Source of the DNA: Trichinella spiralis
Lineage: Eukaryota
Direction: 5' to 3'
Assembly (NCBI RefSeq): GCF_000181795.1
Contig: NW_003526941.1
Location: forward strand, 3,869,348-3,933,347
DNA length: 64,000 nt
Shown here: one piece after another, positions 1-64,000 of the stretch
How the letters are laid out: every line of letters starts with the position of its first letter
Numbering within the stretch: position 1 is the first letter of the stretch
Notes under the pieces: model-generated
What the model was told of the DNA's origin: nothing
Database searches by the model: none
Seen by the model: only the letters and a program-made list of their open reading frames with translations
Position numbers and translations under genes: made by a program

Positions 1-3000
1 GTCCAGAGAATCGATAAGAGTTCAGCTCAGATGACGTAATCTGTTATTATAGAAGTTATGTCGTGCAATATACATCTAATACACGCATGTACGTGCTATC
101 TAACTAAACAAATTCAACACTTACTCATTCATGTGAAACCACTGTAACACATGGCATGGTGAATCCAAACCTCTTCGACTTCTTCAACGCAATGTATGTA
201 TACTATAATAAATACCTAATTCATTCGTACTGTTACGATGAAAAAGCTCAGAAGGAGAACAGTTGGAATTCTTGACTTTCACAAGGGAAACATCGACAAG
301 GAGATGATTAAACCAAAAAGAAGGATTAAATCAAAGAAAGAAAATCAAAGAAAGAAAATCAAAGAATGGAATTTAGAAATTATGATGCACTGTTATTCGT
401 CTTCAATTATTTTCTTACAATATGGCTGTTTCTTATAAGTATCATTACAATTGCTATTGTCAGTACAAATAAAATGTACAAAAAGAATAAACTGAGAAGT
501 AATATTGGTGCACTACTTACAAGTATATAAACAGGATATCGTTCATCTTAACTCTTTCCAGATATTGCACTGTATTAGATATGGTTGTACATTTAAAAAG
601 CCATATTTACAATGTAATATTCAAATTTAAAATTTATGAAAATCCAACACAACCAATATGTGATATCAGTTACATGATGCCAAAATGAAGATTAAAGTGA
701 TGCGATGCTGATGGTGGTGCTATCCTACACGGAAAAAAACATAATTACAAACAAACAGGAGTGAAAAATTATTATGACGCATATTTACCTCATTCAGTTA
801 GCTTTCACAATCTGGTTGTTTCATATTCATTGATATGAATATAAAATAATGTCAATTCTGAAAGTAAATTATATCTCAAAATAAAAAACAAAGAATTTCT
901 TCGTCTTCACCATCTGATGTACCTGAAAGTTAGCAATAACAAAACTATAAAGAGACCCGTCAGTTTCCATTCACCATATAAGTAAAGTAACATGCATAGC
1001 ATACCACCACCAAAATATCAAATCGAACTTACCAGTAATTCACGGATGGTGTTGAAGAGCGGAATTGTAGTTGACCACCTGCCAGACTGATAGCATTGCA
1101 GTGAACTGAATAACCTAATGTAATCGAAGTGCTCTGATTAAATGTATAATAGCAAGTAAATTATGCAAATGACTATTTACTTTGCCTCCGGAAGAACAAC
1201 CTAATTTTCCATCACTAATAGCGCACTAGAATAAATATCATGAACAGCGTTATTAAACGAGACGATGAAATTTATTACGTTTTTATTTACACACTTCATA
1301 TTAATACGTATTACTGCATTATTACGTAATAGTGCACTATTACGTAATAGAGCAATATTATGCAAATTTCTTTTACTAAAATAAACTGAAACAAACTTTT
1401 AATAATCTGAAGCATTCCAAATTACTAAAAATACAATAATTTATATTTTGTAAATGACTTTCTACAAATCAAAATTATATGCATAATAAAAAAAATGGCT
1501 TCTACTGAAAACAGTTTCAAAAATGAAATACGTTTTCAGATTTATAGTAATGTAAACAGCTTTAAGACGGGAAAAGAGTAGGAAGGGAACAGCAAAGAAG
1601 GAAGGAGGGAGAGGTAGCAGGGTGGTGGAGGTAAAAGTTGTCAGAATGTGATTCGCTTTCCTTCACTAACTTTTCATGCATAACTATCAGGCGTGGTTTC
1701 ATTTATCAATACTGACAACATTTATGGAAATAGACCCTGTCTCTCAATGATAAAAAACAAGTGCATCTATATAAGTTAGTGTTATTGGCAAGACAGCGAC
1801 ATCGTACGATCTTTCAGGAGTCAGTTTTGAGGATGAAAGGAACAATTTCAGGCCATTCTGACAGTTTCAAGGGTGGTAGCTAAAAGTGCTCTGAAGCAAA
1901 GAGCAGCTTTCCTATGTCTTACTGAAATAATGCTGGGCACAAATTGGCCAGTGTCAAGCATTTAGGGGAGCAATTGCTATAGTGATAATAGCATATAGAG
2001 CAATTGCAATAGGTCAACTATGTTATATCACCAGTAAACATCATGGAGGGCATTGAAAATAATATGCGAGTCGTTCAACGGCTATGGCAACAGTATTTTC
2101 GAAATGCATTTGTAAGGACTGTTGAGAATAAAGGATGTATATATATCACTTTTACTATATCTTACGGTTTCAGATTGGCGTGTCTCTAATGTAGTACTGA
2201 TTATTAGTTGCACATCGTTACAGAAAAAAACGCATAAACTTCGATTCAAAAAAATTTAACAACTATGAAAGGTTTAAAAAGCGGGCATGTTTAGTTCAGT
2301 GTGGCAGGAGAAGAAAACAAAGTATAAAAAAACAAAAAATATGCAAAAATTCATACCTGTCAGCAGCTCTGTCATTGATGAGCTATAAAGCAAACGCAGA
2401 GCTGTTAATTTGCCAATTGATGTTCGTGGTTTCATCATATTTTTAGTCTAACAATCACAACGTAACTGTTGAAATGAAGCACCAAAATAACCAAGTAACG
2501 CAACGCAGTAACTAATTAGACCGCTCTTCAGCAGCGTATATTTATATAATACTGCAGCTCTCTGAATAAATAGAAATTTATACGAGGAAAATCACTTCCG
2601 GATTTGAATGGCTGAAAGGTCACGTAGCAAAATGCCATCGGCAGTGTTCTCCTTCACATTAGCATAAACATACTCTGCTGACCTAGAAATGCATGTATGC
2701 TTTGTAAACGTAAGATAATGTAATGGGCTAGCAACAAAGCCTATAATAATTTTTGAACAGCAACAAAATCCTGAATACGTTACAGATGAAAGTCATTATC
2801 CATGTCAAATTATATTATAACGTATGACTTAATTCAAATAAGCATAAAAATCTGTGACTTATATGAAACTAAACAGCAACGTTAATCGTACGTAAATTAA
2901 GCAACTATCAATCAACTATTAGTGTATTGATCGCTGCTTACGCATGCAATAATAGTCAGCACGATAATTATACTTTGCAATGTATACCATTTTCAGCAGA

Positions 3001-4873
3001 GTTAACTTTTTAATTTCCAAGAACAGATTGCTTAGTTATCGTTAAGCAATTACATATTCAATACCTATTTCCAGCAATATTACAATGTCATTCAATAAAA
3101 AAACGGTAACTTACAAAAATAGTCAACTTCCCATCATTTGGAGATACATTTCTTGAAAAACTACATAACGTGATTGGCCATATTGAATATAAATGATGAT
3201 GCCTGCCAGGCTTCCTTTGAAATCGTCTTTCATTCTGATTTTGCAGGACACCATCCAACTACAAATATCACAAAAAAAATTAGAATTCACGAATTGATGT
3301 AAATTTAAATCATACTCCACATAATTCAAATTGTGTTAAACATGTAGTACGTCTAGATTCCGTTATGTTCAGAAATAAACCTTTCCGACTGTTGATGCAC
3401 AATCGAAAAAGCAACAAGATATGTGATAGATCTTAACAATATTAACAATAATATTGCTTCGTATATCTAGACACCATTGCATAGCCCAAATAAAGTAAAT
3501 TAAATAGTTATTATTTGAGTTTTAAAGCGAATGTTTGGTCAAATTATTTCATCACTGTTAGGCGCATCTCGTTAGTATGCAAATTTTCATGCGTTCATTG
3601 CCTTACCGTTTGTTTGCTTAGCAACTATTGTTCATCACAAGCGACGGTTTCTAATATATGAACCAACTTCATTTGATATTCTTATTTTTCAGAAATTCAA
3701 TGATATCTAGAAACGGAGAATAACTTAATTGTTATTATTGTGAAGTTGCATCATGTGTGCTGCTTTTAGTGTCATTTTAGATTAACAGTCGTGAAATTTT
3801 TGTTTGCTTAACGAAATGAAATGCAGGCACAGTAAGACCTGTTTACCAGAAAATGCATGCAAATTTTTGTTCAACTGCAATACATAACGCTTTCTTAACT
3901 TCAGATTCAATGGTTGGTGATATACGGTTGGTACGGAGAGTGCATTGGTGAGGAATTAAAAAACTGAATCTATTTATAAGATAATAAACAAATTAAATAA
4001 ATGACGACCGTGCAAAACTGATATTTAAAACGTTTTTCATCAATTATTATAGAAAATTAATGATAAATTATAATGATCAAAGAGCAGTGCATGCACGAAA
4101 AGAGCCGTAATTCATTTTTAATGCAAATTAAATAAAATTGCATAACTAAAAACAACAGATTCACAGTAAGTGTTTTCTAATTGACAAATAAGTTAAAATA
4201 AGAAACACGCAAACAGCAGTCAATTGCAGACATTAATTGCAAAAATACGACAAGTATTCAAATTAAATATACCCCATGGAAATGTACAGTAATATAAAAT
4301 GTAATGTATGACAGCAATATCGTTATACATTTTACAAATTATCACATTCATAATGATCTGTGTTTTAACTGTTGAACATTTTAAGGTAATTACTGACAAT
4401 AAATAGATTGGCACACTGGAAAGTGAATTCTAAAACCTACATAAACCGTATATTATTTAATTTTCTTTGCTAATTTACAATCTCAACATCTTAATATAAG
4501 TAAAAAAAATGCAACTTACCAAAATATATCTTCACCAAGTTCAGGCTTGCCTCTTTTGTGTCCAGTCGAAAATTGTGATGCACCATTTTCAAAAAATGGG
4601 AATAAACAGAAAAAACAGATCACTTTCTTCTATATAATGCTTCGTGCTCATCATTCAGTAAGACTAATCAATTGTGAAGTCGCCGCACTGCACTACACTG
4701 TAGCTACCACCGCAACGTTATCTGGTCAAGCAAGAAAAGCAACAGCAGACTACTAACAACATGCAAATAACCAACCTATCTGAATATACCACACAGTGTA
4801 GATACAGTTCTGGGCGGCTGCTAGCGGAATTCTGTATGATACAAGCACAGCACAATCGAATAGCTAATGTGGA

Positions 4874-5125
4874 CCGCAGTAATCGATACAGCGGTGCATG
4901 AAAAAAGTGAACTGCTATATAATGGAAAATAACCTACCGCGGAGTAATGGTCTCGGTGCACGATAAAACTGAATTGCTCCGCCGTAAGAAATAACCCAGT
5001 ACGCAGTAGTAGGTGTCGTGCATTATGCAAAATTTTTGCGAGATAGCAAATAGCTCCGCCGTGCGGAGTAGTGGACGCGGGGCACGATAAAACTGTATTG
5101 CTCCGCAATAGGAAATAACCCGATG
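4874..5125. repeat. Degenerate tandem repeat of about 62 bp, about 4 units; two best copies 124 bp apart
   Basis: GCGGAGTA(A/G)TGG...GCACGATAAAACTG(A/T)ATTGCTCCGC...GAAATAACCC at 4939 and 5063; weaker copies near 4874 and 5001. Confidence 0.7.
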
Positions 5126-7297
5126 CACCGTATAAATTTACTGTAACAGCCGTATCTGTTATGCAGGTATTTTTTTGTAATGTAAAATCTGTAGCCAAGA
5201 TAATCACAAAATCTCACAGTGAATCAGTATTATTTGCCTTTCCAAGTGAGTTATCCGTGACCAGCTGGCTTGCTAGTTTTAAAAGTCTATATTTAGCCAC
5301 TCGTTTTCTAGATTTGATCACATGTTGGATATATTTAAATGTGCATTAGAAAGTATAATTAGTAAATTGATGCAAATTTCTAGCATGGAATCTTTTTCCA
5401 AGTTGTGACCTTGTAGACCAATATTATTAGTAATGTAGCGTTCAATCATAGCTTGCATACATTTCAATCATACATGATAGGGAAAAGATCAACTGACGAT
5501 GATTAAATTTTAGCTTTGCAAGTGAAATGAAATGAAACAAAAATTGAACACAATTAGTAAGCAACTGATGCCAACAAACGGGTAATTATTAACTATTAAC
5601 GGGTCATGATTATTAACAAAACAAAATTTGTATATATTATAGATTGTTTAAACGAGAAAATGTGCATGGCAGATTTAAACAAAATTAATAAAAATAAAAA
5701 TATGTTAGTGAAATATGGAAATTTTCTATTGTATATAAATATATGTATGTATGAGTGTATGTTATGGTTTATGAAATTTCAGTAAACAACAAAGACTAGT
5801 AATTACAAGTGTAATAAAGATTAAAACATTAGCTGAATACGTATGAACGCTTTGTTGTTTCCTTTTGTGTGCGCAGTTAATTACCTGTCAATAAACTGCA
5901 ATTGTAAAATTGTCATTTTTATACATTAGCCGACATGAAATTTTCTTCTTCTCTCGAAAATGCGACGCCTGCAGTACTCACTGACTACATACAACGCACA
6001 ACTGTCCATTCTTTTTCGATGTGTCCATTGATTGGGTCACGCTGGAAAAATATTTGTAGGTTAAAAGTTGTTAATAATAATGTTAACTTTTCAATAATAA
6101 TTTAAAAAACGTTTTCAATTATCAAAATATTTTAACTCACATATGATGACTTTCTAATAAATAATATATTACCTGTGAAAGTATATTGTGAAAATCCTTT
6201 TATTACTCATTGGAAAAATAATTTTTATAAGTATCCTTAACGTTCAGAAAAAACCTTTTCAAATTATACAATCAGAAACAACTCACATATTGAATATTAA
6301 AAACGAAAATTTAAGCAAGTAAAAATGACAAGCACTGAAAGAGTTTCTCGCTTTACAATAAAAGCTTTAACATTTTTTCTAAATCATATTTTAAATTTGA
6401 TTGAATTTAGATTGCAATACAAAAGTGGAAAGAAGAAATAAAACCTATTTTAAAAAATGAATATACATATATAAGTGTGTGTGGGTGTGTGGGTGTAGAA
6501 ATAACTGTTTATCTAGGAATTAAAAAATGTATTTAAAGTTTGCAATTGAATATTTGTGGTTAATTGAAAAGAATATGTTCAACTGATATAAAACAACAAC
6601 AACATAATCTGCTGTTAAAAGTGCAAAAATTATTGCAGAGAAGAAGTTTGAAATGAAAAGCAGCGACCCCAGGTCGGCAATAGTCAAAAATTTACTGACA
6701 ACTGCCGACGACAACTTGGATAAGCACACCGCCGATGAGGTGGATTGAAATCCGTTTGCGTTTCGTTGTCGTATGCGTCATATTTGATAAGCAATTGTGA
6801 TGATAGAGTGGAATTGTTAGGAGTCGGGAGAGTGCAATTTTGTTGACTAAAATTGGACATCAAGCCGCGGAACGCCCATTCCAGTGAAGCAAGCAAGCAA
6901 GCAAGCGAACGAGCTTTTCAAGTGTGGAATAACAATTGCTGGCACCGGCTGGAAGCAGTGTTGCCGTATGGGTGGATGCATGAGAAATTTGCCGTTTGAG
7001 ATTGGATGACAAGCGTGGTCGGCAACGGCAAACAACGTTTGCCATAAATCTATCTACGCTTGCTTGACTTGACGACCACTAGTCACGGATGCGATTCCAC
7101 AACGTTCAGGTGACGGCAAGTTTGCGCATTCAATAAGCACACATCTCTCGCCTTTGCCTGCATTATATACATACACTTTGACCAAGTGGCCTGGACAAAT
7201 TTTGACGAAAAACAACAATATCGATAATCATCATATATTTTTTCTTTTGCATAAATTTGCAAATCTTCATTCTTAACAAATTGATACGTCTGTCCGC

Positions 7298-10200
7298 ATG
7301 ATAGGTCCACCGTTGATATCATTCTTTTTGTTATTTGGAATAACAGTAAGCTCGGCTACAGCGCAACACATGTTACGTGAAGGTCGCTGGCGTAAAGTGA
7401 TCATTGCACCGGAAGTAGGCCCTGAAATACGTAGCCGAACTTACAGTGATAGGTAGACAAAGGATTTCACCATTTCTTAAAATTTTCTTGTTGTTTTTTT
7501 TTGATCTACAAATTCTAACAATTTTGAAATCTAAGATTTCGCTCTTGGTGGCAAAGAACGTTAGAATCCTACGACAATCGTCTGAGGCCTGACTTTGGAG
7601 GTAAGTTGCATGCTTGTACTACAGTGTGCTTAAATAAAGTGGACCATTTTTTCCCTTTGCCTGCCGTTTGTTAGAAATGAAAACGGATAACTTTACATAA
7701 ATATATAAATGTTCAAATAACACCTAAACGCCGCTCCCGTTTCTACTTACTATGTATCGTTTCTACCAGGGAGATAAATATTTTTAACCTCAAATGAACA
7801 TAAACACACTTCACAGTAACAATCAAAATTGTACAAATAACACTGGAAATTTCTATTCCAAAAATTTCACTTATGTTTCAGAATTTTATACGTAGCATTT
7901 TTGCGCAGCAGTTTTTACACGTATCACCTATGCTAATAATAATATTAATAATGTAAGCAACTGATAATCGCACAGGTTAGAAATAAATAAACGTTTGCAA
8001 CATTAATTTCTGCAATAGAACATTGTTGAATTTCTTTGCATAAAATTTCACGTGAGGAAAATCGGTTTCACGCAAAAAAACACATTTAATTTCAATTTCT
8101 CACATGATCAATTGAACAAATCACTTTGTGCAGAGAGTTACATTGTGTAATTCAATTAATTTTTCAGCTATAAGCAACGTTGACAAGTAAAATTTTAGCA
8201 ATTTCCACATTTCATCAAAAAAGAGAGCAAATTTAATATTTTTAAGAGCATAAAATCAATGTTTTCTTCACAATTATCCAAAAAGCTGAGATGAAAATTT
8301 TTGGCACCACCATGACACCACTTCGTTCCCTAACCTCATATTCCATTAAATTGATCAAAACGCTTCAAATAAAACTCTGTGTACTTGCAATAACTAAATT
8401 GGAAAACAATCACCATACAGCTGCAAATTTTAATATATTTATTAATTCTTACACACAAATAAATATTTATATGTTTAAACTAACAGCTATATTAACAAAT
8501 CACTGTAACAGATTCGCAGTTGTGTACGAGAGATCTGGGATAGGAAATGCGCATTTACAAATAACGTTACAATTAAGTAAAAATTAAATGCTCAGAAACT
8601 GCAATGCAAAAGAGATATACACATTATATAAATGAAATGTGGGACCCGTCAGTCTGCCAGTCATACTAATATTTAAAGAAGAGCCAATTTTTAATGACAA
8701 TAATGATATAAATGCATAACAACAGCCCACCAAAATTACCTCATATGCCACATTTGTTTAATTACATTTACACCTATGCCTGGAAATAATTTGAAAATTC
8801 CTGAAACGCTATAAAATTATCATAACATTACAGGATCAACGTTGTTTTAAAATCCACATACATAATTCAAATGTTGAACAAACATTTTATTATTTGGAAA
8901 AGTCTCAATCTTCTTCAAATTCACTTAAATCAATGAACTTGCACGCCAATTTTGCATAGAAAAACAACTTGGAATATTCGATATTATTTGTCACATTTGT
9001 AAATTAATGAACAATCAAAGTAGGTTGTGAATTGCTTTTTAATTTCAAAATGAACAAAAACTGCTCATTCAAATTATAATTTTCACAACCAAAACTCAAC
9101 TGAACAACAGCTACTTATAAAAATTATTTATTGCATTCCTTGTCAATTTCCTCCAATGCCGAGAGTGTCTTAACTTCAAAGCTAGAGTGTTCTGAAAATT
9201 TTTAATAAAATTAATAAGATTTTGAAACGTATGATTAAAATTATACTTATATAATTACGCTGAACACCAACCAGTTACCGCTTTTCAATATCATTACTTT
9301 CAATCATAATAATGTGAAGGCCTAATCTGACAACTTACTTTTCCTCACTAATTCTACTGTTTGTGTGTATCTGGAAGTGGTATGTATCATGGTTTATCAC
9401 CAATAAACCCAAGGTTTTGCAAAGGATTAACATCTACATTATTATAATGCTGCATTACATTACATTGCCCTTCCACTCGCCTTTATGAATGATATAAACG
9501 ATGAAAGAATAAATATAACTGCTTGAAGCAATTCGACACGGCAAGCATGAATGAAATGAAAAATAATTCACATTTCTTCTGTTAGCATGACATGGCAAAA
9601 CATCTGTTGCGCACTGAACACTTGAAATGAATAAAAAAAAATTCCACGTTTGTGTGTTCAAGTAAACAATTCAAGTCGTTAATGGAAATGAATTAAAATC
9701 AATTACAGTGATTGAAACTATGAAAAATGAAAAAATAAATGCAGTGAACAGAACTTTATGCGTAAATTGTCAGATTTAAGCATAAAAAAGGACGTTTGCA
9801 TTTTTGAAATTACGTTCAGATGAATATTTTACAAATTGAAACATTGCAAAAACATGACGGCAAAACCGACAGAAAACAGATGAGAACGTATCATTGCTAA
9901 TCAGCCAGGCAAGCAAGCAAGCAAGCAAGCAGGGTGGCAATTGAGCAAGCGGACAAACAAGCAAACAATTTCCGATGTGAAACAAATAATTATGATTAAA
10001 TACTAGAAGAACTTTATAAAACTATGCAACAAATGTTCCGATTGACTTTTAAGCATTATACAACTTCTGTCCAACGTCTACTTTTCAAACAGCTGCATAA
10101 TATTCTTGAAATACTTCAAACAATTTTAAATGTGAAATTTTTTAAATTTCTATTTTGCATTTTGTTGCATTCACAAATAAAATTCAAAATATTTCACATC

Positions 10201-12590
10201 CATCCTCCATTGATGCAAAAAGAAAACTTGAAGCTTTGAAAATTGCAAAAATAATATTGAAAAATTTTTAGTGAAACCGGTAGAAATCAGAGTCGGTATG
10301 AAGTTGATCAGCATCAGTTCGATAGATGAAGCTTCAATGGTAAGCAAACTTTTTTTCAAAAATCCAAAATAAACCTTATATATTTGTGTTGATGCTTAAA
10401 ATAGCTTGATAAGAATATAGAATGAAAAGCCTCCTATCCTATCCCATCCCATCCCATCCCATTTCTCTAAATTATGTCGTAAATTTGTCGAACAAGTTTG
10501 ATGCAAAATAAGTGAAGAATCACAGCTAACAATAACTGCTATTATACATAGATATACAATAAGAGAAATTCGGGAAAATTCTATACGTTTTTCATTCACA
10601 GAGGTGAGATTAGTCAGTAGAGTAATGAATGCTGTATTATTAATCAAAGTGAATTTCCTTATTTTGTGCATGCCAGCTTTAGAAAATGATTTATGAGTTG
10701 CATAACAATCAGACAAACTGCCTGATAAAAAAAGTTCATTATTTGAACAAGTGTTGCAAAAAGTATTACATCTTCCGCTATGATGATAATTATGATGATA
10801 TTTGTGTTAGAGATCTTGCAATAAATAATAATAAATTCCCTAGTTCAAAACAGATGCTTCCTAAGAATAGAAAATTCCGTTAAAATATATATATATATAT
10901 ACATTCTACGAAGCGAATTCTAATGCAAGCTAATATAAAATTTTAAAATAGATTACATCTCAACAACAATAATTGAAATAACTATTGCATAATGAATTTC
11001 TAATCTCAATCCCAATCTCAATATAATCAATAATATAAAAGTTGAATAAAACAAATGAAGTGAAAATGAATTGAAGAAAAGAAAAAACTAACTGATCAAA
11101 AAGTGTACAGCGTTTTACGGCCGAAATGTTCTACCACGAATATTGGCGCGATTTGAGACTGCAGTTCAATCGTACCTGGTTCGGCTACAAGAATCCTATA
11201 GATCTTCCTTCTGAAGGAGCAGAACGTCTCTGGATACCGGACACATGTTTCAACAACGCTCTCGACTCGAAAGGACCAGAACCGGGTTCGCTCTCGCATC
11301 GTGGTCACATGAAACTGTTCGAAGATGGAACCATATTCTACAGTCGTCGGTAGGCTAAATTCGTCAACGTTAACGCTCGTCCACCAGATATTATCGTCAG
11401 TATTCATTTTTCAGATTGTCCATCACAGCCCAATGCAAGTTCGACCTTCTCATGTAAGTAAAATTATTCACCATTTCAGAAAGTATAACAATAGCACCGG
11501 ATGAAAAATTAAATAATAATAACTGCTTACTTTTCTCTCTCTTTGTTCCACATTTCACCAGGTATCCATTCGATCAACAAGCGTGTGGATTGGAATTATC
11601 AAGCTGTAAGTAAAATTAAATAAATAAATCTCAAAGCAAATAATAATGAATAAAATTTTTTTTCTCAATTAACAATTTTCTTTCATTTCAGATGGACATA
11701 CCACAGACGACGTGAAGTATGAGTGGACAGTGAACGCTCATTCAATAGAATTGGACGACATCAGTCTACCAGATTTTTATGCAAAATCGTACCGTTTCTA
11801 CACTCGCAATGAAACTTACGCAGCCGGTGAATATATAGATCAATTACATATTGTTATACGAGAAAAAAAAGAAGTTCCTGTTGGTTTTTTCTCAATCAAC
11901 ATAGTAATTTTTCAGGTGAATTCAATGTTGCCAGAATGTGCGTATTATTGAAACGACGATCCGGCTTCTGCTTTTTGAATTTGTTCGTGCCAGCTACAGC
12001 CGTCGTGACCAGCTCGTGGATTTCGCTTTGGATGGAAGATCAGACCCAATTTTCGGACATGTTCTCCATCATATTGGCAATTATATTCTTGTCTTTTTCG
12101 TTCAACGCCGTCATGCCAAAAGTCAGCTACATCAAGGTGAGATAATAATAGATCACCGTGTGTCCACGTTGTGACAATGCTGTTGTTATTGTTATTGCAG
12201 GTGATGGATTTGTACCTGGGGGGTTGCTTCATTTTCGCTTTCCTCTCGTTGGCCAAGTTGATCATTGTCAAACTGCTTCACCGACAGATTAAGAAGCGCA
12301 GAAAACGCAGCTCGGTTGGCAACATCATGAACTCGCCTACCATGAACAACGGAGGTGACAACAGCAACGATCCCAACGGTCGGGATCCGGCCACGTTGGA
12401 TTTGGAATCGTTGATTCGGTTCAGCCTTTTCCAGCCGTTCCTTCGACGAACCACGCACGACTGCTTTTGGAAAGGAGCAAAAATATTCCACGTCGGCTCG
12501 CAGGTCATTTTGCCAGTAGCGTTTGGCACGTTCGGCTTCTTCTACTTTGCCATCTTTTCCAATATCAACATGTCCAATACTACCTGTTAG
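7298..12590 (+). CDS. Cys-loop ligand-gated ion channel subunit (GABA-A/Gly/anion-channel-like extracellular domain, divergent M2), multi-exon
   Basis: Manual splicing: exon 7298-7452 (signal peptide MIGPPLISFFLLFGITVSSATA), 7536-7600 (YDNRLRPDFG), 10272-10339 (KPVEIRVGMKLISISSIDEASM), 11111-11349 (WRDLRL...LWIPDTCFNN). The Cys-loop CKFDLLMYPFDQQAC is split over two small exons. M1-M3 (FVPATAVVTSSWISLW...MPKVSYIK|VMDLYLGGCFIFAF) and M4 follow, stop at 12590. Junction phases are consistent. Confidence 0.9.
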
Positions 12591-12747
12591 ATTGCTAGAA
12601 ATTCAGTCCGTACTAAATTGTACTATTGTATACTGTTGATCGACCTCAAAATTATACATACAGTACTAACAATAATAACACTGATGAAAATTAACCCCTG
12701 CTGTCGACCTCAAGCGAAACGAACGCATGTATACTGAAATATGCATC

Positions 12748-12792
<45 letters not shown>
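12748..12792. repeat. (AAT)15 microsatellite
   Basis: Perfect AAT run downstream of the channel gene. Confidence 0.95.
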
Positions 12793-12793
<1 letters not shown>

Positions 12794-13208
12794 TATTTTC
12801 ATTGAATTCCAAACAAATGCATACATTCGTCTCTGTATCAGTATATTTGCTATTTTACTGAAAGAAAATACTTCTACTATATGAATTATGGAAAACATAA
12901 TATATTCAATGGAAGAGTAATGTAAAATTATAAGCCAGAATTTTTGAATGGAAAATATTTTCAAATTTATGCGCAAAATCGTAAAAATATAAAGTAAATA
13001 ACATAGAAATTGAGTAAAAAAAATAAAATAAATGACTGTTCAATCAGTCAGTCTACTATTTTTAGTCTATTCAGTGCGAAATTTAACACTGATCTATATA
13101 TATGTATATTGGAAAAAAAAAGAAAAGAAAATAACAATGAAAAATTGTTCCAAACAATGCAGTGATGCAAGTGTGATTAAATTAAACGAAAATTCAACAT
13201 CTTCTCAA

Positions 13209-15796
13209 TCATGCTTCTGATGGGCTGGATTGTTTCTTTCTTGGGGAATTGTTCAGTCGACGGCTGAAAAAGAAAAAAACATCACGACAAAAATATTAGC
13301 ATCTAACTTTACACATATTCGAACAATTTTCTTTAAATTTTAAACAGTTGTACAAAATAATATATATTTTTCATCAATAATACTTAAAAAAAGTCCTCTA
13401 CAAATAAATAAAAAAGAAAATCGCATGCTGATAAAACAATATCGTCTCCCAGTTTTGCTCACTCGGAAAATTTTTCCGCGTCAGCTAACGTTTCTGCTAA
13501 GTCGTGGCCAGCAGTTTCAGGTAATAAAAGCGTCAAACCACCAGCGATCAGCGCAATCGCGCTGTACAACAACGACATCAAAACAGCATAATCTTCAGCC
13601 TGAAATACCAATAATAATAAGCAAACAAACATGTAAACATATAAACAGAATAATTTTCACCAGCCACAAAGCAAAGTAAGATGCAGCAAAAGAACCAATT
13701 CGACCAATCATGCTGCACAAGCCCATGGCTGTGTTGCGCAACACTGTTGGAAAAAGTTCCGAAGTATACGTATAATTGATCGCATAAACGCTGGCAAGAG
13801 CAGATTTGGCGAACAATACCAACAACAATTTAATAATTGTATTTTCTAAAAAAAATCATATTTTTATTTAAATTATTATTAAATTGCAACTGCTTGCAAA
13901 CAGATTCTTAAAACTGGTAACGTAAGTACAGAAATACTTTTAATTATTCGCTGAATTTATGAAACATTCTTTCCTACCGTACTTAAATTATCCAACAACA
14001 AGAAGAAGAGGAAAAAGAACAGAAGTGTTTCATACCGGCAGGAACTACCAACGTCAACAGCATCAAAGTAGCGCACAAAACGAAACCGAAAATCAGCATC
14101 CAACGACGTCCAATACGATTGATCGCCAACAGCACAACTATCAAAAATGGCAGTTCCAAAAAACCCCCAATTATAAATGACAAATTGATGTCTCCGCCAA
14201 GAAAACTTGGATTAATTGACAACGCGTAATATACGCAAGCAACAGCGATCCTGAGATTTAAGAAAAAATAACATTAAATAATTAAATGGACAAACAAATG
14301 GAATATATCTGATGCAAATTTACCAAATGTAAAACGCGACCAACATTCTCTTTCTGAGTGACTGAGAGCGAAACAAATCAGTCGCCGTTGCAGTGGCTCT
14401 CTTATTTTCGCAACCATTTTCTGATATTGGCTGAAATCAATTAAAAACTTCAATGCTGTTGCTTATTTATTCTGTCTGAGCTTTTACTTCCAATTCAATG
14501 CTTTCGACTATTTCACCAGAAACAGTTCGACCGTTAAATTTTGCGGCTCTTTGTAATATTGCGGCAGCTTCTTTATATCTCCGCTTGCTCATCAACCACC
14601 TAGCTGATTCAGGTACTAACCTTCAAAAAAATTCAATCAACACATAGTAAAATTATTATTATTATTATTATTATTGGTATTATATTTTTGTGAAAATAAA
14701 AAAAATCCATACCACCAATAGGAAAAGAAAATAATTCCAGGTATGGAGATGGCCAGTTGCAAATATTGATATTCAGTGAAGAGATATGCCATAGCGCCGA
14801 GAAAAACTTGACCAAGAGAAAAGAAGGCACTGGAACCAACGCCGGCATAAATTCGTTGCTTTGGTCCGACAAGTTCAGTTCCTGAAATAAGCAAGAAAAA
14901 GAAATTCATTTGCTTTACATATGAAATGAAATATAATGAAGAATTTTGCATAAATACCGATGACGACGGCAATGACAAAAATGCCCGGATGCGAGAAGCC
15001 CAATCCAACGCGAAACAACGCAACCAAAGGCCAGTAGGGAACCACGGCAATCATAGAACCGCAAAACATCTGCAGTATGATGGCGACAAAGAAAACCACT
15101 TTACGTCCAAATCTATACAATTTTAAGAAAAAAGATGAAAAAAGCATTTTCCAAACAAGAAGAATGAAAAAAACAATAATCTCTACCGATCAGACATTGT
15201 TCCACATATGAATGAACCAAAAAATTGTCCAATGTAGTAGACAGATTGAATGAATGAACGTACCCATTTCTGGTCGCAGACAAGTGACCACTTTAAAGAT
15301 AATTTATGCTTATTTTTAAATAAAGAACAACGATATATTTTATAGGACAAACCTTGGTAACGGCAGTTGAAGTGTAAGCTGACGGTTTCCAACGATAACC
15401 ATCAATGCAAGATTCCAATTCCGCATCTTCGGGTATTGTTTCCTGAGAATAGCTGACATTTTTGTACCTGAGACAAGAGCTTCCGGACTGGTCCAAAAGA
15501 TTCGACGACCAATTTGCAGCAAGCTCATAAGGAATAGTATCATTTTCGCCAACGTACAGACATCTGCAGTGCAACAATTGTTCATCTCATCAATCAATAT
15601 GCTTGAATTTAATCGCATTCCAAAATACTGATGCGATGCTTGAAGCTTACCGATGTGGAAGTACTTCGGATGTGAAAGTCCAAGACAGAACGTGCATGGA
15701 TGTGATAATGACTGGCAAGTTGACCAGAAAATACTGCACTTGTTGATAGTGACCAAATTCACCAACATGATCTCGCAATAAATCTTCGAATTTCAT
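13209..15796 (-). CDS. SLC22/organic cation transporter-like MFS transporter, multi-exon
   Basis: Starts MKFEDLLRDHVGEFGHYQ. Spliced exons give WSLVCD, SDR|FGRK, ELVGPKQR, PESARWL, RIGRRW, YTSELFPTVLRNTAMG and LLPETAG, all typical SLC22 motifs. Stop TGA at 13209-13211. Confidence 0.9.
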
Positions 15797-18700
15797 TCTC
15801 ACTTCTCTTCACTGTGATTTTGAACAACTGAAAAAGTACAAAATAAAAATGCGAACTTTTTTCATTATTTCACACAATTTGAAGAAATGCTACAGCGCAA
15901 ATGCATCAAAACAATGAAATTATCATCATCATCACTGTTTTCAATACAACAATAATGTAATTTTGTTTGTCAGCAAAAAAAAACGTTAAAAATGATTCAC
16001 TCCATTTTTCGCCACATACTATATTCATTGTCAAAACTACTTTAAAATATTCAACACGCGCAGGGAGGGTAAAAAGATACAGAATGAAAAGATCAATAAA
16101 AAACTTTTGCAATATATTACTGTATTCATTGTTGTGAATAAATTGTCTACCGTATGCTACTTTGTTTGTAATAGCATTGTTTGTAAAATTCTTACAGTTG
16201 ACCAAATGAAGTGACAATAATTCACTCACAATTGAAAAGATTTATATAATTAATAAAAATTAATTAAAATCAAGTGCATTCTGTGTACCGGTTGTTTAAA
16301 AAGAAAAAAAATTTCAAATTAGGCCTCTTTGATGCAATCAAATTCTACTTCGGTATCGACATTTCAAGTAAAATATGTTCAAAGTGAATAATTTTATGTG
16401 GAAAAATGTGCAAATACAGTTCAATTATAAAAAAAAAACGGTCATAAAACGACCAAATGCCAAATATCGACTGTGAAATAAAAGCAACTTATTTTGATAA
16501 ATTGTTCCAAGCATGCTTGCTAATGTTTCTAAATTTGAAACAAACTGCAAATCAACCTGTTGGGTAAATTTCAAAGGTGCTTTGAAAACGAGTTTTACAA
16601 TAACGTTAACAGCAGCAACACATACAAATTGAACAAAAAGCAAAAAATATCAAACAAAAATGCAGCAAAATTAGTGAATTAAATTAAACAACCAACAATC
16701 ATATTTGTTTGCTCCATCAAGCAAATTATTACTACTGCAATAAGTTGAAATTTTTTTCAATTCAATTTTCTGACCAAACAAATATAAACTATTTTGACTA
16801 ATTGATATAAAGCTAAATGTTGCCTAGTTCGTATGTCTGCCGTCACTAATAAAATAATACGCTATGGTATGCAATTTTTGCTAACAAGCCTCAATTTTTC
16901 TGTAGAAACGTTTATTAAAAATGTAACATCTAAACCGTAATAAATTTATCATGATTGTTAAAATTATTTGTTCAAATGAGCAAATACAAACTGAATAAAT
17001 TTGAAGAACATTATCAAAATAATTAATTTAATGCTTGGATTATTCGTACATGCTTTAATCATCACCACGTTGCTTATCCAATCTATTTCAAAAAACAGTA
17101 CAAAAGAATTATGAAAAAAATACAAAAATTACCGCATATAAAAAGCAGTATGTACAAATGAATAAAAACCCTCGATTAAAAATAAACAAACAACTGTCAA
17201 AGACTTTGTTTTAAAATACATCCAAAAAAAGATTTCTATTTTATAAGTTAACAAACTTAAGTAAAGAAATTTTCAAATATTGAAAATTAAATCTCAAAAA
17301 ATCAAAAATTCAAAACAATTGAAACAAAGCAACGCAGAATAATTCTTGTTTACCTCGAAATGAAATTTTTATAATTTTGAATAATCGCGAAACAATTTTT
17401 CACTTGCAATCATCATTCTCCCCTAATACTGTGACCGTAAATTACAAAAATATATGCACAAAATAACAATCATTATTACTGTAAAGTAATCAGGTAAACT
17501 ATGAGGCACTCAAATCATTACAAGCAAAACAATACAGAACAGCAGTAGTATCTGAATGAACAACAACGAACAGCAACCAGATAAACTTCATCATCTTTTA
17601 AGCAATAAACATTGAACAAATAATGCATTTCTTATTTTTCACATTTAACAAATTAAAAAGTGTACTCTAATTCTAAACAAATTTATTTGTATCGAAAAAT
17701 TAAACTTAATTAATTAATTTAAAAAATATGAATTCTTCAAAGAAAACAAAAAAAATACAATTTAACTACTGTCACCAAACAATGCATGACTGTAAATTAC
17801 TGTTGGCAACCATATAAGTATGGTTGAAATTGAAATTTTTCAAATTCAATTGAAAATGCACAATAATATTGCTTAATTAATTAACTTCGTTTGATCATTT
17901 TGTCTAATTTTGTACAAATCATTTTTCTTCAATTAATTATAATCAAATAAACTAATGATTGTGGTGTTTTATAATCTTCTGTTTTATTTACAAACTGCTG
18001 CTACGGCAAACACAGGCTTGTATGCTGATGATTGTGTGATCAAATTAGAGTTGTTTGAATATTTGATGTTTAAAAAACACAGATTTGACGATTTTCCAAA
18101 TTCATTTCTACGCGCAACAATTTCTACTTCAATAAATAAAGCTTTAAAAAATGCGAAATGCCCATTAAAAAAAAGGTACATGCGAAAAAATACAATTACA
18201 GTAAGAAGTTGTAACAGCCAAGTTCAAATTAAAAACTACTGTCAAGTAGATTATTTCATTGTGATTATTGTTGTTTGGACAAAAGAAATCTTAGTAAGCA
18301 TAGTTGGAATAAAAAGAATTGTCAATTTACCAATTGAGAAAAATATTCCATGAAATATGTTCACCTGTTGCACTAATTTTTCCCATTCAATCTTTTATAA
18401 TTAATCTCAATTTTTCATTGGATGAAATGATTCAAAAATATCATAGAAATCAATTAGTAATGCTTATAAACACACGTCAAGACATCAATTAACCAGCATA
18501 CGCCTGGCAGGGAAATTAGTTTTCGATCAAATGCGAGTTTGTCACACATTCTTCGAAATTGTTGAAAAATAGCTGCTCTCGCTGAAAAGCGTGCTTTATC
18601 GTGGAAATTAAATTTCAGAAAACAACACATTCACTTGAAAACAGACAATCAATTTGCTAAATTCACTTTATCTGAAAAGCACAGCTCAAGAAAAAATACT

Positions 18701-19738
18701 TGTGTCATTAGACATTAGAGCACAAAGTCCACCTTTCTTAACTAAATTCAGTCTCTAGTAATGAGAGCTTGAAATTTTGTTCACTACAGCACACGGTTCG
18801 TTTGCATCAGTGTTAAGCTTGATTAATTCTAGCTGACAAAACAAAATACAGACGAAAAAAACATACGAACATACAAATATATTCACCTCGAAGTAATAAT
18901 TATTGTGCAATGAAATCGTCGTTCAGTGTTATCGTGCACAACAAATGAAAACCATCTATCTCGCCCTGTAGCTGTATAGAAAGTATGCTTTTAAAAAACT
19001 GTTTTACTTTTAAATTCGAATTCCGCCCCTCTCACCCACAAGAAACATTTTTTCTCCAATCCAGTATGCTTAACAACTGATGAATCAAAAAAAAGAATAA
19101 AGCATTTCTGAAATTCAATTCAAATACGTCAAATGTGTAAATGATGAGCAATAATTGGAGAAGAAAATCTCAACCTGCATGAAGTTTGAATAAAATTTCT
19201 CTTTCAATGCTGTTAAAAGCGGTAATGAGGAAATTTATTTTCAGAATTTTTAGAGTTTTTAATCACAAAACAGAAATGTTTTCCAAAAGCAAGCCGGAGG
19301 AGTTTCCTTTTGGCTTATTTTTTTTCTAAAAACACATTTCAAATCGCTCCCTTCTTCTTCTTCTTCACAACTTTCGAAAAATAGATGCATTAAAATGTGA
19401 TTTCTTCCCGTCCATTATTTTCTTTCTCAAAGTAAATGTGAAGAAAACAAAAATGCAGATGTAGAATAATTGCTAATAGCACACTGCTCAGCGTGGCAGT
19501 GTTGGTGGGTAATTTACGTTCCAGCTGCAGTTAACCAATCTTAGGAGAGACACATTTTGTTGTTCGTCGTCGCTTGTTTGTCAGCGTTTCTTGCTTTAAT
19601 AAAATATCTAACGGGCAAAACTGAACACGCTTCAAAATTACGTCGTGTGGAAAGCATGAATAATTTTCACTACTGAGCAAATTTTGTCTCGATATACACG
19701 AAAAAAACAGATATATATATATATATAAAGCCCTGACG

Positions 19739-22700
19739 ATGGTTGTCCAAGATGAAGCATTTGTCGACGTTGGAAAACAAGCAGGCCTTCGAATTTGGAG
19801 AGTCGAAGTTATTTAATGAAGAACAATAATAATTAATGTTGATTATTTTTTTTACAAATTGTTCAATTGCAGCAATTCAAAGTTGTGCCGGTTGAAGAGA
19901 AAGAATACGGTTTCTTTCACGAAGGTGATGCTTATATCGTGCTCCACGTGAGTGACAGAAGAAGCTTTCTTGACTTCATCCGATTATTTCACCATACAGA
20001 TTATTATTCTAGACATCAGACAAACTGCAGCATCACATTCATTTTTGGCTCGGCAGAAAGTGCACACAGGTGACAAATTACACAACCTTATATTATGTAA
20101 ATTCATCATGTAATTTGAAATTCAAGGATGAATACGGCACTGCGGCTATAAAAGCAGTCGAACTGGACGATTTGCTTCTCGGTGAACCGATTCAAGTGAG
20201 AGAAATTCAATACCATGAAACGGACCGTTTCTTGTCTTACTTCAAAAGTGGTATTCGGTACGTGGTATATATCATTTTTCATTCAAATTTACTTTCTCCG
20301 CAGTCAGCATAGTTTAATGCTTGATTTAAGAAATTTAAATTTCTTGCAATTCACAAAAAGTAGGAAATTAATTCAAAAAAATGTATATACAAATTTATAA
20401 GATGTAAAAAATGCAAAATTGTATTAAGCTACCTGCAAGGTGGCGTCAAATCAGGATTCAAAAGCGGGAAAAAAGAAGAGAAAATACGCTTGTTCAAAGT
20501 GAAAGGTAAACGTCGATGTCGAATTCAGCAAGTAAGTATACGAAAACTGATGTCACTGTAAAACAAAGCATACATGTGTTGTCTGTTATTCGATCAGATT
20601 CCTGCCCATGCTTCATTGTTGAATAATGGAGATGTATTCGTTTTGGATACTGCACGAAACATCTACATCTGGTGCGGTGCAAACAGTTCCCGCATCGAAC
20701 GAGTTCAAGTGATTATTTGCATTCATTTTCATTGTTAAAAAACCTTTCTTCTAAAAATTATAAAAAGCTAAACAACAGTCGCTTAAATCAGGGAATGGAG
20801 TTTGCCAGAAATGTACGCGATCACGCTCACAACGGCAAATCGCAGATTCAATTAATAGAACCGAACAGCAACAATTGTGGGATATTTTTTCAACATTTGG
20901 GTGTTGATGCGAATTTCAAAGTGACCAGACAATCCGACGATATTGATGATGCAGAATTCGAAAAACAACGAACGGTAGAAGTGAAACTGTTTCAGTAAGT
21001 TGTTTCACAATTGAAAACATACGGATCATTTTTTCACCCAGGAATCATTTTCAGTGTATACGACTCAGACGGCAAAACGAACGCTGTCGAAATTACCAAG
21101 CGACCATTAACATCCAGCTTGTTAGATACAAATGTACATTTGAATCAAGCAAAATTTATTTCGCTCTTTTTTAAAATATTAATATGACAAAGTCTACAAA
21201 TTATAGGATTGTTTCATTGTCGATATGGGCAATTCTGGAATATATGCTTGGGTTGGTAAAAAGTGTTCAGAAAATGAAAGACGCAACGTATGGAATTTGG
21301 CAAATGTAAATTTGAAAAAATGAACCGAGTGAAACAAAATATAAAATTAGTTGAAAATTTTCAGGATTTTTTGAAACAACGAAATTACCCTTCGTGGATC
21401 AGTGTGACGAAAGTGAAAGAAGAAGTCGAACCACCGCTATTTAAGGCCGCTTTCGTGTGGGAGGACAAAAATGCAACGCCAATTTTGAATGTTGCCGTTG
21501 GAAAAGGTATATTACTTAGGGATGTCAGCATTTTTTAAACTATTCAACCAGGAAAATATCGAAAAATAAAAAAAAATTTTTTGTACTATTTCCAATGATG
21601 GATAAATGATACTGCTTTTACAGGATTGGAAAATTTGAAAGCATTCGATAAAGAAAAAAAGCACTCAGTTGAAGTATTAAAATGAATTTTTTGGAAATTG
21701 TTAATTTAAAAAAAATCCTAAAAAGAAAATACTTTCTTTTTATACAGGCATGGCGAATTGACGACAAGGGTCAACTGATTCCAATATCCAATGATAAGAT
21801 GGGAATATTGTACGCCGACGAATGTTTCCTGTTTCGACATCAGGATGCCGGTGGCAATGATTACGTGCACCTTTGGCAAGGTGCGAAATGTAACGTCAAC
21901 AGAAAACAACAAGCTAAACAAGCGATGGATAAGATCAGTTCAGAACACCGAAACGGAAAAGCTGCCCAAGTTGGTTTTGAATAATAATAATAAAAAATAT
22001 TTGGCACTTTTTCTCTGAGCTTAAACAATTCACATTTTACAAAGGTTTACGTCAAACAAGGTAAAGAACCAGAGCGATTTTTGAAACTGTTCGAAAATGA
22101 AATTGTTATACTGATGGTAATTATTCACTTCACCGTTGAAATTATCACAAATTACGATCAAAGACGCATTAATTTTCTCAGGACAGCAAACAAGTTATAA
22201 ATAATAATAATGATGATGATGAAGATAATCATCTGTTCAGAATAAGAAATGGATGCGCAGTTCAGGTGAGCATTATTTTCTTTCGAACAAAACCACTTTT
22301 CAAGGAAGAAAATATTTTTCACCTCTTTTCTCAAAATACATAATATTATTATCAATAATTGTGATAATTAATTGCTGACAATCAGGTAAAAAGAGAAGCA
22401 TCATCTTTGAACAGCAATGACGTTTTCGTTTTGGCAGCAAAAGAAATAGTCTATCTGTGGCAAGGAAAAGGTGCTAGTCAAATTGAAAAAGATGTAGCAC
22501 AACGATTTTTCAACCATTTTTATTCTACCAAGTAAACAAAAACTTGTTGTTCACTTACATCTTTGCCATACTCATTGATAATCTCATTGAAGAAAAAAAT
22601 GCTTGAATGTAATGGAAGGTTTTGAGCCACAGAATTTTTGGGATGCTATCGGTGGAAAGGCAGCTTACGCAAGCAGTAAAGCATTGCGAGTGCGTGAAGT

Positions 22701-23678
22701 ATACAAGTAGATTATTTTCAAAATTAAAACCAACTACATGCCTACTAGAATCCTAATCTTCCTGCTCGGTTGTTCCACTGCAGCGAAACTAACGGAATAT
22801 TTGACGTAGAAGAAATTGTATCCTTCACTCAAGAAGTGAGCAACCAAAATGCCATGTCGTTCATGTAGATGAAAAATGTATTTTCGCAGGATCTATACGA
22901 AGATGATGTGATGGTTTTGGACGTTGGCGACGAAGTATTATTTTGTACTTTTTTTATCGAAACTATTCCATTTTTTTCTTACAGATATTTGTATGGATTG
23001 GAAAAGAAGCCAGTGAAATTGAGAAAAGAAAAGCCTGTGAAAATGCACTAGTAAGTAATTCTTTCTTACTTAAATTTTAATTGAGAAAAAAAACAACTAA
23101 TATTTGCATTTAAAATTTGAATCCACTGCTTCAAATGTTCGTTATAATTTACATTGTGTTCACAACAGAATCTAGTTGACTGCGATGCTTCTTCTCGAAC
23201 CAGAGATACTGTAACGATAATTGTCGTACAACAAGGATCAGAGCCGTTAGATTTCATCGGTCATTTCCCCAATTGGGATCCTGATGAATGGAAGGTTAAC
23301 AATCCCGTATATACAATTGTAATTTATTAATTTCAACAGACACTTTGTTCAGCAATCGATCACAGATGCCGACGTGGAATGCGTATTAAAGTGGGAAAAT
23401 GATCGTGCCCGTTTGGCTAGTGTTTACGAAGAAAAATCGAAAACCTACCCAGTAGAACTACTGAGAAATGCCGAAACTCTTCCACCAAATGTGGATCGTG
23501 GCAGGCGAGAGGTAACAGCAAAACATCCGAAAAGCAGAATAATGAAAAAAAAATTTGTTTTAAGGAATATTTATCAGCAGAAGATTTTCAAAAATTATTT
23601 AAAATGCCAAGAGGAATGTTTGACCGTTTACCATTGTGGACTAAAATGTCTCTTAAGAAGAAGGTTGGTCTGCTTTAG
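19739..23678 (+). CDS. Villin-like actin-binding protein (gelsolin repeats plus C-terminal headpiece), multi-exon
   Basis: [35 protein letters not shown]...[42 protein letters not shown]. Headpiece YPVELL...[14 protein letters not shown]...[16 protein letters not shown], stop at 23678. Confidence 0.92.
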
Positions 23679-24719
23679 TTCCCAATGGGCATGCGATCGT
23701 TTACCAGAACGTAGAGTTAATTACGTAACATTTCAAGTGATTCATTAGTTGAAGTTAATTACAAGACAAACATAGAAATAATACAGCATCCACGAATTCT
23801 AAAGTATAAATTGATCTGTTTGTTCACTTTACAAGAACGAACTACAACTATATGCTAATTTTTGGTTCAAATACAGACAGACACACGCAAATTAATTTTC
23901 AAAATCTTTTCCTCCCTTGATTTCACAACCGATTTAACAATGACGCATTTACGCATCTTTGAGATATCGAATCAAATATCAAATACAAAAATAAATAAAT
24001 AAAAACATAAACTTACCATTAATTGCTTGATTGCATCATTGGTTTCTCATTTGTACTCATTCGGCTGTTCACAAATAAATCTAATTCTTCAGTGAAAACG
24101 TATGGAAAATCTGAAATTAAAAACAGATCAAAATATAGAACAAATCAAAATAATAAATTTATCGCGCTCGTCATAGTTTTCAAAACCATTCTCATAATAA
24201 TGGCATGCTTATTACAGGTACAAGTCACTGCAACGATCGCATTTCAAACACTTCAGCTATACTGTAGTTTGCAATTTAAGACAAAGGCACAAATAGGCTA
24301 CGTTTGACGCATGCGTTAAAAAAATAAAATTAATTTAATCATTCATGCTTTTCAGTTGAAACTGAAAAGGAAAAAAATTCCAAAAAAGCATTAAATAACA
24401 TTATTAACGCAGAAAATTCAAAAAAAAATTCGTTCAACAATTTCAAATAATTGTGAAACGTAAAAGAACGAAGATGAGTGGAAAAAAGAAAAATGAATAA
24501 CGAAACTTCTCCAATATCTCTAGATATTAATTAATTGAAAATTATTTTGACAAAATATTATTTTTGGTTTAATTTAATCTGTACATCTGCAAAAAATATC
24601 CTGATCAATGCACGGGCGTGATATTTGTATTGAAAATATGCGAGCAAATCGTTCGTTCAAATGATGAAAAACTACAGTCGACAATACATGCAGAATGCGC
24701 AACGTACATTATTTTAGCA

Positions 24720-25271
24720 CTAATCCAGCTGGGTTGGTTCAACACGGGGCAGAAATTTGCCGTCCATTCGAATGACAACGCGTCGTTCTCCACTTTTGCC
24801 CGGCGCCTCAGAAAGCGTCATTTGAAAATCAATCGCCGACATGATACCGTCTCCAAATTTTTCCTCAATCAAACTTTTCAAACTTTTGCCATACTGTACG
24901 ACCAGTTCGTGAAATCTGTACACGGCGGGATCGTGCATCAGCAACGGGTCGGCAATACGCAACGGACAGCGTTGCATTTCACGCAGGTCGTCATCTTGCA
25001 AAGCTGGAACAAGCTGCTTCAACGTAGCTGCTAATTTCGGACTCAGACGGGCTTGGTTGTGAAAAAGCTGCGCACAGTGGACGTTCGTAATTTGACATCT
25101 CGACGCGATTTCGTCAAACGTCAAGCCGGAATCCAATTTCGCCTCAAGCAAACGTTTCACGAGATTCTGCTTGTCTTCGACGGTACAAATTGAACTAGCC
25201 GATCGGCTTGAATTCAAATTCGACAACAATTTAGCACGACTGAAATGAAATAATCTAAACACCACCGACAT
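24720..25271 (-). CDS. cynS: Cyanase (cyanate hydratase), intronless CDS, plant-type sequence
   Basis: Single ORF with DPAVYRFHE, FGDGIMSAIDF and GKFLP cyanase signatures (catalytic Arg/Glu/Ser positions present). First ATG at 25271; the ORF-track start at 25301 is a non-ATG codon. Confidence 0.95.
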   Translation of the reverse strand: MSVVFRLFHFSRAKLLSNLNSSRSASSICTVEDKQNLVKRLLEAKLDSGLTFDEIASRCQITNVHCAQLFHNQARLSPKLAATLKQLVPALQDDDLREMQRCPLRIADPLLMHDPAVYRFHELVVQYGKSLKSLIEEKFGDGIMSAIDFQMTLSEAPGKSGERRVVIRMDGKFLPRVEPTQLD

Positions 25272-26140
25272 TGACTCGCTTGAAAACCTCAGTTCCACCA
25301 ATTTATTACATTACCTTACAAAATTACAAAATTGATTTTCAGGCTACATTTTCAATTTCAAGGAAACAACCAATATTTTAAAAATATCAACAGCTAAGTT
25401 GCTACTAAATCACTCATTCATAATAGCCAATGCTCATAATTCGTTCTTTATTTATTCACTTAAAATTTACCCCGAAATGGATAAAACGACAAACTGTACT
25501 TGAGCAAGCAATGCACTAGAATTTCCACATCAGCTGGTGGATATGTTCAGTTGACATTTGAACGATCACACTGCTAACAAAATCATGCATTCAACTTCAT
25601 GCAATGTTTTCACCATAAATTAATGATTTCAAAAATTCTCCACCAACATAAAAAGCAAATGATAGTAATTTCATGATACTCAAGTATAGTTGTATTAATT
25701 TAAATTTCTTTAAATATCATTTAACATAAAATGTATTACAAATGGTACAAAACAATGAATGCAAATTTCCAACACTGCAACATTGCTTTTTGTAAGCAAA
25801 AGAGAAGTACTGACTGAATCTTACCAATGTAACAATCTCACCACTTATTACATTATTCTACAATTGCAAATTAGATACTAAAATTACACTTGTTAAATAA
25901 ATATAATTAAAAATAGAAAAAATACTTACAATGAACGAAGAAATGAGTGAATAATTAAATCTTTTTGCTCTTGTTATTATTTCGTAAAGTTAAATTTTAT
26001 AAATTTCTCTTCAACAGAGCAACGCAAAATGCCGCTGAGCAATGATCATGGAATTTGCATAAATAAAATGTTTGCAGTGATGATATAATACGAATAATAA
26101 TAATTGTTATTATTACTATTATTATTGTTTGGCAACAGAA

Positions 26141-29064
26141 ATGATTGATTATAGATTGAAGTTTAAACTTACATTAGTAATAACAACAGCGATGACGATA
26201 ATAATTTACCACGCGGTTGCAGGATCGGATTTGCAGTTGTCTTCAGCAATGAAATGGGAAAATTCCTGCTCCACAAACAGTCCGCTAATCAAGAAAACTG
26301 CATCAGTTTTATGCCCCAATACCGGTGCTTGGATACAAGCCGGACAAATTTGCGACGGTCGTACTCACTGTAGTGGAACCCGAGCCGACGAGCTGGCCTG
26401 CGTGCGCGACGTCCACATTAGCAATGCATCGCAGGAGCCGGGCCAGCCGATCGCCGTGCAAGCATTCGTGAACGCGTTGGGCTGTTGGGCGCCTCTGTGC
26501 AACAGTGAAAATCCGCTAATCTCACTGCTGCTTTGCCGAAGTGTAGGCGCGGCCGTACCGTCGAGTTCGTTTCCTTTGGCAAATGTCCAACTCAGGCCGG
26601 CAGTGAATGTCAACAAGCTTCAGTGTCATACCGATGAAGACCGGGATTTTCAAAGCTGCCTGGCCAACAACGCTGCCGAAGCGACTCAGCTTCTCGTCTG
26701 TTCCAAATTGTTCGGTTTGCACTGCATGAAAAAGTGTGAATTTGCTCTCCAAAAACGAAACGGCACTTTGAAGAGTGTAGGATTTCCAAGCGTTCAACTG
26801 CCAAATTTAAATTGTCGTTGGAATCTGACCGCTCCGGACAATCACGTTATTGTTGTACACTTCAAACATTTCAACGTACACCCGGATGACAGCCACGAGT
26901 GCAAGGAACAAGGCTACGTCGAGCTCGGCTTCAAAGATACGAACAACACTGTAAAACTTTGCAAACTGGAAACACTGCACAAGAAATATACAAGTTTGAC
27001 AAATTCCATGTGGATTCGACACGTCAGCGCAGATAAACCTCTGCGCAATCCTGGTGCGCAGGGATTCCTACTTCGATTCGAAGTCGTCGCTATGGAAACG
27101 GACCTCGGCCAAGGTCCGCTTAAGTCGACCAATGCCCAGCTAACTCCAACAATGATCACAATTATTGCAGTAGCAACGGCAATGGTGATCAGTGTGATTG
27201 TACTGATAATTGCTTCAGCGCCTCAATTCAACCGCAAGCTGCGCAACAGACGCACTTTCAGTCAACAAATGACAACACGTCAAGCAACCATGGAAGGGGG
27301 ATCGTTGGTTCAGCTTCATTGGAACAATCTGACAAATCCCACTAGAAAGGTATTCTGTCCCGATTGCCAATCTTCGTACACCAGCAGCGGTGAATTTTGC
27401 CCTCATATGCAAACTCTGGTCAGCTTCATGCGTTCTCCAAATGAAAAGTAACCATACCATTTTACCTTGAAATTATTTAACACATTCCTCGCGTTGCGAA
27501 TTATTATTTTTTTTGTTAAGAAATTCACTGTCAGAGATGTTGAAATGCCATTTCCAAAGATTCAACTCCGATATACCAGTCGACGTGAACAACAACAATA
27601 ACGTAGTCACCACAGTCAGCAGTGCAACAATTGATCTTGATCAAATGTATTCTGGAGCCAGTCTGATGGTGCACGGTTCTAGCCTGAGCGTACCGAATCC
27701 CAAGCTAATCCACTGCCAGTCAGGAGATTTGAACATCACATACACGGAAACTGGTTCCAAACAATGCAGATCTTGCACAATGACAAGCCTCAGTGAAAAG
27801 CAGGCATGCAATATTGTGAAGGAAATTTTACAAATGCCACAGCATTCAAGCAAAAACAACAAGTTAAAGCAAGATCTGCGCATCGGCACGCATCATCATT
27901 TTTCCTCCGACCACAATCACAGCGATGACGCACACAAATTGGCAATTGTCAAGCGCAACTGCAAACGTAAGATGCAATCGCCGGTGAACTCTTTGGTCGA
28001 CAATTTGCACAGGCTAACCATAATCAAAGCGAAACGGAAAAAACGTTCCTATACACAAGAGATCAACATCAGTGCATCCTTCACGACGAACCGTCGGTCG
28101 ACAGAATCTGGTAAATTATTCATTCATTTAAATATAAAAAATTATTTCAATTATTCAAAAACAATGAGGCTAAAACTAAAGACTGAACTGAAAAATTTCT
28201 TTTTAACTTATTACGCAATCTTACGAACAGTGGATTTCCTTTTTGATTTTTCTTTTGATGAAGTTGATAATGGAATTGGCTAAAACGTCGAAATGATCGT
28301 TCAGATCCTTAAAATTCTCGCAAATTGACATAACTTCTCGCCTCTGAAATGGAAGACTACAATGAGAAATTATCTCAAATTATTATTGTAAATATCAGAT
28401 TATAATTTATTTGAACATATACTCAGATAGCGATAGAATTATTCAACGGAGTTCAAATGATACAAAAGTGTAAGAAAGTACAGTATCTCATATTACTGTT
28501 TACCACTACTACAATATTTATTTAATAACCATGCCAATTATGTTTATTGCGAATAAAATTAAGTTTCGCATAAATGTACAAGCAAATTATTAAAAATGAC
28601 ACTGAACGTTTCACAAACCTGAAACAGAAATTATTTAACAGTATCCTTAAAGTATTCATAACAAAACGCAGGTACAATAGTTTTATAGCGAAACGCAAAA
28701 AAAAAGAACATTAAAAACGAAACATAACACGATATTTTCATTTTCACTAAAGAAAAAAATTTTTTTTTCCGCAGATGCAAATTTGACTACTTTTGTTGAG
28801 CAAAGCTATTGGAAACCACCATTTTTGGATCCGAACTGTCACAGTCATTCCACTTTGTCCGTCTGTGGACTGTGTCATGGTAATAATACAACAGAAAGTT
28901 GCTACTATCCAACTCGAAGCGTCAGTCGATCCATGTCAATTTCGTCGAATCTATTATGCGCCGGTATTGGACCCCCGATGCTCAGCAGCACTCAACAACC
29001 AATGCCAGAACAGAGCACTATTGTTGGAAGCGTTCCGTCAGTTTCATTAAGCGAACCAAAATAA
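26141..29064 (+). CDS. Single-pass membrane protein with LDLa-like, Cys-rich (SRCR-like) and CUB domains and a long cytoplasmic tail
   Basis: LDLa-like CPNTGAWIQAGQICDGRTHCSGTRADELAC; CUB CEFALQKRNGTLKSVGFPS...CRWNLTAPDNHVIVVHFKHFNV; TM MITIIAVATAMVISVIVLII. In-phase splicing to exons 27521-28110 and 28775-29064. Exact start codon uncertain. Confidence 0.75.
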
Positions 29065-29423
29065 GCCAAGCAATAAATTAAAAACAGTATTCATTTTTCA
29101 AATTCAGAAAAAACATCATTATTATAATTAAAAAATAGAACAAACATTTGCTATTTTGTTAATATTATAATATGTTTAATAATCAACTGAATATATGGAA
29201 TAAATAATACATTATTTATGTGGAAAAAAATGATTACTGCTGAAGACGATGGCAACAAATAATCTCATATACATTAACAAAACAAAAAACTGAACTAAAT
29301 TTTCAGCAGTGTAGCAGACTTTTGAAACTATAATAACTGATATAAAATTTACGTGGAAAACTGTAAAAGTGATAGTCAAGTATCATGAAGAAAACAAGCC
29401 ACTTATCATCATTAAATCGACAG

Positions 29424-30933
29424 TCAGTTTTTCGGCGCATTATCATCATTCTCCCCGTCTTTACCGTCATCTTTGCGGTTGCCTTGTGTGCCATCTTTTT
29501 TTGCATCTTCGTCGCTCTTCTCATTACCAGATTGCTGACTGCCGTTGGTATCTGGTCTGCGGTTGTCGAATTCCCTCCGTAACAGATCGGCAAAACTTGG
29601 ATGCTGCTGCTGTATGATACTGGCCAAACGTTGACTACTGAAACATTATTGTAAATAAATAAACTTTTATAGGAATAAAGAAAATCCATACGCTTGTAAC
29701 AAATCGTACATGTCTGTTGGACTTGAAGTGAATCCCTCGCTATTTCCCATAATTGATGACATACTGAAAATATTTATGCAATAAACAAATAACCTGTATA
29801 AATACAAGGAGGAAAACCGAAAACCACTACTACACATTACTCACAATTCACGCATCGGAGGTTGCTCCATTATGTTGCTTAAAACATTAAAAAACTCTGG
29901 ATTGTTAACCAGTGTACTCAGTTCTGGAAAAAATCCTCTCATCGTCGGATTCGAATTCCCTTGGTTTCCTGGATTCCTCAACCGTTCTTCAGCAATATTC
30001 AAGTTGTTGATAAAACTTTCATTGTCAGGATCCAACTCCAACGCCTTTTTATATGCATTCACAGCCTCAGTGAACCGATTCATACAAGAATAAGCTAATC
30101 TGAACAAACAAATAAACAATGAAAAATAAACAGTTCCCCCATTTTACCAAAAGGCTTTCATTTTACCCTAGTCTACCATACGCTTTTCCGTAATTCGAAT
30201 CCATTTGAATCGCCTTCAAACAGTCTTGAACTGCCATTTGATGACCTTCCAATTTGCTGAACGCAGCAGCGCTGTAAAAATTGAAAAACAAACTTATAAA
30301 GAACTTACAAATCTTTCTTACGGAATATAACTTTACAAATTTTACAATTTAACTAATACATAGATCATTCAAAAAGTTTATATGCATATATACATATGAG
30401 AAAATAATTTTCACACATTACCGATTGCAAAAGAATGTTGGATTTTTAAACAACTTGATGGCTTCGTTGTATTTTTCCAAAGCTTTTCGAAATTCCCCTT
30501 GTTGCATCAGCAGATTGCCTTCGGCTTTTAACTGCTCTGCTTTTTCTTTATCAATCGGAGTCGGATTAGACGAAGCCTGAAAATGGGATAGTTATAATAT
30601 GAAACAAAGAATTAGAGATTTAAATTGAAAACCTTTTTCCCTAATCCGTCGATATAAATATCATACAAATCTTTATCTGGATAAACATCAGCATCTTCAA
30701 CGCTAATATTAAATATATTCTGAAGACATCGACATGCCGCTAGAAAAACAAAAGAAAAAATGTAACCGAATGTAAAAAATAACAACAAAAACCTATTGAT
30801 GATCATAACCATGACAACAGAACGTACTTTCAATTATTTCGCAGACGTCAGATGGATAATCAGAGGTGTAGACTTTTCGTCTGAGATAGTTTATTATTGC
30901 CAAAATCAAACCTTTGTCCACCTCGTTACTCAT
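29424..30933 (-). CDS. SGTA: Small glutamine-rich TPR-containing co-chaperone (SGTA/Sgt2-like), multi-exon
   Basis: N-terminal dimerisation-like region (LILAIINYLRRK...IEIACRCLQNIFNI). TPRs AEQLKAEGNLLM...FFCNR|AAAFSKL...YGKAYGRL|GLAYSCMNRFTEAVNAYKKALELDP, then NNPEFF and QQHP. Confidence 0.85.
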
Positions 30934-31940
30934 CTCGCAAACAACAACAACAATGAACTCACAAGACTGTACGCTACTAAATGAAAAGCACAACAACCTG
31001 CATATCATTAACCTCGGCGAAAATAAATATTAAAAAGTTAATAACGAAAGCAGTTAATACTTATTAAATAATTTTATAATTAAAATTGCATTATATAAAA
31101 AAGTATGTATATTTTTTACAGTGAGAATAATTGAAATAAGCAAACAACAATTGCAAGTATATACAACTGCACATGAAAGGATCAGAAAAAAAATGTAATT
31201 GTTTTATTATCCTTATACTAAAAGGTAACTTAAAAAACATCATTTTAAAATATGCTTTACAATATAATTACTCAGGAACTGCTTTTCTAAATATGCATTC
31301 ACAAAAACATGTACAGTAAACATACAGTAACCTACATTACACGTTTAAATGTTATCCAGCACGTTCATTTGCTCATAAAATGATTATTACTTCAATTCAA
31401 TCCAAATATTGCTTTTAAAACAGTAAATTTTTAACAACAGAACATTAAGAATTTATAAATTCACCATGTAAAATAAAATTATACGCAATTCAGATCGATG
31501 ATCTTACTCTTTCAACTCTTATGCATGGCTTCATTTTAAAATAAAAAATTATATTTGTATACAAACGGCCATTTTACAAATTTCATAAAATTACTTTAAA
31601 ACTGAAAAATCAGAATCAGTCAATTTTCCAAGTCTGGTCAAATGAAGAAATTTTTAATTCAATTTAATGTAATAAATGATTTCCACATTACTTCGATAAA
31701 GCTAAATGCATATATAAAAATAAATAGACTATACTGGATTAGAAGTTTCATTAGACTGTACAAAAATTTACCAAGCATTTCTAATATATAAAATAAAAGG
31801 TGTATTTTATTAGAGAAAATTATTTTCTTCCATTGAAGAATAATGAATCACGCATCATGATGGTCAAACTGGAAAAAGGTATAAGATACAGAAAAATAGT
31901 TTTCATTCAGCTTCACAAATATGCTACCGCACATGTTTCG

Positions 31941-34900
31941 CTAAAATAACTGAAATTCAGTAAAAGAATGGCTGTGCTCCGAATGGCCATTGGAAGTATA
32001 CTGCAAATCAACGCACATACAACTGAAAATAAAACAACACACTTGATTACAGGAAATAAAATAATATTTAAAAAAATACAGTTCTACCGATTTTCTTCTG
32101 TATTGCGTTTGAATTCAATGGAACCTTGAATTACATCACTTTGTTCAACCTGAAACGGTTTCACGTACAAAACAGTCTGCAGCCAGTGTGTAGGTCTAAA
32201 ATAAATGAAACAATTCCCATTTTCAGCGGAAAATCAAAGCCAACATCTCAAAAGCATAAATAAGAGATGTTTAAATAATAAATAAAAAAATTACGATAAA
32301 ATAAATGAATAAATAAATAAATAAATGCAAAAAATTTGCTGTGGATCTAATAATCGAAACTCACGCTTCGAATGGTGCAGTGTCAAGTTCCACTTGAGCA
32401 GGAAACAAGGCGTTGAACCAAATGCAAAAGCCAAAAACATCACCTCTGCCAATGCATTCACAACTGAATTTGCCCTTTAAAAACAACCAATTAATTAAAA
32501 GTTTAATTGAGAAAATTGAAATTTCGCCAACTTACTTTCAATGATTGTAAATCTTCTTCTTGAACAGTTCTCAGGTCAAGTTCGAATAATTTCGCTTGAA
32601 TACCCATCACTTCTTCAGGAGCGATGTCATGGCAAACCATCTTACCTAACGGTCAAACAAAAAATCCATATATGCACACAGCAGTGACCCCAATACAATA
32701 CTGTTCGATAAATCTTAATTTCGACAATTTTTGACTCCAAAGTTCAAAATATAAGAACCCAGTAACACCATTTACTTGTATTTTGCTACAACCTTAGATG
32801 TTGCGTTGCAAATTTTCCTAATAAAAAGTGTAACATCGAAATGAAATAATAAAATTAAATGTAGTATTCCTTTGTTTGATCACTCTGCTAGTTTTTTCAT
32901 TCACTAAGAGTAAATAAGAGTTGAGAATAAAATTGTAATAATCACGGAACAGTGATATTATTTTTCCCTGCTAATAAGAGTGTGCAAATTCCGACTGATG
33001 CAGTGTTAATGTGAAATAATTAAAAAAGAAAACCATTTGCTTTTTAGTGATAATAAATTTAGATGGATAGAAAATTTTACGATATGAAGACGACAGACAT
33101 GAAAATAGAAAATTTTACGTTCGTTTTCAGACATTCAGCAGCAATTGCATAACTGAATTTGTTGAGATATTAACAACAATAGCAATTGAATGATAGCAAC
33201 AGTTATAGAAGCGAATAAATGATAACAATAATAATATTATGAATAAAAGTATGACAAACAATTGAACAAGTGCAAATGTGTGTGTGTATCCAAATAACAG
33301 ACGTTCGACAGCTTCGAAAAAGCTCACAATGGTCTTGTGTCTAATTTTCGTCACCTTTGACGGCTTGAATTTCGATGATTCTTCAGAAGCAAACAACATT
33401 CTCATAACTTTTCTCTTGCAAAATAACCAGACGCAAAAATGAAAATTCCCATTCAACAAATGATATGCAAAAAAAGAAAGAAAAAGACAGGAAGGGAGAG
33501 GGAGAAACAGAAAAGATGAAGAAGAATTTCCAAGTTTTGGCATTCAAAAAGGGAATCGATGCAAATTAATCAACTTCAACAAACAGCAATCATATGCCTA
33601 CCTCACAACTTCCTCGTTTGCAAAGATGTCACCTGAAAAGCTGAGCAATATCGAAGGCGGAGCGCAGCAGAAAACACAAACGCAAATTCGATAAACGAGA
33701 TAAGCATAAACCCGTAAACAAAAAAGAATATATAAATAAACAAATATGGTATTTATTGACAAAAATTCATTGAAAACAAACATTTATTCAATATTCAAAT
33801 TTATCACCATTTTCTTTCCTATTTCTATAGAGCAATGTTTTTATTTTTCGAAAAAGATTGCTCTCTTGAAAATTCCTTTATTATACTTACTTATCATGTT
33901 ATTGGTTTATAAAGAAAAAAATTGAATTATCAGAAAATCCAACAAACTGCTGAAAAGTTCAAGTGAACAGTTTGTTCATTCATTCAGCGTAGTATAATGT
34001 TTAGAAGAAATCTAAAAAAAATACTACAATGCTCAATTGGATTAATTGTTCAATGAAAATGGTATATCACTAGGCGACTGGGAAACAAAATGCTTAATTC
34101 CAATTCAAACTAAAGCCTACAACACCAATAATGGATGAGAAAGTATCGATTGAGAAAAGAAAAGAATTTCGTCGAAAAATTATTCAAAATACCTCTCATT
34201 CAACACCAATACACGGCATAGAAAAGCTTGGGAAAAAATAAGATAATATTTCAAATTTTTCACCATTGTGCATTTGTGATGTGATTTTATCGAGCTTATC
34301 GATGCTTGAAGAAAAAGAAAGAAAGAAGAAACAAACTTTTCATTGGTACAAAAATACACCGCAAAAGTGATGCTAATTTATTTAACTACTTATTTACTTA
34401 TTTATTATAATTTAAAAAAAACTATATGAAAAAATTTTTTTTCTTTCATCAAGTCAAAAATCAAATTTGTTTGTGAAAGCGCAAACAAACAATTGTTATT
34501 GGATTGAATTTCATCCAGCTCTTTGAAATTCAACTTCTCTCTCATCGTATCTTTCTCTTTTGGTCTCGCTCAAGCAGACAATTCAACTATCGCAGCTTCG
34601 TCTTGATAGGCTGCTCCTACTTTATTGATTGTAAAATAAATAATGAGGAAGGAATTTTTCAAATTACATTCAATTAAATCACTGCAACACTGTTAATTAT
34701 AAAACAGGCCGATGATTGCGTCAACAAATATTAAAAACAAGCTAAACAAATAATAAACAAACATGCGTATATTAGCATTTATGTACTTAATATTATGCTT
34801 TTTTTCTGTTATTTCTATTTCCTTCGCTACAATATTTGCCATTATGGATAAAATTAAATATTCAGTGATTGCAATCAAAATAGCAGCACTAAATAGTAAG

Positions 34901-37900
34901 TGAAAAAGGCAAAGATTGAAAAAGTTTCTTAACAATCTACGTCGCCGTTTCTGAGCCGGCTAAAAGAAAAAGACAAAGCAGAAGAAGAAGAAGAAGAAGA
35001 AGCCGTCCTTTTCAACAAACAGAACTGAAATTGGGCGGAGTCAACAGAGGTCCAACCAACATCCGTTCCAACAAGCCAAAATTCTCTTTCCAATTCGATT
35101 CTCACTGACGGCCGGTTGACGAGCTCGCAACAAGTGCAAGCAATTCAAGCAAGTTGGGCAAAAGTCTCATTTCATAAGCATACCTCACATACTCACACAC
35201 ACGAGTGCACGTACACACACACACACACACACACACACGCATATATACACATGTCCATATGCATATGTATTTATACATATGTAAATGCTCATGTGCATAG
35301 ATTATATGCATATTTTGGAAAAAAAGGATCATCATAATCATCACGAATAAAATATTTTTCTATAACTGTTAAAGTGAAAAGTGCAATTCTAGAATTGGTT
35401 ATCACTGGAAGATCACGTATACATATATATACATAACCACCGAAAGTACACAGCAACAGCGGTGGCAGTAAAAACAGCAACAACAAAAGCTGACAGAGAG
35501 AGACAGAGAAAGAAGACGAGATACAACAACCAGACACACGCGTACGCACAAACATCGACACTATCGACTCAAGCTTGTTCAAGAAAGCCAATTTCAAACA
35601 AAGCCGCTTAATTGGCTAGCCAAAATTAATTGGCTGGCCAGTAAGTTCGCCAGAACCAAGTGGGCAACTTTAATTGGACACTGCCAGTGCCAACACCTCT
35701 GAAAAGCAGAAAACCCTCGTCCATCTGTGCATACATATATGCATATGGTAACTGTAAGTATTGAAAAGAAGAAAAAAACAACAACAACAATAGCCACAAA
35801 CAAACAACCCGACAATGTCGAGGTTAGTTGAAAATTTCAGCTCCAATAATAACATGGTACCGTTGTTGGCGTTGAAACTTCTGATCGCCGGTATACTAAT
35901 TGCTTGCCCCTGCCGAGGGTTAATTTGCTACATGTGCGCCACCAGCCCCGGTGCATTCGACCACGTAACTACGGACAATTTCCGAATCAAAGTGGATTTA
36001 CGCCTGCCGTTCTGCCGTCGATTGGAAACGGTACAATGCGACCGTGATCAAAATGCCTGCCTTTCCATTTTAACTTACATGCCTGAAACGAACAGCTATT
36101 GGCTTGGCAAAGGTTGCACAAAAATCCGTGAACCGTTCGAATCGATCGGCTGCACCAGTTCAAGCACAACACATTTGGAAGCACCAATTGGTGACCAAAT
36201 TTCACAACGCGCTCGTATTTCATCCGGTCAAACAATGCAAGACGTCTGCCTGTGCAATCGCAACTACTGCAACGCAAGCACTCGGGCCAGATTTAGCATC
36301 ACTTTGACAGGTTCGTTAATAATAATAATAATAGCCATATTCCATTATTGGTGTCGAATGTGACGTTGATGCTGCTTGATTTATTATTTGATCCATTCGT
36401 TGCTCAAACTGAACTTGAAATATATACTTCATGAAAATCCGTGCCCACTGTCATCGTTTATACTTAATTAATAAAGCTTTTCATATATTTTGGCTTACTT
36501 ATTATACTTTTGGTCACTTTTTCACTCTTTACTCGCGTATTTTCTTTCTTTATTGTTCTGCTTATTACTGTTATTATTTTCATTGAGTAAATAATTTCAT
36601 TCAGTTATCACTTGAATTCGTTCAAATCAAGCAACCTCAAATTCCCCGGGGAGTAATTGCATAAAACTCTGATAACTAATTCGCTAAGCGGTGCATATTT
36701 GCTTCGCTTGAATTTCAACTTACCGATCATGTTCTCATACTCTTGATGAACCATACGATCCATATCAACACCATACAATTTCATCACGTCGTACCAGGAT
36801 TCGGCTCTGCAAAAAAGCAAGTGAACAAAATTCCATTTTTTGGACGTGCAAACAGTGCCTAGATATGATGAACTGCGTTTGCCCGACAGGAATAATAAAC
36901 ATATGCACTCGTTCGGGAAACATCAAACCATCCTGTTGTACAAAAATCATTAAATTTATGATTGGAATAGTGAAATAAAAATCAAAGAATAACAATCAAT
37001 CCGTAAAAAAAGTATCGCAAATCACCTTGTGAAGCCATCGATTTCGAGCGGAGATCACCGATGGTAACATCCATTCCGTCATCAAACCATAACCCTGCAA
37101 AATTTTCAATGTGCTGTTGTTGTTATTGTAATGTTTTTTAGGAAGCCATCCAAAAAATTGACTTTAAACTAACCATCCATTCGCTGACGATACAATCGAC
37201 CGAGCCTTGCAGTTGTAGTTTCTGAAAATGGACAATTGCGATTGATTGAACAAGTTTCCGCCGTTCTTAACACTGCAACTTAGCATAAATTGAAAACAAA
37301 TCACTTATGACCAAATTTCAATACTTTAAATCTCATCTATTCAATGAGAAGCAAATTGAATAATGAACTCAATGCATCTTCGCGAAAAGAAAGAAAAAAA
37401 ACAATTTCTACATCCTATCTATATCAGCTAAATATTATTTAAATGTCTAAATGGATTTGAAATATCATTTGGAAGAAAATTTAATTAAATTAAATTTTAA
37501 ATGTTACAAAAGATGAAATTATTTATTTCATTTGTAATTCAATCTCTTTTCATTTCAATATTATTATTACTGATAATCGAATATGACTGATGAATTTAAA
37601 ACTGCTTTGAAGAAATATAATTGTGAATATAGAATAACACATGAAACAAATGCAGAAATGGCGTTGTTTCATTTATAGGAGCAGAAGCAGTGCTGCTGCA
37701 GCAGCAGCAATAAGCAAAGTTAAGCCAACCAAGCGTCAGTCAATCGACGCCAGAAGATGAGGCAACATGAGAGATATAATTAAATAGCGTCAATCAACCA
37801 CTTCTGTCTGTTCTTACAATCTCAGTCAAATCAAAACAACACTAGTGTCAAGCGAATTGAACAAATCTTTGAAGTGATATTTTTAGATAAGCTAGTAATA

Positions 37901-38905
37901 AATAGAGAATTTTTTAAAAATCAAAAAACAATTGAATTTAAACATTAGAAAAGAGAAAAACTAATTTCACCACTTTTTGAAATTCAACGACAACTCATTT
38001 AAAACATTAATATATTTTCTTCAAGCAATAAGATCAGAAATATGCGTTTAAACAGCTCTGCAATTTTGTATGATCTGTATAATTTGAAAAAAAGAAATCA
38101 GCATTCAGTTACGAACACTAACAAATGTTGCTTAAGTGAACAATTTAACGCTAATTAAAATACAATTTCAAAGACTCACTTCTACGGGAACGTTGTGTAC
38201 TTGCACTTTGTCCACCATATTGTTGTCAGAAATTATTCTTCTCATATGGTTAACAATATCCGACGCTTCCACTGCGTGGACTGAAAATGCGTTTTGAATT
38301 TAAAAAAAATGCTTTTTTTCAAACAACCCTAATAATAAAGTTTATACCAAGTTTGGCACCAGCTTGACACGCAAACACGGACAGTATACCTGAAAGCAGA
38401 ATGAACATTATCATAATTGCAACGAGATGTCCAAAAGCAAAACAACAGAAAAAAACAATAACTTTACTGCATGAGAAGTAAAATATTTTTGCTTTAATCA
38501 ATAAAATTACACTTTACAAAAAGAACTGAAGCAAACTGCCAAGAAAGCAGTAAAAACATCCCAAATAAATTTCAAGAAAAAAATTAGCACCTGTACCAGC
38601 ACCAACATCGAGAACAACTTTGCCAGATATGAAATTGGAATTTCGTTGCAACGCTTCCCTGTAATGAGAAATATCAGTGTATTTATTATAATTTAGGACA
38701 AACTCACTGATAAGCTTTCGTCCTTCTCGTATCTAAAATCATGTGCAGGTGACATTGTGGATCAGAGTAAGATTCAAAATAGGATTCGTCGTCATCTGTA
38801 AAATAAAAATATACAATTTAAATGAACAATCTGAAACATCACCCAATCAATCAATCAATAACCTGTGCATGTTCGACGCCGCTTCCGAGTCGCTTTCGAA
38901 GTCAT
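31941..38905 (-). CDS. Type I protein arginine N-methyltransferase (PRMT6-like), multi-exon with a 4-kb intron
   Basis: Spliced exons give YFESYSDPQCHLHMILDTRRTKAY, motif I VLDVGAGTGILSVF, AVEAS, double-E loop VDCIVSEWMGYGLMTEWML, LYGVDM and THW loop PTHWLQT. Stop at 31941. Intron 36723-32646 joins in phase (MI-G-KMVCHD). Subfamily call is from recalled similarity only. Confidence 0.88.
35213..35238. repeat. (AC)13 microsatellite
   Basis: Perfect AC run in the large PRMT intron, upstream of the Ly6 gene. Confidence 0.95.
35854..36363 (+). CDS. Ly6/uPAR (three-finger) GPI-anchored protein, nested antisense in the PRMT intron
   Basis: Signal peptide MVPLLALKLLIAGILIACPCRG, then LICYMC...C...C..DQNAC...KGC...GC...CLCNRNYCN and a hydrophobic C-terminus. 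A TTTCAG acceptor at 35835-35840 lies just upstream of this ATG; the ORF also extends to an upstream ATG at 35815. Confidence 0.85.
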   Translation: MVPLLALKLLIAGILIACPCRGLICYMCATSPGAFDHVTTDNFRIKVDLRLPFCRRLETVQCDRDQNACLSILTYMPETNSYWLGKGCTKIREPFESIGCTSSSTTHLEAPIGDQISQRARISSGQTMQDVCLCNRNYCNASTRARFSITLTGSLIIIIIAIFHYWCRM

Positions 38906-41633
38906 AGCTAAATTATACAAGAAAAATTTAATTTTCGAAAAAGGATGATTTCGAGAATTACTGTAAATATTGTAAATCAGGTATAAATTTACGTGATTAA
39001 AATTTCAATGTATTGTATTAAAATTACAAGTGAATAATTTCTATAAATTTTCTTTTGATCATTACAGTTGAACATCGCAAAGTTTGCAATAAATTTTTGA
39101 TGATTACTTATCAAAAAATGCCGAGTGCAAAAGAAAAACATTCACATGCAATATTAAAATGCAAATAAAAAGTTCGATTCGGTTGTCAATTTAAAACAAA
39201 ATAAAATTCGAATTAATTGGTCGTTCGCTTGTGCAAACTTTGAATGAGAAATTGTAATTTTTCAATTTCACCACGGTAACATAAACCGAAACTTGCTAAT
39301 TGAATATAATTTCTCCAATTTTATAAAAAGTTCATCAGCTTGAGAAAAAAAAATATATTATTTTCCTTATTTCAATGCGACATGATAAATTTTGTTTGAT
39401 TTCTTGTTCAAAAAGTACCCAAAATGGAAAATAAAATCTCCTCCCCTGAAGGGTAGAACTGCGATCAATGTCGTCATGTTGATGAACCCGAATGCTTTAA
39501 TGCACGGTAAAACGCAGGCCATTGAACGATATACAATTTCGGCCGAAATTTAATCGTCGGCTTACAGACAATCGACCATGGCTGGCAAGGCCAATAAATT
39601 CACATTATAATCGCTTGAACAGAATTTAATTTTTCAAAAAAGAAATAAGAATAGCAAAATTATTTCACACAATTTCTGTTCACATTTTCTCAACTAGCAT
39701 GCAAGATGATTTTGAATTAGAATCAAAAATGATCAATGTTGATAAAAATATTTTAAAAAATGAATAAATAAGAAATCAAAATATTCAAATAATCAAATAA
39801 ATTTGATTTGAAGACAAATATGTAGAAAAGAAAGAAAAGACAAAAAATAGTAGTAAATTACGTCATTGAAGAGGGAAATTATTTTTCTCATAGAATGTTG
39901 AACTTTTTGGGAAAATCCCGGACAGAAAATTTGGCTAAACTTTTCTTGACCCAGGCACGACCGTATTGCTTACGTGCGTTGCAAGCAGAATGGGTGGCTA
40001 CGTGCAAAAACTTCGCCAACGAATAGAAAGCATTTAGGTCAAACTGACAAGCAAGCAAGAAATTTAAGTGGTCTGATAGCGCCACAGACGATCACTTTCA
40101 GTTCACCGCAGCAACAAATCACCAAACGTTTCCAACAATTTTCATCGGCAACAACAAAAATCAGGTAAAAAATTTCATTCTCATATTTCATTATTATTAA
40201 ATATTTTATTTAAAACAACAAATCTATTGGTCATACAATTGAAAAAGCTGATCTTAATTCACACATATATACCCCCCCTCCCCCAATCTGCATGTTCTAA
40301 ACAACATTATATTATTATTTCAATAAAATCCAAATGTTGCCGAGCCAAACAATTGATCATAGATGATAGATAGTGAATTACAATATTCAGCGTGCATCGC
40401 TCAACCGTGCGAAATTAGCTTACTGAAATTATGAAAATGAATAATAATTTTAAAGTTCAAAAGTCGACTTCAACAATGAATGAATGCAAATGAGATACAA
40501 GAACATAAACGATACAACAATTATTATAAAGCACAACAGATAATTCATCTCTGAGCTTTTTTTGAAAAAAAAGAAGGGGATTGTATAAATTCAGACTGTG
40601 ACATGAAGAAGAAACTAGACTCTCAGCGTATGAAAAGAGCTGTTTACTAGGCCGAATGATGTCCTTCACACATGGTCGACTGTGTTCCGGCTTTACAAGG
40701 TCAGTTCCCATCACTCGCTGAGCAATATTTTCATTTTGCACAAAGCTTATTTCTCATTTCGATTTAAAAAGACGATAAATTTGATTAAGGAAAAATATAA
40801 TAAAGGTGGCAATAAGCAATGCCAAAAAAATAGAAAGAAGCCACATAAATTCAGACATAAACACCCAAAGCAGACGTGAAACAACAGCTGATGCAGCTGG
40901 CTAGACAGACGCTCAGGAAGCAAGATGTTGAGAAACGTTTCCCAAATAGCAACTTTTATACTATAGTCTAGTCGACGAAACAACTGCTTCGTCTGAAAAT
41001 AAAAAATTGCTTCTTCACCAATCCACCGTTAGAAACAGCTTTTTCCTCCTCCCCCACCCTCTGAACCCTCGAAAAATTCAAAATCAACAATTAATTTCCA
41101 ATTAAAAGTTTTCAATAAGAAAATAATTATTAAAAAAACCATATTATCATCTAGATCAAGAATCAGTGTTGGATTTGTAAAAAAAATACTTCTCTCAAAT
41201 TCAACAACGTGTAAAAAAAGAATGATCGCTTAATTTTAAAGCTCTGCTTCAACAACCAATTCAAAATTTCCAAGAATCAAAAAAGATATCGAATCGATGA
41301 AAATGAATTAAAAATTTTAATCCAAAACTGCCTGCCATTGGTTGGAATAGAAATGAAAAGACGAACAATTTCAACTTTGTCAAAAATAGGTTGCATTTAA
41401 GTTAATTTGTGCTTTTCAATTTCGAAATTATTCATTTTATTTGGAGAACATTTTCCATTCAGTAAAGTTTCAATTGAAAAAAATCACACACAACCAACCT
41501 GATTGATATCAAAAACCCACTAGCACATTCTTTGAGCAATCAGCTTTATCGCGTAGAAAAAAGAATTATGAAAGAAAAAAACGCAAATTTTTTTCTTTTA
41601 CAGAAAATATTTAAAAAAAAGAAGAATACAATA

Positions 41634-44298
41634 ATGTTGAACATGATCTGGCCATTGACCACGGCAACGTTGTTGCTTGGTGCAATAACGCCGTTCAGTC
41701 GAGGTGAAGTGTTCACGTCGATGGCCAACATCGACATGCTATTGCAAATGGGTGAAGATGTGTCACGTATTATTGACAACTATGTCGAAGAAGATGAACG
41801 ACGTCTGGAACAATTGAAAAAGTAGAAATTTACATATACACCAGACCCAACAAACCAAATGAATAACCGTTTCAGATTATCCGCCGAATACAAGTCCCAC
41901 AAAGTGCAAGTGCACGGCCAAGAAGGTACTGACAACGTCATTGTGAACCCGGTCGAAAGTTTTGCCATTGTCAAACAGCTCGCGGACAGCTGGCGCTACG
42001 TGGAACAGTTGATGAAAACTAATTCGGCCGAAAGTACCAACCGACCACTTTCAAACAGATTATTGTGATTATTAATTGTAATTGTGAAATTTTCCATTTA
42101 TCAGAATTGATACAAAATTTCACCCATCACACGCACAACTCGGTCGTCAGACCTCCAAGTGAAGAGGATGTGATCGGCACGGCGGTCGGATTGATGCGCA
42201 TTCAGGATGTATACAAATTGGACACTCACGACATGGCCGAAGGGAAAATCAGAGGTGTTCTCGATGGACGCAAACTAACAGGTATTGAAAATTTTCATAC
42301 GTATACGTATATCATGTTTTATTTTTTTTTCCAAATTTCAGCCTACGATTGCTTGGAAATTGCCCGAGTAGCTTATAATAAACAAGATTTCTATCACACT
42401 CTGCTTTGGGCAACCGAAGCTTGGGATCGTGTGCAAAAAGAGGACGAACCGACCATTGACGAGGCGACCGTATTGGAATATATCGCCTTCGCCATGTTCA
42501 AGCAAGGCAACATCGAATGGGCCATCCATTACACAACGCTGATCAAACAAGTCGATCCGAATCACCCCAGGGCGTCGGGAAATTTGAAATATTACCAAGA
42601 TTTATTAGATCCAGAAGGCAAGCCCAGAAAAATTGACCCAAAAAAGCTGCCACCGCCGACAAACCGTCGTCCTGACGATCTCAGCATCCCTGAACGAGAC
42701 GTCTACGAGGGGCTGTGTCGCAGTGAATATCCAATAGTCAGTATACTGACTTCAACGTTCAATTCTTTTCCACCGTACCTGACGATAGATATCTTTAGTC
42801 TGACAAAGATCGTGCCAAATTGTACTGCTATTACAAACGCAACCGACCCTATTTGAAATTAGCACCAATCAAGGTCGAAGTGATGCATTGGAAACCAAAA
42901 ATCGTCTACTTCAGAGGTGTCATTTCTGATGAAGAAATTGCTGTCATCAAGCAACTCGCTTCACCATTGGTAGAATGTTTTTCATTATTTAAGTTTATCA
43001 AAAATCAAACAACACTATTCAAAAATTTAAACTCTGTTCATTTTCAGCTGAAACGAGCGACCGTACACAACGCCGATACTGGACAATTGGAAACGGCAAG
43101 CTACAGAATCAGCAAGAGGTAAATTGAAATTCAACTCCAAAAGAAGAAACAATTTTCACATCTCAAACGTGAAAAGTTGAACAAGTAATATACGCAAATG
43201 TAATGGTTTATTCTTGCAGCGCTTGGCTTAAAGATACAGAACACGAAGTTGTTAAACGCATATCTGATAGAATTGACATGATGACAGATTTGACAATGGA
43301 AACTGCTGAACTTTTGCAGGTAGTTCGACAAATTCTTCTCATAATAATACATTCAAGCTATATTTACAAAAACGCCTATTCAGATTGCTAATTACGGTAT
43401 CGGCGGACACTACGATCCTCATTTCGACATGTCTACAGTAAGTCAATTTAAACTTTTATCCAATAATTCAAATTTACAACCAATTCAACGTGAACACTGT
43501 TTAAGAAAAATAAATAAATGAATAAATGAAAAAAAATTATTTTTCCATCTTCAATGCTCTTTAAAATTTCTAAAGTGAAAATCAACTTATAAGAAAAAGA
43601 GAACAAACTCAAAACGTTTATCAATATATTAAAAACTGGGTAAAATTATGAGCGACAATATGACAAACATTTTTCAGCGAGGTGAAAGCGATCCGTACGA
43701 AGAAGGGACCGGAAATCGCATCGCCACCGTTCTATTTTACGTAAGCCATTACTGATTTTTCTTTTGCTTTTTTAGACAAATGATCCGTACAGTTTCGAAA
43801 GTTTAAATGCAGGAAACCGAATAGCAACCGTACTGTTTTATGTAGGTTATTTATATAAAAGTTATATTTTGTTCATGTTGTTGTACAAACTCTTATTCTT
43901 AAAAGCAAAGATTGTTAAAATGGAAAACAATATCGAAATTGCACGACGATCATAAATAACAACTTGCACATATTATATGAAATGGCATTATTATTTTTAT
44001 AGATTTCACAACCGGAAGCTGGGGGCGGAACTGTATTCACTAGTCACAAAATTACTGTCGAACCAAGCAAAGTAATTTAACTTATTTTATCCATTTACTG
44101 GAGTTTTATTTCCAATGTTCACAGTACGACGCCGCGTTTTGGTTTAACGTATTGCAAGGAGGAGAGCCAGATATGAGTACGCGACATGCAGCATGTCCTG
44201 TGCTGGCGGGTACAAAATGGGTGGCTAACAAATGGATTCACGAAAGAGGGCAAGAATTTCGTCGTCCTTGTTCTACGAAAGAAACTGACTATGAATAA
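41634..44298 (+). CDS. P4HA: Collagen prolyl 4-hydroxylase alpha subunit, copy 1 (one duplicated exon pair)
   Basis: Signal peptide then EVFTSMA, NPVESF, LMRIQDVYKL, DCLEIARVAY, YEGLCR, LKLAPIKVE, RATV...YRISKSAWL, IANYGIGGHYDPHFD, GNRIATVLFY, RHAACPVLAGTKWVANKWIHERGQEF. Stop at 44298. Confidence 0.96.
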
Positions 44299-44381
44299 GC
44301 GACTCCTACGTACGCTGAAACTGCTCTAAATTTTTACCATTGTTCTTTTTTTTCAACTTTATCAAACATTTCACTTTATCC

Positions 44382-44382
<1 letters not shown>

Positions 44383-44421
<39 letters not shown>
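44383..44421. repeat. (ATT)13 microsatellite
   Basis: Perfect ATT run in the 3' region of P4H copy 1. Confidence 0.95.
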
Positions 44422-45329
44422 GTTAACTGTTTCAACTGTATTAAAGATGTCACGTGCGTTTCATTTCTCTTTTCATTATAGCGAATTCGAACAAACAATG
44501 ACGAATAGGAAATTGAAACATGCAAAACCACATACATAAAACGAAATAACAGATCTCTTACCTTATGAGTAATCTTCTTAATTACTATTTCTTCGTCCTA
44601 TAAGCACCTTCTTACTCTGCATACAATTATAAACAAAACTACTGACCAAGTCGGCTACTTGATTCAAATTTTATCACTTAATTTACAGTATAATAAATAA
44701 TACTTGAGTGTCACAATGTTTTTACTGAACATGTTATAAGCATCATTGATATCAGTAAATTTAGTAAGCATGCTAAATTATTTACTTTAAATAAATATTT
44801 ATTTGAAAGTATGGTATTTACAACTGTAGTGTGAATTATTTTAGCAATAAGAAGTTAGTTAACAATGAGGAGCGTTATTATCATATTTGCACTGACGCAG
44901 TGATTCTTATTATTCTTCGACTACGAAGCGGTTTCCCTAAGTTATTTCTCAGACAACAGCACAACAACTTGATTCCTATTTATAGTGCTTGCTCTAAAAA
45001 CAAAACTGCACTATCCATTTGGTCCTACTGTAGGTCATTGGACTTGAATTTTGTTGCACGCGGAAAAATATGATCTTTATTTAAAACTTGTTTTAATGAC
45101 TGCTGCTCCTATAATTTGTGATAAATTCTTTGATTCTTTAGTCTTTTCCCCCGGGTGCGTTACTTCTGCTACGCGGCTGTTGCTTGTTTGACGAGTATAT
45201 CTATCGTAGGCAATGCTTTCTTGAAAACGATCACTTCCTTTTTGTTGTTAAATTGTTTTCACCTTTCATTTAGATTGAACAACTTTTGACGGATTTTTAC
45301 TTGAAATAAAGCTGCTCAAAACACCTACA

Positions 45330-48300
45330 ATGGCATTATCACATTTCATTATCTTTATCACACTGATGGATTGGTGGTGTGCCATGCGATCATCTGCCGA
45401 GGTATTTACAGCCATGGCTGATGTGGAAAACCTCATTCATACTGAAGATAATGTGGTGGACGTGATTGAACAGTACATTGAAAGTGATTTGAGACGACTG
45501 CAGCGTTTGAAAAGGTACATTTTTTTTGAATGAATTTTAGTTTTTCTTTTTTTCAACCGGGAAATCGTCTTTCGTCTACTTCCTCCAACGTGAAGAAGAC
45601 CTATAAATGTAGTAGCATTATAAGTTACAGATTAAATATTCAGCTGAGCAAGTTTATCATATGAAGAAGAATGCAATTTATCAAAAGTCGCACCCTAATA
45701 TTCTATCCAACTAAGATGACGTTTTTACCTTGAGCAGTAGTTCGGCGACCTTTTCTCAAAAGTGACACACACACACGTGAGAGTCATTTTTAAACCAATT
45801 TATATTTTATTGTCAGTTGTTTGTTCGAACTCTTTCGAAAACGTAACCTGCATGAAAATTTGATTTAATTATTAGAAAAAAATAACATAACAGTTTGTTT
45901 TTATTGATAATTAAATTCACACATAGTTTGGCACAAGAATATCGTGAAAGCAAAGAAAAAGCTTTGAAAGAAGGTGCAGATCGACTTTACAATCCAGTGA
46001 ATGCATTTTTATTTATTAAAAAACTGACCGAAGAGTGGAACGACGTTGAACTGCTGATGAAATCTGACCACGCAGACAGTAAATGAAATTTGTTTTCATG
46101 TTCAATTTTACAATATCAAAAAATACTTACATTTGACGACCATTTTCAATAGTTTACTTACAAAACATAACTGCAATGCGGGATTCATCGTTGGCTAAAT
46201 TCCCTACTGAAGAAGATTTGACCGGAGCGGCCGAAGCTTTGCTACGCCTTCAAGATGTCTACAAATTGGACACGCATGAATTATCTTCTGGAAGAATAAA
46301 AGGTGCCAAGCAGGGTCTTGAATTGGATGGTATGAATTAATTTGTTTAATAATATTTCCTGGTTTGTTTATTTTGTTTTTCGCTTAACAATAGCTAACGG
46401 CTGTTTTGAACTTGGTCGAGTTGCTTATAATCAAAAAGATTATTACCATGTGATCCTTTGGATGCAGGAAGCGTTGAATCGCGTTGAACATGAAAATCCA
46501 CCGTCTGTTGATCAGGCCGAAATTCTCGAATATCTTGCTTACGGAATGTATCAACAAGGCAACGTGAAAAGAGCGTTGCAGTTGACGAAACGCTTGCAAC
46601 GCATCAAGCCCGATCATCCCAGAGCTGAAGGAAACGTCAAATGGTATCTGGACCTATTGGCTAAAGAAGGTGTGTCCAGAGTTACCGATCACGATCTGCC
46701 ACCAATCGTCAATGCTCGTCCGAACGACCAAGCTCTGCCAGAGAGGAAGGACTTTGAAGCATTGTGTCGTGGTGAATATTTGCTGGTAAAACAAAAAAAA
46801 TCTCAAATTATGCAAATATACCCCAACAATAATTTCTTCCGTAAATTACTCTTTTTAAACAGACAGAAAAACAACGCTCTCGTTTGTATTGCTATTACAA
46901 GCGTGATACACCATTTTTGAGTTTGGCACCGATCAAGGTGGAAGTGATGCACTGGAAACCAAAAATTGTCATTTTCCGTCAGGTGATCAGTGCAAACGAG
47001 ATTGCCGTATTGAAAACTCTAGCATATCCTCGGGTAAGATTTCTCTGGATGTGTTCATATTATTGTTCTTGAGAGAAAAATGGGCAGTTTCCATCGCGCT
47101 TTTTTGTTCTTTTTTTTCGCGTACTTTTTCAGCTTTCCCGAGCGACGGTGCAAAATTCCGAAACTGGCGAACTTGAAACTGCTAAATACAGAATCAGCAA
47201 AAGGTGTCGAACTGTTTGTTTTTCCTTTATTGGGTGGGGTTCACTTTAGCTTTGTTAGAGCATGCTTTTGTCTCTCTCTCTCTCTCTTTTTTTTTTACCA
47301 ATTATCACTTCCATTAGTTTTGCTTGTTCTTTTGTTGCTTTGTAGTTGCGAAGAGCCACCGTGCACAACAAGGAGACGGGACAACTGGAACACGCCTCGT
47401 ATCGTATCAGTAAAAGGTGTTTGTTGTTTGCATTAACTTTATATATTGCTTGTTATTGTTAGATATGCTAGAAAACATAAAAGCTTGGGTAGTAGTAGTA
47501 GTAGCTAGTTGATTGTATGAAAAATAATCTACGTACTTACCTGCTTTTGCAGTTTCTCATTTTGGTAATTTATAATTTTTCAGCGCATGGTTGAAAGAAC
47601 ATGAACATCCAGTAGTTGATAGAATCGTAAAAAGGATCCATGATATGACCAACTTGAATATGGAAACTGCTGAAGATCTTCAGGTATATTTTTTAGCTTC
47701 AACAATTTGCTCGACTTCAGTTACAGATTAATATTCTTTCTTCGTTTTTTCATCTTATTCATTCACTGGTTAATTTTCATTTTTCACATTTGGCGTCATT
47801 GGTTTTCTTTTTTCTTTTGTCAGTGATAATCATCAATGTGATGATGATATTAAATGTTCTATTTACAGATTGCCAACTACGGTCTCGGAGGTCATTACGA
47901 CCCTCACTTCGATCATGCTAGGGTAAGCATCGTGCTAGAGGGTCATTGTCAATGATAAATTGCATTTTTTATGAACTCTTAACATTGAAATGAGAATAGT
48001 AATAATAATAGTAATCAAAGAAATAACGTGTACCGATTACTTAGGTTTCACTTCCAGGATAATACTATTATTACAGTATATTGGAACGCAGGATAAATGC
48101 AATATATAATGTGTTTGAACCGAACCGCTACAAACGTAATAAAAGATATACATTGACAACGTTCTCTCTAGCACGAAATTCTTTCTTTACTTATTTTTTG
48201 CTTTTGTTTAGATAGCCAATTACGGGATAGGTGGTCACTATGAACCTCATTTTGATATGTCTACGGTAAGCGATGCGCCGGTTATCTCATCAGCAGAGAG

Positions 48301-49241
48301 GCTCTAATTAAAAACATAAAATTGTAGGGAGATCAGTAATTAGAGATGTAATTTATAATTTATAAATACAAAATAACCAAACAAAACAAATTAAACAGCC
48401 TCTGCTGATGAGAGAAAATATCCGGTTAAATTTTCAGTAGACCTTTGCTCATGGACTATTTCAGCGTGACGAAGTGGATCCATATGAGCACGGGCATGGA
48501 AATCGCATCGCCACCACTCTTTTTTATGTGAGTATTTTATTCAACATATTTTGCAAGATGTTTTTTCTTTATAGAAGGAAGAGGTGAATGCTTTCAAAAG
48601 CCTGAACACTGGTAATCGGATCGCAACGGTTCTGTTTTATGTATGTATTTAATTTTATATGCACTGTCGGTTGAATTTTGTTTCCTTTTGCTTCTACCTT
48701 TTCTTTTCTACGTATACCGCATGCCATAATCGAAAATTTGCTTCTATTTTTGCATGAAAAATGTGCAAAGGAAGAAGTTTCAATACAAAAAAAAACTGAA
48801 TTATTTCAAATTCTAATTTGCATGCTAATATATGAATAATATGTGAATGAATGTGCTGCAACTTTATCCCTTTTCTTCGACTAGTTATGATAGTTGAAAA
48901 GTCAACCAACGTGGACAAATATCCTTCCTTTTAGATATCTCAACCTGAAGCTGGTGGTGCAACAGTGTTTATTACACACAAGTTGGCCATTTTTCCAGTC
49001 GAGGTAAAGTAAAAAGCAGATCACTATGATGAAAGTGGAAGCCATAGGGGACGTGCTACTTTTTCAGGGTGACGCTGCATTTTGGTTCAATTTGAAACCT
49101 AATGGCGAAGGTGACATGTCGACCCGCCACGCAGCTTGTCCAGTTTTAGCTGGTGTGAAATGGGTTGCGAATAAATGGATTCACGAACGTGGTCAAGAGT
49201 TTTACCGGCCTTGCGGTCTACGCGAAGATGATTATGAATAA
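45330..49241 (+). CDS. P4HA: Collagen prolyl 4-hydroxylase alpha subunit, copy 2 (three duplicated exon pairs)
   Basis: Same motifs and largely the same intron positions as copy 1 (EVFTAMA, NPVNAF, LLRLQDVYKL, CFELGRVAY, FEALCR, RHAACPVLAGVKWVANKWIHERGQEF). Alternative exons at 47133-47203/47346-47416, 47869-47922/48212-48265 and 48465-48527/48575-48640. Confidence 0.96.
47930..48176 (+). promoter_or_regulatory. Intronic inverted repeat (candidate pre-mRNA stem) between alternative exons B1 and B2 of P4H copy 2
   Basis: 47930-47942 pairs with 48164-48176 (13 bp, one G-U) and 47946-47954 pairs with 48151-48159 (9 bp). Confidence 0.65.
48278..48425 (+). promoter_or_regulatory. Intronic inverted repeat (candidate pre-mRNA stem) between alternative exons B2 and C1 of P4H copy 2
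   Basis: TCTCATCAGCAGAGAGGCT (48285-48303) pairs with AGCCTCTGCTGATGAGA (48397-48413), 17 bp with a 2-nt bulge, plus an outer CCGG/CCGG pair. Confidence 0.65.
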
Positions 49242-49764
49242 ATGCGAACAAAAATGAACCGACCGAAATCGTTATTATTGCATCAGTTGCAACTCTTATT
49301 CTTTTTTAAATGTACAAAAAAATTTCAATTTTAATTCCAGTACAGAGTATTGTTATCGATTATCGTTTCTGAAACTGTTGCTTTTTACATTTCCACGATA
49401 CAGTATGCAAATATATAATAGCCTCAAGCCAAGCAATGATTTATCCCCTCCTATGCTCTCTTCTTCCAGTACAATCTCAGTGGTTGAAAATATATTTTCT
49501 GATATTTCGTTTTCACTGCCTACCTTTTTCTTTACTGTGAATGATATACTTAAATAAGTAAGTATATAACGAATGGCCTGTTATTTACTTATTTATCAGT
49601 TTAATACATTTTTGATTACTACATTGTTGCTCTCCTGTGCTGAATAAAAAGATTCCAAAATCGATCAATCAATTTGTAAAAGACGAATTGTGAAATTGGA
49701 AAAAAAAGCTGCGCAATGATGCACTGAAAAGCAGCAAAAAGTACGCTTTGATCGTGGAATGCTT

Positions 49765-52341
49765 TTAGAAACACAACGACTGGCGATTGTCATCGATAAG
49801 ATCAATCGACTGGATGCCAAACGCCGCCGCGCCAGAAATCGGTTCCAGAATATGACTGGCGACCAAGAAAATCTACGCATATGGAACAGATCTCACATGA
49901 GAATATTGTTGACAGAATATTAACAACCAAGCAAGCCCTATTCTACCATTCAGAAAAGCAAAAAGGAGAAAAAAGGAAGAGAATAAGAATAATAACCTTA
50001 CCCGAGTATCTTGTTCACTGATTGGTTCTGCAATTTCAGCAAAGTTACGAGTATCGTTGAGAGTCAGCTGTGGCCCAGCAGCCAGATGACACTGATCAGA
50101 TGGTAGAGTAGAATTGTACTGGTTGTGGCAGATGTAAAATTCCGAACCCCAGGTACTTCGTTTCAGCAGCACACGCAATATGCGCGCTCGACTGACACGG
50201 AAAAACTGAGATTCAATATAAGCATGCGGTTGTCGCTTGTCGAAAATCAATGTACCCAAGAAAAACTCATTTTTCACTGCGAACAGAAAAATATTTAAAT
50301 AAATCATCAAGCAACTGAAAGCATTTTGCACTTGTGCATCATCTACCTGCAGGCTTTATTTTTACGTTGTTGGCCACACCAATTGCATGCGCAGTTATTG
50401 AAAATCGAGGCCCATTAGCTATTGTGCTATCGAGAAGCCATCGGCAAGATTGACCATCTGTGAAAATGTCATTTTTCAACATCGACTACATATTTATTCG
50501 GTTCCTGAGAAATTCTTTTTCTCCTCATACCTGCAAAATTGCATCCAAGTGCCTGACACGCTTCCGGTTCACCTATGCGAGAAGAATTGCACACGTCCGC
50601 TTTGTAAACGATATCATCTATTGCGACAAACTGCTCGCCAGCATCTGCTTCACCAACGCCGATGATTGCCAGCTTTAAAAATTATTATTATTAATCTGCG
50701 AATGTTACATAATTGAACCAATATCCATTCAAATATACCTCGTACGGTTCATAAATTGGCCCTGGAATAAAAACTGGACTAAAGTCATCCTGCACTTCTG
50801 TGCAATAGATAGAATTCAACGATTCGACTTTGAGCACACATACTTTGAACGATGCTTGTCCAGCTTTCCATCGTCTGCAAAATTCACAGATGCAGTTAAA
50901 ATGTGAAATTTGCAAAAAAAGCATAAAATTCACTTGAAGTTCAATTCACCGTTACCACGCTGACAGTAAAACGCCGGACTAATCAAATATCCACTACCGG
51001 GAACAGTCATCTGCTGAACATCTATCATACCAAAAGCACCATCTGAAACGAAAATTAATATCGAAATCATTAAAAAGTTTTTTTTTAATTAAAAAACGAA
51101 ATATAAATACTTGGATGAATAGAATTCAAATAAGATTTATCCGGGACTTCTACGACAGTACTCCAATTGTACTGATCATCAAGTACATTACGCCACAAGC
51201 ATACATTATCAAAAGTGCATTCTGCTTCAGCAGCAGAAGTAGCATACATATGTGGAGATGGAGCCAAATCAATTTCGGTAAATTTTGGTTGTTCAGATTC
51301 AATTTCTGAAATATTACACACATAGGATTTACATAATTAAAACAAATATTCATAAAATTCAAATCTACCCGACAGACATACGTTCGCTTCGTATTTGATG
51401 TCATCGACAGCTACAAAACCTTCACCATTATAAGACGTATACATTTTGATAATAATCTGGTATGGTACAGCAATTGGATCTATGGAAATAACACAATGCT
51501 TGCCACGATTTTCTTTGAAATCACAAGAGGATGGTCGCAATTCACCAACTGACTTCAAAGGATATTCACCAGCCGCAACAGCGGCAACTTCAAGTTTCAC
51601 TGGACCATAAATCCAGTAACTTAAAATACACAGTATATCAAAAAGTATTTAATAAAATGTATAAATAAAAATAATAATAGAAAAACGAAATACGCAAAAC
51701 TGAATTTTCCCGGACCACGTTGACACAAAGCTGGATTACTGATCCAAATAGCGTACGATTGTTGAGTAGAATTTTCTGAGCCGGCGACAATTAAATGATT
51801 GCCTACAATATATTAATTTGCCTGTTGTAATTTCATATGAGAAAAGATAAAAAACACTTTTCACCATCCTTCGGAGTAATTCCTGGACGAATGACGGCCG
51901 GCCAACGTCTGTGGCCAACTTTACGCATCAGATACCAATTGTTTTCAGCTTGGCCATTCAGCACGTTTTTCCATCGACATGCGATCGGCTGCTCGAAATT
52001 ACAATCCAAATCCGACGATTCTTTAATAAATTCTTCCGCATAACCTGAATCATGTGAAATCGATTTTATTTGATTTGGAAGAAGAAAACAACAAATTAGC
52101 ATTCACAACACAAAAAATTACCAGTCTGGATTAAGCCATCGCCAACAACTTCCAATTCTAAATATCTCTTCAACTTTTCCGCAGCAGCTCGAGCCCCTGG
52201 TGAACAACAATCTACTGAAACAGCATCACAAAAGACAATTTTAAACAATAAATACATATTCAACAAACAAGCAACAACAATACCAAAAAGTAGCTGATAA
52301 AAAGTGCTGAAGAAAACTACTGAAACGACAAAAACGAGCAT
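49765..52341 (-). CDS. Secreted protein with about 3 MAM-like domains, multi-exon
   Basis: Hydrophobic N-terminus. Repeats such as DLDCNFEQPIACRWKN, GFVAVDDIKY, ECTFDNVCLWRN and FVAIDDIV are typical MAM start and end motifs. Last exon IFLVASH...GIQSIDLIDDNRQSLCF, stop at 49765. No TM segment seen. Confidence 0.75.
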
Positions 52342-52978
52342 TTTCGTAAAAAAAAATTATGCAACTGCCGATCACCTCTGACTGACTGACTGAACTGCAG
52401 GTAACGCTGATGAATGAAAAATCGCCGTCGTGTTATATACTTGTGTGCGATTGATTTGTAAAACCTGACATGCCTCGGGACTTGGCCAGCACTGATTTCT
52501 ACGGTTGGAATGGAAATTCTCCATTGTGACAAAATTCCTTTATCTGGCCAAATCGAATGCTCAACATACTGTGACACAAGCGTTGAAACAGTGCTCAATT
52601 TTTATTGACACCATAGCACATTCTTCAATTCAGGAATGCGAATACAGGCGAATACATCGCCCACTTTGGTATCACTTCCAAATATTCAAAATCCAAAACA
52701 AACAAACAAATAAATAAATAAATAACAAACCCATCACCTGAAATCTGAAAACGAATTTACAATGTTCTGTTGTAGATTTTCGTTTCTACTAAATTCCAAC
52801 AAAAGTTGGAGGTAAATTTTACAACAGTAGTATAATCGAATAAACTTACTGTAATCAACAATGGATAAGAACAACAACAAAAAACGATCAAAATATTGCA
52901 CGATGCAATACTTGTCGTGCAATAGGATAGAAGAAAAAAATTGCAAATAAAATCCATTCTCCAATTCTAACCTTCACT

Positions 52979-55900
52979 TCACGGTGAACCGCAGAGGAGT
53001 AAATCGTCTTCGCCATCGCTGCTCACCTCGGCTCCAAGATGGATCAACATCTGCTTTTGTTCTTTCAGCTTTTGGTCATGGTCGGCCAACAGCAGCAGCA
53101 AATCTTGATTTTCCGCGTACAAAGCTTCATACTTGGCCCGAAATTCGCTGGCCGATTGACGGGATGCATTTGCTGCCACGTCTGGATCCGCAAAATTGCA
53201 CTGTATGCCCACCGTGGTCAATTCCTTTGCCATACCCGCCGCCCCGGCTACCAGGCCCGGAACCTCGGCGCCGTTCGTTGGCGCCGTCAGTGCAGTTTGG
53301 CTTTTTTTCAACAAATTCAATTCTGCATCCTTTCTAGCCGAATCCATCTCGTACCATTTCAAGCTGTTTTGCGCTTCATTCAGGCGAAGTTTCAACAGTT
53401 CGTTTTCCTCAGCCAATTTCCCCAATTGCGCAGCTTGTTCTTCGTAAGCTTGCCAACCGAACGCCAGTTGCGCGTTCAGCTGTTCAACAAGCGAATTTGA
53501 AGCTTGAATTGCATAAGAAAACTCTCCTTGCGCAACCTAACAAGCACAAATTCACAAATTCATCAAAAAAGTATTTAACAAATTCGTTGTAAAAAATAAA
53601 TCTGATCGCATAAATCAGACTCCCCATCTCTCTCCATCTAAGCTTCACAGTGATATGCACACACACCTTTATATATCGTAAATAATAATGATAATTAAAT
53701 AAATGCAAAATACCGTACCAAGACCATATTTACCTGATTAGCAATATGCTGTTGCCACAGTATGCACTGTTGCTGATAATAATGCACTTCCGCATCGCGC
53801 TGCTGTAGCAAAAGTTCTAAACATTCCAACTGACTTTTCAAATTTGCTTGCTCAGCGAATGCGTTCGCTTGGTTCTCATCCATCGTTGTCACATAATATT
53901 GCTTCTGAAAAGGAAAAATATAATAAAATAGCATAAAATACAAAAATATAAATATTTACCAACTGCTGCAACTGATCACTGATTGAATTCAACTGAACTT
54001 GATATTCTTGATATTGCAGTGCTTGTTCTTCTTGCTTCTGCTTCTGTTGGTCAAATTCAGTTCGACGATTCGCTTCCAATTCCAAAGTTTGCAAACGTGC
54101 CGTCAGACGTCCAATTTGTTCATCCTGGTCTTTGATCAACTGCTTGTACTGGTCAACCACGCGATCCTTTTGTTCAGCTGCTTCGGGCAGAAGCATACTG
54201 TCGGCCGGAGCCTGGCTAAATCCCAGTGTCCGAGTGACGTCCGGCTCCAGCTGCCGGAACAATTTTGTAAATTCGTGGTCGAACAATAAATCACGTGCCT
54301 GGCTGCCCTTCGGCTGCGGTTTTTGACTCACTCTGGCATAAGCTTCAGATTTGGTGACCAATTCCAGCTTTTCAACAAATCGAACTCGACCTATGTGTGA
54401 CTCGACCAAATTAACGAGCGATTCTCTGAATAACAAAAACAATTTTTAATTAAAAAATAATATTCACCAAATTTCCCCTTTCTCATTTTACTTTGTATAT
54501 TTTTTCACCGATCCATCGTTGAACAACGAGCATACACCGATCAAAAATGCAGACAATCCTTGTGTTAGGCATTCCATATCGTCTGCTTCACTTCCCCGAA
54601 GTTGTCCAAAAAGCTGATCAAAATAATAAATAAACAAACAAATAAATAAACAAAAGACCATTTACAAGTGCTCGTTACATACGTAAGTCACATTGTCCGG
54701 CTGTTGGAGAAAATGACTGACCGCAAGAGGAGAATGGGCTAACCAACCGGACAACAGCATCAACAATCCTATGCGGACTTGGTAATGATGACTTCTTAAC
54801 AAAATCGACGTAACTTGTTGTAATAGGGATTTTGGAGGCTCACTGACATCAGTTGCCAGTTGAACTCTGAGTAAGCATTCTTTTTCGTCCGTTGACCAAA
54901 TACAAGCGTGCATCAGCAAACAAGCACAAAGCCACTGATCCAACGGATCACTGCTCACCAAGCCGGTGCAGATCAAATGACCGGCGGTAACTTGTTCTAC
55001 TGGAATTAAAATCTAAAGTAAATATAAAATTTGGAACAATTTCAATCAATTGCTCAGCACCTTCGGCTGTCGACGGCAGCAATGTTTGCACCAAATGGGC
55101 CTTGCCGTGGTCGTTTTTGTACAAAAAGCTCTGCAAACAGTAAAGAGTAGCCAAACGAAGACCAAATGGCCGACCGCTGTTGGTCATCGACAACAACAAT
55201 ATGACCACAATATTTTGGCTACATTCGGAGTTGGTGGCGACCGTTTCGAAATAATCCTGGTTAGCCTGATTGCCACGAATCACCTCCGCCACGGCAAGCA
55301 CCACCGACGTCAACACTTTGGCAGTTATCTCAGGCGACAACAGCAAATTCATCAAACTGGACAAGAAGCCATAACTGTGAAAATCATACTGACAATTGCT
55401 AATCAAATCACTTGGAATTGAAGGCGATACAAGCGTACGAACAACCTGAAACACAACGATTAAACGATTATCAGTAATAATAATTTTTAATTTGTAAACT
55501 TGCATCGATCAATTGCAAAACTGTCGCAGTACGTTCTTCGGTCCAATAATTTTCCAAATTTCCCCCCTCCTCTTCCACCGCACACAACAAATCCAACACA
55601 CCTTGTAAATCTCTTATCAGAGAATGTTCACGAAAAAGTTGAACATTGCTTGGATTGCCTTTGAGCATCTTGTACATCAGAAACAAGCAATCTTCCGAAA
55701 CAACACCTAGACAAAAACAGCACATCTTTAGCTCGCTGTTTACATCAGTAAATAAAAATAAACTTCTCTACTGTTTCCTTCGCAATAAATAATGCGGATC
55801 AAACTTTCAAAACCATCTTCAAACGCAATGATCTTCTGGATGTTCACATTGCCGTGGGAAAGTTCAAGCAACAACAGAATAGCAAAATTTCGAATCACTT

Positions 55901-56818
55901 CGCGATCATCATGCAATAGATCAATTATTCTCGGCGAAGCGGCGTGATTTTCCAACAAAATGTCTTGAATTGTTTTCGGATCATGAATCAACAACGCCGT
56001 CAAACATCTTATCGCTTGTAATCGAACATTGAATTCAAGATCCTTAATTTTTTTAATTACAGTTATCCAGCTACATAAGCAGTTACTTAAAACGCAGAAT
56101 ACATTATTACTTAAATGTATAAATCGTAATTTAAATTCTACATATCCTGCATTAAAAATAAAAAACAGAATCAAACTTACGTCGATCATACACAAAATAC
56201 TGGTAATGCTGTACTTTGTATCGATAATCATGCGTGCTAACTTTTGAATCTCATCTTGATCAAACTTCTTTTCCTGATGTACGTTGGCTAGAAAAAGAAA
56301 ATTACATCACCAATGTAATCAGTAATAATAAATGAAGCCAATTATCAATTAACCGGCAGAATCTTCTTCATCAATTAAAATTCTCAAAGTTTCCAACACT
56401 AGAGCTATCAATTCAGCATCACGATCCGTTGAATCATTAGTACTAAAATATTCACAAAAGAAGAAGTTTAATTAATTGCTTAGTTTTCAGTTTTTTCATC
56501 TTCTTACATGCTGTTATGCATTAAATGAACCAAAGCATCAATTGCTTGGGTTCCAACTTCGACACGGTTATGCTTAGCCATAGATCGCAAAGCTCGCAAT
56601 GCATCTCGTCGATCTTCGTACAGTGTTGACGTTCGGAGCCGATTAACCAAACGACTTACCTTAACAAAAATCATAATCATCTCATAATCAACAATCTATT
56701 CATGATGAATGTGAAATTTTAATTTGGATTTACAAACCTGCTCAGCTACGTCTTCTGCCATATCAGAGTTCTCTTTCCTGCCCACAATTGTCTGCAAACC
56801 ACTCTTTATGTAATTCAT
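52979..56818 (-). CDS. USO1: General vesicular transport factor p115/USO1, multi-exon
   Basis: MNYIKSGLQTIVG, LRTSTLYEDRRDALRAL, VEVGTQA, DDREVIRN...IQKIIAFEDGFE, VAEVIRGNQANQDYF, KECLLRVQLAT, FDHEFTKLF. Followed by a coiled coil and C-terminal QDLLLLLADHD...GAEVSSDGEDD. Confidence 0.93.
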
Positions 56819-57646
56819 TGGCAATCTCACAACTAAAAGTAACGGTTTAATAATTAAAACTTTCACATCAAACAGCATGCGTTTAAAATTTTAATAACAC
56901 CTTGCAACCGATGAAACGATAATAAATATTTAAAAACTTACAAAATAACAAAATTAGTTTAAATAAATTCCATTAAATTCAGTTACCGTTTTCAACTGAA
57001 AAAATTGAAAAAAATAAAATTTTCAGGAACTTCATTTAAAGAATAATGAAAAACGGTTGTAACAATTACGAATAATTTAGGAAATAGCTTTCAATGAAAT
57101 ATGAAATGTACCTTACAAAATATACTCTTCAATAAAACAAAAAACGACAATCGAAAGATATAAAATGACAGTCTTCACTGTATTTCAAATAAAGATTACA
57201 GTCAATGCTGACAAATGCAATGGATTTTAGAAAATCAAGTTTTATTGTGATAAAGTCATGAAAAGCATGTTAAAGTTAAATAAAATAAAAAGAGTTAAAA
57301 TATAAAATGTCCCTCTTAAAATTTTGCATAAAATTTTTAATTGGAAAACTTACCGTAAGAAAAATTATAAATACAGTATGAATTTGCTTGATTATACAAA
57401 ATTGAATTAGGGGAAAATAAGTCATTCACTAAGTCAAATTAATTATTTTAATTATTTTTTTGCATAATTAATTATTTGTAAACTGAAAACTGTTGAATAA
57501 GAATATTTTCGCGTTGTAATTTGATTTTCATCACAATGGTCATTATTATGATAAATTTCAGGTCTGTAATTGAACATAATGATGAAATTCTGAAAAAAAC
57601 TGTTTATTAAACATTTTATATTGGGTTTGAAGATAAGATATTTGTG

Positions 57647-60600
57647 ATGGCGTTGTGGAGAATTTCAAGTTTGTGTTTTCGATCAAGATGCGGATTGGTT
57701 ATGCAAAACGCGTTTTTCAGCTCACAAGATCGTTATGTTATCATGTAAAAAAACTATTTTTGAAAAGCAAAACGAACAAACGAACAGATTTTTTTCTTAA
57801 GTTTACCAGAGATACCGGACGCGACTGCGGAAACAAATTCACTATTGAGTGTTGTGCATGGAAACGATTTGCCACCTTTTGATAAGCTGTCTACCCGTGA
57901 AAGTGCGGACGCTTGTGCTAAATTAGCATTAGAATTCGAGGCTTGGATGCAGGAACATGGAAGTTCATTTAACAGTGAAAATGACGTTTGTAATTTCGAA
58001 AATGTGATCGACAAGGTCGAAATGCACTTGGCGCCGATGCAATTTGCCTGGAATACGTTCCGACATTTGGCCGGAGTTCGTAGCTTTGATCCGAATCTTA
58101 TGGCAAGGTTCAAAGGGGTAGGTGAAGTTTATTTTCTAATATTACTTTGCATATTTTGAAAATTCTCAATCTTACAGCTGCAGAATCTAGTGACAAGAGC
58201 TCGAATTCATCGTTTCAATAATCATCGATTTTTCACTGCCGTTATGGTTTGTTCATTGTTTTATTTTTATCAGTTTGATTTGCTATTTTCTTGTTCATCT
58301 TTTAGGATTTATCTCATGATAAAAATTTGAATTCTGTTCAATCGATACTAATTGCAAAGTATATTCGTGAGATGCAGTTGAATGGACTGGGACTGAGTGA
58401 TAAAAATTACAAGTGGCTTGAAGAATACCGCAGGCGAATTTACGATGCTGTTTTTAAATTTAGGTTTACATTTCCATTTTTCCAATTAATTTATTATTTT
58501 TTAATTGATAATTTTTTTAAATCAGGCGCAACATCGAAATGACATCCTGGTTGTTGAATTTAGAAATGGATTTCAGTTCTGAAATGAGCGACACTCCGCA
58601 ACACATATTGGAAATGTGGTCGGTGAATCGGTAAATTTTACGGAATTTATTATTTTAATTTGGTTTTTTTAAATTAAACCTCAATTTTTTAGTTCCTCAA
58701 ATCAGAAAAGCCAATATAAGCTTGCATTTACGCAATATTCATACGCACCTTTTATGCGTTATTGTAAAATGCGATTACGACGGCGAAGCGTTTGGAAGCT
58801 GTTCAATTCTCGGGCAGGTTTTGAAGAAGATCAAGTACAATTGAACAATTCACTTCAAATCGAACAGCTTCGTCAAGCTAGGTATTATTTTTCTTTTAAA
58901 ATATATATTTATAGGAATTATTTCTTTTCTTTTTAGAGAGAAATATGCAAAATTGTTCAATTACAATAATTATTTGGATATGGTATTACCGGATCGTATG
59001 ATTTCGTCTGTATCAGAACTTGAAACGATAATTTTTCAGTGAATATTTTATTCTGATTATAATTTGATAATATTTTTCGAAAATGACGTCGTATAATGTA
59101 ATGTTAGGTTGAAGCAGGCGGCGGTGAAGAGATTATCGGAACAGGTGGAAATGATGCAACCGCTTGCAGCTCGACAGGATGCACTTCGGTCGCCTTTGAA
59201 GCCATGGGATTTGGATTATTATGCTCGAAAACTTGCTGAACATGATTATGATATCGATTTTGGACAAACTGCCGAATATTTTCCTTATATGCAATTCCTT
59301 TCTAATGTGTTCGAGCTAATCAAGCGTCTGTTTGACATTACTTTTACATTAGTTAGCGGTGAAGCAGCAGTGTGGGACAAGGAAGTGCAATTATTTGAAG
59401 TAACAGACGAAAAAGGTAAGTTGATTAATTTGGATTTACTGTTTTTTCACTTTTCATATTTTGAATGTTCGTACTGTAGGCAAAATTATTGGCCATTTAT
59501 ACATAGATCCATTTATCAGAAAGAACAAACTTCCGGTAATGTGGAGCGAATGTGGTAGAGGTGAAAATTATTCACTAAAAAAATCCGACATGCGTTGTAT
59601 TATACACGTTTAAATTATTATTACTGTTTAGCAAGAAGTAGTATAATTGGTCACACTCCTGTAGTTTATTTGAATTTAAACTTGTCGTCTGAATCGTTGA
59701 AAACAGGCGTGCCAGCATTCTTGCATTGGGATCATCTTGTTCAATTTTTTCGTGAAGTTAGTTCGTGTGCGTGATAAGCACTGGTGCTATATTTTCGCAT
59801 GAAACTTTTGTTTACAGATTGGAAAGAGTATGCAAATTTTACTTTCACAAGCTAATTATTCCGAACTGGCAAGCAGTGATGGAATTGAGCGTGACTGTAT
59901 CATGATTTATTCGTTCTTTTTTGAACATCTATTCATGCGACCGGATTGTTTGGCCGACCTGAGCAAGCATTACCGTACAAATGAGAAACTTTCCAAAAAT
60001 GAATCAGCTAACTTTATTCATGGTAATTTTTATTTTGAATATTATTTGTGAATAAAATATGAATTATTTCGTTTTTTCACAGCAATTCGAGAAATGCAAA
60101 TTCCCGCATTAGTTCAAAATATTCTTCTCAGCGAATTTGACTTGCTCATTCACAAATCGTCAGTCGATAAATATGAAATGATTTTTAACTGTTAGCTGTT
60201 TTTTTTATAATTGTTGTTTTTAAGATCTATGAAATTTTGGTTTGACATTTACCGCGAATTGTCAAGACAGTATTTCCCATACGGTTGGGAAAAGGGCGAT
60301 TATTTGCCTTGCAACAGTTCAATAGTGGTCGACGAACAGATTGCCTCTTCTTATTATAGGCAGTTGATATCAGATGTGAGATAAATTTTAATATATTAGT
60401 GATATTTTATGTTGTTCTCTTCATTTTTTTATTTGAATTATTAGATCATTGCGTGCGATTTGATCAACGATATTGGTGAAAACACTCAGCTAAACAGTGC
60501 AGAGTTTGTGAACTTTTGTAAAAAGTAAAGATTTCATTTTTTTGTATGTGATTTTAAAAAAATACATAATTTAATTTCAGATTCAAAAATTGTTATTTAT

Positions 60601-60704
60601 TGGCAGATGGGTCGATGAAACAATTGGAAATGTATCGTTCATTTGCTAAACGTGAATCGCCTTCTGTGAATGCATTCTTGAATTTGCGACGTCTTGTGAA
60701 ATAA
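57647..60704 (+). CDS. M3A oligopeptidase A-like protein with a predicted organellar presequence and degenerate zinc motif, multi-exon
   Basis: MALWRISSLCFRSRCG...YVIILPEIPD...DLPPF, LNGLGL, FMRYC..RRRSVW, LKPWDLDYYA, AEYFP, WDKEVQLFEV, GHLYIDPFIR, PVVYL. The HExxH position reads REIGK. Confidence 0.8.
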
Positions 60705-60859
60705 ACTGTTCATAATTAGGAATGCATGCGTGTGAAAAAAAAGAATTAAAATTGATTAATCGTTGTTATTTAATTTTAGATGATGGTTTTTATCCAATAA
60801 TATTTTCATTGACTTGTTTAATTATTTTATTTTGTTAATATTATTGTCGTTCGATAAGA

Positions 60860-62760
60860 ATGGAAGATGAGGTGAAACGTTTGCTGCTCGACCCTGTTCG
60901 AGTGCTTCGGCAAGATCCGAACACGAAAATGATAGCCGTCCATGCTAAACAGCGTTCATCATCCGCCGACGATGCAGACACACAGTTGGCCGATGCGGTG
61001 GTCGTTTTTGAAAAGAAACCTTTTTCTGAAGATCAACTTTTCAAGCTGTTGAAAAATGACACGATCAAATTGACAAAAAATTTGATGAACAACGATATTT
61101 ACAGTATCCACCTGGCGGTTGCCGAACAACCGGACGACGATTTAAATGGTAATTTTGCTTGTTTATTTTCAAGTAATATTTTTATTTGTTTTTAATATGC
61201 AGTGTTAAAATTTATCTTATTATTAGATTTGTTGTAAAAGTTTCATTTCTTCTGTTGACATAGGGTTGTTTAATTGTAATTCAAAATTGTCAAGTTTGAA
61301 AAATTGAAATAAAAGAATTTGAATGGGATAAAATGAGATTTTTCAAATTGTGTCGCAGAATGTTTTTTTTGAATGTTACAGTTTCTTAAAGATAATCAAG
61401 AGCGAAAGTTTATTTTTTTAGTGTTTTCATGTTTTTCATTTAAAAAAAACCGCACGCGGGAAAATATCAATCTTTCGATCGAGTAACAGACACAGTTAAG
61501 TTATGAAAAAACAAGCTCGTCTGCTATTTTTTATATTTGGTTTCTTCATTGGTTCAGTAATAATTTTCATATCACTAAGCCCCGTGGCGCGCGTGCGCGA
61601 AGGGTAAAATAGTGAAAAAGTTTTTAACTTTACCTGAAAATAAATTGGGGGATTTGGAATGTTTAATAAATATTTTCCAAGAAAATATATTTCCTAAAAA
61701 AATTTCCTTTTTTTATTTGTTTTTAAAGCCTTTACCGTTTGAACCCTGGATACCAGGCCCGCCTTGGGGGAACAGCCTTATCCCGAAATTGGAGGCGAAA
61801 AAAAAAACGGTTTTCATGGGTTTCCGAAAACGGGCGGGACGAATTTTTCTCCAAGTATTCCCCTTTTTGGCATAAAATTTCAAGAAAGCCACCAAAACCT
61901 TGGAGCTTTTGCCAAGTTAAAAATCCCGGAAAACATAAAATTTTTTTTACCGCGTTTTAAATAAAACCTTACAAAAAAAAAAAAAATTTTTCCTTTTTTT
62001 TTTTCCCCTTGTGGGCCCCCCATTATCTCCCCTTTCCCACTGTTGGGCGGGNNNNNNNNNNNNNCTGAGCATGCATGTAAGTCGGACATAATTTCGAACG
62101 TTTAATTAACTAAAAAACAATTTCTTTTCCCTGGCCATTCGTTCAGTGGGTTCAGAACGTACTCGACGGTACGGCTGAAAGTGAACGGATCGTATACAAT
62201 GATCCAGATCCAGAGGTTGGTTTCGTTCTGGCGCCAAGTCTGCGCTGGGATGGAAAGGACGTGAACCAGCTCTATCTGACGGCCATTTGTCGTCGTCAGA
62301 ATCTGAAATCGTTGCGAGACTTACGCGCCGAACATTTGCCCATGCTGCAGAACATCTTTACCAAGAGTACAGTTAAGACGATGTTCATCCATTATTCACT
62401 TTGAGAAAAAAGAATTAATCATTTCCACAAATATTAAAATACCCGTTTTCACACTTCACATTTTTCATCTAGGTCACTATACAAGAACGTTACGGTGTAC
62501 CAGTGAATCGCTTGTGCATCTTTTTCCATTATCAACCGACTTATTATCATTTGCATATTCATTTTACTCACCTGCGTGAAGCAACCGCCGGCACGTCGGT
62601 CGGCAGAGCTCATCTGTACGCAGATGTGGTCGACAACCTGCGATCAGACAGTGACTATTACGCCAAGCGTACAATGCACTTTTCACTGCGAAACAACGAT
62701 CCACTTTTGCATCAACTGTTGGGTGAAGGAAAGCAGACAACGACAAAGCAAGACGAATAG
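60860..62760 (+). CDS. DCPS: Scavenger mRNA decapping enzyme DcpS (m7GpppX diphosphatase); middle interrupted by low-quality sequence and a gap
   Basis: AVVVFEKKPF...NDIYS; WVQNVLDGTAESERIVYNDPDPEVGFVLAPSLRWDG...LKSLRDLRAEHLPMLQNI; HIT motif HYQPTYYHLHIHF and GRAHL. Confidence 0.92.
61580..62064. other. Low-quality contig end and assembly gap (13 N at 62052-62064)
   Basis: Inflated homopolymer runs typical of degraded read ends, followed by an N run. A DcpS exon is probably garbled here. Confidence 0.85.
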
Positions 62761-63048
62761 CAAACAAACAAACAAACAACAACGGAATATTTCTGAAGAG
62801 AGAAAAATGAAATTAATTCACTACACACCTACTCAATATCATTCTAATCCACACTTTTCTACTACTGATGCTAATCAATAATGATTCTGTTTTGCCTTTT
62901 TTACCCGAACACAGAGAATAACAACGATACAATGTAGTGTAATTATTTCACTTAATATTTTAAACACAACCACATTTTAAGTGTAAAACATTGGATATGG
63001 ATGTGTGTGTATTTTTTGTCGATTCTTGCTTCTCATCCTTCTGAAAAT

Positions 63049-64000
63049 TTACTGCCGACAAGCGGACCGTGATCTTCTTCGTGAATGCAAGCCGAAAAAG
63101 TCGTCTCCTACCGACGGCAAACAAGGAGGTGAGCCGCGGTGATGAGAACTGTTGTTGATGTTGACGAACGGCCCTTGTGTATCCACGTTCAGAAACAAAT
63201 CCATACTTTCACCGTCGAACAGCAAACTGCCGGCGAAATCGGTCAGCTCGTTCTTGGTCGAGTCAAGTCTGACACCGTCAACATCCAAAAAGTCACTAGG
63301 AAACAAACTGGACGAGGCGACATCTTCCAGAAGCATCTGATGGAAGCTATCCAAGCAAGACGATGTCTGCTGTTCGTTTAGCTGCTGTTGCTGTTGTTGT
63401 TGTTGTTGCTGCTGCTGCTGTTGCTGTTGGTGTTGGTGCTGTTGCTCCTCTTCAGCAATGTTCAGCTCATAGCTTTGCCTCTGATTGTTGCTATTATTAG
63501 CGACGTTGCCGTTGATCACCGCCGTCGGCCCACCACCGCCGCTACTGTTAGTGCTACTGCTAACTGTCGCCTCGTCCAACGTGGTCGGATGCATACGACG
63601 TTGGTGCTCCTTGAGCTTATCTCGTCCTAGCGGGTGGAAAAAAATTACAATGCAAACTCATGGNAGAACGGGTTTCACTTCCCANAATGAAATCCGTCTC
63701 GTGACGGGACCCAAGTGGTGACTTTTCCAAAAAATGCTTTGGCCGCAATTTTGAACAGGGAAAATTTCTTCTCGCCAGCGTGGGGTTCTCAAATGGCCAA
63801 TCAAGTGGGAACGTTTGGCAGCGAAAAAGTTACAATGCGGCTCTTTGCAGCGGAACACATTTCCCGAATGGATTCTCTTGTGCGTTTGCAAATGGGACCT
63901 GTACTTGCTTATGAAACCGCAATGTTCACAGTGGTATGGTCTGAGGGTATCGTGTGAGCGCATGTGGATCTGCAATCTTCGTTTGCTTGAAAAACTATTA
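63049..64000 (-). CDS. C2H2 zinc-finger protein, 3' part only, with polyQ and acidic C-terminal region
   Basis: HMRSHDTLRPYHCEHCGFISKYRSHLQTHKRIH and CKEPHCNFFAAKRSHLIGHLR fingers. Last exon has a polyQ run and stops at 63049. Sequence around 63660-63790 contains Ns and probable errors. Confidence 0.75.

What the first reader, a model, noticed from the sequence alone, without database searches (positions are those of the whole stretch)
47133..48640. Three consecutive mutually exclusive exon pairs in one prolyl 4-hydroxylase catalytic domain (up to 8 isoforms)
Seen directly, all six exons have intact AG/GT borders and open frames. Pair A is two 71-nt exons (47133-47203 LSRATVQNSETGELETAKYRISK; 47346-47416 LRRATVHNKETGQLEHASYRISK); including both would frameshift. 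Pair B is two 54-nt exons (47869-47922 IANYGLGGHYDPHFDHAR; 48212-48265 IANYGIGGHYEPHFDMST), each with the Fe(II)-binding HxD motif. Pair C is 63 and 66 nt (48465-48527 RDEVDPYEHGHGNRIATTLFY; 48575-48640 KEEVNAFKSLNTGNRIATVLFY). Established, from memory: vertebrate P4HA1 has a mutually exclusive pair at position A and P4HA2 one at position C, both affecting substrate-binding loops. I do not recall a gene with both pairs plus a duplicated active-site exon. Inference: a combinatorial cassette that diversifies collagen substrate specificity, easily mis-annotated by gene predictors.
Basis: partly seen in the sequence, partly recalled or inferred. Interest (0 to 1): 0.9.

Follow-up and report, generated by a model that had tools for sequence, protein, structure and literature searches.

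The report
Coupled loop-swapping exons in collagen hydroxylase
A Trichinella collagen prolyl 4-hydroxylase gene carries three old, conserved pairs of duplicated exons for the three loops around its active site, but its RNA shows two of the pairs chosen together and only one complete protein form, so it likely makes at most four enzyme versions rather than eight.

Summary
All six exons are real at the stated coordinates, in a Trichinella collagen prolyl 4-hydroxylase alpha gene. Pair A encodes the hairpin loop, pair B the catalytic loop with HxD, pair C the betaII-betaIII loop. All six show protein-level purifying selection. The B and C pairs are position-orthologous across nematodes, and Trichuris trichiura and Nippostrongylus models hold all three pairs.

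Free 2x2x2 combinatorics is not supported. In the 4 runs laid on the cassette, B1->C2 and B2->C1 appear, B1->C1 and B2->C2 do not, A1->A2 co-inclusion (frameshift) appears in 2, and A1->e7 and C1->e10 are not listed. Only A2-B1-C2 has every junction. Depth is low and contigs drop junctions.

Likely mechanism: pair A is policed by nonsense-mediated decay, pair C by a 47-nt spacer, and pair B and the B2-C1 coupling by two intronic RNA stems (one perfect 14 bp, 0 of 200 shuffles).

The human A and C pairs, and a C. remanei A pair, are in print; bird models also show A, B and C variants. This scan earlier noted single duplicated pairs in arthropod genomes. Verdict: new variant of a known kind.

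The parts
45330..49241 (+). Collagen prolyl 4-hydroxylase alpha gene g2, ATG to stop. Constitutive exons 45330-45514, 45927-46078, 46153-46329, 46394-46785, 46863-47033, 47584-47683, 48935-49003, 49068-49241
   Evidence: Open 535-536 aa frames; junctions up to e10 in the RNA joint tables, e10-e11 seen only as a loose end; Pfam P4Ha_N, TPR_P4H and 2OG-FeII_Oxy_3 on the near-identical P0012
47133..47203 (+). Exon A1, 71 nt, hairpin substrate-binding loop
   Evidence: e5->A1 seen in X18, X1, X4; A1->A2 seen in X4, X9; A1->e7 not listed; pN/pS 0.23 against A2
47346..47416 (+). Exon A2, 71 nt, hairpin loop, the main form
   Evidence: e5->A2 in 4 of 4 runs; A2->e7 in all 5 runs laid
47869..47922 (+). 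Exon B1, 54 nt, catalytic loop Tyr plus HxD iron ligands
   Evidence: e7->B1 in all 5 runs; B1->C2 in X18, X1, X4
47930..47954 (+). 5' arm of predicted B1-B2 intron stem (11 bp at 47930-47940, 9 bp at 47946-47954)
   Evidence: 11-bp perfect inverted repeat, 4 of 200 shuffles; intron fold z -2.73, 2 of 200 shuffles
48153..48176 (+). 3' arm of predicted B1-B2 intron stem, ending 35 nt before the B2 acceptor
48212..48265 (+). Exon B2, 54 nt, catalytic loop plus HxD, nematode type ending in D-M-S-x
   Evidence: e7->B2 3 reads in X18; B2->C1 in all 5 runs; 11 of 11 differences to the paralogue's B exon at third positions
48285..48298 (+). 5' arm of a perfect 14-bp stem in the B2-C1 intron
   Evidence: 0 of 200 intron shuffles, 6 of 300 cassette shuffles, one of 2 such repeats within 300 nt in the 64-kb window; z -3.75
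48400..48413 (+). 3' arm of the 14-bp stem, ending 51 nt before the C1 acceptor
48465..48527 (+). Exon C1, 63 nt, short betaII-betaIII loop plus strand betaIII
   Evidence: B2->C1 seen; C1->e10 not listed; pN/pS 0.34 against the paralogue's C1
48528..48574 (+). 47-nt C1-C2 spacer, shorter than all 20 other introns of the two genes that do not join alternates (53-412 nt); retained in RNA
   Evidence: lengths; unspliced contigs in X1, X4, X9, X8 and sense depth about 7 in X18
48575..48640 (+). Exon C2, 66 nt, long betaII-betaIII loop, the main form
   Evidence: B1->C2 in 3 of 4 runs; C2->e10 in all 5 runs
48751..48824 (+). Two TGCATG elements (48751, 48819) downstream of C2, candidate RBFOX/ASD-1-type sites (motif meaning recalled)
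   Evidence: 2 of the 23 plus-strand copies in the window lie in this 294-nt intron; post hoc, untested
41634..44298 (+). Tandem paralogue g1: single A (43048-43118), single B2-type B (43384-43437), C pair 43678-43740 and 43776-43841 with a 35-nt spacer
   Evidence: 539 and 540 aa open frames; groups with the Trichuris trichiura g1 half

Best explanation
This is an old cassette of three duplicated exon pairs for the three active-site loops of a collagen prolyl 4-hydroxylase, in which B and C are likely chosen as linked units (B1 with C2, B2 with C1), so the gene would make at most four enzyme forms, with A2-B1-C2 the only one complete in the RNA examined. Shown: exon anatomy, selection on all six exons, cross-nematode conservation, and the listed junctions. 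Inferred step 1: pair A is not exclusive at the spliceosome; A1+A2 joining shifts the frame and is likely removed by nonsense-mediated decay. Inferred step 2: C1 and C2 likely cannot be joined because the 47-nt spacer (35 nt in the paralogue) is too short, so it is retained and gives a stop in C2. Inferred step 3: a predicted stem collapses the B1-B2 intron to about 42 free nt, which would block B1->B2. Inferred step 4: a perfect 14-bp stem collapses the B2-C1 intron to about 70 free nt, an ordinary intron here, which would fuse B2 and C1 early into one 117-nt module that is taken or skipped as a unit. Inferred step 5: the A1 and B2-C1 forms are likely made in stages or tissues not sampled, where they would change substrate preference or kinetics; elsewhere their stalled or decayed RNAs would dampen output.
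For: Junctions (whole table of 8 rows): B1->C2 375.5 in X1, 63.8 in X4, 3 reads in X18; B2->C1 390.7, 40.5, 128.5 (X9) and 3 reads; B1->C1, B2->C2, B1->B2 and C1->C2 not listed in any of the 4 runs. With independent choice, one of the two missing B-C junctions would be at least about 383 in X1 and 51 in X4, as deep as those kept (arithmetic). A1->A2 58.6 in X4 and 274.6 in X9; stop at 47592. pN/pS 0.03-0.34 in the comparisons that involve the six exons, against 0.33-0.38 for constitutive exons. Same-position scores beat swapped in 8 of 8 nematodes for B and 9 of 9 for C. Acrobeloides has exactly B1C2 and B2C1 models, and B2-C1-e10 models also exist for Ancylostoma duodenale, Parascaris and Steinernema hermaphroditum. 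All 7 single-pick Trichinella models are B1C2, and B2 is never joined straight to C2 in 32 models. Stems. Loop mapping: alignment to 7ZSC counted against the residue ranges in PMC9676403. C. elegans phy-2 has an intron-included NMD substrate (PMC5765348 supplement legend) and a SUP-12-dependent embryonic splicing event at its exon 10 (PMC3025544); neither text says which exon of this cassette is meant.
Against: A1->e7 and C1->e10 were not listed in any of the 4 runs, and 0 of 32 Trichinella g2 models have C1->e10, so the A1 and B2-C1 proteins are not shown for this gene. Only 70 records of the one raw-read run lie on the cassette, and a junction needs 3 reads to be listed. Contigs demonstrably drop junctions (e7->B2 is only in reads; X9 lacks B1->C2), so absences are weak. 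B1C1 and B2C2 models exist elsewhere (S. hermaphroditum P0285, Nippostrongylus P0032; fixed B1-type plus C1-type genes in Meloidogyne and Heterodera). The paralogue's B-C1 intron has no such stem (z 0.22). Stem conservation is untested: none of the X9 differences listed in these two introns hits the perfect arms, which is not significant by hand estimate (about 0.2). Part of the intronic depth in unstranded contigs may be antisense RNA.
Confidence: 0.6

Rival explanations
1. A1, B2 and C1 serve mainly to make unproductive RNA (frameshifted or intron-retaining) that tunes the level of one enzyme, A2-B1-C2; their proteins are negligible in Trichinella g2.
For: Only A2-B1-C2 has every junction. 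In X4 A1->A2 (58.6) about equals e5->A1 (59.3). C1 runs unspliced into C2 at depth 996 in X1 against 375.5 for B1->C2. C. elegans phy-2 has an NMD-targeted intron-included form. The paralogue g1 already supplies a B2-type plus C1 enzyme.
Against: A poison exon need not keep its codons, yet all three show pN/pS 0.03-0.34 and keep frame and motif in T. pseudospiralis and Trichuris. A1->e7 occurs in 5 of 32 Trichinella models. Productive B2-C1-e10 models exist in four other nematodes.
Confidence: 0.22
2. The three pairs are chosen independently and give up to 8 enzymes.
For: All 8 frames are open. B1C1 and B2C2 models exist in other nematodes. Contigs can drop junctions.
Against: B1->C1 and B2->C2 are not listed in 4 of 4 runs while both reciprocal junctions are present at similar depth in X1, X4 and X18; A1->e7 and C1->e10 are not listed.
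Confidence: 0.08
3. B1+B2 and C1+C2 are routinely co-included in frame, giving a loop-extended enzyme of up to 575 aa as in the NCBI models.
For: The frame stays open (575 aa); 25 of 32 Trichinella models co-include C1 and C2.
Against: No spliced B1->B2 or C1->C2 joint is listed in 4 runs although the C1-C2 spacer is covered about 7-fold by sense reads. It would duplicate the HxD strand and strand betaIII of the core. The models also fuse two genes and use an extra donor to keep A1+A2 in frame, which marks them as predictor artefacts.
Confidence: 0.07
4. One member of each pair is a decaying leftover of a recent local duplication.
For: No productive exit junction was seen for A1 or C1.
Against: Synonymous sites between partners are near saturation, amino acids are conserved, and B and C are position-orthologous from Trichuris to strongylids.
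Confidence: 0.03

Closest known systems
Human P4HA1 exons 9/10 (9a/9b), mutually exclusive homologous exons
   Same: Same position (hairpin loop) and same 71-nt length (PMC8373072 supplement rows; PMC9676403). Dated to Bilateria with a C. remanei equivalent. The two human forms differ in collagen deposition in cells (PMC11868403 passages).
   Different: Here A1 is seen joined to A2 or followed by a retained intron, not to the next exon. First-to-first orthology with fish or Nippostrongylus is not resolved by score (140-141 v 135-137; 127 v 131).
Human P4HA2 exons 12a/12b
   Same: Same loop. Same layout: short exon first (60 v 63 nt), a very short spacer (49 v 47 nt), 66-nt exon second (coordinates).
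   Different: Published as vertebrate in age, but a pair at this position is in nematodes, a sea urchin and a nemertean. Here it sits in the same gene as pairs A and B and appears coupled to B.
C. elegans phy-2 (F35G2.4) alternative splicing
   Same: The gene falls in the clade whose members keep the B/C cassette. An embryonic SUP-12-dependent event and an NMD-targeted intron-included form are reported.
   Different: In the passages and supplements seen, neither paper describes duplicated exons or enzyme isoforms. Trichinella g2 is a co-orthologue of both rhabditid alpha-subunit clades, not a strict phy-2 (quick tree).
Bird, alligator, tortoise and sturgeon P4HA1 gene models
   Same: Duplicated B exon in automatic annotation. 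Birds also show both A forms and two C starts, and two Calonectris models pair first-B with one C start and second-B with the other.
   Different: Vertebrate B copies are closer to each other than to either nematode copy (181-187 v 158-162), so likely a separate duplication or homogenised. No DNA was available to show that the two C starts are separate exons.
RNA-structure and steric mutual exclusion (Dscam1 docking/selector, ATE1 competing pairings, donor-to-branch-point under 50 nt, interleaved clusters such as CUX1)
   Same: Bridging by intronic pairing (PMC11802352) and steric, frameshift-NMD and interleaved-cluster cases (PMC5740500) are established.
   Different: Here two non-competing end-to-end stems in consecutive introns are predicted, one blocking and one bridging; no docking/selector competition was found. 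The dynamin-1 case is recalled only; the paper was not held.

Membership tests
Collagen prolyl 4-hydroxylase alpha subunit | N-terminal dimerisation domain, peptide-substrate-binding TPR domain and C-terminal 2OG-Fe(II) domain | tested here: met
   PF08336, PF23558 and PF13640 above cut-off on P0012, which is 100% identical over 535 columns to the window's A2-B1-C2 product; best PDB match 7ZSC, E 3e-83
Collagen prolyl 4-hydroxylase alpha subunit | HxD...H iron ligands, catalytic-loop Tyr and 2OG-binding Lys | tested here: met
   HxD and Tyr in both B exons, distal His and Lys in the last exon, aligned to 7ZSC; the roles of the distal His and Lys are recalled
Collagen prolyl 4-hydroxylase alpha subunit | Assembly with PDI and hydroxylation of X-Pro-Gly | not testable with these tools
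   needs recombinant assay
Homologous mutually exclusive exon cluster | Tandem homologous exons of like length, same frame and intact splice sites | tested here: met
   for all three pairs
Homologous mutually exclusive exon cluster | Each member is joined to upstream and downstream flanking exons in RNA | tested here: inconclusive
   Met for A2, B1, B2 and C2; no exit junction listed for A1 (to e7) or C1 (to e10) in the 4 runs, at low depth
Homologous mutually exclusive exon cluster | Members are not joined to each other (pair A) | tested here: not met
   A1->A2 in X4 and X9; it shifts the frame, so exclusion can hold only at protein level
Homologous mutually exclusive exon cluster | Members are not joined to each other (pairs B and C) | tested here: met
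   No B1->B2 or C1->C2 spliced joint in 4 of 4 runs; the C1-C2 spacer is retained instead; absence in contigs is weak
Independent multi-cluster (combinatorial) cassette | All cross-cluster junctions occur | tested here: not met
   2 of 4 B-to-C junctions seen, the nested ones
RNA-structure-directed splicing | Intronic pairing beyond chance, close to the splice sites | tested here: met
RNA-structure-directed splicing | Covariation across species and rescue by compensatory mutation | not testable with these tools
   No other Trichinella or Trichuris genomic DNA could be fetched (the genome search covers prokaryotes)

The most novel reading that the evidence does not exclude
Nematodes have kept, since the split of Trichinellida from other nematodes, a hidden second version of the collagen prolyl hydroxylase active site: a B2-C1 composite exon, fused by an intronic RNA bridge and switched as one unit in a stage- or tissue-specific way. 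Birds have a parallel nested switch, and the betaII-betaIII loop pair with its roughly 48-nt steric spacer is bilaterian in age rather than vertebrate.
Probability: 0.3. Interest if true: 0.72.

Novelty: new variant of a known kind. Interest (0 to 1): 0.52.

Why it matters
Collagen prolyl 4-hydroxylase is needed to build the nematode cuticle and is discussed as a drug target (PMC3548485 title and abstract start). Which collagen sites each isoenzyme prefers is set partly by the three flexible loops that these exons encode. A gene that swaps all three loops, with natural B1C2 and B2C1 forms conserved across nematodes, gives a direct way to test loop control of substrate choice, including in C. 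elegans phy-2. It also shows three exclusion mechanisms side by side in 1.5 kb, suggests that the published age of the P4HA2-type pair is too young, and flags wrong public models (co-included exons, two genes fused).

Tried and rejected
No whole genome is held for this window, so other Trichinella introns could not be compared.

No holder of the stretch is on record as RNA. 5 of the 24 listed runs were laid; one is raw RNA reads, and four are contigs guessed to be RNA that show GT..AG joints. One search hid 14 joints, so absences rest alone.

A degenerate motif scan of metagenome contigs for B2-type exons found 0 matches. The second scan gave 45 loci, none with a duplicated B or C exon by motif search; 3 loci of an unnamed animal hold an A pair (the C search was redone on 19 of the 45).

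No competing docking/selector pairing stood out among the 25 longest of 61 inverted repeats, other than the B2-C1 stem; the B1-B2 stem came. The paralogue's introns show no significant stems.

The tree is the quick method, as the careful search did not finish. Models with several copies were mostly left out, though four with a doubled B or C and the two halves of P0166 were kept.

and the isoform part of 49 had off-by-one constitutive exon borders; they were corrected.

Ten literature searches gave no paper describing the B pair, B-C coupling or this Trichinella locus. PMC3548485, PMC3675011 and PMC10225086 had no relevant passages. The library lacks most subscription journals; bioRxiv supplements and one supplement of PMC3025544 were not searched; Figure S2 of PMC5765348, which would show the phy-2 intron concerned, was seen only as a legend.

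No structure prediction was run, because the loops are disordered or weak in the solved structure and natural g2 minor isoforms were not among the stored proteins. A sequence look-up of earlier findings gave nothing.
Full report
Observation. The six exons are at the stated coordinates with AG/GT borders and the stated translations. They lie in a Trichinella gene: exon 4 is 96-100% identical to Trichinella prolyl 4-hydroxylase alpha proteins (16 of 42 hits), and the species was not fixed. The coding region runs 45330-49241. All 8 single-pick isoforms are open at 535-536 aa; A1+A2 stops at 47592, and retention of the C1-C2 spacer stops at 48585. A tandem paralogue g1 (41634-44298) has one A, one B2-type B and its own C pair 35 nt apart. 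In a quick tree of 53 rows, g1 and g2 each group with a Trichuris counterpart, and both lie outside the clade that holds the two alpha-subunit lineages of other nematodes.

What the exons encode. The A2-B1-C2 protein (P0012) has the three family domains and aligns to 7ZSC. Counting residues in that alignment against the ranges in PMC9676403 (passages) puts A on the hairpin loop (Arg363-Val376), B on the betaI-betaII catalytic loop with Tyr427, the HxD ligands and the first residue of the next loop, and C on the betaII-betaIII loop (Arg435-Gly448) plus the following strand. B1 and B2 differ most in their last three residues, which abut C, so B and C together build one loop (inference).

Selection and age. 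Pairwise pN/pS is 0.23 for A1/A2, 0.19 for B1/B2, 0.03 for B2 against the paralogue's B, 0.34 for C1 and 0.25 for C2 against the paralogue, compared with 0.33-0.38 for two constitutive exons (uncorrected, and pairwise values do not say in which lineage selection acted). In run X9, 1 of 38 differences falls in the six exons and is synonymous (p=0.001). Co-inclusion models expose the cassette in other species. Same-position scores beat swapped ones in 8 of 8 nematodes for B (189-196 v 160-165) and 9 of 9 for C (149-185 v 83-114); sea urchin gives 139 v 90 and Lineus is ambiguous at 115 v 111. For A the order is clear only with Trichuris trichiura (178 v 149). T. trichiura (P0166) and Nippostrongylus (P0033) hold all three pairs. 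Sturgeon, alligator, tortoise and bird P4HA1 models hold a doubled B exon that is not position-orthologous to the nematode pair, and birds also show both A forms and two C starts within one species. These species were found by searches biased towards doubled models (120 listed of 2341, and 120 of 984), so the counts are not frequencies.

RNA. Five of 24 listed runs were laid. X18 is raw stranded RNA (about 18% read, 70 records on the cassette); X1, X8, X4 and X9 are contigs. Seen: e5->A1 (X18, X1, X4), e5->A2 (4 of 4), A1->A2 (X4, X9), A2->e7, e7->B1, B2->C1 and C2->e10 (5 of 5), e7->B2 (3 reads, X18 only) and B1->C2 (X18, X1, X4). Not listed in the complete table: A1->e7, B1->B2, B1->C1, B2->C2, C1->C2 and C1->e10. 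So only A2-B1-C2 is complete. B1->C2 and B2->C1 have similar depth (375.5 and 390.7 in X1; 63.8 and 40.5 in X4; 3 and 3 reads), so independent choice would make at least one missing junction as deep. Against this: contigs drop junctions (e7->B2 is absent from all three contig sets, B1->C2 from X9), and reads under 3 are not listed. Introns inside the cassette are heavily covered (X1 834-1075, against 0 for A2-e7 and 112 for C2-e10). In stranded reads the C1-C2 spacer has sense depth about 7, but the B1-B2 intron has no sense depth over most of its length, and antisense reads plus an antisense-type joint (47467-47541) show that part of the contig signal may be antisense RNA. Of 32 Trichinella g2 models, 7 are single-pick (all B1C2; 5 with A2, 2 with A1), 25 co-include C1 and C2, and none has C1->e10. 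In other nematodes single-pick B2-C1-e10 models occur in 4 species, B1C1 in 1 and B2C2 in 1 within this cassette gene; B1-type plus C1-type is fixed in Meloidogyne and Heterodera genes. These are gene models, not reads.

Mechanism. Pair A: 71 nt, co-inclusion seen, frameshift, so decay is the likely filter. C. elegans phy-2 has an intron-included NMD substrate (PMC5765348 passages and supplement legend), though the intron is not named in what I saw. Pair C: the spacer is 47 nt (35 in g1) against 53-412 nt for the 20 other introns that do not join alternates. Donor-to-branch-point distances under 50 nt are the human criterion for steric interference (PMC5740500 passages); the threshold in Trichinella is unknown. 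Human P4HA2 has a 60-nt exon, a 49-nt spacer and a 66-nt exon in the same order (PMC8373072 supplement rows). Pair B: the 289-nt spacer is closed by 11-bp and 9-bp stems that leave about 42 free nt (z -2.73, 2 of 200 shuffles). The B2-C1 intron has a perfect 14-bp stem that leaves about 70 free nt (0 of 200 intron shuffles, 6 of 300 cassette shuffles, z -3.75). Of the 24 introns tested these two have the lowest z; the third lowest is C2-e10 at -2.01. I infer that B2 and C1 are fused early into one module, that B1 cannot join it and that it cannot join C2, which leaves B1-C2 or B2-C1. Why B1->C1 is avoided before fusion is not explained. Two TGCATG elements after C2 and the SUP-12 dependence of a phy-2 event in embryos (PMC3025544 tables) hint at tissue regulation; this is untested.

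Comparison and novelty. The human A and C pairs and their loops are in print. Pair A is dated to Bilateria with a C. remanei equivalent and pair C to Vertebrata (PMC8373072 passages and supplement). A functional difference between the human A forms is reported (PMC11868403 passages). Multi-cluster and interleaved exon clusters and RNA bridging are known. Ten searches found no paper on the B pair, on B-C coupling or on this locus. Earlier notes of this scan report a doubled B exon in an arthropod and an A pair in a springtail; I did not check them. The locus is therefore a new variant of a known kind: all three loop exons doubled in one gene, conserved across nematodes, with nested rather than free choice.

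Verdict. Observation confirmed; interpretation partly supported. Best explanation 0.6, mainly-regulatory rival 0.22, free eight-way 0.08, in-frame co-inclusion 0.07, decay 0.03. Interest 0.52.

Noticed in passing
window 38908-44561 (minus strand): RNA joins 44562 to 38907 on the minus strand (12 reads in X18, contigs in X8 and X4), a 5654-nt GT..AG intron that contains the whole g1 gene in antisense. Downstream minus-strand frames near 38732-38517 carry a motif like SAM-binding motif I of arginine methyltransferases (recalled). The g2 5' UTR contig starts at 44710, so the two promoters are close and divergent.
   Followed up: partly
window 41634-49241: NCBI Trichinella and Trichuris trichiura models fuse g1 and g2 into 1085-1206 aa proteins, and keep A1+A2 in frame by a donor 10 nt downstream that the RNA does not show.
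   Followed up: partly
window 47467-47541: A CT..AC joint (antisense-type splice) in the A2-e7 intron in X4, X9 and one X18 read, plus low antisense read depth over 47100-48335: a possible spliced antisense RNA over the cassette.
   Followed up: no
window 45205-45274: A 68-nt 5' UTR intron of g2, and 3 reads with a 10-nt loose end before 45272 that resembles the 3' end of a Trichinella spliced leader (recalled, untested).
   Followed up: no
window 43678-43841: The paralogue's C pair has a 35-nt spacer, and its C2 starts differently from the usual nematode C2; its RNA use was not resolved because hid 14 joints.
   Followed up: partly
L028:836-1207, L036:5262-5545, L041:225-627: An unnamed animal in metagenome contigs has an A pair but single B, and its C exon is split by an extra intron; TGCATG elements follow the second A exon in L036 and L041.
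   Followed up: partly
P0078 (JGI contig, 1592 nt): A protein from another nematode-like transcript reads B2, C1, a short retained spacer and then C2 out of frame, the same unproductive form as seen here.
   Followed up: no
P0060, P0070, P0073, P0245, P0250, P0260, P0267: Bird P4HA1 models read through a 21-codon spacer between two B exons and show two different starts of the C exon within one species, possibly a second triple cassette.
   Followed up: partly
window 63309-63578: The only other perfect inverted repeat of 14 bp or more within 300 nt in the window.
   Followed up: no

What the first reader, a model, noticed from the sequence alone, without database searches (positions are those of the whole stretch)
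47923..48211. Intronic RNA stem that could enforce mutual exclusion of the two active-site exons
Both B exons are 54 nt, so co-inclusion would stay in frame and escape NMD; some other exclusion mechanism is needed. The 289-nt intron between them has complementary, relatively GC-rich arms at its extremes: TCGTGCTAGAGGG/CTCTCTAGCACGA (13 bp, one G-U) and TTGTCAATG/CATTGACAA (9 bp). Pairing leaves only 7 nt after the B1 donor and 35 nt before the B2 acceptor. Inference: the stem brings the B1 5' splice site too close to the B2 branch point, mimicking a too-short intron. This resembles structure-mediated exclusion known from arthropod exon clusters, which I do not know of for P4H genes.
Basis: partly seen in the sequence, partly recalled or inferred. 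Interest (0 to 1): 0.85.

Follow-up and report, generated by a model that had tools for sequence, protein, structure and literature searches.

The report
Intron hairpin mimicking a too-short intron
In a Trichinella worm's collagen prolyl 4-hydroxylase gene, the introns on both sides of a duplicated active-site exon have strongly complementary ends predicted to fold into RNA stems, and the first would leave only 42 free bases, likely too few to splice, which would keep the two exon copies out of the same mRNA.

Summary
The gene is a Trichinella prolyl 4-hydroxylase alpha subunit (phy-2-like). The B1-B2 intron ends pair at about -36 kcal/mol: 0 of 2000 shuffles, rank 1 of 584 donor-like sites in the window. 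Stem 1 leaves 42 free nt, below the shortest other intron in the two local genes (53 nt). Stem 2 leaves 49-70 nt and lies in an intron whose junction is used in other nematodes. The paralogue that lacks B1 has no such stem. Best reading (0.42): stem 1 blocks B1-B2 joining by crowding, and stem 2 shortens B2-C1 to a normal length. Not shown: real mRNA paths, branch points, conservation or compensatory changes, since no RNA reads or orthologous intron DNA were obtained. Of 198 database proteins, 26 join B1 to B2, probably prediction artefacts. New variant of a known kind; interest 0.55.

The parts
45333..49240 (+). Gene 2: prolyl 4-hydroxylase alpha subunit, phy-2-like, of an encapsulated Trichinella (approximate coding span)
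   Evidence: Exon 46396-46782 is 100% identical to T. nativa, T9 and T. patagoniensis proteins; introns mapped
47133..47203 (+). Exon Z1, 71 nt, first of an upstream duplicated pair
   Evidence: used alone in database models such as P0008 and P0061
47346..47416 (+). Exon Z2, 71 nt; joining it to Z1 shifts the frame; the 142-nt Z1-Z2 intron has no end stem
   Evidence: (161 of 200 shuffles as stable)
47584..47683 (+). Exon A, upstream of the B pair
47869..47922 (+). Exon B1, 54 nt, carries the His-x-Asp iron-binding motif
   Evidence: aligns with the human P4HA2 catalytic domain, 7zsc; the role of the motif is established knowledge
47930..47957 (+). Stem 1, 5' arm (13-bp helix 47930-47942, 9-bp helix 47946-47954)
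48147..48176 (+). Stem 1, 3' arm (48151-48159 and 48164-48176); holds one branch-like motif, A at 48156
48177..48211 (+). 35 free nt before B2 with candidate branch adenosines at 48189 and 48193 (predicted from a yUnAy pattern only)
48212..48265 (+). Exon B2, 54 nt, second copy of the His-x-Asp exon
   Evidence: (74% identical to B1 over 62 nt)
48277..48303 (+). Stem 2, 5' arm (outer 5-bp helix 48277-48281, core 14-bp helix 48285-48298)
48395..48426 (+). Stem 2, 3' arm (core 48400-48413, outer 48422-48426)
48465..48527 (+). Exon C1, 63 nt
48528..48574 (+). 47-nt C1-C2 intron, the shortest in the gene (35 nt in the paralogue)
48575..48640 (+). Exon C2, 66 nt
48935..49003 (+). Exon D, downstream of the C pair
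41634..44299 (+). Gene 1: tandem paralogue with only a B2-type exon (43384-43437); its 240-nt B-C1 intron has no end stem; used as control
   Evidence: z +1.44; 28 of 300

Best explanation
The ends of the B1-B2 intron are complementary and are predicted to pair in the pre-mRNA, which would leave 7 + 35 free bases and likely make the intron behave as one too short to splice, so that B1 and B2 would not be joined. Each site would stay usable with a distant partner (B1 donor to a C exon, exon A to B2), as with a truly short intervening intron. The second stem would do the ordinary job of such stems: it would cut the 199-nt B2-C1 intron to 49-70 free bases, the normal short-intron size here, and so favour B2-C1 joining. 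The main products would be A-B1-C2-D and A-B2-C1-D. Shown: exon layout, complementarity far beyond chance, spacings. Inferred: folding in the cell, branch point, minimum intron size in Trichinella, the splicing outcome. Which exon is chosen is probably set by proteins, not by the stems.
For: Both stems 0 of 2000 shuffles and ranks 1 and 2 of 584 donor-like sites; 8 other intervals of 100 nt or more in the two genes reach 14-298 of 300, 3 more 152-198 of 200. Free length 42 nt against 35 and 47 nt for the C1-C2 introns and 53-101 nt for the 13 shortest of the other 21 introns. The stem is present at the one exon pair that has neither a frameshift nor a short intron, and absent from the paralogue without B1. 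Yeast modelling asks for a start 10 nt or more from the donor, an end 20 nt or more from the branch point and a linker of 42-85 nt (PMC12350175, passages): stem 1 gives 7, 12-16 and 19-23; the stem 2 core gives 19, 37 and 56. Freeing a 42-nt linker in stem 1 costs 32 kcal/mol in the model. In C. elegans 5 of the 10 in-frame exclusive clusters use introns under 40 nt (PMC4165533). One Ascaris lumbricoides model reads through an 8-residue spacer between B1 and B2, which would be a 24-nt intron (P0086): a weak hint that another nematode solves the same problem with a truly short intron. The B2-C1 junction is spliced in a protein from a 1592-nt JGI contig that retains the C1-C2 intron (P0093).
Against: No RNA reads and no orthologous intron DNA were seen, so exclusion, isoform paths and compensatory changes are untested. 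26 of 198 database proteins join B1 directly to B2, 15 of them Trichinella; all are genome annotations, and such models also join C1 to C2 across a 35-nt intron (17 proteins), so I read them as artefacts, but cannot prove it. C. elegans splices introns of about 40 nt (PMC4165533), so 42 nt is borderline there, and the Trichinella minimum rests on 23 introns. The yeast rule comes from 3D modelling of a different spliceosome. With its outer 5-bp helix, stem 2 leaves 11 + 38 nt (linker 35), close to stem 1. B1-C1 (19) and B2-C2 (7) paths also occur in database models, so B-C coupling is not absolute. The Ascaris model holds other duplicated stretches that look like assembly errors.
Confidence: 0.42

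Rival explanations
1. The two stems act together as a damper on the inner B2-C1 unit: they crowd the B2 branch region and the B2 donor, and further pairing hides the C1 acceptor, so the default path is B1-C2 and B2-C1 is used only when proteins open the structure.
For: Predicted pairing of B2 donor +5 to +11 with exon C1 (48270-48276/48505-48511, p 1.00) and a mostly paired C1 acceptor (unpaired probability 0.16). Freeing B2 donor and C1 acceptor costs 27 kcal/mol. [quoted passage not shown] B1-C2 is the commonest path in the protein set (105 B1-to-C2-type junctions, many from genes that have no B2).
Against: The extra helices are short (4-7 bp), partly exonic and were not tested against shuffles. 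B2 acceptor itself is predicted mostly free (0.58-0.61).
Confidence: 0.2
2. Both stems are ordinary bridging (zipper) stems that help splice-site pairing or exon recognition, and B1/B2 exclusion is set by RNA-binding proteins.
For: Yeast zipper stems promote splicing (PMC12350175). C. elegans phy-2 exon 10 splicing changes in sup-12 mutant embryos and phy-2 is among the most co-regulated genes (PMC3025544, passages); whether exon 10 is a B or C exon was not checked. Two UGCAUG motifs lie in the C2-D intron (48751, 48819). 5 of 10 in-frame exclusive clusters of C. elegans have introns long enough to splice and still exclude (PMC4165533).
Against: A stem that helps B1-B2 joining would favour a duplicated active-site segment. 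Stem 1 fails the zipper spacing rules. No other intron of the two genes has such a stem.
Confidence: 0.17
3. The arms are neutral: decayed ends of small transposons or local inverted duplications that happen to lie in these introns.
For: The antisense strand pairs equally well. Length of about 250 nt fits a miniature element. Only 64 kb could be searched for copies. One stronger helix lies elsewhere in the window (63309-63322/63565-63578).
Against: No target-site duplication in the flanks and no other copy of the 25-nt arm in the window. The two stems are unrelated in sequence (951 of 2451 and 2006 of 2447 background windows align as well), yet sit in adjacent introns hard against the splice sites of one exon.
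Confidence: 0.12
4. An ATE1- or Dscam-like switch: the 3' arm is a docking site that pairs either with the intronic 5' arm or with the end of exon B1 and its donor, silencing B1.
For: The B1 end and donor pair with the 3' arm at -16.5 kcal/mol, matched by 21 of 2470 background windows. In human ATE1 two elements compete for a third and disruption gives double-exon transcripts (PMC7797038, passages).
Against: The rival is 18 kcal/mol weaker than the main stem and within the background range (best -18.9). Other candidate partners are ordinary (82-314 of about 2460 windows). The full fold keeps stem 1 at p 0.96-0.99.
Confidence: 0.07

Closest known systems
Steric mutual exclusion by short intervening introns or close branch points (C. 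elegans let-2 9/10, egl-15 5B/5A, bet-2, gly-5, gly-6; vertebrate OGDH 4a/4b)
   Same: In-frame duplicated exons, and a proposed donor-to-branch-point distance below the assembly limit (PMC4165533 read parts 1-3 of 4; PMC7969005 passages)
   Different: There the distance is short in the linear sequence; here the intron is 289 nt and only folding would shorten it
Yeast zipper stems (RPS17B, RPL7B)
   Same: A stem between donor and branch point that shortens their distance (PMC12350175 passages)
   Different: They promote splicing and leave 42-85 nt; stem 1 leaves 19-23 nt to the predicted branch A. Stem 2's core fits the yeast spacing
Competing docking/selector pairings (Dscam exon 6, 14-3-3zeta, srp, human ATE1 R1/R3/R4)
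   Same: Intronic pairing next to duplicated, alternatively used exons; ATE1 has pairing that prevents double inclusion (PMC7797038, PMC4691838 passages; PMC6071210 part 1 of 5)
   Different: They need rival partners or loop out an exon, or mask a 3' splice site; here each stem is closed within one intron, loops out no exon and has no comparable rival
Dscam exon 17 (steric hindrance with RNA structure; Yue 2013)
   Same: Steric exclusion combined with an intronic stem (title seen in reference lists only; paper not held)
   Different: As I recall, the branch point there lies near the upstream donor and the stem brings it to the acceptor; here only 7 nt precede the stem and the branch candidates lie after it. 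Recalled, not checked
Hymenopteran MRP clusters guided by several intronic stems (Yue 2017)
   Same: Multiple intronic stem structures in an exclusive exon cluster (one sentence in PMC6071210)
   Different: Unknown: the paper is not held, so it may already describe stems that close single intervening introns
Vertebrate P4HA1 and P4HA2 mutually exclusive exons
   Same: Same enzyme family; P4HA1 10a/10b is listed as a tandem exclusive pair (PMC5224494 passages)
   Different: From recall these pairs match the Z and C positions, not B; not tested here. The passages tie P4HA1 to branch-point and pyrimidine-tract layout, not to a stem

Membership tests
Mutually exclusive exon pair | Tandem homologous exons of like length and phase coding the same protein segment | tested here: met
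   54 and 54 nt, phase 0, 74% identical with flanks
Mutually exclusive exon pair | Each exon used alone in mRNA and double inclusion absent | tested here: inconclusive
   Single-B models exist for both exons, but 26 of 198 proteins join them; none of 19 JGI/Logan proteins flagged as likely transcript-derived and none of 80 metagenome loci has two B motifs, but few of these are from this gene family branch and none is Trichinella
Steric exclusion | Linear donor-to-branch distance below the limit | tested here: not met
   Linear distance to the candidate branch A is 266-270 nt
Steric exclusion | Effective distance below the limit once folded | tested here: inconclusive
   19-23 nt to predicted branch A, 42 nt to the AG; branch point and Trichinella limit unmapped
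Zipper stem (yeast definition) | Starts 10 nt or more after the donor, ends 20 nt or more before the branch point, linker 42-85 nt | tested here: not met
   Stem 1: 7, 12-16, 19-23 nt. Stem 2 core would meet it (19, 37, 56), not with its outer helix
Docking/selector competing structure | One site with two or more partners of comparable strength | tested here: not met
   Main pair -34.7; best rival -16.5, inside background
Docking/selector competing structure | Conservation with compensatory changes across species | not testable with these tools
   No genomic locus with B1 and B2 among metagenome hits; no genome held
NMD-enforced exclusion | Double inclusion shifts the frame or adds a stop | tested here: not met
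   Not for B (54 + 54 nt, no stop); met for the Z pair (71 nt)
U2/U12 spliceosome incompatibility | A U12-type donor on one flanking intron | tested here: not met
   No GTATCC in 41600-49300 and the four ATATCC are not at mapped donors
Miniature inverted-repeat transposon | Target-site duplication flanking the inverted repeats | tested here: not met
   Flanks of both stems differ
Miniature inverted-repeat transposon | Dispersed copies in the genome | tested here: inconclusive
   No further copy in 64 kb; genome not held
Intron-encoded ncRNA (snoRNA, miRNA) | Match to an Rfam model | tested here: not met
   47300-49000 gives 2 matches, E 1.6 and 4, both viral elements far below gathering score

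The most novel reading that the evidence does not exclude
One RNA device used as a ruler with opposite outcomes in neighbouring introns: a stem that leaves 42 nt forbids splicing and one that leaves 49-70 nt promotes it, together turning two duplicated exon pairs into a nested switch (B1-C2 or B2-C1) of the iron-binding strand and substrate loop of a collagen hydroxylase, in a gene whose three exon pairs use three different exclusion mechanisms, with other nematodes reaching the same end by truly short introns.
Probability: 0.25. Interest if true: 0.8.

Novelty: new variant of a known kind. Interest (0 to 1): 0.55.

Why it matters
Half of the in-frame exclusive exon clusters tested in C. elegans have introns long enough to splice, and how they exclude is open (PMC4165533). 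A folded 'pseudo-short' intron would be a simple answer that can be searched for genome-wide, and the two neighbouring stems give a natural test of how much free RNA a nematode spliceosome needs around a helix. The B/C cassette appears in gene models from clades I, III, IV and V and changes the active-site region of an enzyme that nematodes need to build cuticle collagen (established knowledge), so its isoforms may differ in substrate choice. My ten paper searches returned no description of this stem or of phy-2 exclusive exons, and phy-2 is absent from the validated C. elegans table; the library lacks most subscription journals and three of the most relevant papers, and I did not open any supplement, including the IRBIS list of 241 nematode pairings (PMC4174434).

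Tried and rejected
No whole genome is held. A degenerate pattern for genomic B2 exons found 0 matches in metagenome contigs; an alignment scan gave 80 loci, 76 with one B motif, 4 with none, none with two, so no orthologous intron. Cross-pairing of the two stems (arm b with c, a with d) and an upstream look-alike at 47817 were considered as a docking/selector switch and rejected: 275-314 of about 2460 background windows pair as well. Common origin of the two stems rejected. A C/D snoRNA reading was dropped. No tandem repeat in the cluster. No database protein reads through the B1-B2 intron of Trichinella, so arm conservation could not be had that way. A third protein search for more B1-spacer-B2 models found only the Ascaris one among 24 hits. 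One search used several boundaries off by a base and one interval that spans exon Z1; these were redone and the result stands. An earlier count said 9 control introns and only two single-copy paths; the calls give 8 control intervals and four paths. One search was in the wrong frame. No fold of the double-inclusion protein was run (alignment A2, unused), as a model would not tell whether the mRNA exists. Earlier-findings look-ups returned nothing.

Full report
Setting. The window holds two tandem prolyl 4-hydroxylase alpha genes on the + strand. An exon of the second is 100% identical to proteins of Trichinella nativa, T9 and T. patagoniensis and 97-98% to non-encapsulated species; its closest Caenorhabditis hits fall in the cluster named PHY-2. 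Matching joined flanks to database proteins fixed 23 introns. Gene 2 has three duplicated exon pairs: Z1/Z2 (71 nt each), B1/B2 (54 nt each) and C1/C2 (63 and 66 nt). B aligns with the His-x-Asp strand of the human P4HA2 catalytic domain, 7zsc; that this motif binds iron is established knowledge. Gene 1 has one B2-type exon and a C pair.

Observation. The region folds at z -2.07, the intron alone at z -3.07. The first 45 and last 80 nt pair at -36.3 kcal/mol, reached by 0 of 2000 shuffles, and this is the best of 584 donor-like sites on both strands of the window. The helices hold at p 0.96-0.99 in a fold of the whole cluster. The reverse strand pairs as well, so the sequence alone does not show that RNA rather than DNA is what is selected.

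A second stem. The next intron, B2-C1, has an unrelated stem of equal strength: z -2.76, -37.6 kcal/mol, 0 of 2000, rank 2 of 584. The two core helices rank 2 and 3 of 459 on the + strand; rank 1 lies in G+C-rich sequence near 63.3 kb. Controls: 8 other intervals of 100 nt or more gave 14-298 of 300 shuffles (two marginal, 14 and 21), three introns round the Z pair 152-198 of 200, and the paralogue's B-C1 intron z +1.44. So strong end pairing is confined to the two introns that flank B2 in the gene that has two B exons. This is one gene against one paralogue.

Geometry. Stem 1 leaves 7 + 35 = 42 nt; branch-like adenosines at -23 and -19 give a donor-to-branch linker of 19-23 nt. Stem 2's core leaves 19 + 51 = 70 nt (linker 56), or 11 + 38 = 49 nt (linker 35) with its outer 5-bp helix. 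The C1-C2 introns are 35 and 47 nt; the other 21 introns are 53 nt or longer. Yeast modelling requires 10 nt after the donor, 20 nt before the branch point and 42-85 nt in all (PMC12350175, passages): stem 1 fails each, stem 2's core passes. A yeast reporter study found that structure upstream of the branch site lowers splicing (PMC12637734, abstract and Results parts 1-2 of 3). Against this, C. elegans splices introns down to about 40 nt (PMC4165533, parts 1-3 of 4), and a vertebrate threshold of about 50 nt from donor to branch point (PMC7969005, PMC5740500, passages) need not hold in worms.

Isoforms. Models carrying both B types occur in Trichinella, Trichuris, Ascaris, Strongyloides, Steinernema, strongylids and C. 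remanei, so the cassette is old. Over 198 proteins the junction tally is B1 to C2-type 105, B2 to C1-type 56, B1 to C1-type 19, B2 to C2-type 7, B1 directly to B2 26, B1 to B2 with an 8-residue spacer 1, B2 to B2 1, others 15 (fused models count twice, and many genes have no B2). All 26 are genome annotations; models of this kind also join C1 to C2 over 35 nt and Z1 to Z2 by a shifted site, so I take them as predictor artefacts; the passages I saw of the Trichinella genome paper say only that de novo and homology-based prediction were combined (PMC4740406). One protein from a 1592-nt JGI contig has B2 spliced to C1 and the C1-C2 intron retained (P0093), which I read as a transcript. The Ascaris spacer would be a 24-nt intron, and a Steinernema model reads through 10 residues between C1 and C2; both are single models.

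Rivals tested. No partner competes with the main pairs: best rival for the 3' arm is the B1 end and donor, -16.5 against -34.7. No target-site duplication or second copy in 64 kb, no Rfam family, no U12 donor. Predicted extra pairing that hides the B2 donor and C1 acceptor supports a damper model that I cannot separate from the steric one. Protein control is likely in any case: C. elegans phy-2 splicing responds to sup-12 (PMC3025544, passages).

What is missing. No RNA reads and no orthologous intron DNA were obtained; metagenome scans gave none. Exclusion, branch points and compensatory change are therefore untested.

Comparison. It works like steric exclusion by a short intron, reached through a zipper-like stem; it is not a member of the docking/selector class by the competition test, nor a yeast-type zipper by spacing. 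ATE1 (PMC7797038, passages) and srp (PMC4691838, passages) use competing pairs; concealed-branch-site stems (PMC11162794, passages) would apply only if the A at 48156 were the branch point. The Dscam exon 17 and MRP papers and the Jin 2018 review could not be read and may hold a closer precedent. PMC11802352, PMC4174434 and PMC4022200 were searched by passage only and gave nothing on this gene.

Verdict. The stem is real and very likely selected (about 0.85 that it affects splicing). New variant of a known kind; interest 0.55.

Noticed in passing
window 47133-47203 and 47346-47416: A third duplicated exon pair (Z1/Z2, 71 nt each) in the same gene, also seen in Trichuris trichiura and Nippostrongylus models; from recall it sits where human P4HA1 has its exclusive pair
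   Followed up: partly
window 48431-48440: A strong acceptor-like TTTTCAG 27 nt before C1, followed by an in-frame stop; stem 2 would leave only 22-43 nt between the B2 donor and it. A T. patagoniensis model (P0070) uses the AG 3 nt further on with a donor 15 nt into the intron
   Followed up: partly
window 41634-44299: Tandem paralogue with only the B2-type exon and a 35-nt C1-C2 intron; many public models fuse the two genes into one 1100-residue protein
   Followed up: partly
window 48270-48276 and 48446-48511: Predicted pairing of the B2 donor region with exon C1 and a hairpin over the C1 acceptor
   Followed up: partly
window 48751 and 48819: Two UGCAUG (RBFOX-type, label from PMC4165533) motifs in the C2-D intron; 3 in 41600-49300, 23 on the + strand of the window
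   Followed up: no
window 46937-46949 with 47303-47315: 13-bp complementarity (-16.4 kcal/mol) between the exon upstream of Z1 and the region before Z2, which would loop out Z1
   Followed up: no
window 63309-63322 with 63565-63578: Strongest helix of the window (14 bp, -27.6 kcal/mol) in G+C-rich, probably coding, low-complexity sequence
   Followed up: partly
window 7346-7360 with 7430-7444: 15-bp inverted repeat 70 nt apart whose arm on the - strand begins with a donor-like GTAAGT
   Followed up: no
L020:1420-1700 and L072:357-640: Non-nematode-like P4H contigs with two tandem C-type exons, so duplication of the C exon is not limited to nematodes
   Followed up: no
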